Shown here: positions 1 through 53,066 of the stretch, piece after piece | How positions within the stretch are numbered: the first letter of the stretch is position 1 | How the letters are laid out: every line of letters starts with the position of its first letter | Origin: an uncultured archaeon | Lineage (GTDB): Archaea; Asgardarchaeota; Lokiarchaeia; Sigyniarchaeales; SOKP01 | Assembly: GCA_964486045.1 (NCBI GenBank) | Contig: CAZALK010000024.1 | Location: forward strand, 1-53,066 | DNA length: 53,066 bases | Reading direction: 5' to 3' | Notes under the pieces: model-generated | The model's database searches: none | Told to the model about the DNA's origin: nothing | The model's input: only the letters and a program-made list of their open reading frames with translations | Position numbers and translations under genes: made by a program

Positions 1-105
1 ATTAAAAAATAAATATAATTACTAAATTATTTATAGTAATTGGTGACTCTCTTACGTTTTAATTACCTCGCTACCTATGAATTGTGTTATAAATAAAACA
101 AATTT

Positions 106-336
106 TTGACTATGCAGCAATTACAAGCAAAATTGTGTGGTGATTGTGGAAAAAAAATACCTTTTCGAATATTTTTAAGAGATAATCCTACAGTTTCTCC
201 TGAACGAGCTCGTGATCTATGGGAAGATCCTCTAATCATTCTTTATTGTCCTGAATGTTTTTTAAACAGACCAGAAAAACCATATAAACGTCGTAGAAGA
301 CACAACTACAACGATCGCTTGAAAATGAGAAAATAG
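106..336 (+). CDS. Small zinc-finger-like protein (CxxC...W...CxxC)
   Basis: 76 aa, TTG start; CGDC and CPEC pairs, basic C-tail; paralogous pattern to 10331..10549. Confidence 0.65.
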   Translation: MTMQQLQAKLCGDCGKKIPFRIFLRDNPTVSPERARDLWEDPLIILYCPECFLNRPEKPYKRRRRHNYNDRLKMRK

Positions 337-380
337 TAAATTGAAATATTTTTTTAATGCTGATTTTTTTTTACATTATC

Positions 381-2147
381 TCAAAATTTAAATTTTCCAC
401 TCATGAGATTTTGATATTGTTCTCTTTCAAAAATTTTATACTGACTTGATCTAGAATCCCAGAAATACAATTGATCTTTTACTGAATTGATATCATACCC
501 TTGTTTTCTGAGATTAACTTTTCTTAATTTGTGCGTTCCAGTAAATTCGAGTTCATCCTTGATACGAATGAAGATTGGAATGGAGTATTTTGGAAGGTTT
601 TTTACAATGAACTGGGAGAATAAGTCAGTATCAAGGGATTTATTATCTTCTAATTTCATGCAAATCATACCTGCTTTGCCATCCGTGTTTGGAATTTCCA
701 CACCGTATACATTACAAATTTCAAAGCCACCAAATGAATTTAATATGGATTCAACTTCCATCGTGGATACATTTTCTCCTTTCCATCTAAAAGTATCCCC
801 ATATCTATCAGCAAAAGAGACCCAATGATCATCATGAAGATTCACAAGGTCTCCGGTATTAAAATAAGCATCATCTTCTTCAAGTACATTCCTTAAAACT
901 CTTTCGTTAGTTTTAGCTTTATTTTTATAACCCATGAATGTTGAATTTTCTTCAATTTTTGCCAGCATCATCCCAGATTCTCCTGAATTACATTCAATAA
1001 GAAACCCTTTTTCATCTTTATAGAACTTACCGGTTTCTTCATTAATTTTCACGGCAATAATTAAGCCGGGTATAGTCCTTCTACCTATCATGCCCGGTAC
1101 CTCATCAATATTAAAAAGACCAGCTGCACCTTCTGTGGCGCCATAAAACTCAAGAATATGTTCAACATGGAATCGAGATTTAAATTTTTCCCATATGTCT
1201 TTTCGGAAGCCAACTCCTAGCATTTTATTAAGCGTTGTATTTTCTATATATTCTGATTCAGGTCGGTTAATAAGGTATCTTGGTAATTCTCCTATGTACA
1301 TAAAACAAGTTGCTCCAAATTTTTTGATATCTTTCCAAAATCCTGATGCCGAAAACCGTTTTCTAAAGGCAAAAGCAGCACCTACTTGTATAGCACCAGC
1401 CCATCCTACTACCATCGCAAGGGAGTGATATAATGGTAATGGACTATAAATAACGTCATTATGCGTTGATTCAAATGCTAACCATCCAAATGGATTAAGT
1501 ATGCGTGCATTACTTTGCAAAGCGGCTTTTGGAAGACCTGTTGTCCCAGAAGTGAAGATATACATATTTGTATCACGTAAATTGGATTTAAAGGTAGTTT
1601 TAGGATTTTCTACGGGGACATCCTCTAATTCTTTATGAAAATCAATAAAATTATGATCCTGATTATTATGATTATTAACGACAAAGACCTTGTTCTTATC
1701 AAAATTAAGATCCGAAAATACTTCTGCGAAGGCGGGTAAGCTCTCACCATCAACTATAACCCAAGTTGGTTCGCTAATTTTAAAGGAATGTATAAGAGCT
1801 TGTTTTCTTTGGTTTACATTAATCATTGAGCTAATTCCCTGTATTTTATTAATACCCGTAGTTACAGAAAGGAATTCGAGCGAGTTTTCCATCATCACAG
1901 CTATTGCATCACCAGATTTGCTTCCAATTTTAAGGAAATAATTAGCTATTTTATTACTTTCTTGGTTTAAAATCTGCCAAGTCCACGAACTTTCTTCAAA
2001 AAGTAGTGCACACCCATTCGGATTGTTTTCAGCATTTTGTTCTATCACGATTCCGACGCTTAAATTCGGATTTTTAGTCCTTTCTTCAACTACTTTACTA
2101 ACTCGTTCAAGATAATCAGCTTCTTTAGTTGTTAATTGAATTTCCAC
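381..2147 (-). CDS. Long-chain acyl-CoA synthetase, FATP/VLACS-like
   Basis: AMP-binding motif YIFTSGTTGLPKA, FYGATEG, YFNTGDL, FATP signature DRYGDTFRWKGENVST. Confidence 0.93.
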   Translation of the reverse strand: MEIQLTTKEADYLERVSKVVEERTKNPNLSVGIVIEQNAENNPNGCALLFEESSWTWQILNQESNKIANYFLKIGSKSGDAIAVMMENSLEFLSVTTGINKIQGISSMINVNQRKQALIHSFKISEPTWVIVDGESLPAFAEVFSDLNFDKNKVFVVNNHNNQDHNFIDFHKELEDVPVENPKTTFKSNLRDTNMYIFTSGTTGLPKAALQSNARILNPFGWLAFESTHNDVIYSPLPLYHSLAMVVGWAGAIQVGAAFAFRKRFSASGFWKDIKKFGATCFMYIGELPRYLINRPESEYIENTTLNKMLGVGFRKDIWEKFKSRFHVEHILEFYGATEGAAGLFNIDEVPGMIGRRTIPGLIIAVKINEETGKFYKDEKGFLIECNSGESGMMLAKIEENSTFMGYKNKAKTNERVLRNVLEEDDAYFNTGDLVNLHDDHWVSFADRYGDTFRWKGENVSTMEVESILNSFGGFEICNVYGVEIPNTDGKAGMICMKLEDNKSLDTDLFSQFIVKNLPKYSIPIFIRIKDELEFTGTHKLRKVNLRKQGYDINSVKDQLYFWDSRSSQYKIFEREQYQNLMSGKFKF

Positions 2148-2327
2148 TAGTATTCACGCCGTCTTTTTTATTTTAAATTATAAATTATTCACACTTCGAG
2201 TGAAATAATATTAGATAAAATTATATTGAAATTTTTAACTAAGGTTTATTGAAGATTTAATCCATGTTTTTTTAAATTTCCTCAAATAAATAGTAAAAAA
2301 TATAAAATTTTCAATAATGATTTATTC

Positions 2328-2903
2328 ATGATTTTACGTATTGATCACGTTTCGTTAGCTGTAAAGGATTATGAGGCAGCCGTCGAATTTTATACTAAAA
2401 TACTCGGTGCTATATCACAATACAATGGAACTGATAATAATTTAAAGTATTATTGGGAAATTTTTGCGTTGGGTGATCTTTCTAGACTAGAAATAATAAA
2501 ACCTACAGGAGAAGGGAGCTTTTTGGATAATTTTCTTAGAAACAAAGAAGGAGGTATTCATCATTTAGTTTTACAAACACCAAGCATTGAAATGTCGAAG
2601 AAAGTTCTTGAGAATAATAATATTCCTTATTTCGGTTATAATAATTATGGTGATTCTTGGAAGGAGCTTTTTATTCATCCAAAAAACGCTTTTGGTGTTT
2701 TACTTCAGATTGCAGAATTTAAGGCAAAAAATTGGCTTGATCCTTCTTGGGGATTGCCCAAAAGTGAAAAATGGACTGTTACGAAAAATGAAGAGAAATT
2801 TTTTGTCACTTTTGCTCATCCTGGTGGAGGAAAAGTTAAAATTAATTTGGGACGAGAAGAAGTTACAGAGTTAATTCATGATCTTAAGAAAATACTGGGT
2901 TAA
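2328..2903 (+). CDS. VOC/glyoxalase family protein, methylmalonyl-CoA epimerase-like, with C-terminal extension
   Basis: IDHVSLAV, LEIIKP, GGIHHL, FIHPKNAFGVLLQIAE motifs. Confidence 0.85.
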   Translation: MILRIDHVSLAVKDYEAAVEFYTKILGAISQYNGTDNNLKYYWEIFALGDLSRLEIIKPTGEGSFLDNFLRNKEGGIHHLVLQTPSIEMSKKVLENNNIPYFGYNNYGDSWKELFIHPKNAFGVLLQIAEFKAKNWLDPSWGLPKSEKWTVTKNEEKFFVTFAHPGGGKVKINLGREEVTELIHDLKKILG

Positions 2904-3105
2904 ATTACCAATTTAGCTGATTATTTTTGGGAAAATTGGATGCATATTGTCATTAGAGACTATGAAAAAATAGGAAAATTTCTTACTAGAAACCTTAAAC
3001 AGATAGTAGAGTAATATTTATCTTTTTTAAGTAAATTAATTTAAATAATAACAACTTTTCATTCTAATCTAAATATTAAACTATCAAAAAATAAAAAACA
3101 TTAAC

Positions 3106-4107
3106 ATGACTATTGGAGAGTTGAATGGGAAAGTAGCCCTCATAACAGGAGCTGCGGGTGGGATAGGAAGGGCAACTTCAAAACTTTTTATCGTGAAAGG
3201 GGCTAAAGGGGTTGTAATGGTTGATATTTGGGATGAAATGGGTGAAAAAACTGCAAAGGAACTAGGGCCAAACGCAATCTACATTCATTCTGACGTATCT
3301 CAAGAGTCAGATATAAAAAAAGCTATTAACTTTGCGGTAGAGAAATTCAGTCGTCTCGATATTGTGTTTTCAAACGCAGGGAACCCGGGACCTGGAGGAC
3401 CAATAGAGGAGGTTCCTTCTGAGGAATTTGATCATACAATAGCAATCCACTTGCGAGCGGCATATTTATGTATGAAATACGCGATTCCTATAATGAAGAG
3501 ACAAGGGTCAGGATGTTTTATAACTACAAGTTCTGTGGCGGGTTTTCAACAAGGAATGGCTGGATTACCCTATTCAATTTCCAAGGCGGGAATAATACAC
3601 CTTACAAGAATTGCTGCCGTAGAATTAGGAACTTTTGGAATCAGAGCAAATGCGGTAGCCCCCGGATTTACAGCTACAGGAATTTTTGGGCAAGGACTAG
3701 GTTTATCTCGTGAAGGCGCTGAAAAGTTAGCCTATCAAATGAAGAATGCTCCTTCGAATGGTCAACCAATTAGGCGCGCGGGGTTACCAGAAGATATTGC
3801 TAATGCTGTTTTATTCTTAGCAAGCGAGTCTAGTGGTTTTATAACAGGAGTAACGTTAAAAGTGGATGGCGGACTACTATCTGGGAGAATTCCGCAAGAT
3901 CCTGAGGAAGGAATTGAAAGATGGGATAAAATGATTAGCAGTTTAGATCCTGAAGATAAGAAAATAATATCATCAATGGCGAAAGATGGGGCTAGGAAAG
4001 CGATGGAACGATTGAAAGACTTAACCCCACAGCTTAGAGAACAAGAAATCAAAAGAATGCAGAGACTAGCTGAGAGAAGAAGAGAAGTTTTAAGCTCAAA
4101 GAAGTGA
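3106..4107 (+). CDS. Short-chain dehydrogenase/reductase (SDR), paralog 1
   Basis: TGAAGGIG, FSNAG, YSISK catalytic motif, VDGG; helical C-terminal extension. Confidence 0.93.
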   Translation: MTIGELNGKVALITGAAGGIGRATSKLFIVKGAKGVVMVDIWDEMGEKTAKELGPNAIYIHSDVSQESDIKKAINFAVEKFSRLDIVFSNAGNPGPGGPIEEVPSEEFDHTIAIHLRAAYLCMKYAIPIMKRQGSGCFITTSSVAGFQQGMAGLPYSISKAGIIHLTRIAAVELGTFGIRANAVAPGFTATGIFGQGLGLSREGAEKLAYQMKNAPSNGQPIRRAGLPEDIANAVLFLASESSGFITGVTLKVDGGLLSGRIPQDPEEGIERWDKMISSLDPEDKKIISSMAKDGARKAMERLKDLTPQLREQEIKRMQRLAERRREVLSSKK

Positions 4108-4194
4108 GAATTAGAGACTTGTTCTAGAAATTTTTTATTAAGCTTTTTCCTTTTAGGATTAAAGTATTAAAAAAATAATTCATTTAGTTGATTT

Positions 4195-5211
4195 ATGGGA
4201 AAATTAGATGGAAAAGTGGCACTCATAACGGGAGCTGCCGGGGGGATAGGAAGAGCAACTTCAAGGTTATTCATAGAAGAAGGAGTTAAAGGACTCATCA
4301 TGGCAGATATTTGGGATAAAATGGGTGAGAAAACCGCGGATGAACTTGGTTCAAACGCAGTCTATATTCATGCTGACGTATCCCAAGAGTCTGATATAAC
4401 AAATGCTGTTAAGCTCGCAGTAGAGAAATTTAATCGCCTTGATATTGTATTTTCAAACGCAGGGAACCCGGGACCTGGAGGAACAATAGAAGATATTCCT
4501 ACTGATGAATTTGATCATACAGTAGCAATTCATCTTCGGGCGGCATTCTTGTTCATGAAACATTCCATCCCTATTATGAAAAAGCAAGGCTCCGGATGTT
4601 TTTTAACAACGAGTTCTGTAGCGGGTTTTCAGCAGGGAATGGGCACGTTGCCATATTCACTTTCAAAGGCGGGAATTATACAACTTACGCGTATTGCTGC
4701 TGTAGAATTAGGTGCTTATGGAATAAGAGCGAATGCAATTGCGCCTGGAGGTATTGCGACAGGGATATTTGGACAAGGATCAGGGTTATCACGAGAATCA
4801 GCCGAAAAATTTGGGCAATTAATGAAAGAAAATCTAGCTAATTCACAACCGATAAGGCGTGCGGGATTGCCAGAAGATATTGCTAGTGCTGCTTTATTCT
4901 TAGTAAGTGACTCTAGTAGCTTTATCACAGGAGTGACACTTAAAGTAGATGGGGGACTATTGTCAGGAAGGATACCTCAAGATCCTGAAGAAGGTATGGA
5001 AAGATATTATAAAATGATGAGCCAACTAGATCCCGAGGATAGAAAACTATTAATTAGCAGGATGCAGGAAGGCAATCAAAAGTTTGTTGAAAATATGAAA
5101 TACCTTAAACCGGAAATTCGTGAAAGAATAATTAAAAGAACACAGAAATTGGCAATTAAAAGACAAGAATTAATGAAAGAATTTGAAAAGAAATACGGAA
5201 AGATTAACTGA
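4195..5211 (+). CDS. Short-chain dehydrogenase/reductase (SDR), paralog 2 (tandem duplicate)
   Basis: TGAAGGIG, FSNAG, YSLSK, VDGG; closely similar to 3106..4107. Confidence 0.93.
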   Translation: MGKLDGKVALITGAAGGIGRATSRLFIEEGVKGLIMADIWDKMGEKTADELGSNAVYIHADVSQESDITNAVKLAVEKFNRLDIVFSNAGNPGPGGTIEDIPTDEFDHTVAIHLRAAFLFMKHSIPIMKKQGSGCFLTTSSVAGFQQGMGTLPYSLSKAGIIQLTRIAAVELGAYGIRANAIAPGGIATGIFGQGSGLSRESAEKFGQLMKENLANSQPIRRAGLPEDIASAALFLVSDSSSFITGVTLKVDGGLLSGRIPQDPEEGMERYYKMMSQLDPEDRKLLISRMQEGNQKFVENMKYLKPEIRERIIKRTQKLAIKRQELMKEFEKKYGKIN

Positions 5212-5268
5212 ACAAATTGTACTTTTTTAAATTTTCTTCAATGGTATAATATATAAGGGCTTGCCAAA

Positions 5269-6549
5269 ATGTCTCAAAGGCAAAAAATTAAAAATCGCTG
5301 GACCGTTTTAATTGGAGCTATAATAATTCAATTAGCTTTAGGCACGATCTATTCATGGGGAACACTTACTGTATTCATCAGTCCTTTTTTAAATGAAATC
5401 AAAGAACTAACTGTGTACGTGTTTGGAGTTGGCTTGCTTTCCTTTGCTGTGACGATGATATTCGCAGGTTCATTGCAACAAAAATATGGTCCAAGAAATG
5501 TTGCTATACTAGGAGGACTTTTGATAGGAGTTGGATTAATTTCCTCTGCCTTCATGACTACTTTCATTGGATTATTTTTCACATATGGCATTATTTTTGG
5601 GGTAGGAATTGGTTTCGCGTACGTATGCCCAATAACTTCTGCAGGCAAATGGTTTCCAGATAAAAAAGGTTTTATTAATGGAATTGCTGTAGCAGGGTTT
5701 GGTGCAGGAGCCTTCATTTTTAATTTTGTAATAAAAGGAATTGCTAATCCTACTGGATTATCTGATGAAGCTCCTAATTTTATTGATGCAATTTCTCCGA
5801 ATATTCCTGTAATGTTTATAGTTTTAGGAATAATTTATCTTGTTCTTGTCCTAGGAGGAGCAATGATGTTGAGCAACCCACCAGAGGGTTGGACTCCAAT
5901 TGGATGGACACCTCCTGCACCTTCTGAGGAAAGTGGTGTTTCAAGTTTAGAATTCGTTCGAAGTCAAACAATCAAATTACCCCAGTTTTGGATGTTATGG
6001 GCCGCTTTTGCATTTAGCGCGATATCCGGTTTGATGGTTATTGGAGCTTATTCTAGCTTCGCAAAAACCGAATTAACGCCAGGTGTGTTTTTGTATATAA
6101 TCGGTACCAGTGATTTTGTATTAATTGGTAGTTTGGCAGCGTTATTTAATGGTTTAGGAAGAATAATATGGGGAAGGATGGCAGATATAATAACCTATAA
6201 AAAAGCGATGTTAGTGATGTTTATAACTCAGGCTATTTTACTGTTTATTTATTTTACAACGATTTTTAATGAGATTTACTTCTATATTATAACCTGTGCT
6301 ATTTTTTTCTGCTTTGGGGGTAATTTTAGTCTATTCCCTACAGCTACTTCTGATTTATTCGGTTCTAAAAATTTAGGACCTAACTATGGGATATTATTTA
6401 CTGCTTACGGTGTTGCTGGTTTTATTGGTGCGGTTGGGGTGAATTTATTTGTGACAATTTTTGGTAGTTATTTAGTCTTATTTATAGTAATGGCAATTAT
6501 GTCATTAGGGGCAGCTGCTTTAGCGTATCTAATTAAACCACCAAGCTGA
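5269..6549 (+). CDS. MFS transporter, oxalate/formate antiporter (OFA) family
   Basis: ~12 TM; KWFPDKKG..GIAVAGFGAG, NGLGRIIWG, FGSKNLGPNYG. Confidence 0.9.
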   Translation: MSQRQKIKNRWTVLIGAIIIQLALGTIYSWGTLTVFISPFLNEIKELTVYVFGVGLLSFAVTMIFAGSLQQKYGPRNVAILGGLLIGVGLISSAFMTTFIGLFFTYGIIFGVGIGFAYVCPITSAGKWFPDKKGFINGIAVAGFGAGAFIFNFVIKGIANPTGLSDEAPNFIDAISPNIPVMFIVLGIIYLVLVLGGAMMLSNPPEGWTPIGWTPPAPSEESGVSSLEFVRSQTIKLPQFWMLWAAFAFSAISGLMVIGAYSSFAKTELTPGVFLYIIGTSDFVLIGSLAALFNGLGRIIWGRMADIITYKKAMLVMFITQAILLFIYFTTIFNEIYFYIITCAIFFCFGGNFSLFPTATSDLFGSKNLGPNYGILFTAYGVAGFIGAVGVNLFVTIFGSYLVLFIVMAIMSLGAAALAYLIKPPS

Positions 6550-6566
6550 GAATAACTAATTAATAA

Positions 6567-7847
6567 TTATAACCACTTAACTAGCACTAATCCAATTAAT
6601 GGGATAAAAATCGCAAATGGCAATGTAAATGTAGGAGTATATACAATCCATATGAAAGTAAACATTATGTAAGATGTGATTTTAGCTACCTGAAGATCGG
6701 TAATCCAAATACCCATATAAAATGCTCTATCCGTTGGAGCGCGATTTATTATATATTTCACTGCACCAGTATAAATGCAACCCCACGCGAAACCAAGTAA
6801 TATTTGCCCAAGTATGAAATAACTGATTTGACCTGTTGTTGATCCCACCCAATAACATAGTAATGTCAGAGAAGATAATAAGAATCCTATAGCAAGCATC
6901 ATTTTTTCTGAAATCTTCGGATTATCAACAATTCTGCCATTGATGACCATTGCTACCACCTGTAGTATTGGATTTAAAGCAATTACTATACCCCATAATT
7001 CAATAGGGATTCCAGCTCCATTAAGTAGGAGACTAATGATTTGGATAAAAGGTATTACTCCAAACTGTCGAAAAAAGACTGTAATGTAGAGCATGAGTTT
7101 AACCTTGGATTTATTTTTAGGGATGATATTATTACTTTTCAAAACTTCGTTTATTATATCTTCTCTTGGAATCTCATTATCCATTTCTATTTCCGGTTTT
7201 TGGTTTTTCTTAACATCTCTTATTGGAAGTGCAAAAATTAATGAAATTATAGTCGTGATTATTAAAAAAAGAACCAATGAATCTACTCCAAATATACTAA
7301 TGAGTGTGCTTGATAATAAGACTCCAATTGCGAAACCAGCGCTTTTAGTTGCACTAAAAAGTGATAATTGTGTTCCACTAACCTCTATTGTTTCTAAATT
7401 CATTAGCACTTCATCTTTCTCATTTGATTTCTCCATAATATCTGCAAATAAAGCATTTGAGGCAGGCATTCGCATCCCTAATACAAATCCCCTAAAGAAG
7501 TTTAACCCACAAAAAAAAACTATATTATCACTTAAGTTTAATAAGGAGAGCACAATAACCTGAAGAAAAAGGGCAAAAATGAAAAATATTTTCCTCCGAC
7601 CTGTGTTATCACTTATTTTACCGAAGATCCAAGAGAATAACGCCATCCCGATTCCCATAAATAACATTATGAAAATTACTTGCCCGTCTAAGAATCCTTT
7701 AGAGCTTAAAAATAATGGTATAAAAGCAAAATAAGCATACCCCGCTAAGCTCGCAAAAAATATTGCTATAAGGAGTGAGATTTTACTTACTATAAATTTC
7801 TGGTCTTTGGCATTGATTAGGATATTCTGTATTTTCATGTAATACAT
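6567..7847 (-). CDS. MFS transporter
   Basis: ~12 TM; MFS motif A GKISDNTGRR. Confidence 0.85.
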   Translation of the reverse strand: MYYMKIQNILINAKDQKFIVSKISLLIAIFFASLAGYAYFAFIPLFLSSKGFLDGQVIFIMLFMGIGMALFSWIFGKISDNTGRRKIFFIFALFLQVIVLSLLNLSDNIVFFCGLNFFRGFVLGMRMPASNALFADIMEKSNEKDEVLMNLETIEVSGTQLSLFSATKSAGFAIGVLLSSTLISIFGVDSLVLFLIITTIISLIFALPIRDVKKNQKPEIEMDNEIPREDIINEVLKSNNIIPKNKSKVKLMLYITVFFRQFGVIPFIQIISLLLNGAGIPIELWGIVIALNPILQVVAMVINGRIVDNPKISEKMMLAIGFLLSSLTLLCYWVGSTTGQISYFILGQILLGFAWGCIYTGAVKYIINRAPTDRAFYMGIWITDLQVAKITSYIMFTFIWIVYTPTFTLPFAIFIPLIGLVLVKWL

Positions 7848-8542
7848 TTATGAAACCTTGAAGTATTATAGATTTTTTCATTTTAGCTGATCGAGAGGTT
7901 TTTTTCACAATTTAGTAAAAAATCTTGCCTATAACACGTTAAAGGAAGCTACAGACTGCCTTAAACACATAATATTTTGAAAATTTGTAGAGTATTGTTA
8001 TTTTTATTCATTAGAATTATCAAATAAGATATGCCAAATGAGGCGATTAAAACTGAGCAAAAGTTTAAAGTCATAATTTACCATGGGTATCTCCATAAAA
8101 TTCCAATAGATGATGAGATTATAGAATTAAAAGAGAAGGAATTGATTATAGCAAAAGATTCAATTGTAGTAGGTTAAGAAAAGGGAACTTCTAATTGTTT
8201 TTCCAAGTTCAAATACAATTTTTAGTAATTCTTTCTATTTCGAATTTTTACCACAAAATCGAATAAGGAAGGTTGATTTCACAAATTTTTAAGAGAAATT
8301 AAATATGAATATTTCTTTATGATAGTCACCAGGGAAGAATATTTTTATTCTTTAAATAGGCAATAAAGGAGGAAAAGTATCATACTTCTTGAAAAATGTG
8401 AATTCATTCAGGTTGTTGGAGAGGAAAATAGTTGTTTTTTTAAAATCGAAGGAAATTGTTTTCATATTAAGAACCCACTGGAAAAATGCCAGGAGAAAGG
8501 ATGTAAATATTTCAAGACAGCACATCCTCTTAAAAAAAGGAA

Positions 8543-9505
8543 TTAAATATCTTTTAATAATTCATTAAACAGCGAATTTTCTATATTACCCCCACTTATC
8601 ACTGCTACTACATTCTTTCTAGCAAAATTTTCTTCTTCTTCAAGGAGATATGCAATAACTGTAGCACTTGCTCCCTCAACGATTTGACCTTCTTTTTTCC
8701 AAAGAATTCTGATTGCATTTTCAACAGTCTCTTCTTGTACTAACACAATTTTATCTACATATTTAGTTATTAAATCTAAAGTTAATGCTCCAGGTTCGAG
8801 CCCCCCGGACAAACCTTCAGCAATAGTTTCAAATTCTTTAAAATAAACTACTTTTCCCGCTTTCCAAGATTCGTACATTGTAGACGCTCCTTTAGTTTGA
8901 ACACCTATTATCTCGATATTCGGATCTAACGCTTTTGCTGCTATTGCAATTCCAGAAATTAAGCCACCACCCCCAACGGGGACAAGAATTGAATTTATGT
9001 GATCAAGTTCTTCGAAGATTTCTAGTCCAACAGTTCCTTGACCGGCTATAACCTCAATATCATTATATGGACTAATATAAGGCATTTTTTCTCTCAGGGA
9101 AATGTCCCTCACCCTAGTTTCAATTTCATCATATGTTCCTTCCTGTTTAATCGTAACATCATATTGTTTAATTTTATCTAATTTTATTTTTGATACATTC
9201 ATTGGGATAAGTATATTTGCGGGAATGTTTAGATATTTTGCTGCTAAAGCAACACCTAAAGCATGATTACCTGAAGATGCTGTAATAACTCCATGAGTTT
9301 TTTCCTCGACGCTTAATAAGGACATTCTACTAAGAGCTCCACGGATTTTAAAAGAATTCGTGAATTGAAGGTTTTCTAGTTTTAAGTAGAGATTACCACC
9401 ACACAACTCACTAAACACTTCAGAATGAATAAGCGGTGTTTTCCTAATATATTGGTGTATTCTTTTTTGAGCCTCTTTAACCTTTTCAATATTCAAGCTT
9501 GTCAT
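8543..9505 (-). CDS. Threonine/serine dehydratase (PLP-dependent, no regulatory domain)
   Basis: KLENLQFTNSFKIRGA PLP lysine, ASSGNHA, PVGGGGL, ISGGN. Confidence 0.92.
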   Translation of the reverse strand: MTSLNIEKVKEAQKRIHQYIRKTPLIHSEVFSELCGGNLYLKLENLQFTNSFKIRGALSRMSLLSVEEKTHGVITASSGNHALGVALAAKYLNIPANILIPMNVSKIKLDKIKQYDVTIKQEGTYDEIETRVRDISLREKMPYISPYNDIEVIAGQGTVGLEIFEELDHINSILVPVGGGGLISGIAIAAKALDPNIEIIGVQTKGASTMYESWKAGKVVYFKEFETIAEGLSGGLEPGALTLDLITKYVDKIVLVQEETVENAIRILWKKEGQIVEGASATVIAYLLEEEENFARKNVVAVISGGNIENSLFNELLKDI

Positions 9506-9604
9506 TATAATACTAAATTTATTCCAGAAAGAAAAATCTATTGATAAAACTTATTTACAAAAGGAGCTTCCAATTAAAAAAAAAGTGGATTTAATAACTT
9601 AAAA

Positions 9605-9697
9605 TTAATTAATCATTAATTTTCGTCGTGAGAATATGACTAAACCTGATGCTAAACCAAACATTCCTAGAATTATAAGTAGATCGTAACCCGGAAT
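9605..9697 (-). pseudogene. Orphan C-terminal sorting-signal remnant (Loki-CTERM/PGF-CTERM-like)
   Basis: Minus strand reads IPGYDLLIILGMFGLASGLVIFSRRKLMIN*, immediately preceded by an in-frame TAA; no upstream gene body. Confidence 0.7.
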
Positions 9698-9793
9698 TTA
9701 GAGAATTATTGCTGTTCGTATTTGATAGTAAAGTTAAAAATTTCTAAATGATTTAATTTATAAATCTGTTAAAATAAATCTGAGAGTGTTAAA

Positions 9794-10309
9794 ATGGAAT
9801 TTTATGATGTAGTAAAAAATAGAAGAAGTTATAGGATGTATAAACCTGATATTCCAGAGGCAGAAAAAGTCGAGAGAGTTTTGAATTCAGCACGGTTAGC
9901 ACCTACCTGGGCAAATATGCAAGGGGTTCATTACATCGTAGTTAAAGAACCAGAAAATGTTAAAGCAGTAATGAATGCTATAGGGCAAGCACCAAAGTTT
10001 TCTCAAGCTCCAATGTTTATAGTTGGTATTATTTCCGAAAAAGGCTCTGGAAGAAATTTAAATGGTCAAAAATATTATGGAGTAGATTTTGGAATCTGCT
10101 TTGAACATCTACTATTAGCTGCAACCGCTGAAGGTTTAGCATCGTGCTGGATTGGGTGGTTCAATGAAGATAAAGTAAAGCAAGCTTTAAATATTCCAGA
10201 TGATTATAAAGTTATGGGATTGACACCATTAGGATATTATTTAAAACCCAAAAGTGAAATAACGGAACGTAAACCTTTGGATAAAATCGTACATTACGAA
10301 AAATTCTAA
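9794..10309 (+). CDS. Nitroreductase family protein
   Basis: RRSYRMY, ARLAPTWANMQ, LAATAEGLASCWIG, RKPL. Confidence 0.92.
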   Translation: MEFYDVVKNRRSYRMYKPDIPEAEKVERVLNSARLAPTWANMQGVHYIVVKEPENVKAVMNAIGQAPKFSQAPMFIVGIISEKGSGRNLNGQKYYGVDFGICFEHLLLAATAEGLASCWIGWFNEDKVKQALNIPDDYKVMGLTPLGYYLKPKSEITERKPLDKIVHYEKF

Positions 10310-10330
10310 AAAAACATTTTTTTATTTTTT

Positions 10331-10549
10331 TTGAATGGTTGGAAAAACTTGAAAGAACGACAGTGCTTCAGATGTGGAAAAATAATGGATTTTGATAGTT
10401 TTATCAAAAATATTAGCCCAAATGAGCAAGAAAAATTAACTCATATCTGGAATAGTAATTATATCGAATTTTTTTGCTGTAACTGTTATGTCTTTAAGAT
10501 AAAGTATCAGCCCCATTTGGGGGATAACGATGAATTTTCTTACTATTAA
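10331..10549 (+). CDS. Small zinc-finger-like protein (CxxC...W...CCxC)
   Basis: CFRCG and CCNC; same spacing as 106..336. Confidence 0.6.
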   Translation: MNGWKNLKERQCFRCGKIMDFDSFIKNISPNEQEKLTHIWNSNYIEFFCCNCYVFKIKYQPHLGDNDEFSYY

Positions 10550-10570
10550 TTTAAATTTCTCTAAAATTAC

Positions 10571-11047
10571 TTAATTTGTTTTGAGTTCTTTTAATATCTT
10601 TTCTAAAATTTGTATAATCCGCTCTTTATAGGTAATCTGATTAGGGTAATTATAACTGAAACTTCGCCAATAAGGACGTTTATGACCGATTTTAAACTTA
10701 ACTCCCTTCATAGATGTCATATAAGAGTTCTCATCAATTTTAGTCGCTATTTGATCAGCGATTATGTACCAATGAAATTTGGTTTTTAGACTCGCCCCGG
10801 AATTCTTAGGAGCAGAATGGGATCGTGTTTTCAAACTGTTGAAGGTAAAACTCCATTTATTTGGAGCTTTTTTGGTTTCAAGCCACTTACCGTTATTATA
10901 ATCCCAATTATGAGAGCCTCCCACCCTCATACCAGTATAAACTTTTTTATCATGGATCTTATATGTATCATACATCTTATTTTCAATATTGTATAAAATT
11001 CCATGATCTAAAAAATCAAGTTTATATAAATATCTTAAAAGTCTCAA
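10571..11047 (-). CDS. Conserved hypothetical basic protein (true start may be the internal MYDTYK)
   Basis: Well-formed globular ORF with YTGMRVGGSHNW and FHWYIIADQ; no function recognised. Confidence 0.7.
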   Translation of the reverse strand: MRLLRYLYKLDFLDHGILYNIENKMYDTYKIHDKKVYTGMRVGGSHNWDYNNGKWLETKKAPNKWSFTFNSLKTRSHSAPKNSGASLKTKFHWYIIADQIATKIDENSYMTSMKGVKFKIGHKRPYWRSFSYNYPNQITYKERIIQILEKILKELKTN

Positions 11048-11098
11048 AATTTATTGAATAACAAAAAAAACAATCAAAAAAAAAAATATTATTAGTTA

Positions 11099-11509
11099 TT
11101 ATTCTGATGTTTTCCATTCATATTTAGTTGGACCAGCAAATATTAAGACTATTGCAGGAATTATGACTAGCCATCCTCCCCACCAATAACCGAATAAATC
11201 TAAGAGTATTCCCCATAAAAGCATCCATGGGAGCCTAATATTTCCTATAGGCAATACCCAATTCAGCAGGGAATCCCAATCTTTTTTAGAACATTTCATG
11301 GAGAATTTGGGCAAAATAATAAAAAAGGATATCAAAATTGCTATAATCCCACTTACGATTAACCAGATAGGATTTCCCCAACCAACTATTATAAAGGGTA
11401 GAGATATGAAACCCCATAATATATTAATAACCCCACTTATAATTCCTAAAATCCAAGCATATTGTCCTAAAAGAGATACCCATGATGCATGTTTCCATTC
11501 TACACTCAT
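11099..11509 (-). CDS. Small Trp-rich membrane protein
   Basis: 3-4 hydrophobic segments, clean ATG start. Confidence 0.75.
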   Translation of the reverse strand: MSVEWKHASWVSLLGQYAWILGIISGVINILWGFISLPFIIVGWGNPIWLIVSGIIAILISFFIILPKFSMKCSKKDWDSLLNWVLPIGNIRLPWMLLWGILLDLFGYWWGGWLVIIPAIVLIFAGPTKYEWKTSE

Positions 11510-11688
11510 ATTTTAAACCTCAGATCTTATTTTTTAACTATTTTAATAGTTGTTTTGAATTTTTAAGTAAAAGTCTTTAACTTACTTAGATATAAATAAT
11601 CTGTATAATATTTATGTAAAATTACAAATTCTTATTAGTTAGATAATAACCGTAAACTTGAGAATTAAATAATCGAGAAATTCTAATT

Positions 11689-13143
11689 CTAACTTTGTTC
11701 GAGAATTTCTCCTACGTAATAAAATCCTACGATATTTCCCCTTCTTTCAAATTTTCTCGAAACTAATAAGATTATTACATGTTCATTTTCATTAAGCAGT
11801 TTTATTTCAACAGCACTTTTTACAGATTGTTCTACTATCTCTTCCGCATCCGCATTGAAGAAATCGATATTTTCTATATGTAATGGCTGTACTCCCCAAA
11901 CAAGGCTCAATTCTCTCGCTGTTCTCTTAAAAGGAGTGATTGCTATAATTGGTAAAGGGGGGCGATATTTTGCTATCATTCTTGCTCCATAACCTCCTCG
12001 GGTTATGACGAGGATTTTCCCTCTAAAGTTTAATTGTTGCATTTCTGATGCCAATGAATAAATAACATGACCTAAAGTCTGTGTATGGGTCAATCTATCA
12101 GAATCATATTCATCTGGAACGCGTTGTGGCATATTCTCAGTTGCTGTTTTGGCAATCTGATTCATAGATTGAACAGCTTTAATAGGGTACTTACCTACTG
12201 CAGTTTCTCCAGAAAGCATGACTGCATCACTCCCATCAAATACAGCATTAAATACATCGTTAGCTTCTGCTCGAGTTGGAATCGGAGCACTTATCATAGA
12301 CTCAAGCATCTGAGTTGCAACTATTACTGGTTTACCTTCCTTATTACACTTATAAATCATACTCTTTTGTTTTAAGGGTACTTTATCTGGAGCAATTTCT
12401 ACACCTAAATCCCCTCGAGCAACCATAATTCCGTCGCTTACCTCTAATATAGAATCAAAATTGTCTAAGGCAACAGGTCTTTCGATCTTAGAAATTAATT
12501 TAATTTTGTTATTACCATAATTTTCAAGTATTTTTTTTACATGAAGGACATCACTCCCATCGGAGACAAAAGAGATTGCTACAAATTCTGTATTCAATTC
12601 TGCAATTAATTTTAAGTCTTCTATATCCTTTTGGGTGGGAACTCTTTGCTTTAATTCTCCTGTAGGTATATTAACACCTTTTCTATCACTTATCATGCCC
12701 CCTGCTAAGACTTTTCCTACCAAATAATCTTCTGCTTTACTCTTTACCTCAATTTTAATAATACCATCATTTACAAAAAAAACTTCTCCAACCCTCATAG
12801 ATTTTAGGAACCCTTTTAATGGTATTGAAAACTGTTCCTGATCTCCTTCAATTTCTTTCTCAAATACCTTTACTTCTTGTCCAATATTTAGACTAAAGGC
12901 ACTTTTATCCTTAAATTTCCCAACTCTTATTTTTGGTCCTTGAATATCAGCTAGAATTCCTACTTTATTATCAACTGATCTAATATTTTTCGTAAGCTCT
13001 CTTTTTTCGGCATGAGTTCCATGTGAAAAATTTAAACGGAATATATCAACTCCTGCATCCACAAGTTTTCTAAGCATTACCTTTGAACTTGAAGCTGGAC
13101 CAAGTGTACTAACAATCTTTACAGTATTTTCTCTTTGAGACAT
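11689..13143 (-). CDS. pyk: Pyruvate kinase
   Basis: KIVSTLGPAS, RLNFSHG, DIQGPKIR, MVARGDLGVE, ATQMLESM, PTRAE, MLSGETA. Confidence 0.97.
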   Translation of the reverse strand: MSQRENTVKIVSTLGPASSSKVMLRKLVDAGVDIFRLNFSHGTHAEKRELTKNIRSVDNKVGILADIQGPKIRVGKFKDKSAFSLNIGQEVKVFEKEIEGDQEQFSIPLKGFLKSMRVGEVFFVNDGIIKIEVKSKAEDYLVGKVLAGGMISDRKGVNIPTGELKQRVPTQKDIEDLKLIAELNTEFVAISFVSDGSDVLHVKKILENYGNNKIKLISKIERPVALDNFDSILEVSDGIMVARGDLGVEIAPDKVPLKQKSMIYKCNKEGKPVIVATQMLESMISAPIPTRAEANDVFNAVFDGSDAVMLSGETAVGKYPIKAVQSMNQIAKTATENMPQRVPDEYDSDRLTHTQTLGHVIYSLASEMQQLNFRGKILVITRGGYGARMIAKYRPPLPIIAITPFKRTARELSLVWGVQPLHIENIDFFNADAEEIVEQSVKSAVEIKLLNENEHVIILLVSRKFERRGNIVGFYYVGEILEQS

Positions 13144-13251
13144 TATAATAAACCTTTTATAATCCTAAATAACCTGGTTATTCAATATAATAATAAAATC
13201 TGGGATTTAATAATAATTAATAATATTATTATGTTTATCCTTTAAAATTAT

Positions 13252-13716
13252 TCATCTTGTAAGATCCTTCAATCTAACAAGTTTTCTTCGAAATTCTTTT
13301 CGAACTGATTGTAAAACTTTGATTGAGGGGATATAATTATTAATAGTTTGAATTTCTACCATACATAGCAATTGAATTCTTAATGTTTTGGGATAAATAG
13401 AATACTGAATTAATTTTAAATCATGTTTTAGGACAATTTCTCTTGCCAGTTGTACTAGTAAATCAGAACTGTTATTAGCAAACGAGATGACTAAGAAATT
13501 TCTGAATCTGGGTTTTTTTGAATAATTTTTTAATATAATTAAAAAGAAATTCTTTAAATTTACATTTAAATCATAGATCGATTTCACAGAAAGTGAATAC
13601 TGTATATTATCTATATTTTCTGCAATTGGAGGATAATTTCCCCTGACCTTCTTAATTTTACCTATAATATCACTTTTTATAAAAGATTTTAAATCCTCTT
13701 CGTTCGAATTAGTCAT
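13252..13716 (-). CDS. Hypothetical protein
   Basis: 154-aa ORF with ATG start; no motif recognised. Confidence 0.6.
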   Translation of the reverse strand: MTNSNEEDLKSFIKSDIIGKIKKVRGNYPPIAENIDNIQYSLSVKSIYDLNVNLKNFFLIILKNYSKKPRFRNFLVISFANNSSDLLVQLAREIVLKHDLKLIQYSIYPKTLRIQLLCMVEIQTINNYIPSIKVLQSVRKEFRRKLVRLKDLTR

Positions 13717-13931
13717 ATTTTAAGAATTTAATATTAATTTAAGGGATCTAGGTTAATAGAGAAAATGCATTTTTAATATAAATCTTTTCTACTAAATTCT
13801 GTTTCAAGTTCTTAAAGAATTTCTTTTACAGGAAATCCTTTTTCAAGATTTCACTGTATTTTGAGCTTTAAGAGTTGATTTATTTCTAACTAAAATTGAT
13901 TTTGATAAATGAAGATTGAACCTTGAATAAC

Positions 13932-13991
13932 TTAAAACTTCGTTTTATTAATTAAAACTTCGTTTTAGTAATTAAAACTTCGTTTTAGTAA
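13932..13991. repeat. Tandem repeat, 3 x 20 bp (TTAAAACTTCGTTTTAGTAA), each unit internally palindromic
   Basis: Units at 13932, 13952 and 13972; one mismatch in the first; each has TAAAAC-TTC-GTTTTA dyad symmetry. Confidence 0.9.
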
Positions 13992-14229
13992 AAACAATGA
14001 TGTTATCTGAGTTTTTGGACACACAAATTGAAGATGTTTAGTATATTTGAGAAAGATTTAAATACCTTTTCTGTCATTAATATTGGTGATACATTCTATC
14101 ACCGACATTAAATAATGATTTTCTGTTGGGAAATTCAGAATAATTTAAGGCGTTTAAGCGATATTTGTAATTAAGGGATTCAGTTAGATATACTTTTAGC
14201 AAAACTCAATTAAATAGTAGCATAAAAAT

Positions 14230-14442
14230 ATGTCAGTTATCTCAAATGTAAGTAAGAATCAGAAAATTATAAGAAAATTCATTGATATGGATAAACACAA
14301 GAATGTATTTTATAATAACATCTATTTAGAAAGCCAAAAAATCGTAATAAAGATGCCTTTGATTCCAACAGAGGATTCAGACAACAAAATTAAAATAAAG
14401 AAATTTGACTTAGAAAAATATATCTTTCTAGTTAACTATTAA
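14230..14442 (+). CDS. Small hypothetical protein
   Basis: 70-aa ORF downstream of a TATA-like box (14057) and a stem-loop. Confidence 0.4.
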   Translation: MSVISNVSKNQKIIRKFIDMDKHKNVFYNNIYLESQKIVIKMPLIPTEDSDNKIKIKKFDLEKYIFLVNY

Positions 14443-14617
14443 AAATTGTTGTTTTATTTTTGAGGGGGGTGTATTTTTTTAGTTCCTTATTCCAACATGA
14501 GAAGCACAGAAAACTCCCGTTTTCCAATAATACTAAATCTTTAGTAGCACGGAGCATTCCGCAAGTAAAACATTTTTCCATGATAAAAATGATTGAGGAA
14601 TTTTGTTTTGATTAAAT

Positions 14618-15745
14618 TTAAGTCTTTCTCGATGCGATTTCTTGTATTTTATGCTTTCGATGCCTAATCCTGTCGAATAAATCATCCATTGAAGGATAGG
14701 GAGTAAATTCTCTTTCCTTTTTATTAAGTTGTATTGCCTCTGAGGGACATTTAGCTACGCAATTTCCACACCCTATACATTTCCTCCGTTTTATCGAAGA
14801 TACTTCATTTTTAAGAGATATAGCATTCATCTGACAAATTTCTTCGCAAGTACCGCAACCAGTACACAATTCAGAATCCACTTCAGCGTAATAATTAGTT
14901 ATTGTAAAGTTTCCCGGAGATGCTAACTTTTTCAGTGTTGTAAGAAATTCACAACAACATCCACAACAACTACATATAAAACTTAAATGTTGAGAGTCAT
15001 CTGGTTGTAAAACTAAACCATCATCTTCATTATTTCTTAAGATTTCAAGAGCTTCTTTCTTACTTATAGAACGACCCCAACCTTGATCAATATACAATTG
15101 AGCAGGTTCACCGAAGCCAAGACATAGCTCTCTTCGGGATGTTGTCTTACAGGGATCCTTCATCACATCCTTCATTTGTCTACATACACAATTTACCGCT
15201 ACATAAGGTCCTTCTGTTGTATCAAGGAGTTTTAATAGGTCATCATAATTACTTACATTATGTTTAGGTTCAATACTTTGTTCAACAGGAATAGTTCGTA
15301 ATTGTGCTCCTTTTACTTTCAGAGCTTCAGGCCACCAACCTTGATTCATATATTCGAGAAAATCTTCTACAAATCCCTCTGTTAGTTTGTTGACTTGAAA
15401 CTCAAACATTCCTACTGCTAATTCTGCATTCCCATAAAATTTTTTCCCACTTTTTCGCTTGGACATTATTGATCCTTTCAAAGCCATTGCATCTAATATC
15501 TTTTCTAATTTTTCCTGAGAAATCCCTGTTTTTCTTACTCTTTCATGAATAGTTTCTAAAGTCTCTAAATCTCGATCCCATCCAAACTTTAAAAATATGG
15601 CGATTTTGGCTTCTTCAGGAGTAAAAAGATGTTTCAATAGGCGTATATCAGCCCCAGATTTTACTGCAGGGAAGCCAATTGGCATTTTATTGAGGTGTTC
15701 TTGTAAATTTCGGTAAACTTCTACTTCTTCTTCAGCATTACTCAT
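14618..15745 (-). CDS. 4Fe-4S ferredoxin-domain protein with N-terminal HTH-like region
   Basis: CVCRQ, ICSCCGCCC, and two CxxCxxCxxxC motifs (CTGCGTCEEIC, CIGCGNCVAKCP). Confidence 0.88.
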   Translation of the reverse strand: MSNAEEEVEVYRNLQEHLNKMPIGFPAVKSGADIRLLKHLFTPEEAKIAIFLKFGWDRDLETLETIHERVRKTGISQEKLEKILDAMALKGSIMSKRKSGKKFYGNAELAVGMFEFQVNKLTEGFVEDFLEYMNQGWWPEALKVKGAQLRTIPVEQSIEPKHNVSNYDDLLKLLDTTEGPYVAVNCVCRQMKDVMKDPCKTTSRRELCLGFGEPAQLYIDQGWGRSISKKEALEILRNNEDDGLVLQPDDSQHLSFICSCCGCCCEFLTTLKKLASPGNFTITNYYAEVDSELCTGCGTCEEICQMNAISLKNEVSSIKRRKCIGCGNCVAKCPSEAIQLNKKEREFTPYPSMDDLFDRIRHRKHKIQEIASRKT

Positions 15746-15879
15746 CTTTTTCTCAGCTGTAAAATAATTTTAAATTACATTAGTTTATGATCATTTACTT
15801 TTTAACTTTAATGCATGAAAATTTTAATTGATGATTTTTAAAAATCGATTAGAAATTCGAAATCAATAAACAAAATCTC

Positions 15880-16518
15880 TTAATTAAAGTGAATCCAGGC
15901 TTCACAAGTTCGAAGTGCTGTATATTTCTGAAGCTTTTCAGTAACAGAATCTATTTCTTCTTTTGTCAGAAAATATTTTTTTGTCCCATGACTTTCTAAA
16001 TCTCGAATTTTCTCCCTAATCGCACTTTTAGTATTATTTGAAAGTCGTTTAGTATATTTGATACTTTTTTCCTTAAGATTAAAATCTGTTTTTTCAAGAG
16101 ATTTAAGTTCTTCTATGTAACCTTGTTTGTCTAAGTTATCTAATTTATATTGTAAAAAATTTAGACTTTGATCTCGTAATTGAAACGCTTCATTAACAAA
16201 ATGCCCGTGATCAATAGATTTTCCCGTAAACATCATAATTACTTCCCAGATAATTAAAATAGAGATCAATAAGGTGAAGATATCTGCTATAAAGATGAAC
16301 AATCTAAATTCTGTAAATATACTAGAAGTCACTGTAAAAACTATAGAACTAGTAGCTATTAAGCTCAAGATCAACGTTAGTATCAGTTTAAATTTCTTTT
16401 TTTTTTCAGATTTATCCCAAAGTATCATGTGGGCTGCTTCGGCATCAATAGAGCGATTATAAGCTACTTTTATTTTAGCTATAGAAAGCTCTTTTAACTC
16501 TTCTAAGTCATTTTCCAT
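15880..16518 (-). CDS. SLATT-like two-TM protein
   Basis: N-terminal helix with AAH, two TM helices, then H-x..A..LR helix and soluble tail; resembles SLATT architecture. Confidence 0.55.
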   Translation of the reverse strand: MENDLEELKELSIAKIKVAYNRSIDAEAAHMILWDKSEKKKKFKLILTLILSLIATSSIVFTVTSSIFTEFRLFIFIADIFTLLISILIIWEVIMMFTGKSIDHGHFVNEAFQLRDQSLNFLQYKLDNLDKQGYIEELKSLEKTDFNLKEKSIKYTKRLSNNTKSAIREKIRDLESHGTKKYFLTKEEIDSVTEKLQKYTALRTCEAWIHFN

Positions 16519-16532
16519 TTTTTTTTCCCTTT

Positions 16533-17315
16533 TTAATCCCTGAAACCATAATATACGTTTACGAGAAGCAATAAGATTCCTTGAAATGATAAGTTGATTC
16601 CATACTGAGGTAAGGAAACTATCTGGTAATCGAAATTGAATGTATAAAACAGTAAGGCTGCTGTAGTAATAGATAACATTACAATCGATAATAAACTTTT
16701 ACCTTTACTCTTCCACCAGCTTTGTTCTTGTAACATTAATTTTTCAACAATTTCAGCATCCGAAAGTGAAGCATCCATATCCGCAACTTGTGCTTTTAAT
16801 TTTTTCTTTTCCCTAGCAGTAACAATGGATCTAAAAAATGCTCCAATCATAAAGAGGCTAACTATTAATAATACATCCACTAAAGTATTTGTTATCTGAA
16901 AAGAAATATTAGGGGTTAAAAATATCGCTATTTGAATAAAGACTAAGGTAGCTACTAGAGAAACCCTCACAGTAAATTTCGGTAGATAAAGGGGTTTCTT
17001 CTCATCTGTTAAGTTCAAAGTAACTAGTTCAGGATTTTTTATTTCATTAACAATTCTTTGTAATTTTTCATGCTCACTTCGCCTTGCTTCGAAGTAAAAT
17101 GCAACAACAATAAATATTGCATTTATAATCAAGGGTGGAATAGGATCTTGATTTAATAAATACCCAAAAGGAAATGTAGCAATCATTAGAGTAATAAACG
17201 CTCTAACAGTTCCACGTGGCATTCCAAGAGGAAGTCCTTCAACTTTCCCATCTTGTGAAAAACGATTTGCTAAAATCCAGATCAGTAAAATAAGACTTAA
17301 TATCCATGTGATCAT
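16533..17315 (-). CDS. Multi-pass membrane protein with internal repeat
   Basis: PLGMPRGTVRA...FYF and PLYLPKFTVR...FF repeat units; 14 bp upstream of the SLATT-like gene. Confidence 0.75.
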   Translation of the reverse strand: MITWILSLILLIWILANRFSQDGKVEGLPLGMPRGTVRAFITLMIATFPFGYLLNQDPIPPLIINAIFIVVAFYFEARRSEHEKLQRIVNEIKNPELVTLNLTDEKKPLYLPKFTVRVSLVATLVFIQIAIFLTPNISFQITNTLVDVLLIVSLFMIGAFFRSIVTAREKKKLKAQVADMDASLSDAEIVEKLMLQEQSWWKSKGKSLLSIVMLSITTAALLFYTFNFDYQIVSLPQYGINLSFQGILLLLVNVYYGFRD

Positions 17316-17382
17316 AATAAGAGAAGATAAAAACTCTAGTATTTTAAATGTTTTTCTTTTTCGCTGATCGATTTATACCGAC

Positions 17383-18273
17383 TTAAATTAGAGCAGCCAT
17401 ATCCTTAATAGAATGTGCTATATTTAACATGTCTTTGATTTTATCTTTGTTTTCATGTGTTAAATCTATCATCGATAAATTCGCTTCTTCAAGAAGTATC
17501 CCTTTCTTTAGCCAAGTATAATAAGCTAACTTATCATCTTTTTTTAAGAATGCCTCCATTACTTCATTAAAATATCGTTGAATTTTATTGTAAAAATCTA
17601 AAACTTCTTCGTTTAATCGAAGATCTTTTAAGATTTTCCCTATTTCCTCTATCTTTTCGCAGAACATACGATAATCCATAGCTTCGAGAGGTGTAAAATC
17701 GCTATCTTCTGAGATATAGATTCCTGTTCTTAAGTATGTTCTTATATGAATTACTAGAATAAAATAAAATTTCTTCAGTTGTTCAAAGTTGTAGTTTAAA
17801 TCTTCTAAAGACCCATCTTTTAAATCATCAAACATATTAGCTACAAGATATAGTAATCGTTGAATTAATTTTTTCGTAGGAATTTTCTTATACCCAAAAT
17901 TCTGGATTACTATTCTTTGTTTGTTTTCTTCAGTTATTTCTGTGTTAGGAAGACCATCAACATAGTACCTAATATCGTATTTTAGACTTCGATTAATTTC
18001 CTTATCTGATACAATTGCTATATTAGTCTGTCCATCGAAGCTCGCTTTAAGAAGCTCCCAAACAACATAGGAATTAGATTCTAGAACAATTTCATCCTTT
18101 GATATCTCATCACGATTCTCTGTTCTAGGAGAAATTGATAAGGTGCCATCATCTCGAAGTTCAATAGGTAAGGATGATCCAGCGTTTAAATCATAATTCA
18201 CAGTCCACTTTTTTGGTAAACTGATTACGAGAGATCCCCCAAGTTTTTGCAGTTTTCGATACAATCTATCCAT
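17383..18273 (-). CDS. AbrB-PhoU type archaeal phosphate-uptake regulator
   Basis: N-terminal RKLQKLGGSLVISLPKKW AbrB domain; PhoU-like helical region (RMFCEKIEEIG). Confidence 0.85.
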   Translation of the reverse strand: MDRLYRKLQKLGGSLVISLPKKWTVNYDLNAGSSLPIELRDDGTLSISPRTENRDEISKDEIVLESNSYVVWELLKASFDGQTNIAIVSDKEINRSLKYDIRYYVDGLPNTEITEENKQRIVIQNFGYKKIPTKKLIQRLLYLVANMFDDLKDGSLEDLNYNFEQLKKFYFILVIHIRTYLRTGIYISEDSDFTPLEAMDYRMFCEKIEEIGKILKDLRLNEEVLDFYNKIQRYFNEVMEAFLKKDDKLAYYTWLKKGILLEEANLSMIDLTHENKDKIKDMLNIAHSIKDMAALI

Positions 18274-18381
18274 AATTATAATATGAATCTATACAATATA
18301 TATATGTATATATACTTTATACGATATATTTATACATCAATCTATATATTTAAAATATAGAAAGCATAAAAATGAAAAAAA

Positions 18382-18525
18382 ATGTCATTATTTAAAAAAT
18401 CGAACAAGCCTAAAACAAATGGGCATAAATTTGATGAACTCGCATATAGACTTCAATTAAACCCTCGATATTATGAAGAACAAGAAATTCATAAGCTAAC
18501 CAGGGTTGTTAAAGCGTATATGTAA
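18382..18525 (+). CDS. Small hypothetical protein (47 aa), divergent from the PhoU-like regulator
   Basis: MSLFKKSNKPKTNGHKFDELAYRLQLNPRYYEEQEIHKLTRVVKAYM*, followed by a T-tract; not in the ORF track. Confidence 0.45.
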   Translation: MSLFKKSNKPKTNGHKFDELAYRLQLNPRYYEEQEIHKLTRVVKAYM

Positions 18526-18536
18526 ACCCAAATATC

Positions 18537-18601
18537 TATTTTTTACTCTATTTTTGAATTTTGTATTATTTAAACTAAAATTTAAATAATTCATTTTAGT
18601 G
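18537..18601 (+). repeat. 65-bp direct repeat, copy 1
   Basis: 61/65 identical to 22767..22831. Confidence 0.92.
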
Positions 18602-18605
18602 AGTT

Positions 18606-18805
18606 ATTATTTGCTACTCTCGTTTCCAAAACCGTATAAATAAAGGAATTTATAGTATATCTCTTTAAAGTGCCAAATATCGACGCCAGCATTCTTCATA
18701 CGTTCCAAGATTTTGATCGAATTAGAGCTAAAGGAGTTAGAATCCGGGATCAATAATTTTTTTAAATTACTTAAATTCTCAAGTCCTTTTATTTCTGTTA
18801 TGTTT
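18606..18805 (-). pseudogene. Leucine-rich-repeat protein C-terminal remnant
   Basis: Minus strand reads ITEIKGLENLSNLKKLLIPDSN...GFGNESSK*; LRR-like motif, in-frame stop just upstream and no start; limits approximate. Confidence 0.6.
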
Positions 18806-18833
18806 TATCTCTAAGGGAGGATTTACTAATTAA

Positions 18834-21800
18834 CTATCTCGTGCTTTGAATAAATCTTTTCTCTTTCAGTTGTTCTATTTCCCATTTTTTCCTTTCAGAG
18901 CGAAGTCGAAAAAGATCAATCTCTTTAAAAATTAAGCCTTCCTCCCTCTCAGGAACATTCCTTTCAACTCGTTCCTTTTCAGGGGTATAAATAAATGATT
19001 CTCCGTACTGAGCAATATTAGCGAAGAAACAGTATGCATATATCGATCGTCTAGCATCAAAATGTGCTGCTTTAAAATCCACAGTGACAGGTGTAAAGGC
19101 TGGATTAATGATAATGTCTACAGGTGGCTCAAAATTTTTCAATTCTACTCTTAAATCCATATCCAAAAAGTCTCGGCATATCAAGATTGCGATTCTACCA
19201 AATTTGGTATTACACACAATCGTCTTGTGCGGAGATGAACTTGTTAATATTCCCTCTTTGAATTTCTTCTCTCCAAAATGTATTATCGCGGGGATATGTT
19301 TTTTTTGCTCCCATAAAATTCCTTCTGGTCCAATTATTATACTCACATTTTGTTTAGATACATGATCGTGATAAGAACCGGGAACAACATACATATTGAA
19401 ATTTTTTGCTAAACTTGATAAATCCTCAAGAAAGCTCTTGTAATTAAGATCAATGGACATCTCAGGAAAGATTAGAATATCAATTCCAATATTGTGAGCT
19501 TTTTGAACCATTTCTTCAACTTTAGCTTTTACCATTTCGAGCTTGTCTTCTCTTAAACTTAAAAGACCAGTATCTTTTTCTTCGTAAAATTCGGGTATTA
19601 TGTCTCCAGATAGAGATAAACCAATTTGAGCAATGGCAACTTTACAATTCTTCTTAAGGATTTCTGGAGATTCTTTAACCAAATCTTTATAAATTAGCTC
19701 ATATTTCTTTTTTGCTCTATCTTTCTCCGTGAAACTAATTGTTTCTTCAGATAACTCGTTAATCTCGCTAATTCTTGGAGATTGGCTTGTTTCTACTGGA
19801 CATGACGGCGCAACTATACCCTCCACACTTTGTGAAACGGAGGGTTTTTTTATTGTATTTAGAGCAGAAACAATTATTTCTTCTTCCTTCGATATTCTAT
19901 CTAATCTTTCTAAAACTTCATTTTTCCTTTCTATGTACCCTGATTTGTCAAAAAGCTCCGCTGCTGAGTTTAAATATGTAGATCCAATATTTAAAAACTC
20001 TTGTTTTTTGTTAATATCTAATTCTTCATCTGCTCTGATTAAATACCAAGCACCATCAAAATATGTTGATGTTGCAAGAGCCCATGCAGCTCCATTTTTA
20101 AAACCACCCTTTTCATAAGAATTAGCTGCCTTTCTAAGGAATGATTTTACTTTTGGGTATATGAGAATTTTAGCATTGATATCATCAGATTTGTCAAACC
20201 TACAACCTTCTTCCAAGGCCGTACAAAAATTTGAATTTCCCTGAGCTAGGAATTTTAATTTACTTCCAGTAAAGAATTCACTAGCTTTTAGGAATATTTT
20301 AGAAGCTTCTTTAAACTTCATAGGTTCTTCAAAGTTTTCTGCTAATTCCATTCTTTCCCAAGCACTACAAAGATGAAAAATTGCTTCAAGTTCTACTTTT
20401 TCTTCCTCAATATTGAATAACAAACAAGTATCTTTGAATTGAGTTGCTGCTAATGCAAATTTTTCAGCAGCCGCAACATGCTCTCCTTGTTTTCCTGAAA
20501 TTCTTGCTTCCTCAAGATTTATTCTTGCTGAACAATAGTTGATTCTGACTTTAGCCGCTTTCCCAAGTTTTTTTAGGTCTTTTGATTGTCTCCTATTTTT
20601 TCTAATAAATCTAATCATCATCATTGCTGTATCAAAAAGATCTTTACTCTTTTCATAACTGCTTATAGCTTCCTTATATTTTTCATGCTTGCTAAGTTCT
20701 TCTGCTTCCTCCAAAAATACCCATGCACCATAATAATTAGCTTCATAATTGAAGCTTGGTAAATTTGTTAAAATTTCTGATGCCTTTTTATAACATTCTT
20801 TTGCATTCAAATGTTGTTCTCTTTTATGAAATGACTTCGCTTTTTCAATTAAATTCCAAGCTTTAACATACTTTATTTTTTCATTAACTCTATCTTTTAA
20901 TAGTTTAAATTCAATTTCCACTAATGATTTATTATGTGCTTTTTCGGCTTTATCATAATATTCTGCAGAAGCCAGGTGATTTCCTAATCGATCTTCTAAC
21001 CGGGCTATATATTCATAACAAGCAGCAGTATAATGATAATAATAACCTTTTTCTGATGTTTCTTCAATTATATGTAGAAATAACTCCCTAGCTTCCATCA
21101 AGGGTTTTTTCTCAGTGGTTAGAATTCCTAATTCCTCATGAAGTAAGCCTAAACGCATTTGAGCTGCCAAAAATAAGTTATAGGATTCGATTGCATATTT
21201 AATATTACTCGTAGCAGCTTCAATAGCGACCTTTAAATGTTTGATTTTGGTCTCTTTATCTTTAACAATATCTGCCATAGTTTTATTAGCTCTGTATATC
21301 GAATCAAAACCAGCTGATCTAACATTTCCTCCATAATATCCTTTAGAATAATTTTTAGCCTGATCTGCATAATAAAACATTTTTTGAATATATTCCTGTT
21401 GAGGATCATCTTCTTCGGCAAGAATCACTAATTGTGAGTAAAATCGAGTTAATGATTGAGAATCTAGGGCAAAAAAAGGTCCAAATGTAAGGTTATCTAA
21501 TTCTTTTTTTGCGAAATTTATTCCCGCTTTTGCAAAGGATTTCCTTGTCTCATCCTTAAAAAAACTTTTACTGGCAAAATTAAGGTAATATATAAGAGAT
21601 AGGTGAGATATATAGGGACCTTGAAGAGTATAAAAACCATCATAAACTTTACTGAAAATCTTGAGTTCATGTACGTCACTAAAAATTCTCTTCTGATAAT
21701 ACTCAAATCTTCCAAAAAGACCAGCTAAATAATCCAATGTATAAATTGCATAGATTAAATTAATATAATCTTTTGTAGTCCTGAAGAAAATTATTGCCTT

Positions 21801-22670
21801 TTCTAAAAGGTCAAAACCTTTTTCAATAAGGTTCATCCGTTTATTTTTCTCTTTAGCAAAAAGCGTTCCGTAAAAACCATAATGCGTTCCCGCTGTAAGA
21901 TAGACATTCCCAAGAATCAAAAAATCATCGCAATCTTTTACTAAATCTAATGTTTCTTCACATTTGATTAAAAATTTTTTACGGATTTTTTCTTCTTTTT
22001 TATCTCCATATTTAAGCTCTGTATATCTAGTTACAAAGAACAAAAAAATATCAGTATACAATAATTCTGTTCTAAAATTAATATTATCATTTTTTTTTAG
22101 ATGGACCCAAGCTTTTTCTATTAATTCACGACCCAACTGGAGGTAATATTTAAAATCTGATGGTTCTTTAAATAAATTTAATAAATTCCATACCGAATCT
22201 AAAGCTAATAAAGATAACCTTATTAGATTCTTGTTGTCATTTTTATTTAAATAAATTTTGATCAGTTCTAAGCATCCATTAATTGATTCTATTAAAGTAT
22301 CCTTCCCCTTTTCAATTGAAGTAATTGTGTAGCCCATAGCATTAAGAGCTTTAGCTTTGCATTCCATACTTAGAAGTTTATCATTGGTTTGGATATATAA
22401 ATTCTCTGCCTTATTATAAGCTTTAATGGATTGTGTATTCCAATTCAAATAATCTTCTTTAGTTTTTGATGCTCTAACAACTCGAAGGCAAATATCACCA
22501 AATTTAGTATAAACTTTACCTGCATCATGGAACATTTTATTATCTAAAAAAAATTTAGCAGCTTGTTCATACAGCTCCGCTGCTTCTTCCCAATTATAAT
22601 ACCTTTCTTCTGTTTCAGCTTTATTTAATAACTCTAATTCGTCTATACTTACCAACTCATTAATTCGCAA
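18834..22670 (-). CDS. Large TPR/alpha-solenoid protein with C-terminal carbon-nitrogen hydrolase (nitrilase) domain
   Basis: ~980 aa of helical repeats (WEEAAELYEQAA...); nitrilase triad E (IFPEMS), K (QKKHIPA), C (LICRDF). Confidence 0.85.
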   Translation of the reverse strand: MRINELVSIDELELLNKAETEERYYNWEEAAELYEQAAKFFLDNKMFHDAGKVYTKFGDICLRVVRASKTKEDYLNWNTQSIKAYNKAENLYIQTNDKLLSMECKAKALNAMGYTITSIEKGKDTLIESINGCLELIKIYLNKNDNKNLIRLSLLALDSVWNLLNLFKEPSDFKYYLQLGRELIEKAWVHLKKNDNINFRTELLYTDIFLFFVTRYTELKYGDKKEEKIRKKFLIKCEETLDLVKDCDDFLILGNVYLTAGTHYGFYGTLFAKEKNKRMNLIEKGFDLLEKAIIFFRTTKDYINLIYAIYTLDYLAGLFGRFEYYQKRIFSDVHELKIFSKVYDGFYTLQGPYISHLSLIYYLNFASKSFFKDETRKSFAKAGINFAKKELDNLTFGPFFALDSQSLTRFYSQLVILAEEDDPQQEYIQKMFYYADQAKNYSKGYYGGNVRSAGFDSIYRANKTMADIVKDKETKIKHLKVAIEAATSNIKYAIESYNLFLAAQMRLGLLHEELGILTTEKKPLMEARELFLHIIEETSEKGYYYHYTAACYEYIARLEDRLGNHLASAEYYDKAEKAHNKSLVEIEFKLLKDRVNEKIKYVKAWNLIEKAKSFHKREQHLNAKECYKKASEILTNLPSFNYEANYYGAWVFLEEAEELSKHEKYKEAISSYEKSKDLFDTAMMMIRFIRKNRRQSKDLKKLGKAAKVRINYCSARINLEEARISGKQGEHVAAAEKFALAATQFKDTCLLFNIEEEKVELEAIFHLCSAWERMELAENFEEPMKFKEASKIFLKASEFFTGSKLKFLAQGNSNFCTALEEGCRFDKSDDINAKILIYPKVKSFLRKAANSYEKGGFKNGAAWALATSTYFDGAWYLIRADEELDINKKQEFLNIGSTYLNSAAELFDKSGYIERKNEVLERLDRISKEEEIIVSALNTIKKPSVSQSVEGIVAPSCPVETSQSPRISEINELSEETISFTEKDRAKKKYELIYKDLVKESPEILKKNCKVAIAQIGLSLSGDIIPEFYEEKDTGLLSLREDKLEMVKAKVEEMVQKAHNIGIDILIFPEMSIDLNYKSFLEDLSSLAKNFNMYVVPGSYHDHVSKQNVSIIIGPEGILWEQKKHIPAIIHFGEKKFKEGILTSSSPHKTIVCNTKFGRIAILICRDFLDMDLRVELKNFEPPVDIIINPAFTPVTVDFKAAHFDARRSIYAYCFFANIAQYGESFIYTPEKERVERNVPEREEGLIFKEIDLFRLRSERKKWEIEQLKEKRFIQSTR

Positions 22671-22766
22671 AATTTACCCTCATGGTTAAATAATAATGAA
22701 ATTTTTCAATTTATAATCTTTTACATTATTTCAATAATAAATGGTAAGAATCTGAAAAGTAATAAT

Positions 22767-22831
22767 TATTTTTTACTCTATTTTTAAATTTTGTATTATT
22801 TAAACTAAGATTTAAGTAATTCATCTTAGTG
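22767..22831 (+). repeat. 65-bp direct repeat, copy 2
   Basis: 61/65 identical to 18537..18601. Confidence 0.92.
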
Positions 22832-22875
22832 TTCTATCCTAATTTAAAGACTTTTACAAAAAAAATGAAAAATAA

Positions 22876-24171
22876 TTAATTATTCTCTAAAATATGTATG
22901 CACAAAGCTGCTCCCCCTGGACCCAAGTTACCGCCTCCATTATGAGCAAGAGCTATTTTGGCATCTTTAACTTGTCTTTCACCTGCCTCTCCACGTAATT
23001 GTGTCACCAGTTCATACATTTGTGCTACACCAGAAGCTCCTATTGGGTGTCCTCTAGCTAATAACCCTCCGCTTGGATTAACTGCAACCTTCCCATCAAG
23101 GGCTGTAGCACCACTTTCAGCGAATGGACCTCCCTGACCAACGGGGCAGAATCCTAATCCTTCTGTTACATGAAGTTCGGCATATGCTGTTGCGTCATGA
23201 ACTTCAGATACATCAATATCTTCTGGGCCGAGCCCTGCTGTTTTGTAAGCAATATCAGAGGCTACTTTTATTTCATTAAAGCTTTTTCTCGAGCCAGATC
23301 GTAGAATTGAAGCACGAATTAAAATTGCTCGTTCTCTAAGGCTTGGATTATCATTTAAATATTGCTCTGAGCAAAGAATGGCAGCTGCAGATCCGTCACC
23401 AGTAGGAGCACACATGGCTCTAGTCAATGGATAGGCTACTATATAATCTTCCATGACTTGTTTAATTGTCTGAGGGAATGTGTATTGAGCTAAGGGATTC
23501 ATTGTAGAATTATTATGATTTTTAGCAGCAATAGCGGCAATTTGTCTTTGTGTTGTACCATAAGTTTTCATATGGTTTCGAGCTCCAGCCGCATAGAAAT
23601 CCATAAAAATACTGTGATCCTTCTTTTTAGGCTTTTTTCCTCCTTCTTTCTCTCCCCCACCCTTTTTCTCAGAAGGTGGTTTGTTTCCTTCTGCAAATTG
23701 TTTCTTTAGTGCACCCATCATACTAAGAGTGTCCTCAACATCTGTCCCTGCGATAAAACCGCTCATTCCTCCAAGTCCTGGAATGCCTCCACTAGTTACC
23801 CGAGGGGGTTTATCAAAATACATTTTTTCTGTGCCAATCGCTAATGAAACATCGTATACCCCTGCTTTAATTGACATCCATGCATTATGAAATGCGGTAC
23901 TTCCACCCGCGCATGCATTTTCTACATTAGTAATTGGGATTTTATCAATACCATGTGTGCTAAGTGCTACTTGTCCTCGAATGCAATGTTGGTATTCTGA
24001 CTGACCCCAACCAGAATTACTAAACCATGCTGCTTCTAAGTCACTTTTACTTAAACCACAATCCTTTAGAGCATTTTCAGCTGATTCACCAGTCATGCTT
24101 TTCATAGTCCTGTCTGGGAGTTTGGCAAATCTTACCATTCCAACTCCAATAATATATACTTGATCACTCAT
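22876..24171 (-). CDS. Thiolase, SCP-x/SCP2-type
   Basis: NVENACAGGS catalytic Cys, EVHDA, NPSGGLLARGHPIGASG. Confidence 0.93.
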   Translation of the reverse strand: MSDQVYIIGVGMVRFAKLPDRTMKSMTGESAENALKDCGLSKSDLEAAWFSNSGWGQSEYQHCIRGQVALSTHGIDKIPITNVENACAGGSTAFHNAWMSIKAGVYDVSLAIGTEKMYFDKPPRVTSGGIPGLGGMSGFIAGTDVEDTLSMMGALKKQFAEGNKPPSEKKGGGEKEGGKKPKKKDHSIFMDFYAAGARNHMKTYGTTQRQIAAIAAKNHNNSTMNPLAQYTFPQTIKQVMEDYIVAYPLTRAMCAPTGDGSAAAILCSEQYLNDNPSLRERAILIRASILRSGSRKSFNEIKVASDIAYKTAGLGPEDIDVSEVHDATAYAELHVTEGLGFCPVGQGGPFAESGATALDGKVAVNPSGGLLARGHPIGASGVAQMYELVTQLRGEAGERQVKDAKIALAHNGGGNLGPGGAALCIHILENN

Positions 24172-24385
24172 TCGTTCATATCACTTTTTACGATATATAA
24201 GATATCAAAATTATTAGAAAAATAATAATGTTTCTCTTACGGTAAAAAAGGCTTAGTCAGAGAAAATTCTATCAAAAAATTGTGTATCCAAATGTAATAA
24301 AAAATCTATTTATTTTTAGGGTATGGTGAATTTTTTTAATAAAGCTTACTATATTTAAAAGCTAAATAATAAAAATGAGATAGTC

Positions 24386-25588
24386 ATGACCGAAAAGAGA
24401 AATATTACAAAGGAGGATATCTTTCTTAAAGCAAGAATCCTTTCCGAAGGTGTTCGGGTGAAGGTGAAAAAACACCCTGAAAAAGGGAGTGCTTTTCGTC
24501 CTTTTGTCTTAGATGGATGTGATCTGGTGGCTATTCCTTTGCCAAATTCATACTCTCGTTTGGAGGTTATCATCGATGGGGAAGATGTGACTATTTCCGA
24601 TATGAGTAAGATTCTGGCCACAGGGAAACTGGAACTGCGACGTTCTTGGCTCGATAAGTCAATGAGTGATGGGAAACCCGTGGAGAGAGCCTTTTCGATG
24701 TCAGCCAGCTCGACCAGTATTATCAATATCATAATGCACTTTCGCTGTTACAATTACGATTCAGGCAAGGGTTGCAGATATTGTGGTTTGTTTGCCACTC
24801 CTTTGAGTAAAACACTTCCACTCAATATTTCTCAAAAGATAACAGCAATTCAGGTAGAAACTGCCATAATCGCAGCTCAAAATGGCTGGCGCGGCACACT
24901 CTCTATTACTGGTGGAGCTCTACCGAAGTCACGACGCGATCAAACGATTATTAGCCTCGAAAGGGTCATGAAGCAGTTAAGAGAGTCTCTTAGTGAAGAG
25001 GTCCTTTCCCAACTGCATGTCGCACCTAACGTGTATCCACCAGATGACTTTGAAGAAATGCACAAATGGAAAGATATGGGAATAAATGCTGCTGAGTTCG
25101 ATCTTGAGGTAATGGACCCCGCCTATTTTAAAGCAATCTGCCCCGGCAAAAGCAAAGCATACTCCCATGAACATTGGAAAGAAGCTCAAGAGGCTGCAGT
25201 CGAGATATTTGGACGCGGGCGTGGATCTTTCCAAAGTATGGTTACGGGAATCGAGCCTATGTCTTCATTAGTCGACGGTTTGGAAGAACGTATCTCAAAA
25301 GGTATCTATAGCGCTCCTCTAGTATTCGTACCGACCCCAGGTTCTCCCTACGCAAAATTTCGGCCACCAAATGCCGAATGGATTGTTGAAGCCAGCGAGA
25401 AAATAGCCGACATCTATTTCCGATATGCTGACACCCTTGATGTCAACTTACTAACCGATAATCGTCCTGGGTTCACTCGAATGGGCTTATCTTACCCCAA
25501 CATACTCGTTCGTGACGAGATGGCGCGTCGTCTTCAGGAGCAGGGGAAATTCCCACCGGGACTGCCTAGCCAAGATTTCATAGAGTGA
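24386..25588 (+). CDS. Radical SAM protein with an atypical CX8CX2C motif
   Basis: CYNYDSGKGCRYC, ITGG, DLEVMD...ICPGK; visibly higher GC than its neighbours. Confidence 0.85.
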   Translation: MTEKRNITKEDIFLKARILSEGVRVKVKKHPEKGSAFRPFVLDGCDLVAIPLPNSYSRLEVIIDGEDVTISDMSKILATGKLELRRSWLDKSMSDGKPVERAFSMSASSTSIINIIMHFRCYNYDSGKGCRYCGLFATPLSKTLPLNISQKITAIQVETAIIAAQNGWRGTLSITGGALPKSRRDQTIISLERVMKQLRESLSEEVLSQLHVAPNVYPPDDFEEMHKWKDMGINAAEFDLEVMDPAYFKAICPGKSKAYSHEHWKEAQEAAVEIFGRGRGSFQSMVTGIEPMSSLVDGLEERISKGIYSAPLVFVPTPGSPYAKFRPPNAEWIVEASEKIADIYFRYADTLDVNLLTDNRPGFTRMGLSYPNILVRDEMARRLQEQGKFPPGLPSQDFIE

Positions 25589-25619
25589 ACACTTAAGTTA
25601 GTTTTTGCTCAAATTTTTA

Positions 25620-26840
25620 TTAATTTGAGAGTAATTCCATGAAAGCTTCAAGTCTTGTTAAAGTCTGACCTCGTGAATAATTTCTCTCATCTACACAATC
25701 AACATCCAGATGGATAAGAGGTACACCCACCTTTTGTAGAGCATCTTTAAAAAGAACTCTGGCTCCTGCTGTTTGTCGACAGCCTAGATGGGCCGGATTA
25801 ATTGCTCCATCAATATTATATTCCTTTGCTAATTGAGCTATAACTTTGAGACGTCGTTCTACTGGGCCAATTATAGGTTGTGTGATTGTCCTTTGAGCAA
25901 GACTTCTTAATGGATCGTTTTCATCCATAGGCTTCCACCAAATATGATTGAATTCTTCAATAACAACATTTGCACCATATTTTTCTTCTAATACTTCTAT
26001 TAGATCAGTCTTAAACTGAATTCGGTTTTGAATCCAAAGCAATCGGTGCTTCTCCTCAGGTAAATTATAAATGCTGTTATCAATTCTGTGTTTAAATTCG
26101 TCCCGATAGGTCTTTGCAACCTCTACTCCTTCCTTTGTTCCTTGAAGTAATAAAAACATGATAAAATTTTTTAAATCATTCGAATTAGCCGGGCTAGGTA
26201 CATTCTTGCAATAATTTTCCATTTCCAAGACATATTCTCTTGCTTCATTATTATACCTGATGGTTTCCTTAAGTTTGTTATAATCTATTTTTCTTCCAGT
26301 TTCTCTTTCTATATATTCAATCATTTGTTCATATTGACCGATCAGGTACTCAATAGAGTCTTCAGTGACTTCAATTGGAATATTCAATATAAATACTTCT
26401 TTGTTAAATATTTCTCCAATGCGTTTTAAAGCCTTTACACCACCATTACAGGGAACACTCGCCCCAATAAGTACACTTGGTTCAGGAATTAAACCATCCA
26501 TAGCAGCTCCAATGATAGCTCGGTGGTATGTGCAACTGTCAGTAGAATAACCTTTATCTTCGGCAATTTCAAAATATTTATTTGCCATACCAGTTCCCGA
26601 CAACATTGCACCAAAAAATTCTACAAACATTCCCGAGACATTCATAGAATTCAGTATTTCATATGGGACAAACACCGTGGTCCAACCGACAGACCATTGA
26701 TCGTTGAAAATACGGGCACCTATTCGACCAATTTCATATATAAATTTTCTACGAGCAGTAAGTTTTAAGTCTAATTTTTTTTTAAGAGAATCTACCATTT
26801 GGGTAAAGTAAACCTTCAATATATCTGATTTATCATTCAT
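25620..26840 (-). CDS. 2-hydroxyacyl-CoA dehydratase subunit (HgdA/FldB-like)
   Basis: GYSTDSCTYHR, PCNG, HLGCR, DVDCVDER, TRLEAFME. Confidence 0.88.
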   Translation of the reverse strand: MNDKSDILKVYFTQMVDSLKKKLDLKLTARRKFIYEIGRIGARIFNDQWSVGWTTVFVPYEILNSMNVSGMFVEFFGAMLSGTGMANKYFEIAEDKGYSTDSCTYHRAIIGAAMDGLIPEPSVLIGASVPCNGGVKALKRIGEIFNKEVFILNIPIEVTEDSIEYLIGQYEQMIEYIERETGRKIDYNKLKETIRYNNEAREYVLEMENYCKNVPSPANSNDLKNFIMFLLLQGTKEGVEVAKTYRDEFKHRIDNSIYNLPEEKHRLLWIQNRIQFKTDLIEVLEEKYGANVVIEEFNHIWWKPMDENDPLRSLAQRTITQPIIGPVERRLKVIAQLAKEYNIDGAINPAHLGCRQTAGARVLFKDALQKVGVPLIHLDVDCVDERNYSRGQTLTRLEAFMELLSN

Positions 26841-26851
26841 ATTTATCCACT

Positions 26852-27874
26852 TTAATTTTTTATCATTTCTGTAAATGCTTCTATACGAGTTTTTAATTGA
26901 TTCATACTTTCTAATCCATCACTTTCAATAAACAAAACTTTTAAACCTTTCTCATTTAATAAGTCTTTTAATTGTGGCACATCATATAAATAGGTATCAC
27001 AAAATTTTAAGGAGTGATGGATTATTCCGTCTATCTCGAATTTTTGTGATACTTTAGAAATGTGAGAGGCTCGTTCTTCAATCTTCATCATTCGAGCACA
27101 AGGAGATCTATTTATATAAGCCTTACTTAGTGACATTAATAGATCTTTAGATTTTGGTACATCTAAATCAAAAAACTTACTACCAGTACAAAGGTCCTCA
27201 TAAATAACATTCAATCCACAATTTTCAATAAGATCAATAAATTCAATGTTGTGAATAGGGCTACCTGACAGAAGTACTCTTGGATTATAATTTTTTATAT
27301 CGATCTCCCGTTTCTCTTCGAGTAAATCCTTTTTATTCTCATTCCACATTTTTGGGTCAGATTTAAAGAATTCATTGGTAAGATCCATCATTTCTTTTCC
27401 ACTGATTAGAGGTGGGTTTTCAAGTCTTAAAGAATTCAACCTCCAGTATAATGAACGTGAACTTGTATATACCATAATTGATCTTTCAAGAACTTTTTCT
27501 TGAATAATTCTACCTGTATGTGTTTCCAACGCAACTTTCAATTTGTGAAATTCATCTCTAAGATATTTATAACCTAATGATGAATCTCCCATCGGGATAT
27601 CTAAGAGATATACGAATTTAGTAGGAATGTACCTTTTCCAGACATCATAAAGTCTTCTCATCGCATCGCAAGAATTTACAAACACGACACCCTCAAGAAA
27701 GTCATAACCACCATCTATAGCAACATCAATTGACGACTTTACAAACTGACAATAGTTAGGATGTATATATGAGTGAGCATTTTTTACTGGATTTGAATGT
27801 CCAACTATACGATATGGCAGAAACCCAGCAGCATGAATTAATTCCAATGGAGTGTAGCTACAAACCCAGCCCAT
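26852..27874 (-). CDS. 2-hydroxyacyl-CoA dehydratase subunit (HgdB/FldC-like)
   Basis: CSYTPLELIHAAG, NSCDAMRR, EDLCTG, LKFCD, TRIEAFTEM. Confidence 0.88.
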   Translation of the reverse strand: MGWVCSYTPLELIHAAGFLPYRIVGHSNPVKNAHSYIHPNYCQFVKSSIDVAIDGGYDFLEGVVFVNSCDAMRRLYDVWKRYIPTKFVYLLDIPMGDSSLGYKYLRDEFHKLKVALETHTGRIIQEKVLERSIMVYTSSRSLYWRLNSLRLENPPLISGKEMMDLTNEFFKSDPKMWNENKKDLLEEKREIDIKNYNPRVLLSGSPIHNIEFIDLIENCGLNVIYEDLCTGSKFFDLDVPKSKDLLMSLSKAYINRSPCARMMKIEERASHISKVSQKFEIDGIIHHSLKFCDTYLYDVPQLKDLLNEKGLKVLFIESDGLESMNQLKTRIEAFTEMIKN

Positions 27875-27898
27875 TTGTGGTTTATCTGATGTAATAAG

Positions 27899-29050
27899 TC
27901 ATTCAAGCTCCTTGAAGTATTCTTCTTGTGTAGGTGGATAATAAACTACTTTCTCTCCATTTTCGCTAGTTTTTTCAACATATTCCCTCCCCTCATCATC
28001 TATAAAAACCTTACCGGAAGTCTTTAACATCTCAAGTAGTTCTATCCTTTTTTTATGATCTTTTACACATATGTAACTGCAGTTTCCACAGCGAGGATTC
28101 ATATCTGGTAATGAATGAAAACCAGCATTTTCAGCTTGGAATCCTTCACTATAACTAGTAATAATCTGCACAGCGAGTTTTCTTAACTTTTGTGGTGTTT
28201 TGTTAGACATAACTAGATTTCCCCAGAAATTTTTCCGATATTCTGGATCTCTCCAAACCTCATCAGAATCACTTTTAGTGCAGATATGATTGGCCGCCCA
28301 TGTTCCCCAAGTACCATCTTCAGACAGACCTATAATTCCCATGCATGTAAATCCACACCTGGCGGTTATCTCACGTTTTGCATAAGTTTGTTTATATCCC
28401 CCTATGACAACGGGATATTCATCTTCCTCCTCTGTTTCATGAAAAAATCCAGCTGTACAAGCCTTAACACATGTTTTGCAGCGATTGCAATAATTTTTCT
28501 CAGCCATAGGATCAGCTTCAAACGGTGCGGTGGTTATTACACCCCCTAAATAACATGAACCACCAAAATCTTTAGTTACTAAGTTTCCTGACCATCCCAA
28601 GTGTCCAAGACCTGCAGCAACGGCGCCATATCTAAGGGAAAAATCAGGATACCCTTTTTCATCTTGAATCTGGTCGAATCTCCTTCCTTCTACTCTTCTA
28701 TATTTGTAATTTGGGATAACTGGTAATGATTTATATTCTGAATTCTCTTCAATAAATTTAGCGATTTTTTCTGCTGCTTTCCAAGCTGTTGAATAAGCGA
28801 AATGTTTTAAATATTTAACACCCATCCGATCTTTTTTAGAAAAAAATCTTTCTAAAGCATCTATTGAATTTGGGTAGACCCAAATAATGCAACTTTTAGC
28901 CTCTGGCAGTGAATAACTCATATCTGCAGAAGGAGGGGCATCTTTCAATCGTTCTTGGCTACCTATTCCAACCAAAGCAGCACCGGAATCAATAGCCAAA
29001 TTTTTTACTTCTTCACCTAATTTAGTTAAATCCAACTGGGAGGTGGTCAT
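27899..29050 (-). CDS. Epoxyqueuosine reductase / reductive dehalogenase-like Fe-S protein
   Basis: SLRYGAVAAGLGHLGWSG, CNRCKTCVKAC, CGNCSYIC. Confidence 0.8.
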   Translation of the reverse strand: MTTSQLDLTKLGEEVKNLAIDSGAALVGIGSQERLKDAPPSADMSYSLPEAKSCIIWVYPNSIDALERFFSKKDRMGVKYLKHFAYSTAWKAAEKIAKFIEENSEYKSLPVIPNYKYRRVEGRRFDQIQDEKGYPDFSLRYGAVAAGLGHLGWSGNLVTKDFGGSCYLGGVITTAPFEADPMAEKNYCNRCKTCVKACTAGFFHETEEEDEYPVVIGGYKQTYAKREITARCGFTCMGIIGLSEDGTWGTWAANHICTKSDSDEVWRDPEYRKNFWGNLVMSNKTPQKLRKLAVQIITSYSEGFQAENAGFHSLPDMNPRCGNCSYICVKDHKKRIELLEMLKTSGKVFIDDEGREYVEKTSENGEKVVYYPPTQEEYFKELE

Positions 29051-29165
29051 ATGTTTTTATTATTAATCTAGATTTAAGAGTATTTTTCTTTTAGAAAATA
29101 ATCAAATTTTGAATCGTTCATGCAAAATTGGATAGATCAAAAGCATAAACCAAGATAACAACATT

Positions 29166-29981
29166 CTAAAACCCAATGATTTCTTTAAGTTTATCAAATT
29201 CATCTTCTTGAGCAATTTCATCATCTGTTTTCTGATGGTTGTCTTCTTGATCCCATCTAAGTTCTTTTAATTTTGAATCAACAAGAGAACCTAATTCAGT
29301 TATGATGTAATTTTTAGCAGGAGAAAATCCCTTGTAAAAACCATTCTTTATCAAGTCATTAAAAAAAGCCCGACCATTTTTTGGCATACACTCATGAGAG
29401 CTATTTAAAATTTTCTTATGAATAACACCATCCTTATCTTCAGTCCTTTTATTAAAAATAAAATCCCTATCATTTCTAATTCTTAGTAAGAACTTAAACA
29501 TAGGATGTTGTTTTAGTTTTTCCTGCAAATCCCCGATGATATCATTGAAATCTTCTTTTTCTCCTTCCATTTTATCAAGATCTGAAATCGACTTTTTTGC
29601 AAATTCAAGACATTCATATAATTTCAATTCATAATCTTCGCAACCTTCATCAGGTTCCATTTCTTCTGTGAGTTTTATAATTTCGGTTTTCTTACTTCTT
29701 CTTCTCCAAATCTCGGTCTTTAATTGATCGATTTTTTCCTGGAACTTCTTATAGAAATTATTTTCTAATTTGTCTAAATTAAATATGTAACTTTTTACAG
29801 GATCTAAATCTTTGATTAAACCATTGTTTATCAACGGTTTTATCTCAGCATACTTTCTTTGGATGACACCCAAATAAATCGGGCTTTTAACTGTTGAGCC
29901 CTTAAAGTAACTTATTAACTCAAGGTTTTTTACTTTTCCTTCTTGAATCATTTCAGCTTTTTGATTGAGAGTCTCTCCCAT
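29166..29981 (-). CDS. Hypothetical coiled-coil protein, possible C-terminal winged helix
   Basis: 271 aa, charged helical composition; YIITELG resembles a wHTH wing. Confidence 0.65.
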   Translation of the reverse strand: MGETLNQKAEMIQEGKVKNLELISYFKGSTVKSPIYLGVIQRKYAEIKPLINNGLIKDLDPVKSYIFNLDKLENNFYKKFQEKIDQLKTEIWRRRSKKTEIIKLTEEMEPDEGCEDYELKLYECLEFAKKSISDLDKMEGEKEDFNDIIGDLQEKLKQHPMFKFLLRIRNDRDFIFNKRTEDKDGVIHKKILNSSHECMPKNGRAFFNDLIKNGFYKGFSPAKNYIITELGSLVDSKLKELRWDQEDNHQKTDDEIAQEDEFDKLKEIIGF

Positions 29982-30097
29982 AATTTAAGGCTATATTGAA
30001 GTATTTTTACAAATTTAGGTGTAAAACCATTTGAACTAAAAATAAAAGAATTTAAATAATAGTTTTTGGATTAAAAATAAATTTTGTTACAATAGAG

Positions 30098-30111
30098 AGT
30101 TCAATTGAACT
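30098..30111. promoter_or_regulatory. Perfect 14-bp palindrome AGTTCAATTGAACT, candidate operator
   Basis: Self-complementary; ~45 bp upstream of the wHTH regulator, in a divergent intergenic region. Confidence 0.5.
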
Positions 30112-30156
30112 TGAGTAGTCAGATTAGATAAAATTTCCTTAAATTATTCTTATGTT

Positions 30157-30477
30157 TTGAGTTTGTTACAAAAAGTGCTTCCAGCACTACCCCCAATTGA
30201 CAAGTTAATACATGAACCTGTTCGTCTCCACATAATGGCATATTTATTTGTCGTAAAAAACACTGATATGTTGTTCTTGAAAAACCAAACTAAACTCACT
30301 TGGGGGAATCTTTCTTCCCATATAAGTAGACTTGAAGCTTCAGGATATATCCATGTAGAAAAACTAGTGAAAGGTAAAAAAACATCTACAAGGCTCAGTC
30401 TTACAAAGAAGGGTCGACAAGCATTTCAAGATTATCAGACTAATTTGTCTCGTGTTCTTGGTTGGGAAAACAAATAA
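30157..30477 (+). CDS. Winged-helix transcriptional regulator (ArsR/HTH_34-like)
   Basis: IHEPVRLHIMAYL, TWGNLSSHISRLEASGYI, LTKKGRQAF. Confidence 0.9.
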   Translation: MSLLQKVLPALPPIDKLIHEPVRLHIMAYLFVVKNTDMLFLKNQTKLTWGNLSSHISRLEASGYIHVEKLVKGKKTSTRLSLTKKGRQAFQDYQTNLSRVLGWENK

Positions 30478-30639
30478 TTACTATAGAAAACATTAAAATT
30501 TTACATTCTTAACCAAATTCATTAGTTAATTTAATATAGACAAAAATGGGATAACTTCCTAAAAGGAATACATGAATAAAACTAGAATTAAAGATGATCT
30601 AAAAAAATAGGAAAAAATTAAACTAGATATATGAAATCT

Positions 30640-31158
30640 TTAGGAACAACAATTATCTTGATTGTTCATCTGATCAGCTCCACATCCGCAACCACATGCT
30701 GCGCTAGGGGGTTCAGGCTCACAATCAGTCTCAACAATTTTTACTTTAAAATTCAAAACTTTTCCTGCCATTGGATGATTTAAATCAATGATTACCTCGT
30801 CTTCCTCAATCGACTTTATTGATGCAGGCATTTGGCCTTGAGGTCCGGTAACCATTATCATTAATCCTGGATGGAGTTCAACACCTTTGGGAAATTGATC
30901 TTTTGGAACTTTATGAGTGAGATTTCCTTTGTACTCACCATAAGCTTCTGAAGGTTCAAGTCTAATTGAATATTCTTCACCTAGAGCTTTACCTAGAACA
31001 GATTCGTCGAAACCTTTAATTATTTGACCCGCTCCTACTTGGAGTTTTAATGGATTGTCACCATTTGCTCCTATAGTATCAAAAATTGTCCCATCGTCAA
31101 GAGTTCCCGTGTACTCAACTTTAACCCATTCTCCTATTTTAACTGCCATTTTTATCAA
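30640..31158 (-). CDS. slyD: FKBP-type peptidyl-prolyl isomerase, SlyD-like, with Cys-rich tail
   Basis: VEYTGTLDDG, EAYG, DLNHPMAGK; tail ACGCGCG...CCS. Confidence 0.9.
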   Translation of the reverse strand: MIKMAVKIGEWVKVEYTGTLDDGTIFDTIGANGDNPLKLQVGAGQIIKGFDESVLGKALGEEYSIRLEPSEAYGEYKGNLTHKVPKDQFPKGVELHPGLMIMVTGPQGQMPASIKSIEEDEVIIDLNHPMAGKVLNFKVKIVETDCEPEPPSAACGCGCGADQMNNQDNCCS

Positions 31159-31429
31159 AACTATTAATTGTTATTATGATATTTGAATGATAACTTAAGA
31201 GTTAATTGATTATAATTTAATAATAGTGAAACTAGTATTTATCTCTATTTTAACTGAATATTTTTCTACAAATAAAGGATTTAATATTTACAAATAGTAG
31301 CATAAAATTCCAAATTTTACAAAATATTTTAAGGTAATAAAATTGAGAGAAAAGGGAGCAATTACAGATATAGAGCAATTAAAAGTTTACATCATTTTTT
31401 GATAATAATAATTTTGTAATATCCCCGAG

Positions 31430-31924
31430 CTAAATCTCAAGGATATATTCAATTTCACGAAACTCCAAATCTTGTGTATAGAATCTACGAGTTTCAAAAA
31501 ATCCGCATGAAGCATACATTTTCTGCGCGGGATTAAAGAAGGGGTGCTCTCCAGTTGTAACTTTTACTTTTTTCACTCCTAGTTCCTTAAGTGTTCTAAT
31601 TATTTCTAAAACTTGAGCCTTTCCAAAACCTTTTCCCCTAAATTCTGGTAAAATACAGTTATGACCAATAATTCAAAATTTAGGTCTTTGACGGTGATCA
31701 TAGGACCCAAAACCAAGCACTTTTTCATTATATGTTGTTATGAAACCAGAAGCACCAATAGTTTCCGGAAATTTATATACATCTTCATCATATTGTTTCC
31801 AATCTTCTTGCCATTTGATAAACAATTCTGGTAACTGTCTCGTTAAATCCTTATAGCTTCTATGTAAGAGTGAATAAATAAAACCTTTTTTTGAAATTGT
31901 AAGTTTTTTAAACTCGAGAACAAT
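31430..31924 (-). pseudogene. GNAT acetyltransferase with an in-frame TGA and no canonical start
   Basis: Continuous frame ...GFGSYDHRQRPKF*IIGHNCILPEFRGKGFGK...PAQKMYASCGF; TGA at 31673-31675; not in the ORF track. Confidence 0.8.
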
Positions 31925-31937
31925 ATTACCCTTAATG

Positions 31938-32513
31938 TCAATTACCTGTTAATTGTAGAAAGGGATGTCCAATATTTTGTATAGCTTCCTTTCCAGCTTT
32001 ATGAGCTTTTTTTATTAAATTATTGTCATTCTTAACATCCCCACGTCGATTATGCCCAGGAGCAAGTACAGTTTCAACTAAATTAATCCCTAAATAATTA
32101 AAAACATCCTCGAGTAGCCCTACAGTATGTCGTGCATACCTTTCATTTCCCCCTCCCAGTGGAATAGTTAAAATTACATTCTTACCCTTGAATTCTCGGT
32201 GTTTTGGGTGATACCATCTATCTAAAAAGGCTTTAAATTGTGCCGTTGGCCCCCACCAATAGATAGGAGTTCCCAAAATCCAAAGGTCACTTTTTATCAT
32301 CTTATCTAATAGGGCAGACATATCATCTTTTTGTGCACATTTCCCAGTTTTATAACAGCTATTACATGCCTGACATGGTTTAATATTTAGTTTATTTAAT
32401 AGAACTTTTTCTACGGATGCACCAACTTCTTTTGCCCCGTCTAATATTTCATCCACTAAGATTTCGGTGTTTCCACCAATACGTGGACTGCCGATGATTC
32501 CCAAGACTTGCAT
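31938..32513 (-). CDS. Flavodoxin-fold iron-sulfur flavoprotein / NADPH-dependent FMN reductase
   Basis: GSPRIGGNT, CQACNSC...C, GTPIYW, KAFLDR. Confidence 0.9.
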   Translation of the reverse strand: MQVLGIIGSPRIGGNTEILVDEILDGAKEVGASVEKVLLNKLNIKPCQACNSCYKTGKCAQKDDMSALLDKMIKSDLWILGTPIYWWGPTAQFKAFLDRWYHPKHREFKGKNVILTIPLGGGNERYARHTVGLLEDVFNYLGINLVETVLAPGHNRRGDVKNDNNLIKKAHKAGKEAIQNIGHPFLQLTGN

Positions 32514-32675
32514 ATTTGGACTTATGATGGTTATTTTAAAACTTTTATTGTAAAACCTAAGTTCATGTTAAAAGGGAATTGTCAAAACTAGAACCCATAA
32601 GATATTATACAAGAGGATTGCTAATTTCTTAGAAGTCTTAGCTTTTCCTCTATTTTTAAAAAAGAAATATAAATT

Positions 32676-33623
32676 TTATCCAGAAATATCACGCTTTTTT
32701 AGGGAGATGACTCCGATGGTTATAAGGGCTCCGGCAATTCCAATCAAAATCACAAATGAAACTACAGGATGATAATAGTTAGTTTTTACATAATTCATTT
32801 CATAACCTTCAAATTCCATTCTAGTAATACCAAACATCCAAAATATCATTCCAAAATAATTTAAGATTTCAGGATCAAAGGATTCTCCTATCCATAAAAA
32901 CATATTACTAAAATGATATCCTATGTCAAAATTATATAGTAAAAAATCTTCATACCAGTTATCACCACCGAATAGCAAGAGGGGTTTAAACATCATCATA
33001 ACCAGAAATGAAAAAATAACTAAAGCCAACGGGAGAAGTAAAACATTTCTTGGTCTTTTAAATATTGATGAAAGACCCATCGTGATTCCTCCAAAAAACA
33101 GCATAATAATTAACCCATAGAGAAAAAATAATCCAAAATAAGCCCCAATATCAACAAATGAATATTTTATTATTGCAATTAAGCAAATAATAGATAAACT
33201 TAGGAAGATTATTAGGATTCCGAAAATAAATAAAGCGATTAACTTACTAAGAATTATTTTTGTTCGACTAATAGGTTTGCTTACTAAAAATAACATTGTT
33301 CCTGATTTTAATTCCTCAGAAATTAAGGGTCCTGTAGCCCCTATTATAATAATTGGAAACATTATAGCAAAATTATAATACCAAGTAGCAAATCCTAATA
33401 ATTGTACTGCACGGGCATCTCCAGAAAGTGGGGGTGCAAAAGCCAATATTAGGGCTGGAACTAACACCATGAAAAAAACCGAGAGAATTATTCTTTTTAA
33501 TGTACACAGATCAAAAATTACAGTTTTTTTAATCAATGTGAGAGAGGGTATAGAGTTTGCTTTAGTATCAGGTTTTATTTCTCTAAGAGTTTTTTTAATT
33601 GGATTGGATTTTTGAGCATTCAT
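32676..33623 (-). CDS. ABC-2 type permease
   Basis: ISEELKSGTM..LVSKPISR..I..SK motif; multi-TM; overlaps the ATPase stop. Confidence 0.88.
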   Translation of the reverse strand: MNAQKSNPIKKTLREIKPDTKANSIPSLTLIKKTVIFDLCTLKRIILSVFFMVLVPALILAFAPPLSGDARAVQLLGFATWYYNFAIMFPIIIIGATGPLISEELKSGTMLFLVSKPISRTKIILSKLIALFIFGILIIFLSLSIICLIAIIKYSFVDIGAYFGLFFLYGLIIMLFFGGITMGLSSIFKRPRNVLLLPLALVIFSFLVMMMFKPLLLFGGDNWYEDFLLYNFDIGYHFSNMFLWIGESFDPEILNYFGMIFWMFGITRMEFEGYEMNYVKTNYYHPVVSFVILIGIAGALITIGVISLKKRDISG

Positions 33624-34591
33624 TCATTTTTCACCTCATCTCCTATTATTTCAATGAAGATATCCTGTAATGATGTTTCAGGTTGATGAAACGCTCTTAA
33701 TATTACGTTATTTTCGATAATTATCTTAGGAATAGCCTTCTGAAGCAATTCAATATCCTTTGATATTATATGAATTTTATTATCTGTTCCATCTATCCAA
33801 GCATTGGTGATATACTCCTTTTCCTTTAACTTTTGTATTAGTTTTTCATTCGAACTTGTATCAAGAACGACAATGTTCTGGCTCCCCTGGATTGAATGTA
33901 CCTTTTTAATATTTTTAATGGTATCTGTTAGAACGATTTTACCCTTGTTGATAATTGTAACTCTTTCACACATTTGTTCTATTTCAGATAGAATATGACT
34001 TGAAACGAACACACTCATTTTTTTTGACAATTCTTTAATATCTTTAACAATGTTAGCTCGTCCTATGGGATCCAAATTCGATGTTGGTTCATCCAGTATT
34101 AATAATTCAGGATCATGTATTAGAGCTGCAGCAATACCAATCCGCTGTTTCATTCCCTCCGAATATTTTTCAATTTTTCTGTCTCGGACCTCCATTAGCC
34201 CCAGAGTGCCAAGTAGTTCAAGAGTTTTTTCTTTTGCATGGTTTCTCCTCAAACCACTTAATCCCCCAACAAATTTCAAATATTGTTCTCCAGTCATTGT
34301 ATCATAAAAGGTGGGATCTTGAGGTAGAAAACCTATTAAACTTCGCGCTCTTACAGAACCTGCATATTCACCTTTAATTCTTGCTTTTCCCTCGGTAATT
34401 GAAATTGCTCCTATCAACATATTAATTGTTGTAGTTTTTCCCGCACCGTTTGGACCTAAAAAGCCGTGTATTCCGGGTTCCACTGTAATATCAATTTTAT
34501 CCACTGCCTTTACGCTATTATCTCCTCTATCGTAAATTTTTGTTAATTCTTTAGTCCAAATTTCTGGATGAAGGGATTTTTCTTGAACCAT
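33620..34591 (-). CDS. ABC transporter ATP-binding protein
   Basis: Walker A GPNGAGKT, signature YSEGMKQ, Walker B LILDEP, SSH. Confidence 0.95.
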   Translation of the reverse strand: MVQEKSLHPEIWTKELTKIYDRGDNSVKAVDKIDITVEPGIHGFLGPNGAGKTTTINMLIGAISITEGKARIKGEYAGSVRARSLIGFLPQDPTFYDTMTGEQYLKFVGGLSGLRRNHAKEKTLELLGTLGLMEVRDRKIEKYSEGMKQRIGIAAALIHDPELLILDEPTSNLDPIGRANIVKDIKELSKKMSVFVSSHILSEIEQMCERVTIINKGKIVLTDTIKNIKKVHSIQGSQNIVVLDTSSNEKLIQKLKEKEYITNAWIDGTDNKIHIISKDIELLQKAIPKIIIENNVILRAFHQPETSLQDIFIEIIGDEVKNE

Positions 34592-34817
34592 ATTTTAGTA
34601 CCAATTTTCTTTTAATCAATCTCTAATTTTAAATATATTTTGGATTCAATTTTTCGTGGGAAATTGGATATATTGTACTTTTTTTTAATATGAAGTCCAA
34701 TATAAATTTTATACTATAAAAAGTACCAAATCCAATTATTAAAGTAGCTAGTTACTACAAATAGCGAAAAATCCATAAAAATGTTATTTATTTGAATTAG
34801 TTATACTTAACTTTAAA

Positions 34818-35516
34818 CTAAAAACCATTCAAAAGAAAATTCCCTTTTTTTCCAATAACCTTTAATATTCCCATTTTTCTAAGGCAATAGCTCATCTTTT
34901 GGGCTAATTTTAAAGGTTTTTCAATTGAATACGCCAGTTCAGCATTTGTAAACGGAGTTTTCAAGGTCGTAGGTTTTAACATTAGAAAATCAATTGGAGT
35001 ATGAAAAACTTTTTTTTCAATAACCTTTACTAATTTCCTATCATAAATACTCCAACCCTTTCTTCTCCAACTCCCTTTCCCATCATTCCTACGAAATTCT
35101 TCTATTTGAACTAAAGGTAGTTCGATTGTGAAATTGGGATTTGAAATTAAATTCGGAATTCTAATCAATTCATCAAAAATATCTAAATAACTACAATGTA
35201 TTGGAGATAATCTCTTGCGAATAGTTTTATTTGATTGGATATCAATGTTAATAATCCATTTATCTTTTACAATTGGATGTATTAATAGAACTTTATGATT
35301 TTCAATTAGTCTTTCAAGTTTTCTCTTAATAGTAGAAAAGTTATTGGTTTGAATCTCAATTAAAAGATTATTTCGAACAATATCTATAATGAAGTTTTCA
35401 ACAGGTACTTCAAGTTGATCCTCTGATTCTTTATACCATAATTTTAAATCAGCATGGAGAGAACTCTCACGTAATGTCCCAATACCTGGTGAAATATTAA
35501 AAAATGCTTCATTCAT
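34818..35516 (-). CDS. Conserved hypothetical protein with a PD-(D/E)xK-like motif and C-terminal HTH
   Basis: ESSLHADLK...E.P...IIDIV...IEIQT; WRRKG. Confidence 0.7.
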   Translation of the reverse strand: MNEAFFNISPGIGTLRESSLHADLKLWYKESEDQLEVPVENFIIDIVRNNLLIEIQTNNFSTIKRKLERLIENHKVLLIHPIVKDKWIINIDIQSNKTIRKRLSPIHCSYLDIFDELIRIPNLISNPNFTIELPLVQIEEFRRNDGKGSWRRKGWSIYDRKLVKVIEKKVFHTPIDFLMLKPTTLKTPFTNAELAYSIEKPLKLAQKMSYCLRKMGILKVIGKKGNFLLNGF

Positions 35517-35676
35517 ATGTTGTAGTTATTTTACTTTTAAATTAAATGAATATAATATGGTAATATCCATAACAAAAATTGACTCGATTCTATAATTATT
35601 TATCGGAATGTTTCACTTTTTTCCACTCCGAACATCAGCCTAACAAAATCCTTCTTCCCTTCGGATTTTTTGTTCT

Positions 35677-35742
35677 TTAATCCACTCTTCTGAGCTGAAG
35701 AACTACCGGTGGTCCGGATTTTGTCCATACAATCGCTTTCAT
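35677..35742 (-). pseudogene. N-terminal fragment of an MDR-family dehydrogenase paralog
   Basis: MKAIVWTKSGPPVVLQLRRVD* versus [21 protein letters not shown] in the adjacent gene. Confidence 0.75.
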
Positions 35743-35777
35743 GAGTATTCCTTCACTTGTTCCCAGATTGGTTGCAT

Positions 35778-36737
35778 CTAAATATGGGCTATAGTTATTA
35801 CTACATTCCCCTTTTTGTGCCCTTTGTCAACATATCTATGAGCTTCGACAATTTCTTCCAAGGGGTAGGTTTTATCTATCGCCGATTTAATCTTTCCCGC
35901 TTCAACAAGCTCTTTGAGGAAGATGAGATCTTCATTTTTTAAGCCCTTTCCATTACCCGAATCTTTACCAACATTGAGATAGATTCCTTTCTTCTTTAGA
36001 GCCTTTTTACCTCGTGAAGACGGAATCTTGTCAACTGCATCAAAAACAACGTCATAAAGCTCACCACTTTGAGTAAAATCCTCTTTAGTGTAATCAATTA
36101 CCTTGCTGGCTCCCAGAGATTTCACCATTTCTAAATTAGTTGTACTGCATACTCCGGTAACTTCTGCCCCAAAGTGCTTGGCAAGCTGTACCGAAAAGGT
36201 ACCTACACTCCCAGAAGCACCATAGATCAAAACTTTTTGTCCACTCTGGATGTTTGCCTTTCTAATTACAACTAATGCTGTTATTCCCCCACCAGCAACA
36301 GGGGCGGCTTCCTCAAAGGTCATATTAGTTGGTTTTAGGGCCACCATCCCATCTTTTGGGAATCTTCCTTTGCCAGTCTCTTCAGGTAGACATATATACT
36401 CAGCATAAGCACCATAACGAAAACCGGGAGAAGCGAAAATCTGGTCACCTTTCCTGAATAGTTTTACATCTTTACCTACTGCTTCAACTTCTCCGGCTAA
36501 CTCAAGACCTAGTATGGTTACTTTTTTAGGTCCTCTGAGACCAAACGTCAATCGCGCGAAGAACCGTATCAAGGGATTGAATCTTTTAAAGCCATTTCGA
36601 AATGTCACATCCCCTTTTGTTACTGTTGTCGCATGAATCTTCACGAGTATTTCTTTGTCTTTGGGAGTAGGTTTTTCTACTTCCTTGAGCTGAAGTACAT
36701 CCGGTGGACCATATTTAGTGTATACAATTGCTTTCAT
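35778..36737 (-). CDS. NAD(P)-dependent MDR-family oxidoreductase (zinc-independent, QOR-like)
   Basis: [20 protein letters not shown]. Confidence 0.92.
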
Positions 36738-36862
36738 AGATATTACTCCTTATTTGCTATTTTTTTTATTTGTTTTTTTATTTTTTTATTTTTTCTAAAA
36801 ATATTTTGTTAAAAATAATACTAAATAAAGTAATATTAATCTTTTTGATTTTTGGGTATTTT

Positions 36863-38287
36863 CTATTTTATCTCAATTGGTTCGTATTTCATTGGCGTTT
36901 CTTTACCACGTTCAGCGTAAAAGAAATCAGATTTTATTGGTTTTAGATGACTTTGTAAGAATTTTATAACATTTAATCCCTTTGAAAATTCATCACAAAT
37001 AAAGATATCAATACTAATATATCCATGTTCAGGCCAGGTATGAATCGCAGCATGGCTTGTTTTCAATATCGCAATAGCACTGAATCCGTGAGGTTGGTAA
37101 TTATGATGATAAATATCAAGAATCACTAAATCTGCAGATAAAAGAGCATCAAGGAATACTTCTTGTATTTTTTCATTGTCTAAAAGAATTTCTTGGTCTT
37201 TAAAACGCATTTCTCCCACAAAGTGGTACCCAATAGGAACAAATGGATGTTTCACTTTAGATTTTACTTCGGATGTATATATAGGCCCTGTAGTTAGGCT
37301 AAGATTATACTTGCTGCTAGGATTATTAATTGATTGAAGGTAATAGAGATGGCTAAATTGCCCAATTATGCTTGCACCCTTGTAATGATTGAAATCAGGT
37401 ATCATTTCATTTATAATAAAGCCATGATCTAATATTGAAAACTGCAATTTTTGCATTTCTTCTGGTGGTTTATTACCAAAACTGAGAAGACATTTCTTAC
37501 CAATGATTGAGTAATTCTTATCGTTAATTATAATATTTGATTTTAAGACTTGACTAGCCCTTTTTAAAAATAACCTTAACCCTTCGATAGTATAAGGAGG
37601 ATCCATAACTACTACATCATATTTATTTAGGATATTATTGGAACATGGTTCTCTTAAATCATGAGATATAACTTTGAAGTTCTTTATTGAGAGTTCTTCA
37701 ACAGATTTAGAAAGATAATCTAAAACTCTATTATCTATATCAAGTACTGTTATTTTTTTAGCTAATTGAGTTAATCCTACTGCCAATGAAATTAAATCAT
37801 CATCACCTAAGAAAATAATCTGTCTTCCCTCAATATCTCCTTTTTTTAGTAGATACAATGTCTTCTTTATTACTGTTGAAACGTTAGCATGAGATTGATC
37901 AAGTGCAAATTCAGGGGTTGGTCGATTCTCTAAAAAATCCTTTAATTTATCTAAATAAGTGAATTCCTCTGACAAGTCTTTTATAGTACTGTCGAAATTT
38001 CCGGGAACAGGGTCATAATCATAATGCAAATTTAAATTCGATTTTACCCATTTTCTTCCTTTTTCACCTAGGAAATTCCTTTTTTCAATGACATCAGCTT
38101 TAACCAATTCACCTCTAACTGCAGCAAGTGTGGGAATTGCAATTCCTGTTTTTTGCGATAGTATTTTATTTTTTAGGGAAGGGAAGCGATACATTATTAG
38201 AAGAATCGAGCGGACACCTTCGATGCTCTCAGCTAATTGTGCTCGTTCAGCCACTAATGTAAGAATTTTCTCTGCTTCTTCGCGCAT
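36863..38287 (-). CDS. Branched-chain polyamine synthase (BpsA-like) fused to a pyruvoyl S-adenosylmethionine decarboxylase (SpeD-like) domain
   Basis: BpsA motifs RPTP...LDQ, FLGDDDLIS, DIDNR, DPPYT; C-terminal PHGFSAIAILKTSHAAIHTWPEHGYISIDIFIC. Confidence 0.82.
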   Translation of the reverse strand: MREEAEKILTLVAERAQLAESIEGVRSILLIMYRFPSLKNKILSQKTGIAIPTLAAVRGELVKADVIEKRNFLGEKGRKWVKSNLNLHYDYDPVPGNFDSTIKDLSEEFTYLDKLKDFLENRPTPEFALDQSHANVSTVIKKTLYLLKKGDIEGRQIIFLGDDDLISLAVGLTQLAKKITVLDIDNRVLDYLSKSVEELSIKNFKVISHDLREPCSNNILNKYDVVVMDPPYTIEGLRLFLKRASQVLKSNIIINDKNYSIIGKKCLLSFGNKPPEEMQKLQFSILDHGFIINEMIPDFNHYKGASIIGQFSHLYYLQSINNPSSKYNLSLTTGPIYTSEVKSKVKHPFVPIGYHFVGEMRFKDQEILLDNEKIQEVFLDALLSADLVILDIYHHNYQPHGFSAIAILKTSHAAIHTWPEHGYISIDIFICDEFSKGLNVIKFLQSHLKPIKSDFFYAERGKETPMKYEPIEIK

Positions 38288-38503
38288 TATCTTGTGTGCT
38301 GATAGTTATAATTCCTTTTCTTTTTTCTTTTTTTGAAGTATGTAATAAATCAATGAGGCTAACATTACCCAGAAAAATTTGATAATTTATACTGTATCAT
38401 TAAATATCTTCTTTGCTATAAATTTTAAGATCAAAAGATCCTAAAGATGAAGAATTTTTATTTACTAAATTATTAAGATTAAAGGTATAAAGAGATTGTA
38501 AAG

Positions 38504-40993
38504 ATGGATAAAATTAAAGTTGTAGGTGCGCGAATTCACAATTTAAAAAATATTAATGTGAATATCCCAAAGAAAAAAATAATACTAATCACTGGAGTCT
38601 CTGGTTCAGGTAAATCCAGCCTAGCCTTCGATATTATTTTTGATGAAGGAATGAATCGGTATTTGCAATCAATTGGATTTCCCCCTAAATTTGAGGATGA
38701 AAAACCATTTGATATGATTGAAGGTCTAAGTCCAACAATTGCAGTAGAGCAGAGAACTACTCGAGTATTTAATCCTCGATCTACTGTTGGCACTAAAACT
38801 GGCATTTATGGTATTCTACGGATGCTATATGCAACTGAAGGTGTTTTGATCTGTCCTATATGCAAAAAACCCGTGAATAATGACCTTGAATGTGAGGTTT
38901 GTGGAATGGTAATAAATAGACTCCAAATTAAACATTTCTCCTTTAACGAACCTTCTGGCATGTGTTTGGAGTGCAAGGGACGAAGTTATACGATGCATCT
39001 AACTGAGGAAATGATTGTTCAAGATTACAACAGGAATCTTATTCAAATTACTAAAGCAGGCTCAGCAGTTTTTGCGGATCAAATTAGGTTCGTTGAACAG
39101 TTACCAACATTTTATGATTTTGATATTAATTCACCTTATAAAGATCTACCTGAAAAGATCAAAAAGTTATTTCTGTATGGGAGTGGTAAAAAGTTAAAAT
39201 TCCAGTGGGAATCAAAATCATTCTCGGGAGAATTAAAAAGAATATTTGAAGGGATTATACCTCACATTAATCGAGCACTAGTTGAAAGTAAGAGTACTTA
39301 TAGAAAAGATAAGATCTTCAAAAATTACATGACTAAACATAAATGTGATGAATGTAAAGGTTACAGAATAAATGAACAGGCAAGGGGTGTCAAGATTGGT
39401 GGAAATCACATCGGGGAGTTAGCCATGATGACAATGGATGACTTAATTAAATTTTTTGAAAGTTTGACAGATAATACTATTAAAAGTCCTCAAGGAAAAT
39501 CTATGACAAAAAGTTTGAAAGAAGGCTTAAAGCATATGGTTGACGTAGGATTGTCTTATTTGCATATGAATCGACCACTACCAACGCTTAGTGGAGGAGA
39601 ACTTCAAAGACTTTCACTTATGACCCATTTAGATGCAGGCCTTGACTCGCTTATTTACATATTAGATGAACCAAGTATGAGCTTACATGAAAAAGAAAAA
39701 GATTCCTTAATTAATTTATTACAAAAGCTTAAAGATTTAGGGAATACAGTTATCGTTGTTGAGCATGATAAACGATTTATTAATGTAGCAGATGAAATAA
39801 TAGATATAGGACCCGGTGCTGGGATTAATGGAGGGGAAATAATTTATCAAGGTTTACTTGATGGAATAAAAGATGTTAATAAATCCCATACAGGTCAGTT
39901 TTTAGCTGGAACTGTTATGCTTCCAAAAAAATCCAAGGAAGAGCAAAGGAATATCAATGATTCAACTAAGTTTATTACACTTAAAAAAGCTAAAACTAAC
40001 AATTTAAAAAATATAACAGTAAAAATTCCTTTAGGGATGATCGTTGGAATTGCAGGTGTTTCAGGAAGTGGAAAATCTTCATTAGTTCTTGATACTCTCG
40101 TTCCATTATTAACACCATATTTCAAGAGAGGAGCTGATTTACCTAAAAAGAAGATGGTTATAAATGAAGAAAATGGTGAAGAATTACTTGAGTATTCAGG
40201 AATTATCGAAGGATGGGAAAATATAAATAAATTAGTTGTAGTAAGTCAAAAACCAATTTCAAGAGTAAGAACTTCCACACCTTGTTCATTTATAGGAATA
40301 TGGGATAAGATAAGAAATGTTTTTGCGAAAACACCTGAAGCTAAAAAGAGAAAGTTTTCAGCAGGGCATTTTTCATACAATTCGGATAAGGGAAGATGTC
40401 CGTCATGTAAAGGACAAGGAGTACAAGATCTTCGGATTTCTTTTCTGAGTAGTTTTACAATTCCGTGCAATGAATGCAAAGGTTCTAGATACTTACCTGA
40501 GATCTTGGAAATTAGGTTCAAAGGAAAATTAATAACAGATGTGCTTAATATGACGGTTTCTGAAGCATTAAGTACATTCAAGTCTCAGGGTAGCATAGTA
40601 AATGTCTTAGAAATATTGGATGAAATTGGAATGGGATACATCACTTTAGGACAACCTGCCCCTACTCTTAGTGGCGGAGAAGCTCAAAGAATAAAGTTAG
40701 CAAAAGAATTAGGGAAAATACGTAAAGGAAATTCTTTATATATATTAGATGAACCTACTGTTAGTCTATCATTCTATGATGCTGTAAAACTAATAGAATT
40801 ACTTGAACAACTCGTGCAAGAGGGGAATAGTGTTATTATTATAGAACATGACCCAGACATTCTCTCCTATTGCGATTATATAGTTGAGCTAGGACCTGAA
40901 GGAGGACCTAAAGGGGGGTATAAAATTGCAGAAGGTACTCCAAAAGAAATTAAAATGAATAAAAAATCCAAAACAGGTCCATATCTAAATTAA
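38504..40993 (+). CDS. uvrA: Excinuclease ABC subunit A (short, class II-like UvrA)
   Basis: GARIHNLKN, two GVSGSGKSSL, two LSGGE signatures, Zn fingers; 829 aa. Confidence 0.9.
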   Translation: MDKIKVVGARIHNLKNINVNIPKKKIILITGVSGSGKSSLAFDIIFDEGMNRYLQSIGFPPKFEDEKPFDMIEGLSPTIAVEQRTTRVFNPRSTVGTKTGIYGILRMLYATEGVLICPICKKPVNNDLECEVCGMVINRLQIKHFSFNEPSGMCLECKGRSYTMHLTEEMIVQDYNRNLIQITKAGSAVFADQIRFVEQLPTFYDFDINSPYKDLPEKIKKLFLYGSGKKLKFQWESKSFSGELKRIFEGIIPHINRALVESKSTYRKDKIFKNYMTKHKCDECKGYRINEQARGVKIGGNHIGELAMMTMDDLIKFFESLTDNTIKSPQGKSMTKSLKEGLKHMVDVGLSYLHMNRPLPTLSGGELQRLSLMTHLDAGLDSLIYILDEPSMSLHEKEKDSLINLLQKLKDLGNTVIVVEHDKRFINVADEIIDIGPGAGINGGEIIYQGLLDGIKDVNKSHTGQFLAGTVMLPKKSKEEQRNINDSTKFITLKKAKTNNLKNITVKIPLGMIVGIAGVSGSGKSSLVLDTLVPLLTPYFKRGADLPKKKMVINEENGEELLEYSGIIEGWENINKLVVVSQKPISRVRTSTPCSFIGIWDKIRNVFAKTPEAKKRKFSAGHFSYNSDKGRCPSCKGQGVQDLRISFLSSFTIPCNECKGSRYLPEILEIRFKGKLITDVLNMTVSEALSTFKSQGSIVNVLEILDEIGMGYITLGQPAPTLSGGEAQRIKLAKELGKIRKGNSLYILDEPTVSLSFYDAVKLIELLEQLVQEGNSVIIIEHDPDILSYCDYIVELGPEGGPKGGYKIAEGTPKEIKMNKKSKTGPYLN

Positions 40994-41013
40994 TCTTTTT
41001 ATGAGGGAGAAAT

Positions 41014-42072
41014 TTAATCTCCTACAGTTTTTAAGTACATTTTCCCTTTATTACAAATTTCTACATAAGAAGGTTGACTGTGTTGCCACGAACCATCGTT
41101 TATTACTTCTACTTGTTGATTATTGATTGTTACATGTGATACTTCCTTATAATGAGAATGACCATATACAACATGGTTTATTTTTGAAAAATCAAATTCA
41201 TCATCCTCTAAGAATTCTTTTATTCCATTTAAGAAATAAGCAGGCTTACTTGCTCGTGCCCATTTTTTCATGACACGCATATTGGCTTTAAGAAAGTTAA
41301 ATTCTAAAATATTTAATTCTGAAAAAACAGTATTTATTGATTTAATTGGCTTCCTATGCAATTTAGCTAATTCTTCTTTCATGTCATCAAATGTAATAGG
41401 CTTAATTTTTCTTCCATTCCTTATAACTTGATTCCAGAAATAATCATAGGTTTCCTTCACTTCAAACTTGTTAGTTGAGATTAATGATTTCCATAATTGC
41501 CCTACAAAAAACCGATATACTTCACTCTCAAATTGATAACCATGCGCCATAAAGCAATTATAATCGCTGTCTAAATCAAGTCCTTCAATTTTCACTTTTT
41601 TAATAGGAGCTCCTTCAAATTCCTCTCGCGAATTATACAATAGGAGCATATCCTCGTTATCAATTTTTTTTAATAATAAATATTGATAGTATAACTCAGA
41701 ACTAAATAATTCATTGAATTTAGAATGCTTAAATTTTTTTAAAAATTTCTTTTTTCGTCGTTCAAATTTCTCATCATAGTCTCGAGTAACAGGAATTTCA
41801 TGGTTCCCCAACAAAAAAACAAGTTTCATTTTCTGTTTTAGGTCAAGTAAAAGTTTAAAAATTTCTTGAATTTTTTTCCTTTCCAAAAGATTTCTAGGAA
41901 GGTCAGTACATAAATCGATGAAATCTCCTAATATTATAAAGACTTGTAATTCACTTCCTAATTCCTCATTAATAACACGCTTTAAAAATTGAATAAATAA
42001 GTCTCTTTCACTATCTAATGAACCTAAATGTATATCTGAAACTACTAAAATTTTTGGTTTATTTTCACTCAT
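41014..42072 (-). CDS. Calcineurin-like metallophosphoesterase
   Basis: SDIHLG, GDFID, GNHE, HG, GHSH, NDGSW. Confidence 0.9.
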   Translation of the reverse strand: MSENKPKILVVSDIHLGSLDSERDLFIQFLKRVINEELGSELQVFIILGDFIDLCTDLPRNLLERKKIQEIFKLLLDLKQKMKLVFLLGNHEIPVTRDYDEKFERRKKKFLKKFKHSKFNELFSSELYYQYLLLKKIDNEDMLLLYNSREEFEGAPIKKVKIEGLDLDSDYNCFMAHGYQFESEVYRFFVGQLWKSLISTNKFEVKETYDYFWNQVIRNGRKIKPITFDDMKEELAKLHRKPIKSINTVFSELNILEFNFLKANMRVMKKWARASKPAYFLNGIKEFLEDDEFDFSKINHVVYGHSHYKEVSHVTINNQQVEVINDGSWQHSQPSYVEICNKGKMYLKTVGD

Positions 42073-42259
42073 TTTCTACCGGTCCAGTTCCGTATTATTT
42101 AGTTTGGTTTTATTAAATTAATATGTAATAGTATTAATATTTTGAAAAGCAACTTGTAATATAATAAAAATAAGGTTCAAAATTTATAAATCTCAACTTG
42201 TCTTTTCTATATTTAAGCATAAAATTTTTATACAATATACAAAGAAGTCAATTTTATTT

Positions 42260-43615
42260 ATGAAATCAATCTCGAGGAAAGAATTTACTAAATTTAAAGA
42301 CTATTACATTAAGGAATGTAAGGAATGTGGTATCTGCTTTAAAAATTGTTACGCATATAAAAATACCGGATATAAAATTCATAAAACCCTAAAAAGCCTT
42401 TTTCAGAATACTTTAGACAAAAAAAATGTAAAAAGGATTAAGAAATTTTTAAAATCATGTCTATACTGTAAGTCTTGCGAGACCTCTTGTATAAACGGGT
42501 TAGATCTATCAGAACGTCTTGCAGCTATCAAATTTGAATTATTTAAACTTGATAAAAATTATACTTGGCTTCCTCATAATATTCCTTCTATATTCGGGAA
42601 ATTTGTTAATGGGAGAAGAATTGCATATTTGCTTAGGAATATAAATAATTATTTGATACCACCGAAAAATAGAGAAGAATTTGCTAAATATCGAGTCCCA
42701 GAAACACGAGATGTCATATTTTTTTCGGGTTGCGGCATTCAACTGTTAGAGAATCAATATTTTACAATATTAGAGATATTAATTAAGTTGGATATTAACT
42801 TTGGGCTAATAGATGGTTCATTTGATAAACCGTTATGTTGTGGTGCCCATTTTATTGATTATGGCCAATTTGAACATGGTATTCACCTTCTAAAAAATTT
42901 AATGGATGAGATAAAAAAATTTAATACCAAAAAAGTGCTGGTTTATTGTGCATCTTGTTTTTACGGTCTTAAAAAACTTGCTCCCCAATTCATCGAAGAC
43001 TTTGATTTAGAAATTATTTATGCGGCTGATTATTTTGCAGAATTGTTGAAAAAAGATGAAAATAAAGAACTTCTTAACACTCTCAATATTAAATCTAATG
43101 TTATCACGATTCAGGATCCTTGCCACCTTGCACATAGCGGTGATACTTCAAGCATTAGAAATCTTCTTTCCGTTCTCCCAAAAATAAGTATATCCGAAAT
43201 GAAACATAATAAACAGAATTCGATTTGCGATTTATACTGTATATTTAGAGAATTAGACAATCCTCTAAAACTAATCTTGAAAAAAGATATTATGCCAATA
43301 ATCGATGAAGCAGTTGAGTCAAAAGCCGATGTATTATGCTCACTTTGTCCTGGATGCCATGCGTTCTTAACAATATTCGGAGATGGGTTCTCTTCTAGCC
43401 TTGGTTTTAGGAAAAAGAGGATTCTAGTAAAAAATTGGGTTACCATTTTGGGGGAGTACTTGGGAATTAGAAAAAGGGACATGTTGAGTTATAGGCTTTC
43501 TCACTTCATAACAATTCCTTTTAAAGATAGTGGACTATGGTATATATTACAGGCGTTAAAATCATTCGTAAGAGGATATATAGGATTAAAGGAGCCCAAA
43601 TTTTTTAAAACTTAA
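42260..43615 (+). CDS. Fe-S oxidoreductase with CCG domains (HdrD/GlpC-like)
   Basis: CKECGICFKNC, CLYCKSCETSC, FSGC, CCG, CASC, QDPCHL, CPGC. Confidence 0.88.
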   Translation: MKSISRKEFTKFKDYYIKECKECGICFKNCYAYKNTGYKIHKTLKSLFQNTLDKKNVKRIKKFLKSCLYCKSCETSCINGLDLSERLAAIKFELFKLDKNYTWLPHNIPSIFGKFVNGRRIAYLLRNINNYLIPPKNREEFAKYRVPETRDVIFFSGCGIQLLENQYFTILEILIKLDINFGLIDGSFDKPLCCGAHFIDYGQFEHGIHLLKNLMDEIKKFNTKKVLVYCASCFYGLKKLAPQFIEDFDLEIIYAADYFAELLKKDENKELLNTLNIKSNVITIQDPCHLAHSGDTSSIRNLLSVLPKISISEMKHNKQNSICDLYCIFRELDNPLKLILKKDIMPIIDEAVESKADVLCSLCPGCHAFLTIFGDGFSSSLGFRKKRILVKNWVTILGEYLGIRKRDMLSYRLSHFITIPFKDSGLWYILQALKSFVRGYIGLKEPKFFKT

Positions 43616-43636
43616 ATTTTTGGATTTTAATTTCCA

Positions 43637-44017
43637 TTATACCTTTCCATTCAATTTTATCGCAAAATTTTTGAGATAAGATAGTGTTTTAGGGGGATCT
43701 GCTTTTGGCATTGCATATGATACAAGCACGCCTCCTTGAAAAGGGACGACTATCACATGTCCCATCCCACTCTCGTTAGTTCCAATAATTCCTTCATTAG
43801 TAGTTTCAACCACCGAAAATTTATAATCGCTTATAACAAATGAGCGTTCTCCTTTAATTACGTTTAATATCATGTTAGTTTTATTAGTTAGATCCCAATT
43901 ATCTGTCTGATAAACTAGATCACCCGAATCCGAAATAACTGCGAGTCCAGCAATTTTTATATTAGCCTCAAAAGCAGCAATTCCCAAGTCGTCAATAATA
44001 TTTTTAATTTCATCCAT
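43637..44017 (-). CDS. Asgard (Loki-type) profilin
   Basis: 126 aa; IIDDL..GLAVI...QTDNWDL, KFSVVE, IIGTN..GMGHV match remembered Loki profilin motifs (QTENW, KIGTN..GKGH). Confidence 0.82.
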   Translation of the reverse strand: MDEIKNIIDDLGIAAFEANIKIAGLAVISDSGDLVYQTDNWDLTNKTNMILNVIKGERSFVISDYKFSVVETTNEGIIGTNESGMGHVIVVPFQGGVLVSYAMPKADPPKTLSYLKNFAIKLNGKV

Positions 44018-44404
44018 TTTAAGTATCCTAAAGGTTTATTGTTTTAGATATTATTTTTACTATTATCAAAAATTTTATAATTTGAATGTTTAAAAATTTA
44101 TTGCTGAATATTGTACAAGGAGGACGTGTAGATAAAGAATTGATTAAAATACCTTGGTTAAATTTGTCTATGGGAATGTTCTTTACATCCTTAAGGGTCT
44201 CGATGGTTATCATTTGATTTATTAAGAACATTATCTCATTTGGAAACCAATATTGATTGGATTAGTTTAGAACCTAGAACACCTTTCCAAGAATATACTA
44301 AGAAAATCAAAAGGTTTTAAAATTAGTTAAGGTAATCCCAACAATTATTTAAATTCAAGTAGGCATAATAAATCATAATAGAATTTATTTAAAATTGAAT
44401 AAAA

Positions 44405-45238
44405 ATGAGAATTAAAATCTTTTTATTATTATTCGCAGTATTGGGAATCCTTGGGTTCAATATAATTTTACCAGTACATGCAGTCACCAGCCAATGGTTT
44501 CCCAGTGTAGGCACTACAAGTGAATATAATGTGGTAAATTACCTAACAAAATGGGATTACACGCGTGGGGAATCAAATACATTCAATATTTATAATTTTT
44601 CTGGAAACAAATATATTGTTCCCTCATATATGGATTTAAGTTTCCCTCCAATACCGTTACTTTGGGATTCAGTTGAAAATAATTCGCAAATATCAGTTCT
44701 AATTGATTATATGGAGCGGTCATCTACAGAATTGTATAGGAATGTTAGGATCAAGATAAATAATATCATTTACAACAACACAGATTTTAAATTCGTAGGT
44801 TTTAGGGACATTCTTTCTTGGCTTACTTCGGACATGAGTTTTTTTTCAGAATTGAACTACATAAATAGAAATAATTTCCTTCCTAATGATTTTGGGACTT
44901 TCTACGATTACTTTGATTGCTCACTTGGTGTAGGTAGTATACTTCCGGTTGATGTAAAAATAATATCTGTTTCACAGAATTATATAATTGCATCTAGTGA
45001 TACATTAGACACAAATCATACCTATTTAGCAGACTCAAACGGAAGAGTAATCTCTTATACTTTATCTTTTTTCCACCCCGTGATGACGGTGATTGGTCAT
45101 AGATCAACAGCTTTTGTTTTTACTCTTCAAAATGGTTCTTCATTAGAAATCCCAGGATTCGAACTACCTACAATTCTCGGTATTTTTGGAATTATATCTG
45201 TGATTTTAATCAGAAAAAAAAAATTAAATTATAATTAA
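44405..45238 (+). CDS. Secreted/surface protein with C-terminal IPGF sorting signal (Loki-CTERM-like)
   Basis: Signal peptide MRIKIFLLLFAVLG...VHA; C-terminus EIPGFELPTILGIFGIISVILIRKKK. Confidence 0.85.
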   Translation: MRIKIFLLLFAVLGILGFNIILPVHAVTSQWFPSVGTTSEYNVVNYLTKWDYTRGESNTFNIYNFSGNKYIVPSYMDLSFPPIPLLWDSVENNSQISVLIDYMERSSTELYRNVRIKINNIIYNNTDFKFVGFRDILSWLTSDMSFFSELNYINRNNFLPNDFGTFYDYFDCSLGVGSILPVDVKIISVSQNYIIASSDTLDTNHTYLADSNGRVISYTLSFFHPVMTVIGHRSTAFVFTLQNGSSLEIPGFELPTILGIFGIISVILIRKKKLNYN

Positions 45239-45289
45239 CTAATAGGATAAATATTAAAAAAAAGGAAAAAAAATTGATAGAGCTTTGGA

Positions 45290-46132
45290 TTATACCATAA
45301 TTCCTCTACTATTGAGGTAGGCTTCAAGAGTCTGAGCTGTTTCTTTTAATTCGTCAATTCCCACATCTCTCATATCTTCAATTATCCTATCTACTCCAGC
45401 TATAATTTTAGTTTCTGGTTGGAGATCCTCATCATTCAGAAGATCCAACTGATATTTCATTACATAAACAAAATCTATGAATAAATCTGGGGCGGTTTCA
45501 ACACTTCTCTCCCCGGCATTGTAGACGGCTTGTATTAGGTGCATCCATCGATTTAAGGCATTTTCATCTCTTTGCCGAACAATATATTTTAGAAATGAAA
45601 ATTCAAATTCCTCCATAAATGCCTGAATATTATTGCCGTGTGTATCAGTAAACGCCTGTTCAAATCGAGATTTGAATTTATTGAGGTACCACTCAGAAAT
45701 TTCGTCAGGGTTAAGATCGATTGGTAATGTCATTGGTTCTTCTGTATGTAATGCAGGTGGAAAATGTTCTACTCGTATATTTTTGGTTAATTTCATCCAA
45801 AGAGAGACAGATTTAAAATTATTTAAGGTAAAAGGTATAAGTACATGATTCATAGCCCCACATGTAGCCAATTTTTGAAAATGTAATTCATTATCTACCT
45901 CATCATCTTTAAATACATTATTTTCATAATCATATACTTTTATAATAGCTTCACCTGGCTCCACCCAGCACCAGAATCCTTCATGCATTTCTTCATTTAC
46001 TTTAATACTTACATAATGGGGACCTGGACTAACCTCTGAAAAACCTCTAAATCCTCCCCTAATTGGGAAATATAATAAATCTAATTGAACCATTTCTTTA
46101 GGTATATCCCTTAAAATTATATATCCATACAA
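45290..46132 (-). CDS. AAR2-like protein (homolog of the U5 snRNP assembly factor)
   Basis: GGFRGFSEVSPGPHYV (cf. AAR2 FxGvKxIPPGxH), GFW, W..LT..I, EFEFSFL...RWMHLI...YQL (cf. ELQFAF...HWKRLL...HQL). Confidence 0.68.
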   Translation of the reverse strand: MYGYIILRDIPKEMVQLDLLYFPIRGGFRGFSEVSPGPHYVSIKVNEEMHEGFWCWVEPGEAIIKVYDYENNVFKDDEVDNELHFQKLATCGAMNHVLIPFTLNNFKSVSLWMKLTKNIRVEHFPPALHTEEPMTLPIDLNPDEISEWYLNKFKSRFEQAFTDTHGNNIQAFMEEFEFSFLKYIVRQRDENALNRWMHLIQAVYNAGERSVETAPDLFIDFVYVMKYQLDLLNDEDLQPETKIIAGVDRIIEDMRDVGIDELKETAQTLEAYLNSRGIMV

Positions 46133-46279
46133 GTTTATTTCTCACTCTCGCTTTCATTGTTATTAAAATTCTATTTTCTAATTAAATAATGAAAAGTTAA
46201 ATATTTAAGTAACAAATGTCACATAAATAATGTGAATAAAATGAATAACTAATAATAGATTTTAAAATCCCTTTCGATA

Positions 46280-47023
46280 ATGAAATACTCGAAAAGAGTG
46301 CATATTATACCCATAGGTGATGATGAAATAGATAGGATTGTTATTCCAGCTGAAATTGGAAAAGCTGATCGTATATATCTCGTTACAAAAAAAGGAAAGA
46401 ATCTTTTTGCTGATTTAGTAAAAAATTCTAAAAATGTCATTTTAACAAATAGAATAGTGAGGAAGGAAGATCTAATCGAGATCCAATGTGATATATTTAA
46501 TTTTACAGAATTACTTCAAACATTTGCTAAAATAATAAAAACAGAAGTAAAAGAAGGTAAAAATAAAGTATTTTTTAGCCTTTCAACTGGAGGTAATTTA
46601 ATGAGCGCAGCAGGAATGCTTTCTTGTATTCTTTTTGATGCTGAACCATATTTTTTGGTTAAAGATTTTAAGAAAAATAAGATTCCCGTTAACCCCGAGA
46701 TCTTGCCCTTCCCAAAATATAATGTCATTCTTCCTGAGAAATCTCTCATTAATTTTTTATATTCAATGAAAGAAAAAATGAAAATGGATGAAGTAGAAAT
46801 ATTATCAAAAAGGCAGTGTTTATATTTAATGGAGCAATTACACCCTAATGAAGTGTTTTCAAAGACTTCAGGGGATTATAATAAATTGAAATTTAGGTAT
46901 CTGGATAAATTAGAAGAGAGGAAATATATTGAAATAGAAAAAAAACCTCGCGGAAAAATCAGAATCACTAACGATGGTGAATTCGCCCTGAAAATCTTTT
47001 CTATCTATTTTGGATTGGATTAG
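46280..47023 (+). CDS. DUF6293/HFX_2341-like regulator (CARF-like Rossmann domain plus wHTH)
   Basis: RVHIIPIGDDEIDRI, ADRIYL, SLSTGG, C-terminal LDKLEERKYI...ITNDG wing. Confidence 0.78.
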   Translation: MKYSKRVHIIPIGDDEIDRIVIPAEIGKADRIYLVTKKGKNLFADLVKNSKNVILTNRIVRKEDLIEIQCDIFNFTELLQTFAKIIKTEVKEGKNKVFFSLSTGGNLMSAAGMLSCILFDAEPYFLVKDFKKNKIPVNPEILPFPKYNVILPEKSLINFLYSMKEKMKMDEVEILSKRQCLYLMEQLHPNEVFSKTSGDYNKLKFRYLDKLEERKYIEIEKKPRGKIRITNDGEFALKIFSIYFGLD

Positions 47024-47113
47024 GAAATCAAAATTGCAATATTAAATTCAATATTATATTATTCTACAACCCAAAGATCTAATAAGCAACTTGAATTATA
47101 GGAATAGTCAAAG

Positions 47114-48033
47114 ATGAATACAAGCAAAATCATTAAGAATTTTCATAAAAGATTAGAAGATTTGGGATATAAAGGACAGGTAATAAATGCCAAACGCATA
47201 CCGGATTTAAGGAATAACATGGAAACACTCCGCAACCAAAATCATATTCCATTGTATGAGGATTATAAAAGATATTTCGAATTCGAGGTAAAGACAGATT
47301 TTCCTGAGGTCCATTCACTTTTTACTGTCGCTAAACCCGTCCCTCAACATAGAACTATATTTAATTGGATGGAAAAAGAATTACCTTTGATTATTCCCCC
47401 TACTTATTTATATAATAAGCAAATAACTAACGAAATAAAGAATATATTGGCAGAAGTTTTAAGTCCTGAAGGATTTAATTTTACCTATGCTAGGTTGCCC
47501 CAAAAGACTCTAGCAGTGCGAGGTGGATTAGCCGAATATGGTAGAAATAATATATCATATATTCAAGGAATGGGAAGTTTTTATCGCTTAACAACATTTT
47601 ATACTGACTTCCCCGTTGAGGAAGATAATTGGCGAGAACTAAAAATGATGGAACTGTGCAATAAATGCTCTGCTTGCATTAATGATTGTCCTACAGGAGC
47701 AATTTCTACAGATCGTTTTCTTATACATGTAGAACGATGTTTAACTCATCATAATGAACAACCTAGAGGAATTCCCTTTCCTGAGTGGATTAATCCTTCT
47801 TGGCATAACTGTTTAGCTGGGTGACTTCAATGTCAAAAAGTTTGCCCAGCTAATGAAAAGGTTAAAGATTGGATTGAAGCTGGACCTGTTTTTACTGAAG
47901 AAGAAACTAAATTACTTACAAACAAGAATTAGACAATTTACCAACAAAGCTGCTGAGGAAGTTAAAGAAATTTGATTTCCCCCGCTATATTGAGGTTTTT
48001 CCTAGAAATCTTAGTGGAATCATAAAAAAATAG
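47114..48033 (+). pseudogene. QueG-like Fe-S protein interrupted by TGA at a Cys position (47822) and a frameshift near 47925
   Basis: GLAEYGRNN, CNKCSACINDCP; WHNCLAG*LQCQKVCP continues to TAG 47930-47932; tail ELDNLP...FPRNL in another frame ends at 48033. Confidence 0.75.
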
Positions 48034-48044
48034 ATAAATTGTGT

Positions 48045-48125
48045 AATTGCATCCAGATGAAGTGTTCTCTAATACTTCAGGAGATTATAATAAATTAAAA
48101 TTTAGGTATTTAGATAAATTAGAAG
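48045..48125 (+). pseudogene. 81-bp relic of a DUF6293-like paralog
   Basis: 70/81 identical to 46836..46916; reads LHPDEVFSNTSGDYNKLKFRYLDKLE. Confidence 0.85.
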
Positions 48126-48191
48126 GAATAGAAGGAATATTAATAATAATTTGTAAGACAGAAAAAATAATTTTTAACAAGATTAAACCCG

Positions 48192-48254
48192 ATGGAAATA
48201 AAGATTAAAGGAGCAAGAGAAAATAACTTAAAGAACATTATAAATCTTTTTTAA
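48192..48254 (+). pseudogene. UvrA N-terminal fragment
   Basis: MEIKIKGARENNLKNIINLF*, the classic UvrA start motif. Confidence 0.8.
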
Positions 48255-48298
48255 CGCAATTTGAGATCTCACTATAATATTTGTCACCATTGCAACAC

Positions 48299-48332
48299 AA
48301 CTTTGTCACGTTGAGGTGACAAAGTTTAAATA
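48299..48332 (+). promoter_or_regulatory. Perfect 11-bp inverted repeat abutting a TATA-like box upstream of actin
   Basis: AACTTTGTCAC-gttgag-GTGACAAAGTT (48299-48326); TTTAAATA at 48325-48332; extra half-site TTTGTCAC at 48280-48287. Confidence 0.7.
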
Positions 48333-48508
48333 TGGGATTTAATATGATAACAATAACAAATAAGTTTTGTTTAAGTTGGAATTCTTAAAAAGCTTCATGA
48401 ATACTTACTGGTAGATGATTTAAGAAAAAATCACGGTAAAAAAATAATCTGCTATCTATAGTATTATTTATTCCACCAGCAAAACCTTATTGTGAAAGTT
48501 AAATTAAA

Positions 48509-48514
48509 GAGGTG
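48509..48514 (+). promoter_or_regulatory. Shine-Dalgarno GAGGTG for actin
   Basis: Canonical archaeal SD 8 nt before the in-frame ATT at 48523. Confidence 0.65.
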
Positions 48515-48522
48515 GTAAAAAA

Positions 48523-49668
48523 ATTTCAGTCAACGGGGATTTATTAAAAAAAAGAGCAATAGTTTTAGATAATGGAACGGGAATTTCGAAAAATGGGTTT
48601 GCGGGCGAAGATCAGCCACGTTCAGTATTTCCTACCGTAATTGGAAGGCCCAAATACGAAAATATCATGCCTGATGTAAAAGATTATTCGCGAGAATGGT
48701 ATATTGGGGGGGAAGCAACTAAACTAAAAGGGATTATGCACCTCCAATATCCCATCGAACACGGAATAATTGATGACTGGGGAGCTATGGAACGAATCTG
48801 GAATTATACTTTCTATACTGATCTTAGAATTGATCCTTCGGAATTTCCTGTTCTCCTAACAGAGGCTCCATTAAATCCTAGATCAAACAGAGAAAAAATG
48901 ACAGAGATTATGTTTGAAACTTTCAATGTCCCTGCTATGTATATTGCTACTCAAGCAGTCTTGTCACTTTATGCATCTGGACGCGTAACTGGTTGTGTTA
49001 TCGATATAGGTGATGGTGTTTCTCATGTGGTACCAATTTTTGAAGGATTTGCTTTAAGTCATGCAATTCAGAGGATTGATCTAGCCGGGCGAGATGTTAC
49101 CCATTATCTACAAAGGTTGCTAAGACAAAGAGGTTATAACTTTGAAAACTCAGGTGAAAAGGAAATTGTAAGAGATATAAAAGAAAAGCTCTGCTACGTA
49201 GCATTAGATCCTGAGAAGGAAATCATGCTATCAAAGAGGGTTGCCGGAATGGAAAAGAGTTATATGCTTCCTGATGGAGAAGTCATTAATATAGGCATTG
49301 AAAGGTTCTTAGCTCCTGAAAGTTTATTTAATCCAAGCGTACTTGGGAAAGAACTCGACCCTTTAGATGATGTAATAGTTAATACTATTTCTGATTGTGA
49401 AGTGGACTTGAGAAGGGATCTTTACAGTAATATTGTTCTTTCTGGGGGCTCAACGATGTTTCCTGGAGTAAAAGAACGCTTAACTAAGGAGATTAAAGAA
49501 CAGATTCCTGAATCAGTCGATATTAAGATAGTTACTCCTCCTGAAAGGATGTACTCTGTTTGGATTGGAGGGTCAATATTAAGCTCTTTGAAGTCTATGA
49601 ACAGGATGTGGGTCACCAGGCGAGATTATAAAGAATTAGGCCCTGAAGTGATTCACCGGTGTTTTTAA
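48523..49668 (+). CDS. Eukaryote-like actin (Lokiactin-type), 381 aa, probable ATT start
   Basis: [25 protein letters not shown] (upstream of the ORF-track ATG), [56 protein letters not shown]. Confidence 0.95.
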
Positions 49669-49954
49669 AATAACTACACAGAATTTGAGGGATGATAATG
49701 ATGATGATAACAATTGTGTGGATGGATGGGATTCCATGTATTTTATTGCCTGTGGGAGCAATTTCATTTGCTGATATGGGAATAAGCAACCCTACAAACT
49801 CATCACGACATAAGAACTATACAAAACTGCAAAAAATTAAGGAGAACGATTGCCTAAGAGACCTATTAGGAGAACTAAAGGATAAATTTAAAGACAAAAA
49901 AAAATAATAACCTAATTATTGCTAACTAACAAAATTTTTTATTAATTTTTTTAC

Positions 49955-53066: not shown

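Follow-up and report, generated by a model that had tools for sequence, protein, structure and literature searches.

Actin is a flagship eukaryotic signature protein of Asgard archaea. Where does translation of such a gene begin when the reading frame holds none of the usual start codons ahead of the conserved domain? The question is raised by a gene in the window, the whole 53,066-nt stretch of DNA analysed here, which is contig C24 of the genome G000 (5.18 Mb in 45 contigs). The gene is an intact second actin paralog, of lokiactin type, of an Asgard archaeon, and its translation very probably begins at ATT 48523 behind a strong Shine–Dalgarno (SD) sequence.

The actin frame and its start region

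After the TAA that shuts it upstream, the actin frame reads AGA GGT GGT AAA AAA ATT(48523) TCA GTC AAC GGG GAT, and between this stop and the ATG at 48667 it holds no ATG, GTG or TTG (Table 1). An open reading frame listing with ATG/GTG/TTG starts gives 48667..49668 and 333 aa, and one with table 11 starts, which include ATT, gives 48523..49668, an ATT start and 381 aa. By a rough estimate, a stretch of 53 codons lacking all three canonical starts has a chance of ~10% and is not rare alone; the missing start gains its weight because part of a conserved domain is encoded ahead of any canonical start codon, and because relatives show the same. The Pfam Actin family (PF00022) matches at 1.1e-126 over profile positions 5–407 of 410, the alignment beginning at residue 16 of the stop-to-stop translation, i.e. 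at 48553. Solved actins align with the window protein from end to end (E about 1e-153 to 1e-172), with the ATT as residue 1 and the match beginning at residue 11–12. About 38 core residues are therefore encoded upstream of the ATG at 48667, and with them the first beta strand, phosphate-1 loop and D-loop region. The distance to the ATT is 8 nt from GAGGTG (48509–48514) and 6 nt from the end of GAGGTGGT.

Table 1. Features of the actin locus and of the aIF1 gene; positions refer to the window unless another contig is named.
Feature	Position	Strand	Basis or remark
Perfect 10-bp inverted repeat ACTTTGTCAC-N6-GTGACAAAGT, probable operator adjoining the TATA box	48300..48325	+	
TTTAAATA, probable archaeal TATA box	48325..48332	+	(Nearly) invariant in all aligned loci, directly after the palindrome
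Putative long 5′ leader, about 170 nt, conserved sequence blocks	48355..48508	+	Alignment
Upstream mini-ORF of 5 codons, ATG AAT ACT TAC TGG TAG	48397–48414	+	
In-frame TAA, shuts the actin frame upstream	48505..48507	+	Sequence reading
SD GAGGTGGT	48509..48516	+	Complementary to the genome's 16S 3′ end ...GGATCACCTCCT
A7 run in the spacer, last A being the first base of ATT	48517..48523	+	Formal −1 slippery heptamer with GTG 48512
ATT, probable initiation codon	48523..48525	+	Orthologue conservation
Actin paralog CDS	48523..49668	+	381 aa, N-terminus (M)SVNGDLL...
First canonical start in frame, ATG of an internal Met, residue 49	48667..48669	+	Naive gene caller's choice
Conserved small ORF, 71 aa, 3′ of actin	49692..49907	+	Alignable motifs among loci
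TrmB-family HTH protein, 474 aa, candidate locus regulator	49955..51379	+	Pfam TrmB 6e-10, residues 221–278
aIF1/SUI1 gene (L199)	G000:C1:612478-612693	-	No ATG/GTG/TTG before the zinc knuckle; ATT 8 nt past GTGAT

The ATT start had been proposed in an earlier note made from the letters of the window, which placed the phosphate-1 loop upstream of the first ATG, found no canonical start between the stop and that motif, saw GAGGTG 8 nt before the ATT, took 381 aa for a normal length and described the rest of the gene as intact. Frame reading, the alignments and the near-complete Pfam match bear this description out, and its expectation that gene callers truncate this actin is borne out by the differing database versions listed below.

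The 381 aa are indeed the length of the main lokiactin, the other of the two close actins of G000. This gene (G000:C1:345094-346218) has an ATG start, encodes the widespread lokiactin N-terminus MAEEESFLNAKALVVDNGTG and belongs to the same Pfam family; its protein is 82% identical to the window actin and its ATG aligns with the window ATT. Nearly all of the ~140 loci fetched from public genomes and metagenomes are of this main type and start with ATG, or with TTG in two of them (L076 and L240), behind a weak AGGCTGA motif. The window actin is of a less common type, whose N-terminus reads (M)SVNGD(F/L). A third actin type (loci L229–L238; 76–79% identical) occurs in several family members; its N-termini read MAENE.., MEELKF.. 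and MADHEQ.., and its ATG starts stand behind GGAGG.

Candidate ATT, ATA and ATC starts across the genome

To see how other genes of G000 begin, we took all frames between two stops that span 120 codons or more and kept the codons that precede the first canonical start by 10 codons or more. Among these, ATT, ATA and ATC are concentrated 7–8 nt past AGGTG, with 37 cases (about 40 genes). The spacing optimum is identical for ATG (57 within 5–10 nt) and TTG (22), and it is also the spacing found in the window actin. The ratio of optimal spacing to background was 3.4 for the three ATH codons as against 0.78 for other codons (Fisher p = 3e-9), and the control codons AAT, TAT, TTA, AAA and TTT showed no spacing peak after AGGTG. 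A spacing-resolved test was needed for this, as a crude genome-wide SD rate per codon gave a modest enrichment of ATT only.

Protein domains lend support to part of these candidates. In 8 of the 20 scanned, a Pfam domain has its first profile positions ahead of the earliest canonical start; these genes encode a Ras-type GTPase, a DegT aminotransferase, a JAB domain protein, CdhC, an ETF subunit, a ferredoxin–ETF fusion, a NucS-like protein and a DsbH-like protein. Three (L192, L194 and L195) are ambiguous, their Pfam domain beginning after the first canonical start, and one (L191) was rejected as an internal fragment of a nickel-insertion protein. In cdhC, encoding the ACS/CODH beta subunit (G000:C8:29116; L187/L243), the ATT stands behind AGAGGTG and is private to this genome, the codon being ATG in 29/29 family relatives. 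Recent turnover from ATG to ATT does thus occur, and against this background the long fixation of ATT in the actin paralog stands out. The gene of aIF1, the initiation factor that proofreads start codons, similarly lacks a canonical start (Table 1); the Ras-type GTPase gene beside it, at C1:612993, needs an ATA or ACG start. Overall, the ATT start is not peculiar to actin; it is one case of a genome-wide use of ATT, ATA and ATC behind strong SDs.

The genome itself calls for some care. G000 is a bin with 31% GC and 7.8% contamination, its 5.18 Mb compare with 2.8–4.3 Mb in genomes of the same genus, and the window's actin paralog is carried by only 1/10 of the same-genus genomes. On these grounds, the genome-wide start figures may pool two Asgard organisms, and contig C24 may be mis-binned. 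Looking for a special initiator tRNA that would serve AUH codons, we ran ARAGORN, which reported only 31 tRNAs in this intron-rich archaeal genome, with obvious false calls among them.

The start codon among orthologues

We gathered DNA of the paralog type from assemblies of JGI, ENA, Logan and NCBI and compared the codon that matches the window ATT. It is ATT in 17 different loci (the window, L081, L082, L083, L144, L146, L152, L167/168, L169, L170, L171, L172, L173/174, L175, L176, L177 and L201), TTG in five (L006, L178, L200, L202 and L231) and ATG in one (L054/L113). (A/G/T)AGGTG is kept before the ATT in all the listed ATT loci, L201 included, at a distance that varies among 6, 7, 8 and 9 nt. 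The A-run in the spacer is A5, A6 or A7; L082 and L169 have an interruption (AAAGAA), and other bases take its place in L170, L172, L175 and L152. Stop codons lie 1–2 codons upstream of the ATT in relatives, one codon ahead in L144 (TAA AGA ATT) and L173/174 (TAA AAA ATT). The varying spacers and the close stops imply that the sequence before the ATT is non-coding. At two loci, L167/168 and L170, the actin frame runs through the GTG of the SD, and this GTG may serve as the start there.

Downstream of the ATT, the picture is reversed. In the first 48 codons, synonymous codon differences outnumber non-synonymous ones in 16 of 18 comparisons, a pattern indicating that the segment is conserved as protein and under purifying selection. 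The start codon itself was studied in 16 ATT orthologues whose proteins are 77–92% identical to that of the window. A single codon is kept in none of the 12 internal all-isoleucine columns and in only 3 of the 197 residue-invariant columns; yet all 16 begin with ATT followed by TCA, despite the saturation of synonymous sites. A maximum-likelihood tree splits the ATT forms into three deep groups and places the ATG and TTG forms and the main lokiactin clade among them; its root is a midpoint only and sets no direction for the start-codon change. The ATT of this paralog is thus old and held at the nucleotide level.

Does the codon then mean anything? If the ATT start is real, it could still be without regulatory meaning, the result of drift under relaxed selection and AT pressure with the strong SD compensating for the weaker codon, and we give this reading somewhat less than an even chance. 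The SD-led ATT, ATA and ATC candidates, about 40 in a lineage of 31% GC and with housekeeping enzymes among them, speak for it, as does the private ATT of cdhC with the recent turnover that it shows. On the other hand, the actin codon is ATT and never ATA or ATC in any of the 16 orthologues, and such codon-level invariance is left unexplained by neutral drift. Furthermore, the main lokiactin has retained ATG at almost every locus seen, and the ATT forms carry AGGTG where most ATG and TTG forms carry the weaker AAGGGG (GGTGGG in L231).

A very unlikely alternative is that translation starts at GTG 48512–48514, one base off the actin frame. The A7 run (A_AAA_AAA) would then lead into that frame, either because ribosomes shift there by −1 in a programmed manner or because the transcript slips. 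A −1 shift would have the right effect, 48517–48523 is a formal slippery heptamer, and L167/168, where the run is A5, has the GTG in frame without any shift. However, spacers of 6 to 9 nt put the GTG in differing frames relative to actin, and the heptamer, present in the window, L081, L083 and L171, is absent or altered in L082, L169, L170, L172, L175, L144 and L152; with both elements varying among orthologues, a conserved programmed −1 frameshift site was rejected. In L144 and L173/174 a stop separates the GTG from the ATT, the GTG lies within the SD and lacks an SD of its own, and no downstream stimulatory structure was found.

Still less probable is that this contig shows ATT through faulty sequencing or assembly, or through a private mutation from ATG. 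The earlier note had held out a point mutation or assembly error as the alternative and proposed to check it against the start codons of related assemblies. A single base separates ATT from ATG, but the start region is identical in the independent assemblies L081, L083 and L171, and the 17 ATT loci come from many samples; close orthologues clearly do not all have ATG. Equally improbable is that the gene is a pseudogene or encodes a truncated actin starting from ATG 48667, as a naive gene caller has it (P0053, 333 aa), since that product would lack the first strand, the phosphate-1 loop and the D-loop region that align to solved actins, the 48 codons upstream evolve under purifying selection, and the 381-codon frame is intact in 19 of 20 translated loci (L152 has 379). 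Initiation at the ATT is thus supported by the 17 ATT loci, the upstream stops and frame changes, the ATG and TTG codons of sister forms and, as detailed below, two GenBank annotations.

Precedents, annotation and regulation of the paralog

How could an actin be made from such a codon? In the mechanism that we propose, the SD GAGGUGGU would pair with the 3′ end of 16S rRNA and bring the AUU, 8 nt further on, into the P site, where initiator Met-tRNA would read it with a third-position mismatch; the product would be the 381-aa (M)SVNGDLL... protein, collinear with the ATG-started main lokiactin. The AUU would lower the initiation rate, aIF1 level would modulate initiation there, and the level of the paralog could thereby be tuned relative to that of the main actin. 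AUU is generally a weak start codon. As ATT is, in addition, held in the paralog while the main lokiactin holds ATG, the ATT start most likely serves to hold translation of the regulated paralog down, possibly at a level sensitive to aIF1. That it limits actin dosage is plausible, although this role is weakened by the central enzymes, e.g. CdhC and ETF, that also appear to start at ATT or ATA, and AUH starts may not be very weak in this genome. A wider and rather doubtful reading is that this Asgard group has a relaxed start regime set by aIF1, itself AUU-started in a feedback like that of IF3/infC or of eIF1, in which a regulated actin isoform has long been kept on AUU.

Bacteria offer classical examples of AUU starts that follow an SD, known from infC (encoding IF3) and pcnB of Escherichia coli and from ebpA of Enterococcus faecalis (PMC4447247). 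As in these genes, the probable AUU start of the window actin is properly spaced after an SD, a downstream ATG has wrongly been taken as the start, and a weak start is used, or proposed, to attenuate expression. The actin resembles AUU-initiated genes in having no canonical start before the domain, an SD-spaced AUU and conservation of that codon among orthologues. A fidelity-factor gene is itself AUU-started in both settings, infC in E. coli and apparently aIF1 here. The host, however, is an archaeon with eukaryote-type aIF1, aIF1A and aIF2 and not IF3, and the use is genome-wide, in tens of genes as against a handful in bacteria.

The closest precedent is the tubulin AtubA of an Asgard archaeon of the Kariarchaeaceae, for which a 'rare ATT start codon' was inferred (Sci Adv 2026, PMC13394414). 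This gene, too, encodes a cytoskeletal protein of an Asgard archaeon; the deposited version is missing the first beta strand, and an upstream ATT plausibly spaced from a ribosome-binding site restores the N-terminus (PMC13394414). AtubA, however, concerns one gene in one genome, inferred from a fold model (PMC13394414), whereas the actin ATT is conserved across 17 loci with codon-level statistics and in a different Asgard class. What sets the present case apart is how deeply, and down to the codon, ATT is conserved on an actin paralog with regulation of its own.

In the literature searched, AtubA is the only printed precedent of an ATT start in Asgard archaea (PMC13394414). A 2020 review of archaeal translation names only AUG, GUG and UUG as starts and describes SDs as not prevalent in a Loki genome (PMC7531240); ribosome profiling of Haloferax saw near-cognate sites but set them aside (PMC7261190). 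The same literature contained no experimental case of AUU initiation in any archaeon. Eukaryotes, in turn, use near-cognate (non-AUG) initiation, and eIF1 regulates its own synthesis through a poor start context. By analogy with its eukaryotic homologue eIF1, aIF1 could be a stringency factor sharing weak start sites with its targets, with the difference that start selection here is SD-anchored and does not involve scanning. With genes of this kind, the stringency of start-codon choice can be tested directly in the archaeal forerunners of eukaryotic initiation.

In public databases, the paralog circulates in at least six lengths or N-termini: 333 aa (P0053, with 31 members, starting at the Met of ATG 48667), 365–368, 374, 381, 384–385 and 415 aa. 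The entries of 384–385 aa begin at the GTG inside the SD, and that of 415 aa is a false upstream extension. Two GenBank CDSs, P0017 and P0021 (GCA_048882605.1 and GCA_048940845.1), begin at this very ATT, and the correct call is thus already silently present in some annotations. Many entries are missing the first beta strand together with the phosphate-binding loop, or are falsely extended, and such entries provide wrong sequences for cloning, folding and placement in trees. The deeply conserved AUU start, the tens of further ATT, ATA and ATC starts and the lack of a canonical start in the aIF1 gene together suggest that gene finders need another start model for this lineage.

The surroundings of the gene set it apart as well. 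The core of the palindrome, TGTCAC-N6-GTGACA, is kept in 19/19 aligned loci of this actin type and the palindrome occurs only once in the 5.18-Mb genome; transcription, we infer, starts about 25 nt downstream of TTTAAATA. An ORF of 64–71 aa follows this actin type in at least 10 loci, with the motifs DGIPC..LP, F..LQ..KE and ELK.KFK; the small ORF of the window has no Pfam family, and its 71-aa protein may be a partner of the actin isoform. The gene order of actin, small ORF and TrmB-family gene recurs in relatives. The palindrome looks like a dedicated operator, perhaps for the TrmB-family gene two genes downstream, and we take it to resemble the TGM palindrome of Thermococcales, a TrmB-type operator. 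The main lokiactin has no such palindromic operator, small ORF or TrmB-family gene beside it. On account of these features, of which the operator is unique in the genome and the small ORF conserved, we read the paralog as a separately and specifically regulated actin isoform, and one that merits study.

The leader gave few clues to further regulation. The ~170-nt segment is present at many loci, including the window, but L170, L172, L175 and L176 have an ATT start without it. The single leader sequence has no significant fold (z = 0.32), an Rfam search of it gave nothing above noise, and RNAalifold on 10 leaders reached −1 kcal/mol with one weak pairing to the SD that lacks covariation. An SD-sequestering switch or riboswitch in the leader is unsupported by these results, and a candidate anti-SD, CCACC at about 48475, was dropped as not conserved in relatives. 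The conserved blocks of the leader include GGTAGAT.ATTT.AG near 48409–48425, and the upstream mini-ORF is kept in L081, L169 and L167. The short leaders of L172 and L176 are almost identical, yet their proteins fall in different subclades of the tree, which hints at recombination in the 5′ region. Further upstream, a short ORF at 48047–48208 repeats the C-terminal winged-helix part (...SGDYNKLKFRYLDKLE...) of the DUF6293/HFX_2341-like gene at 46280–47023 and looks like a partial duplicate or a gene remnant.
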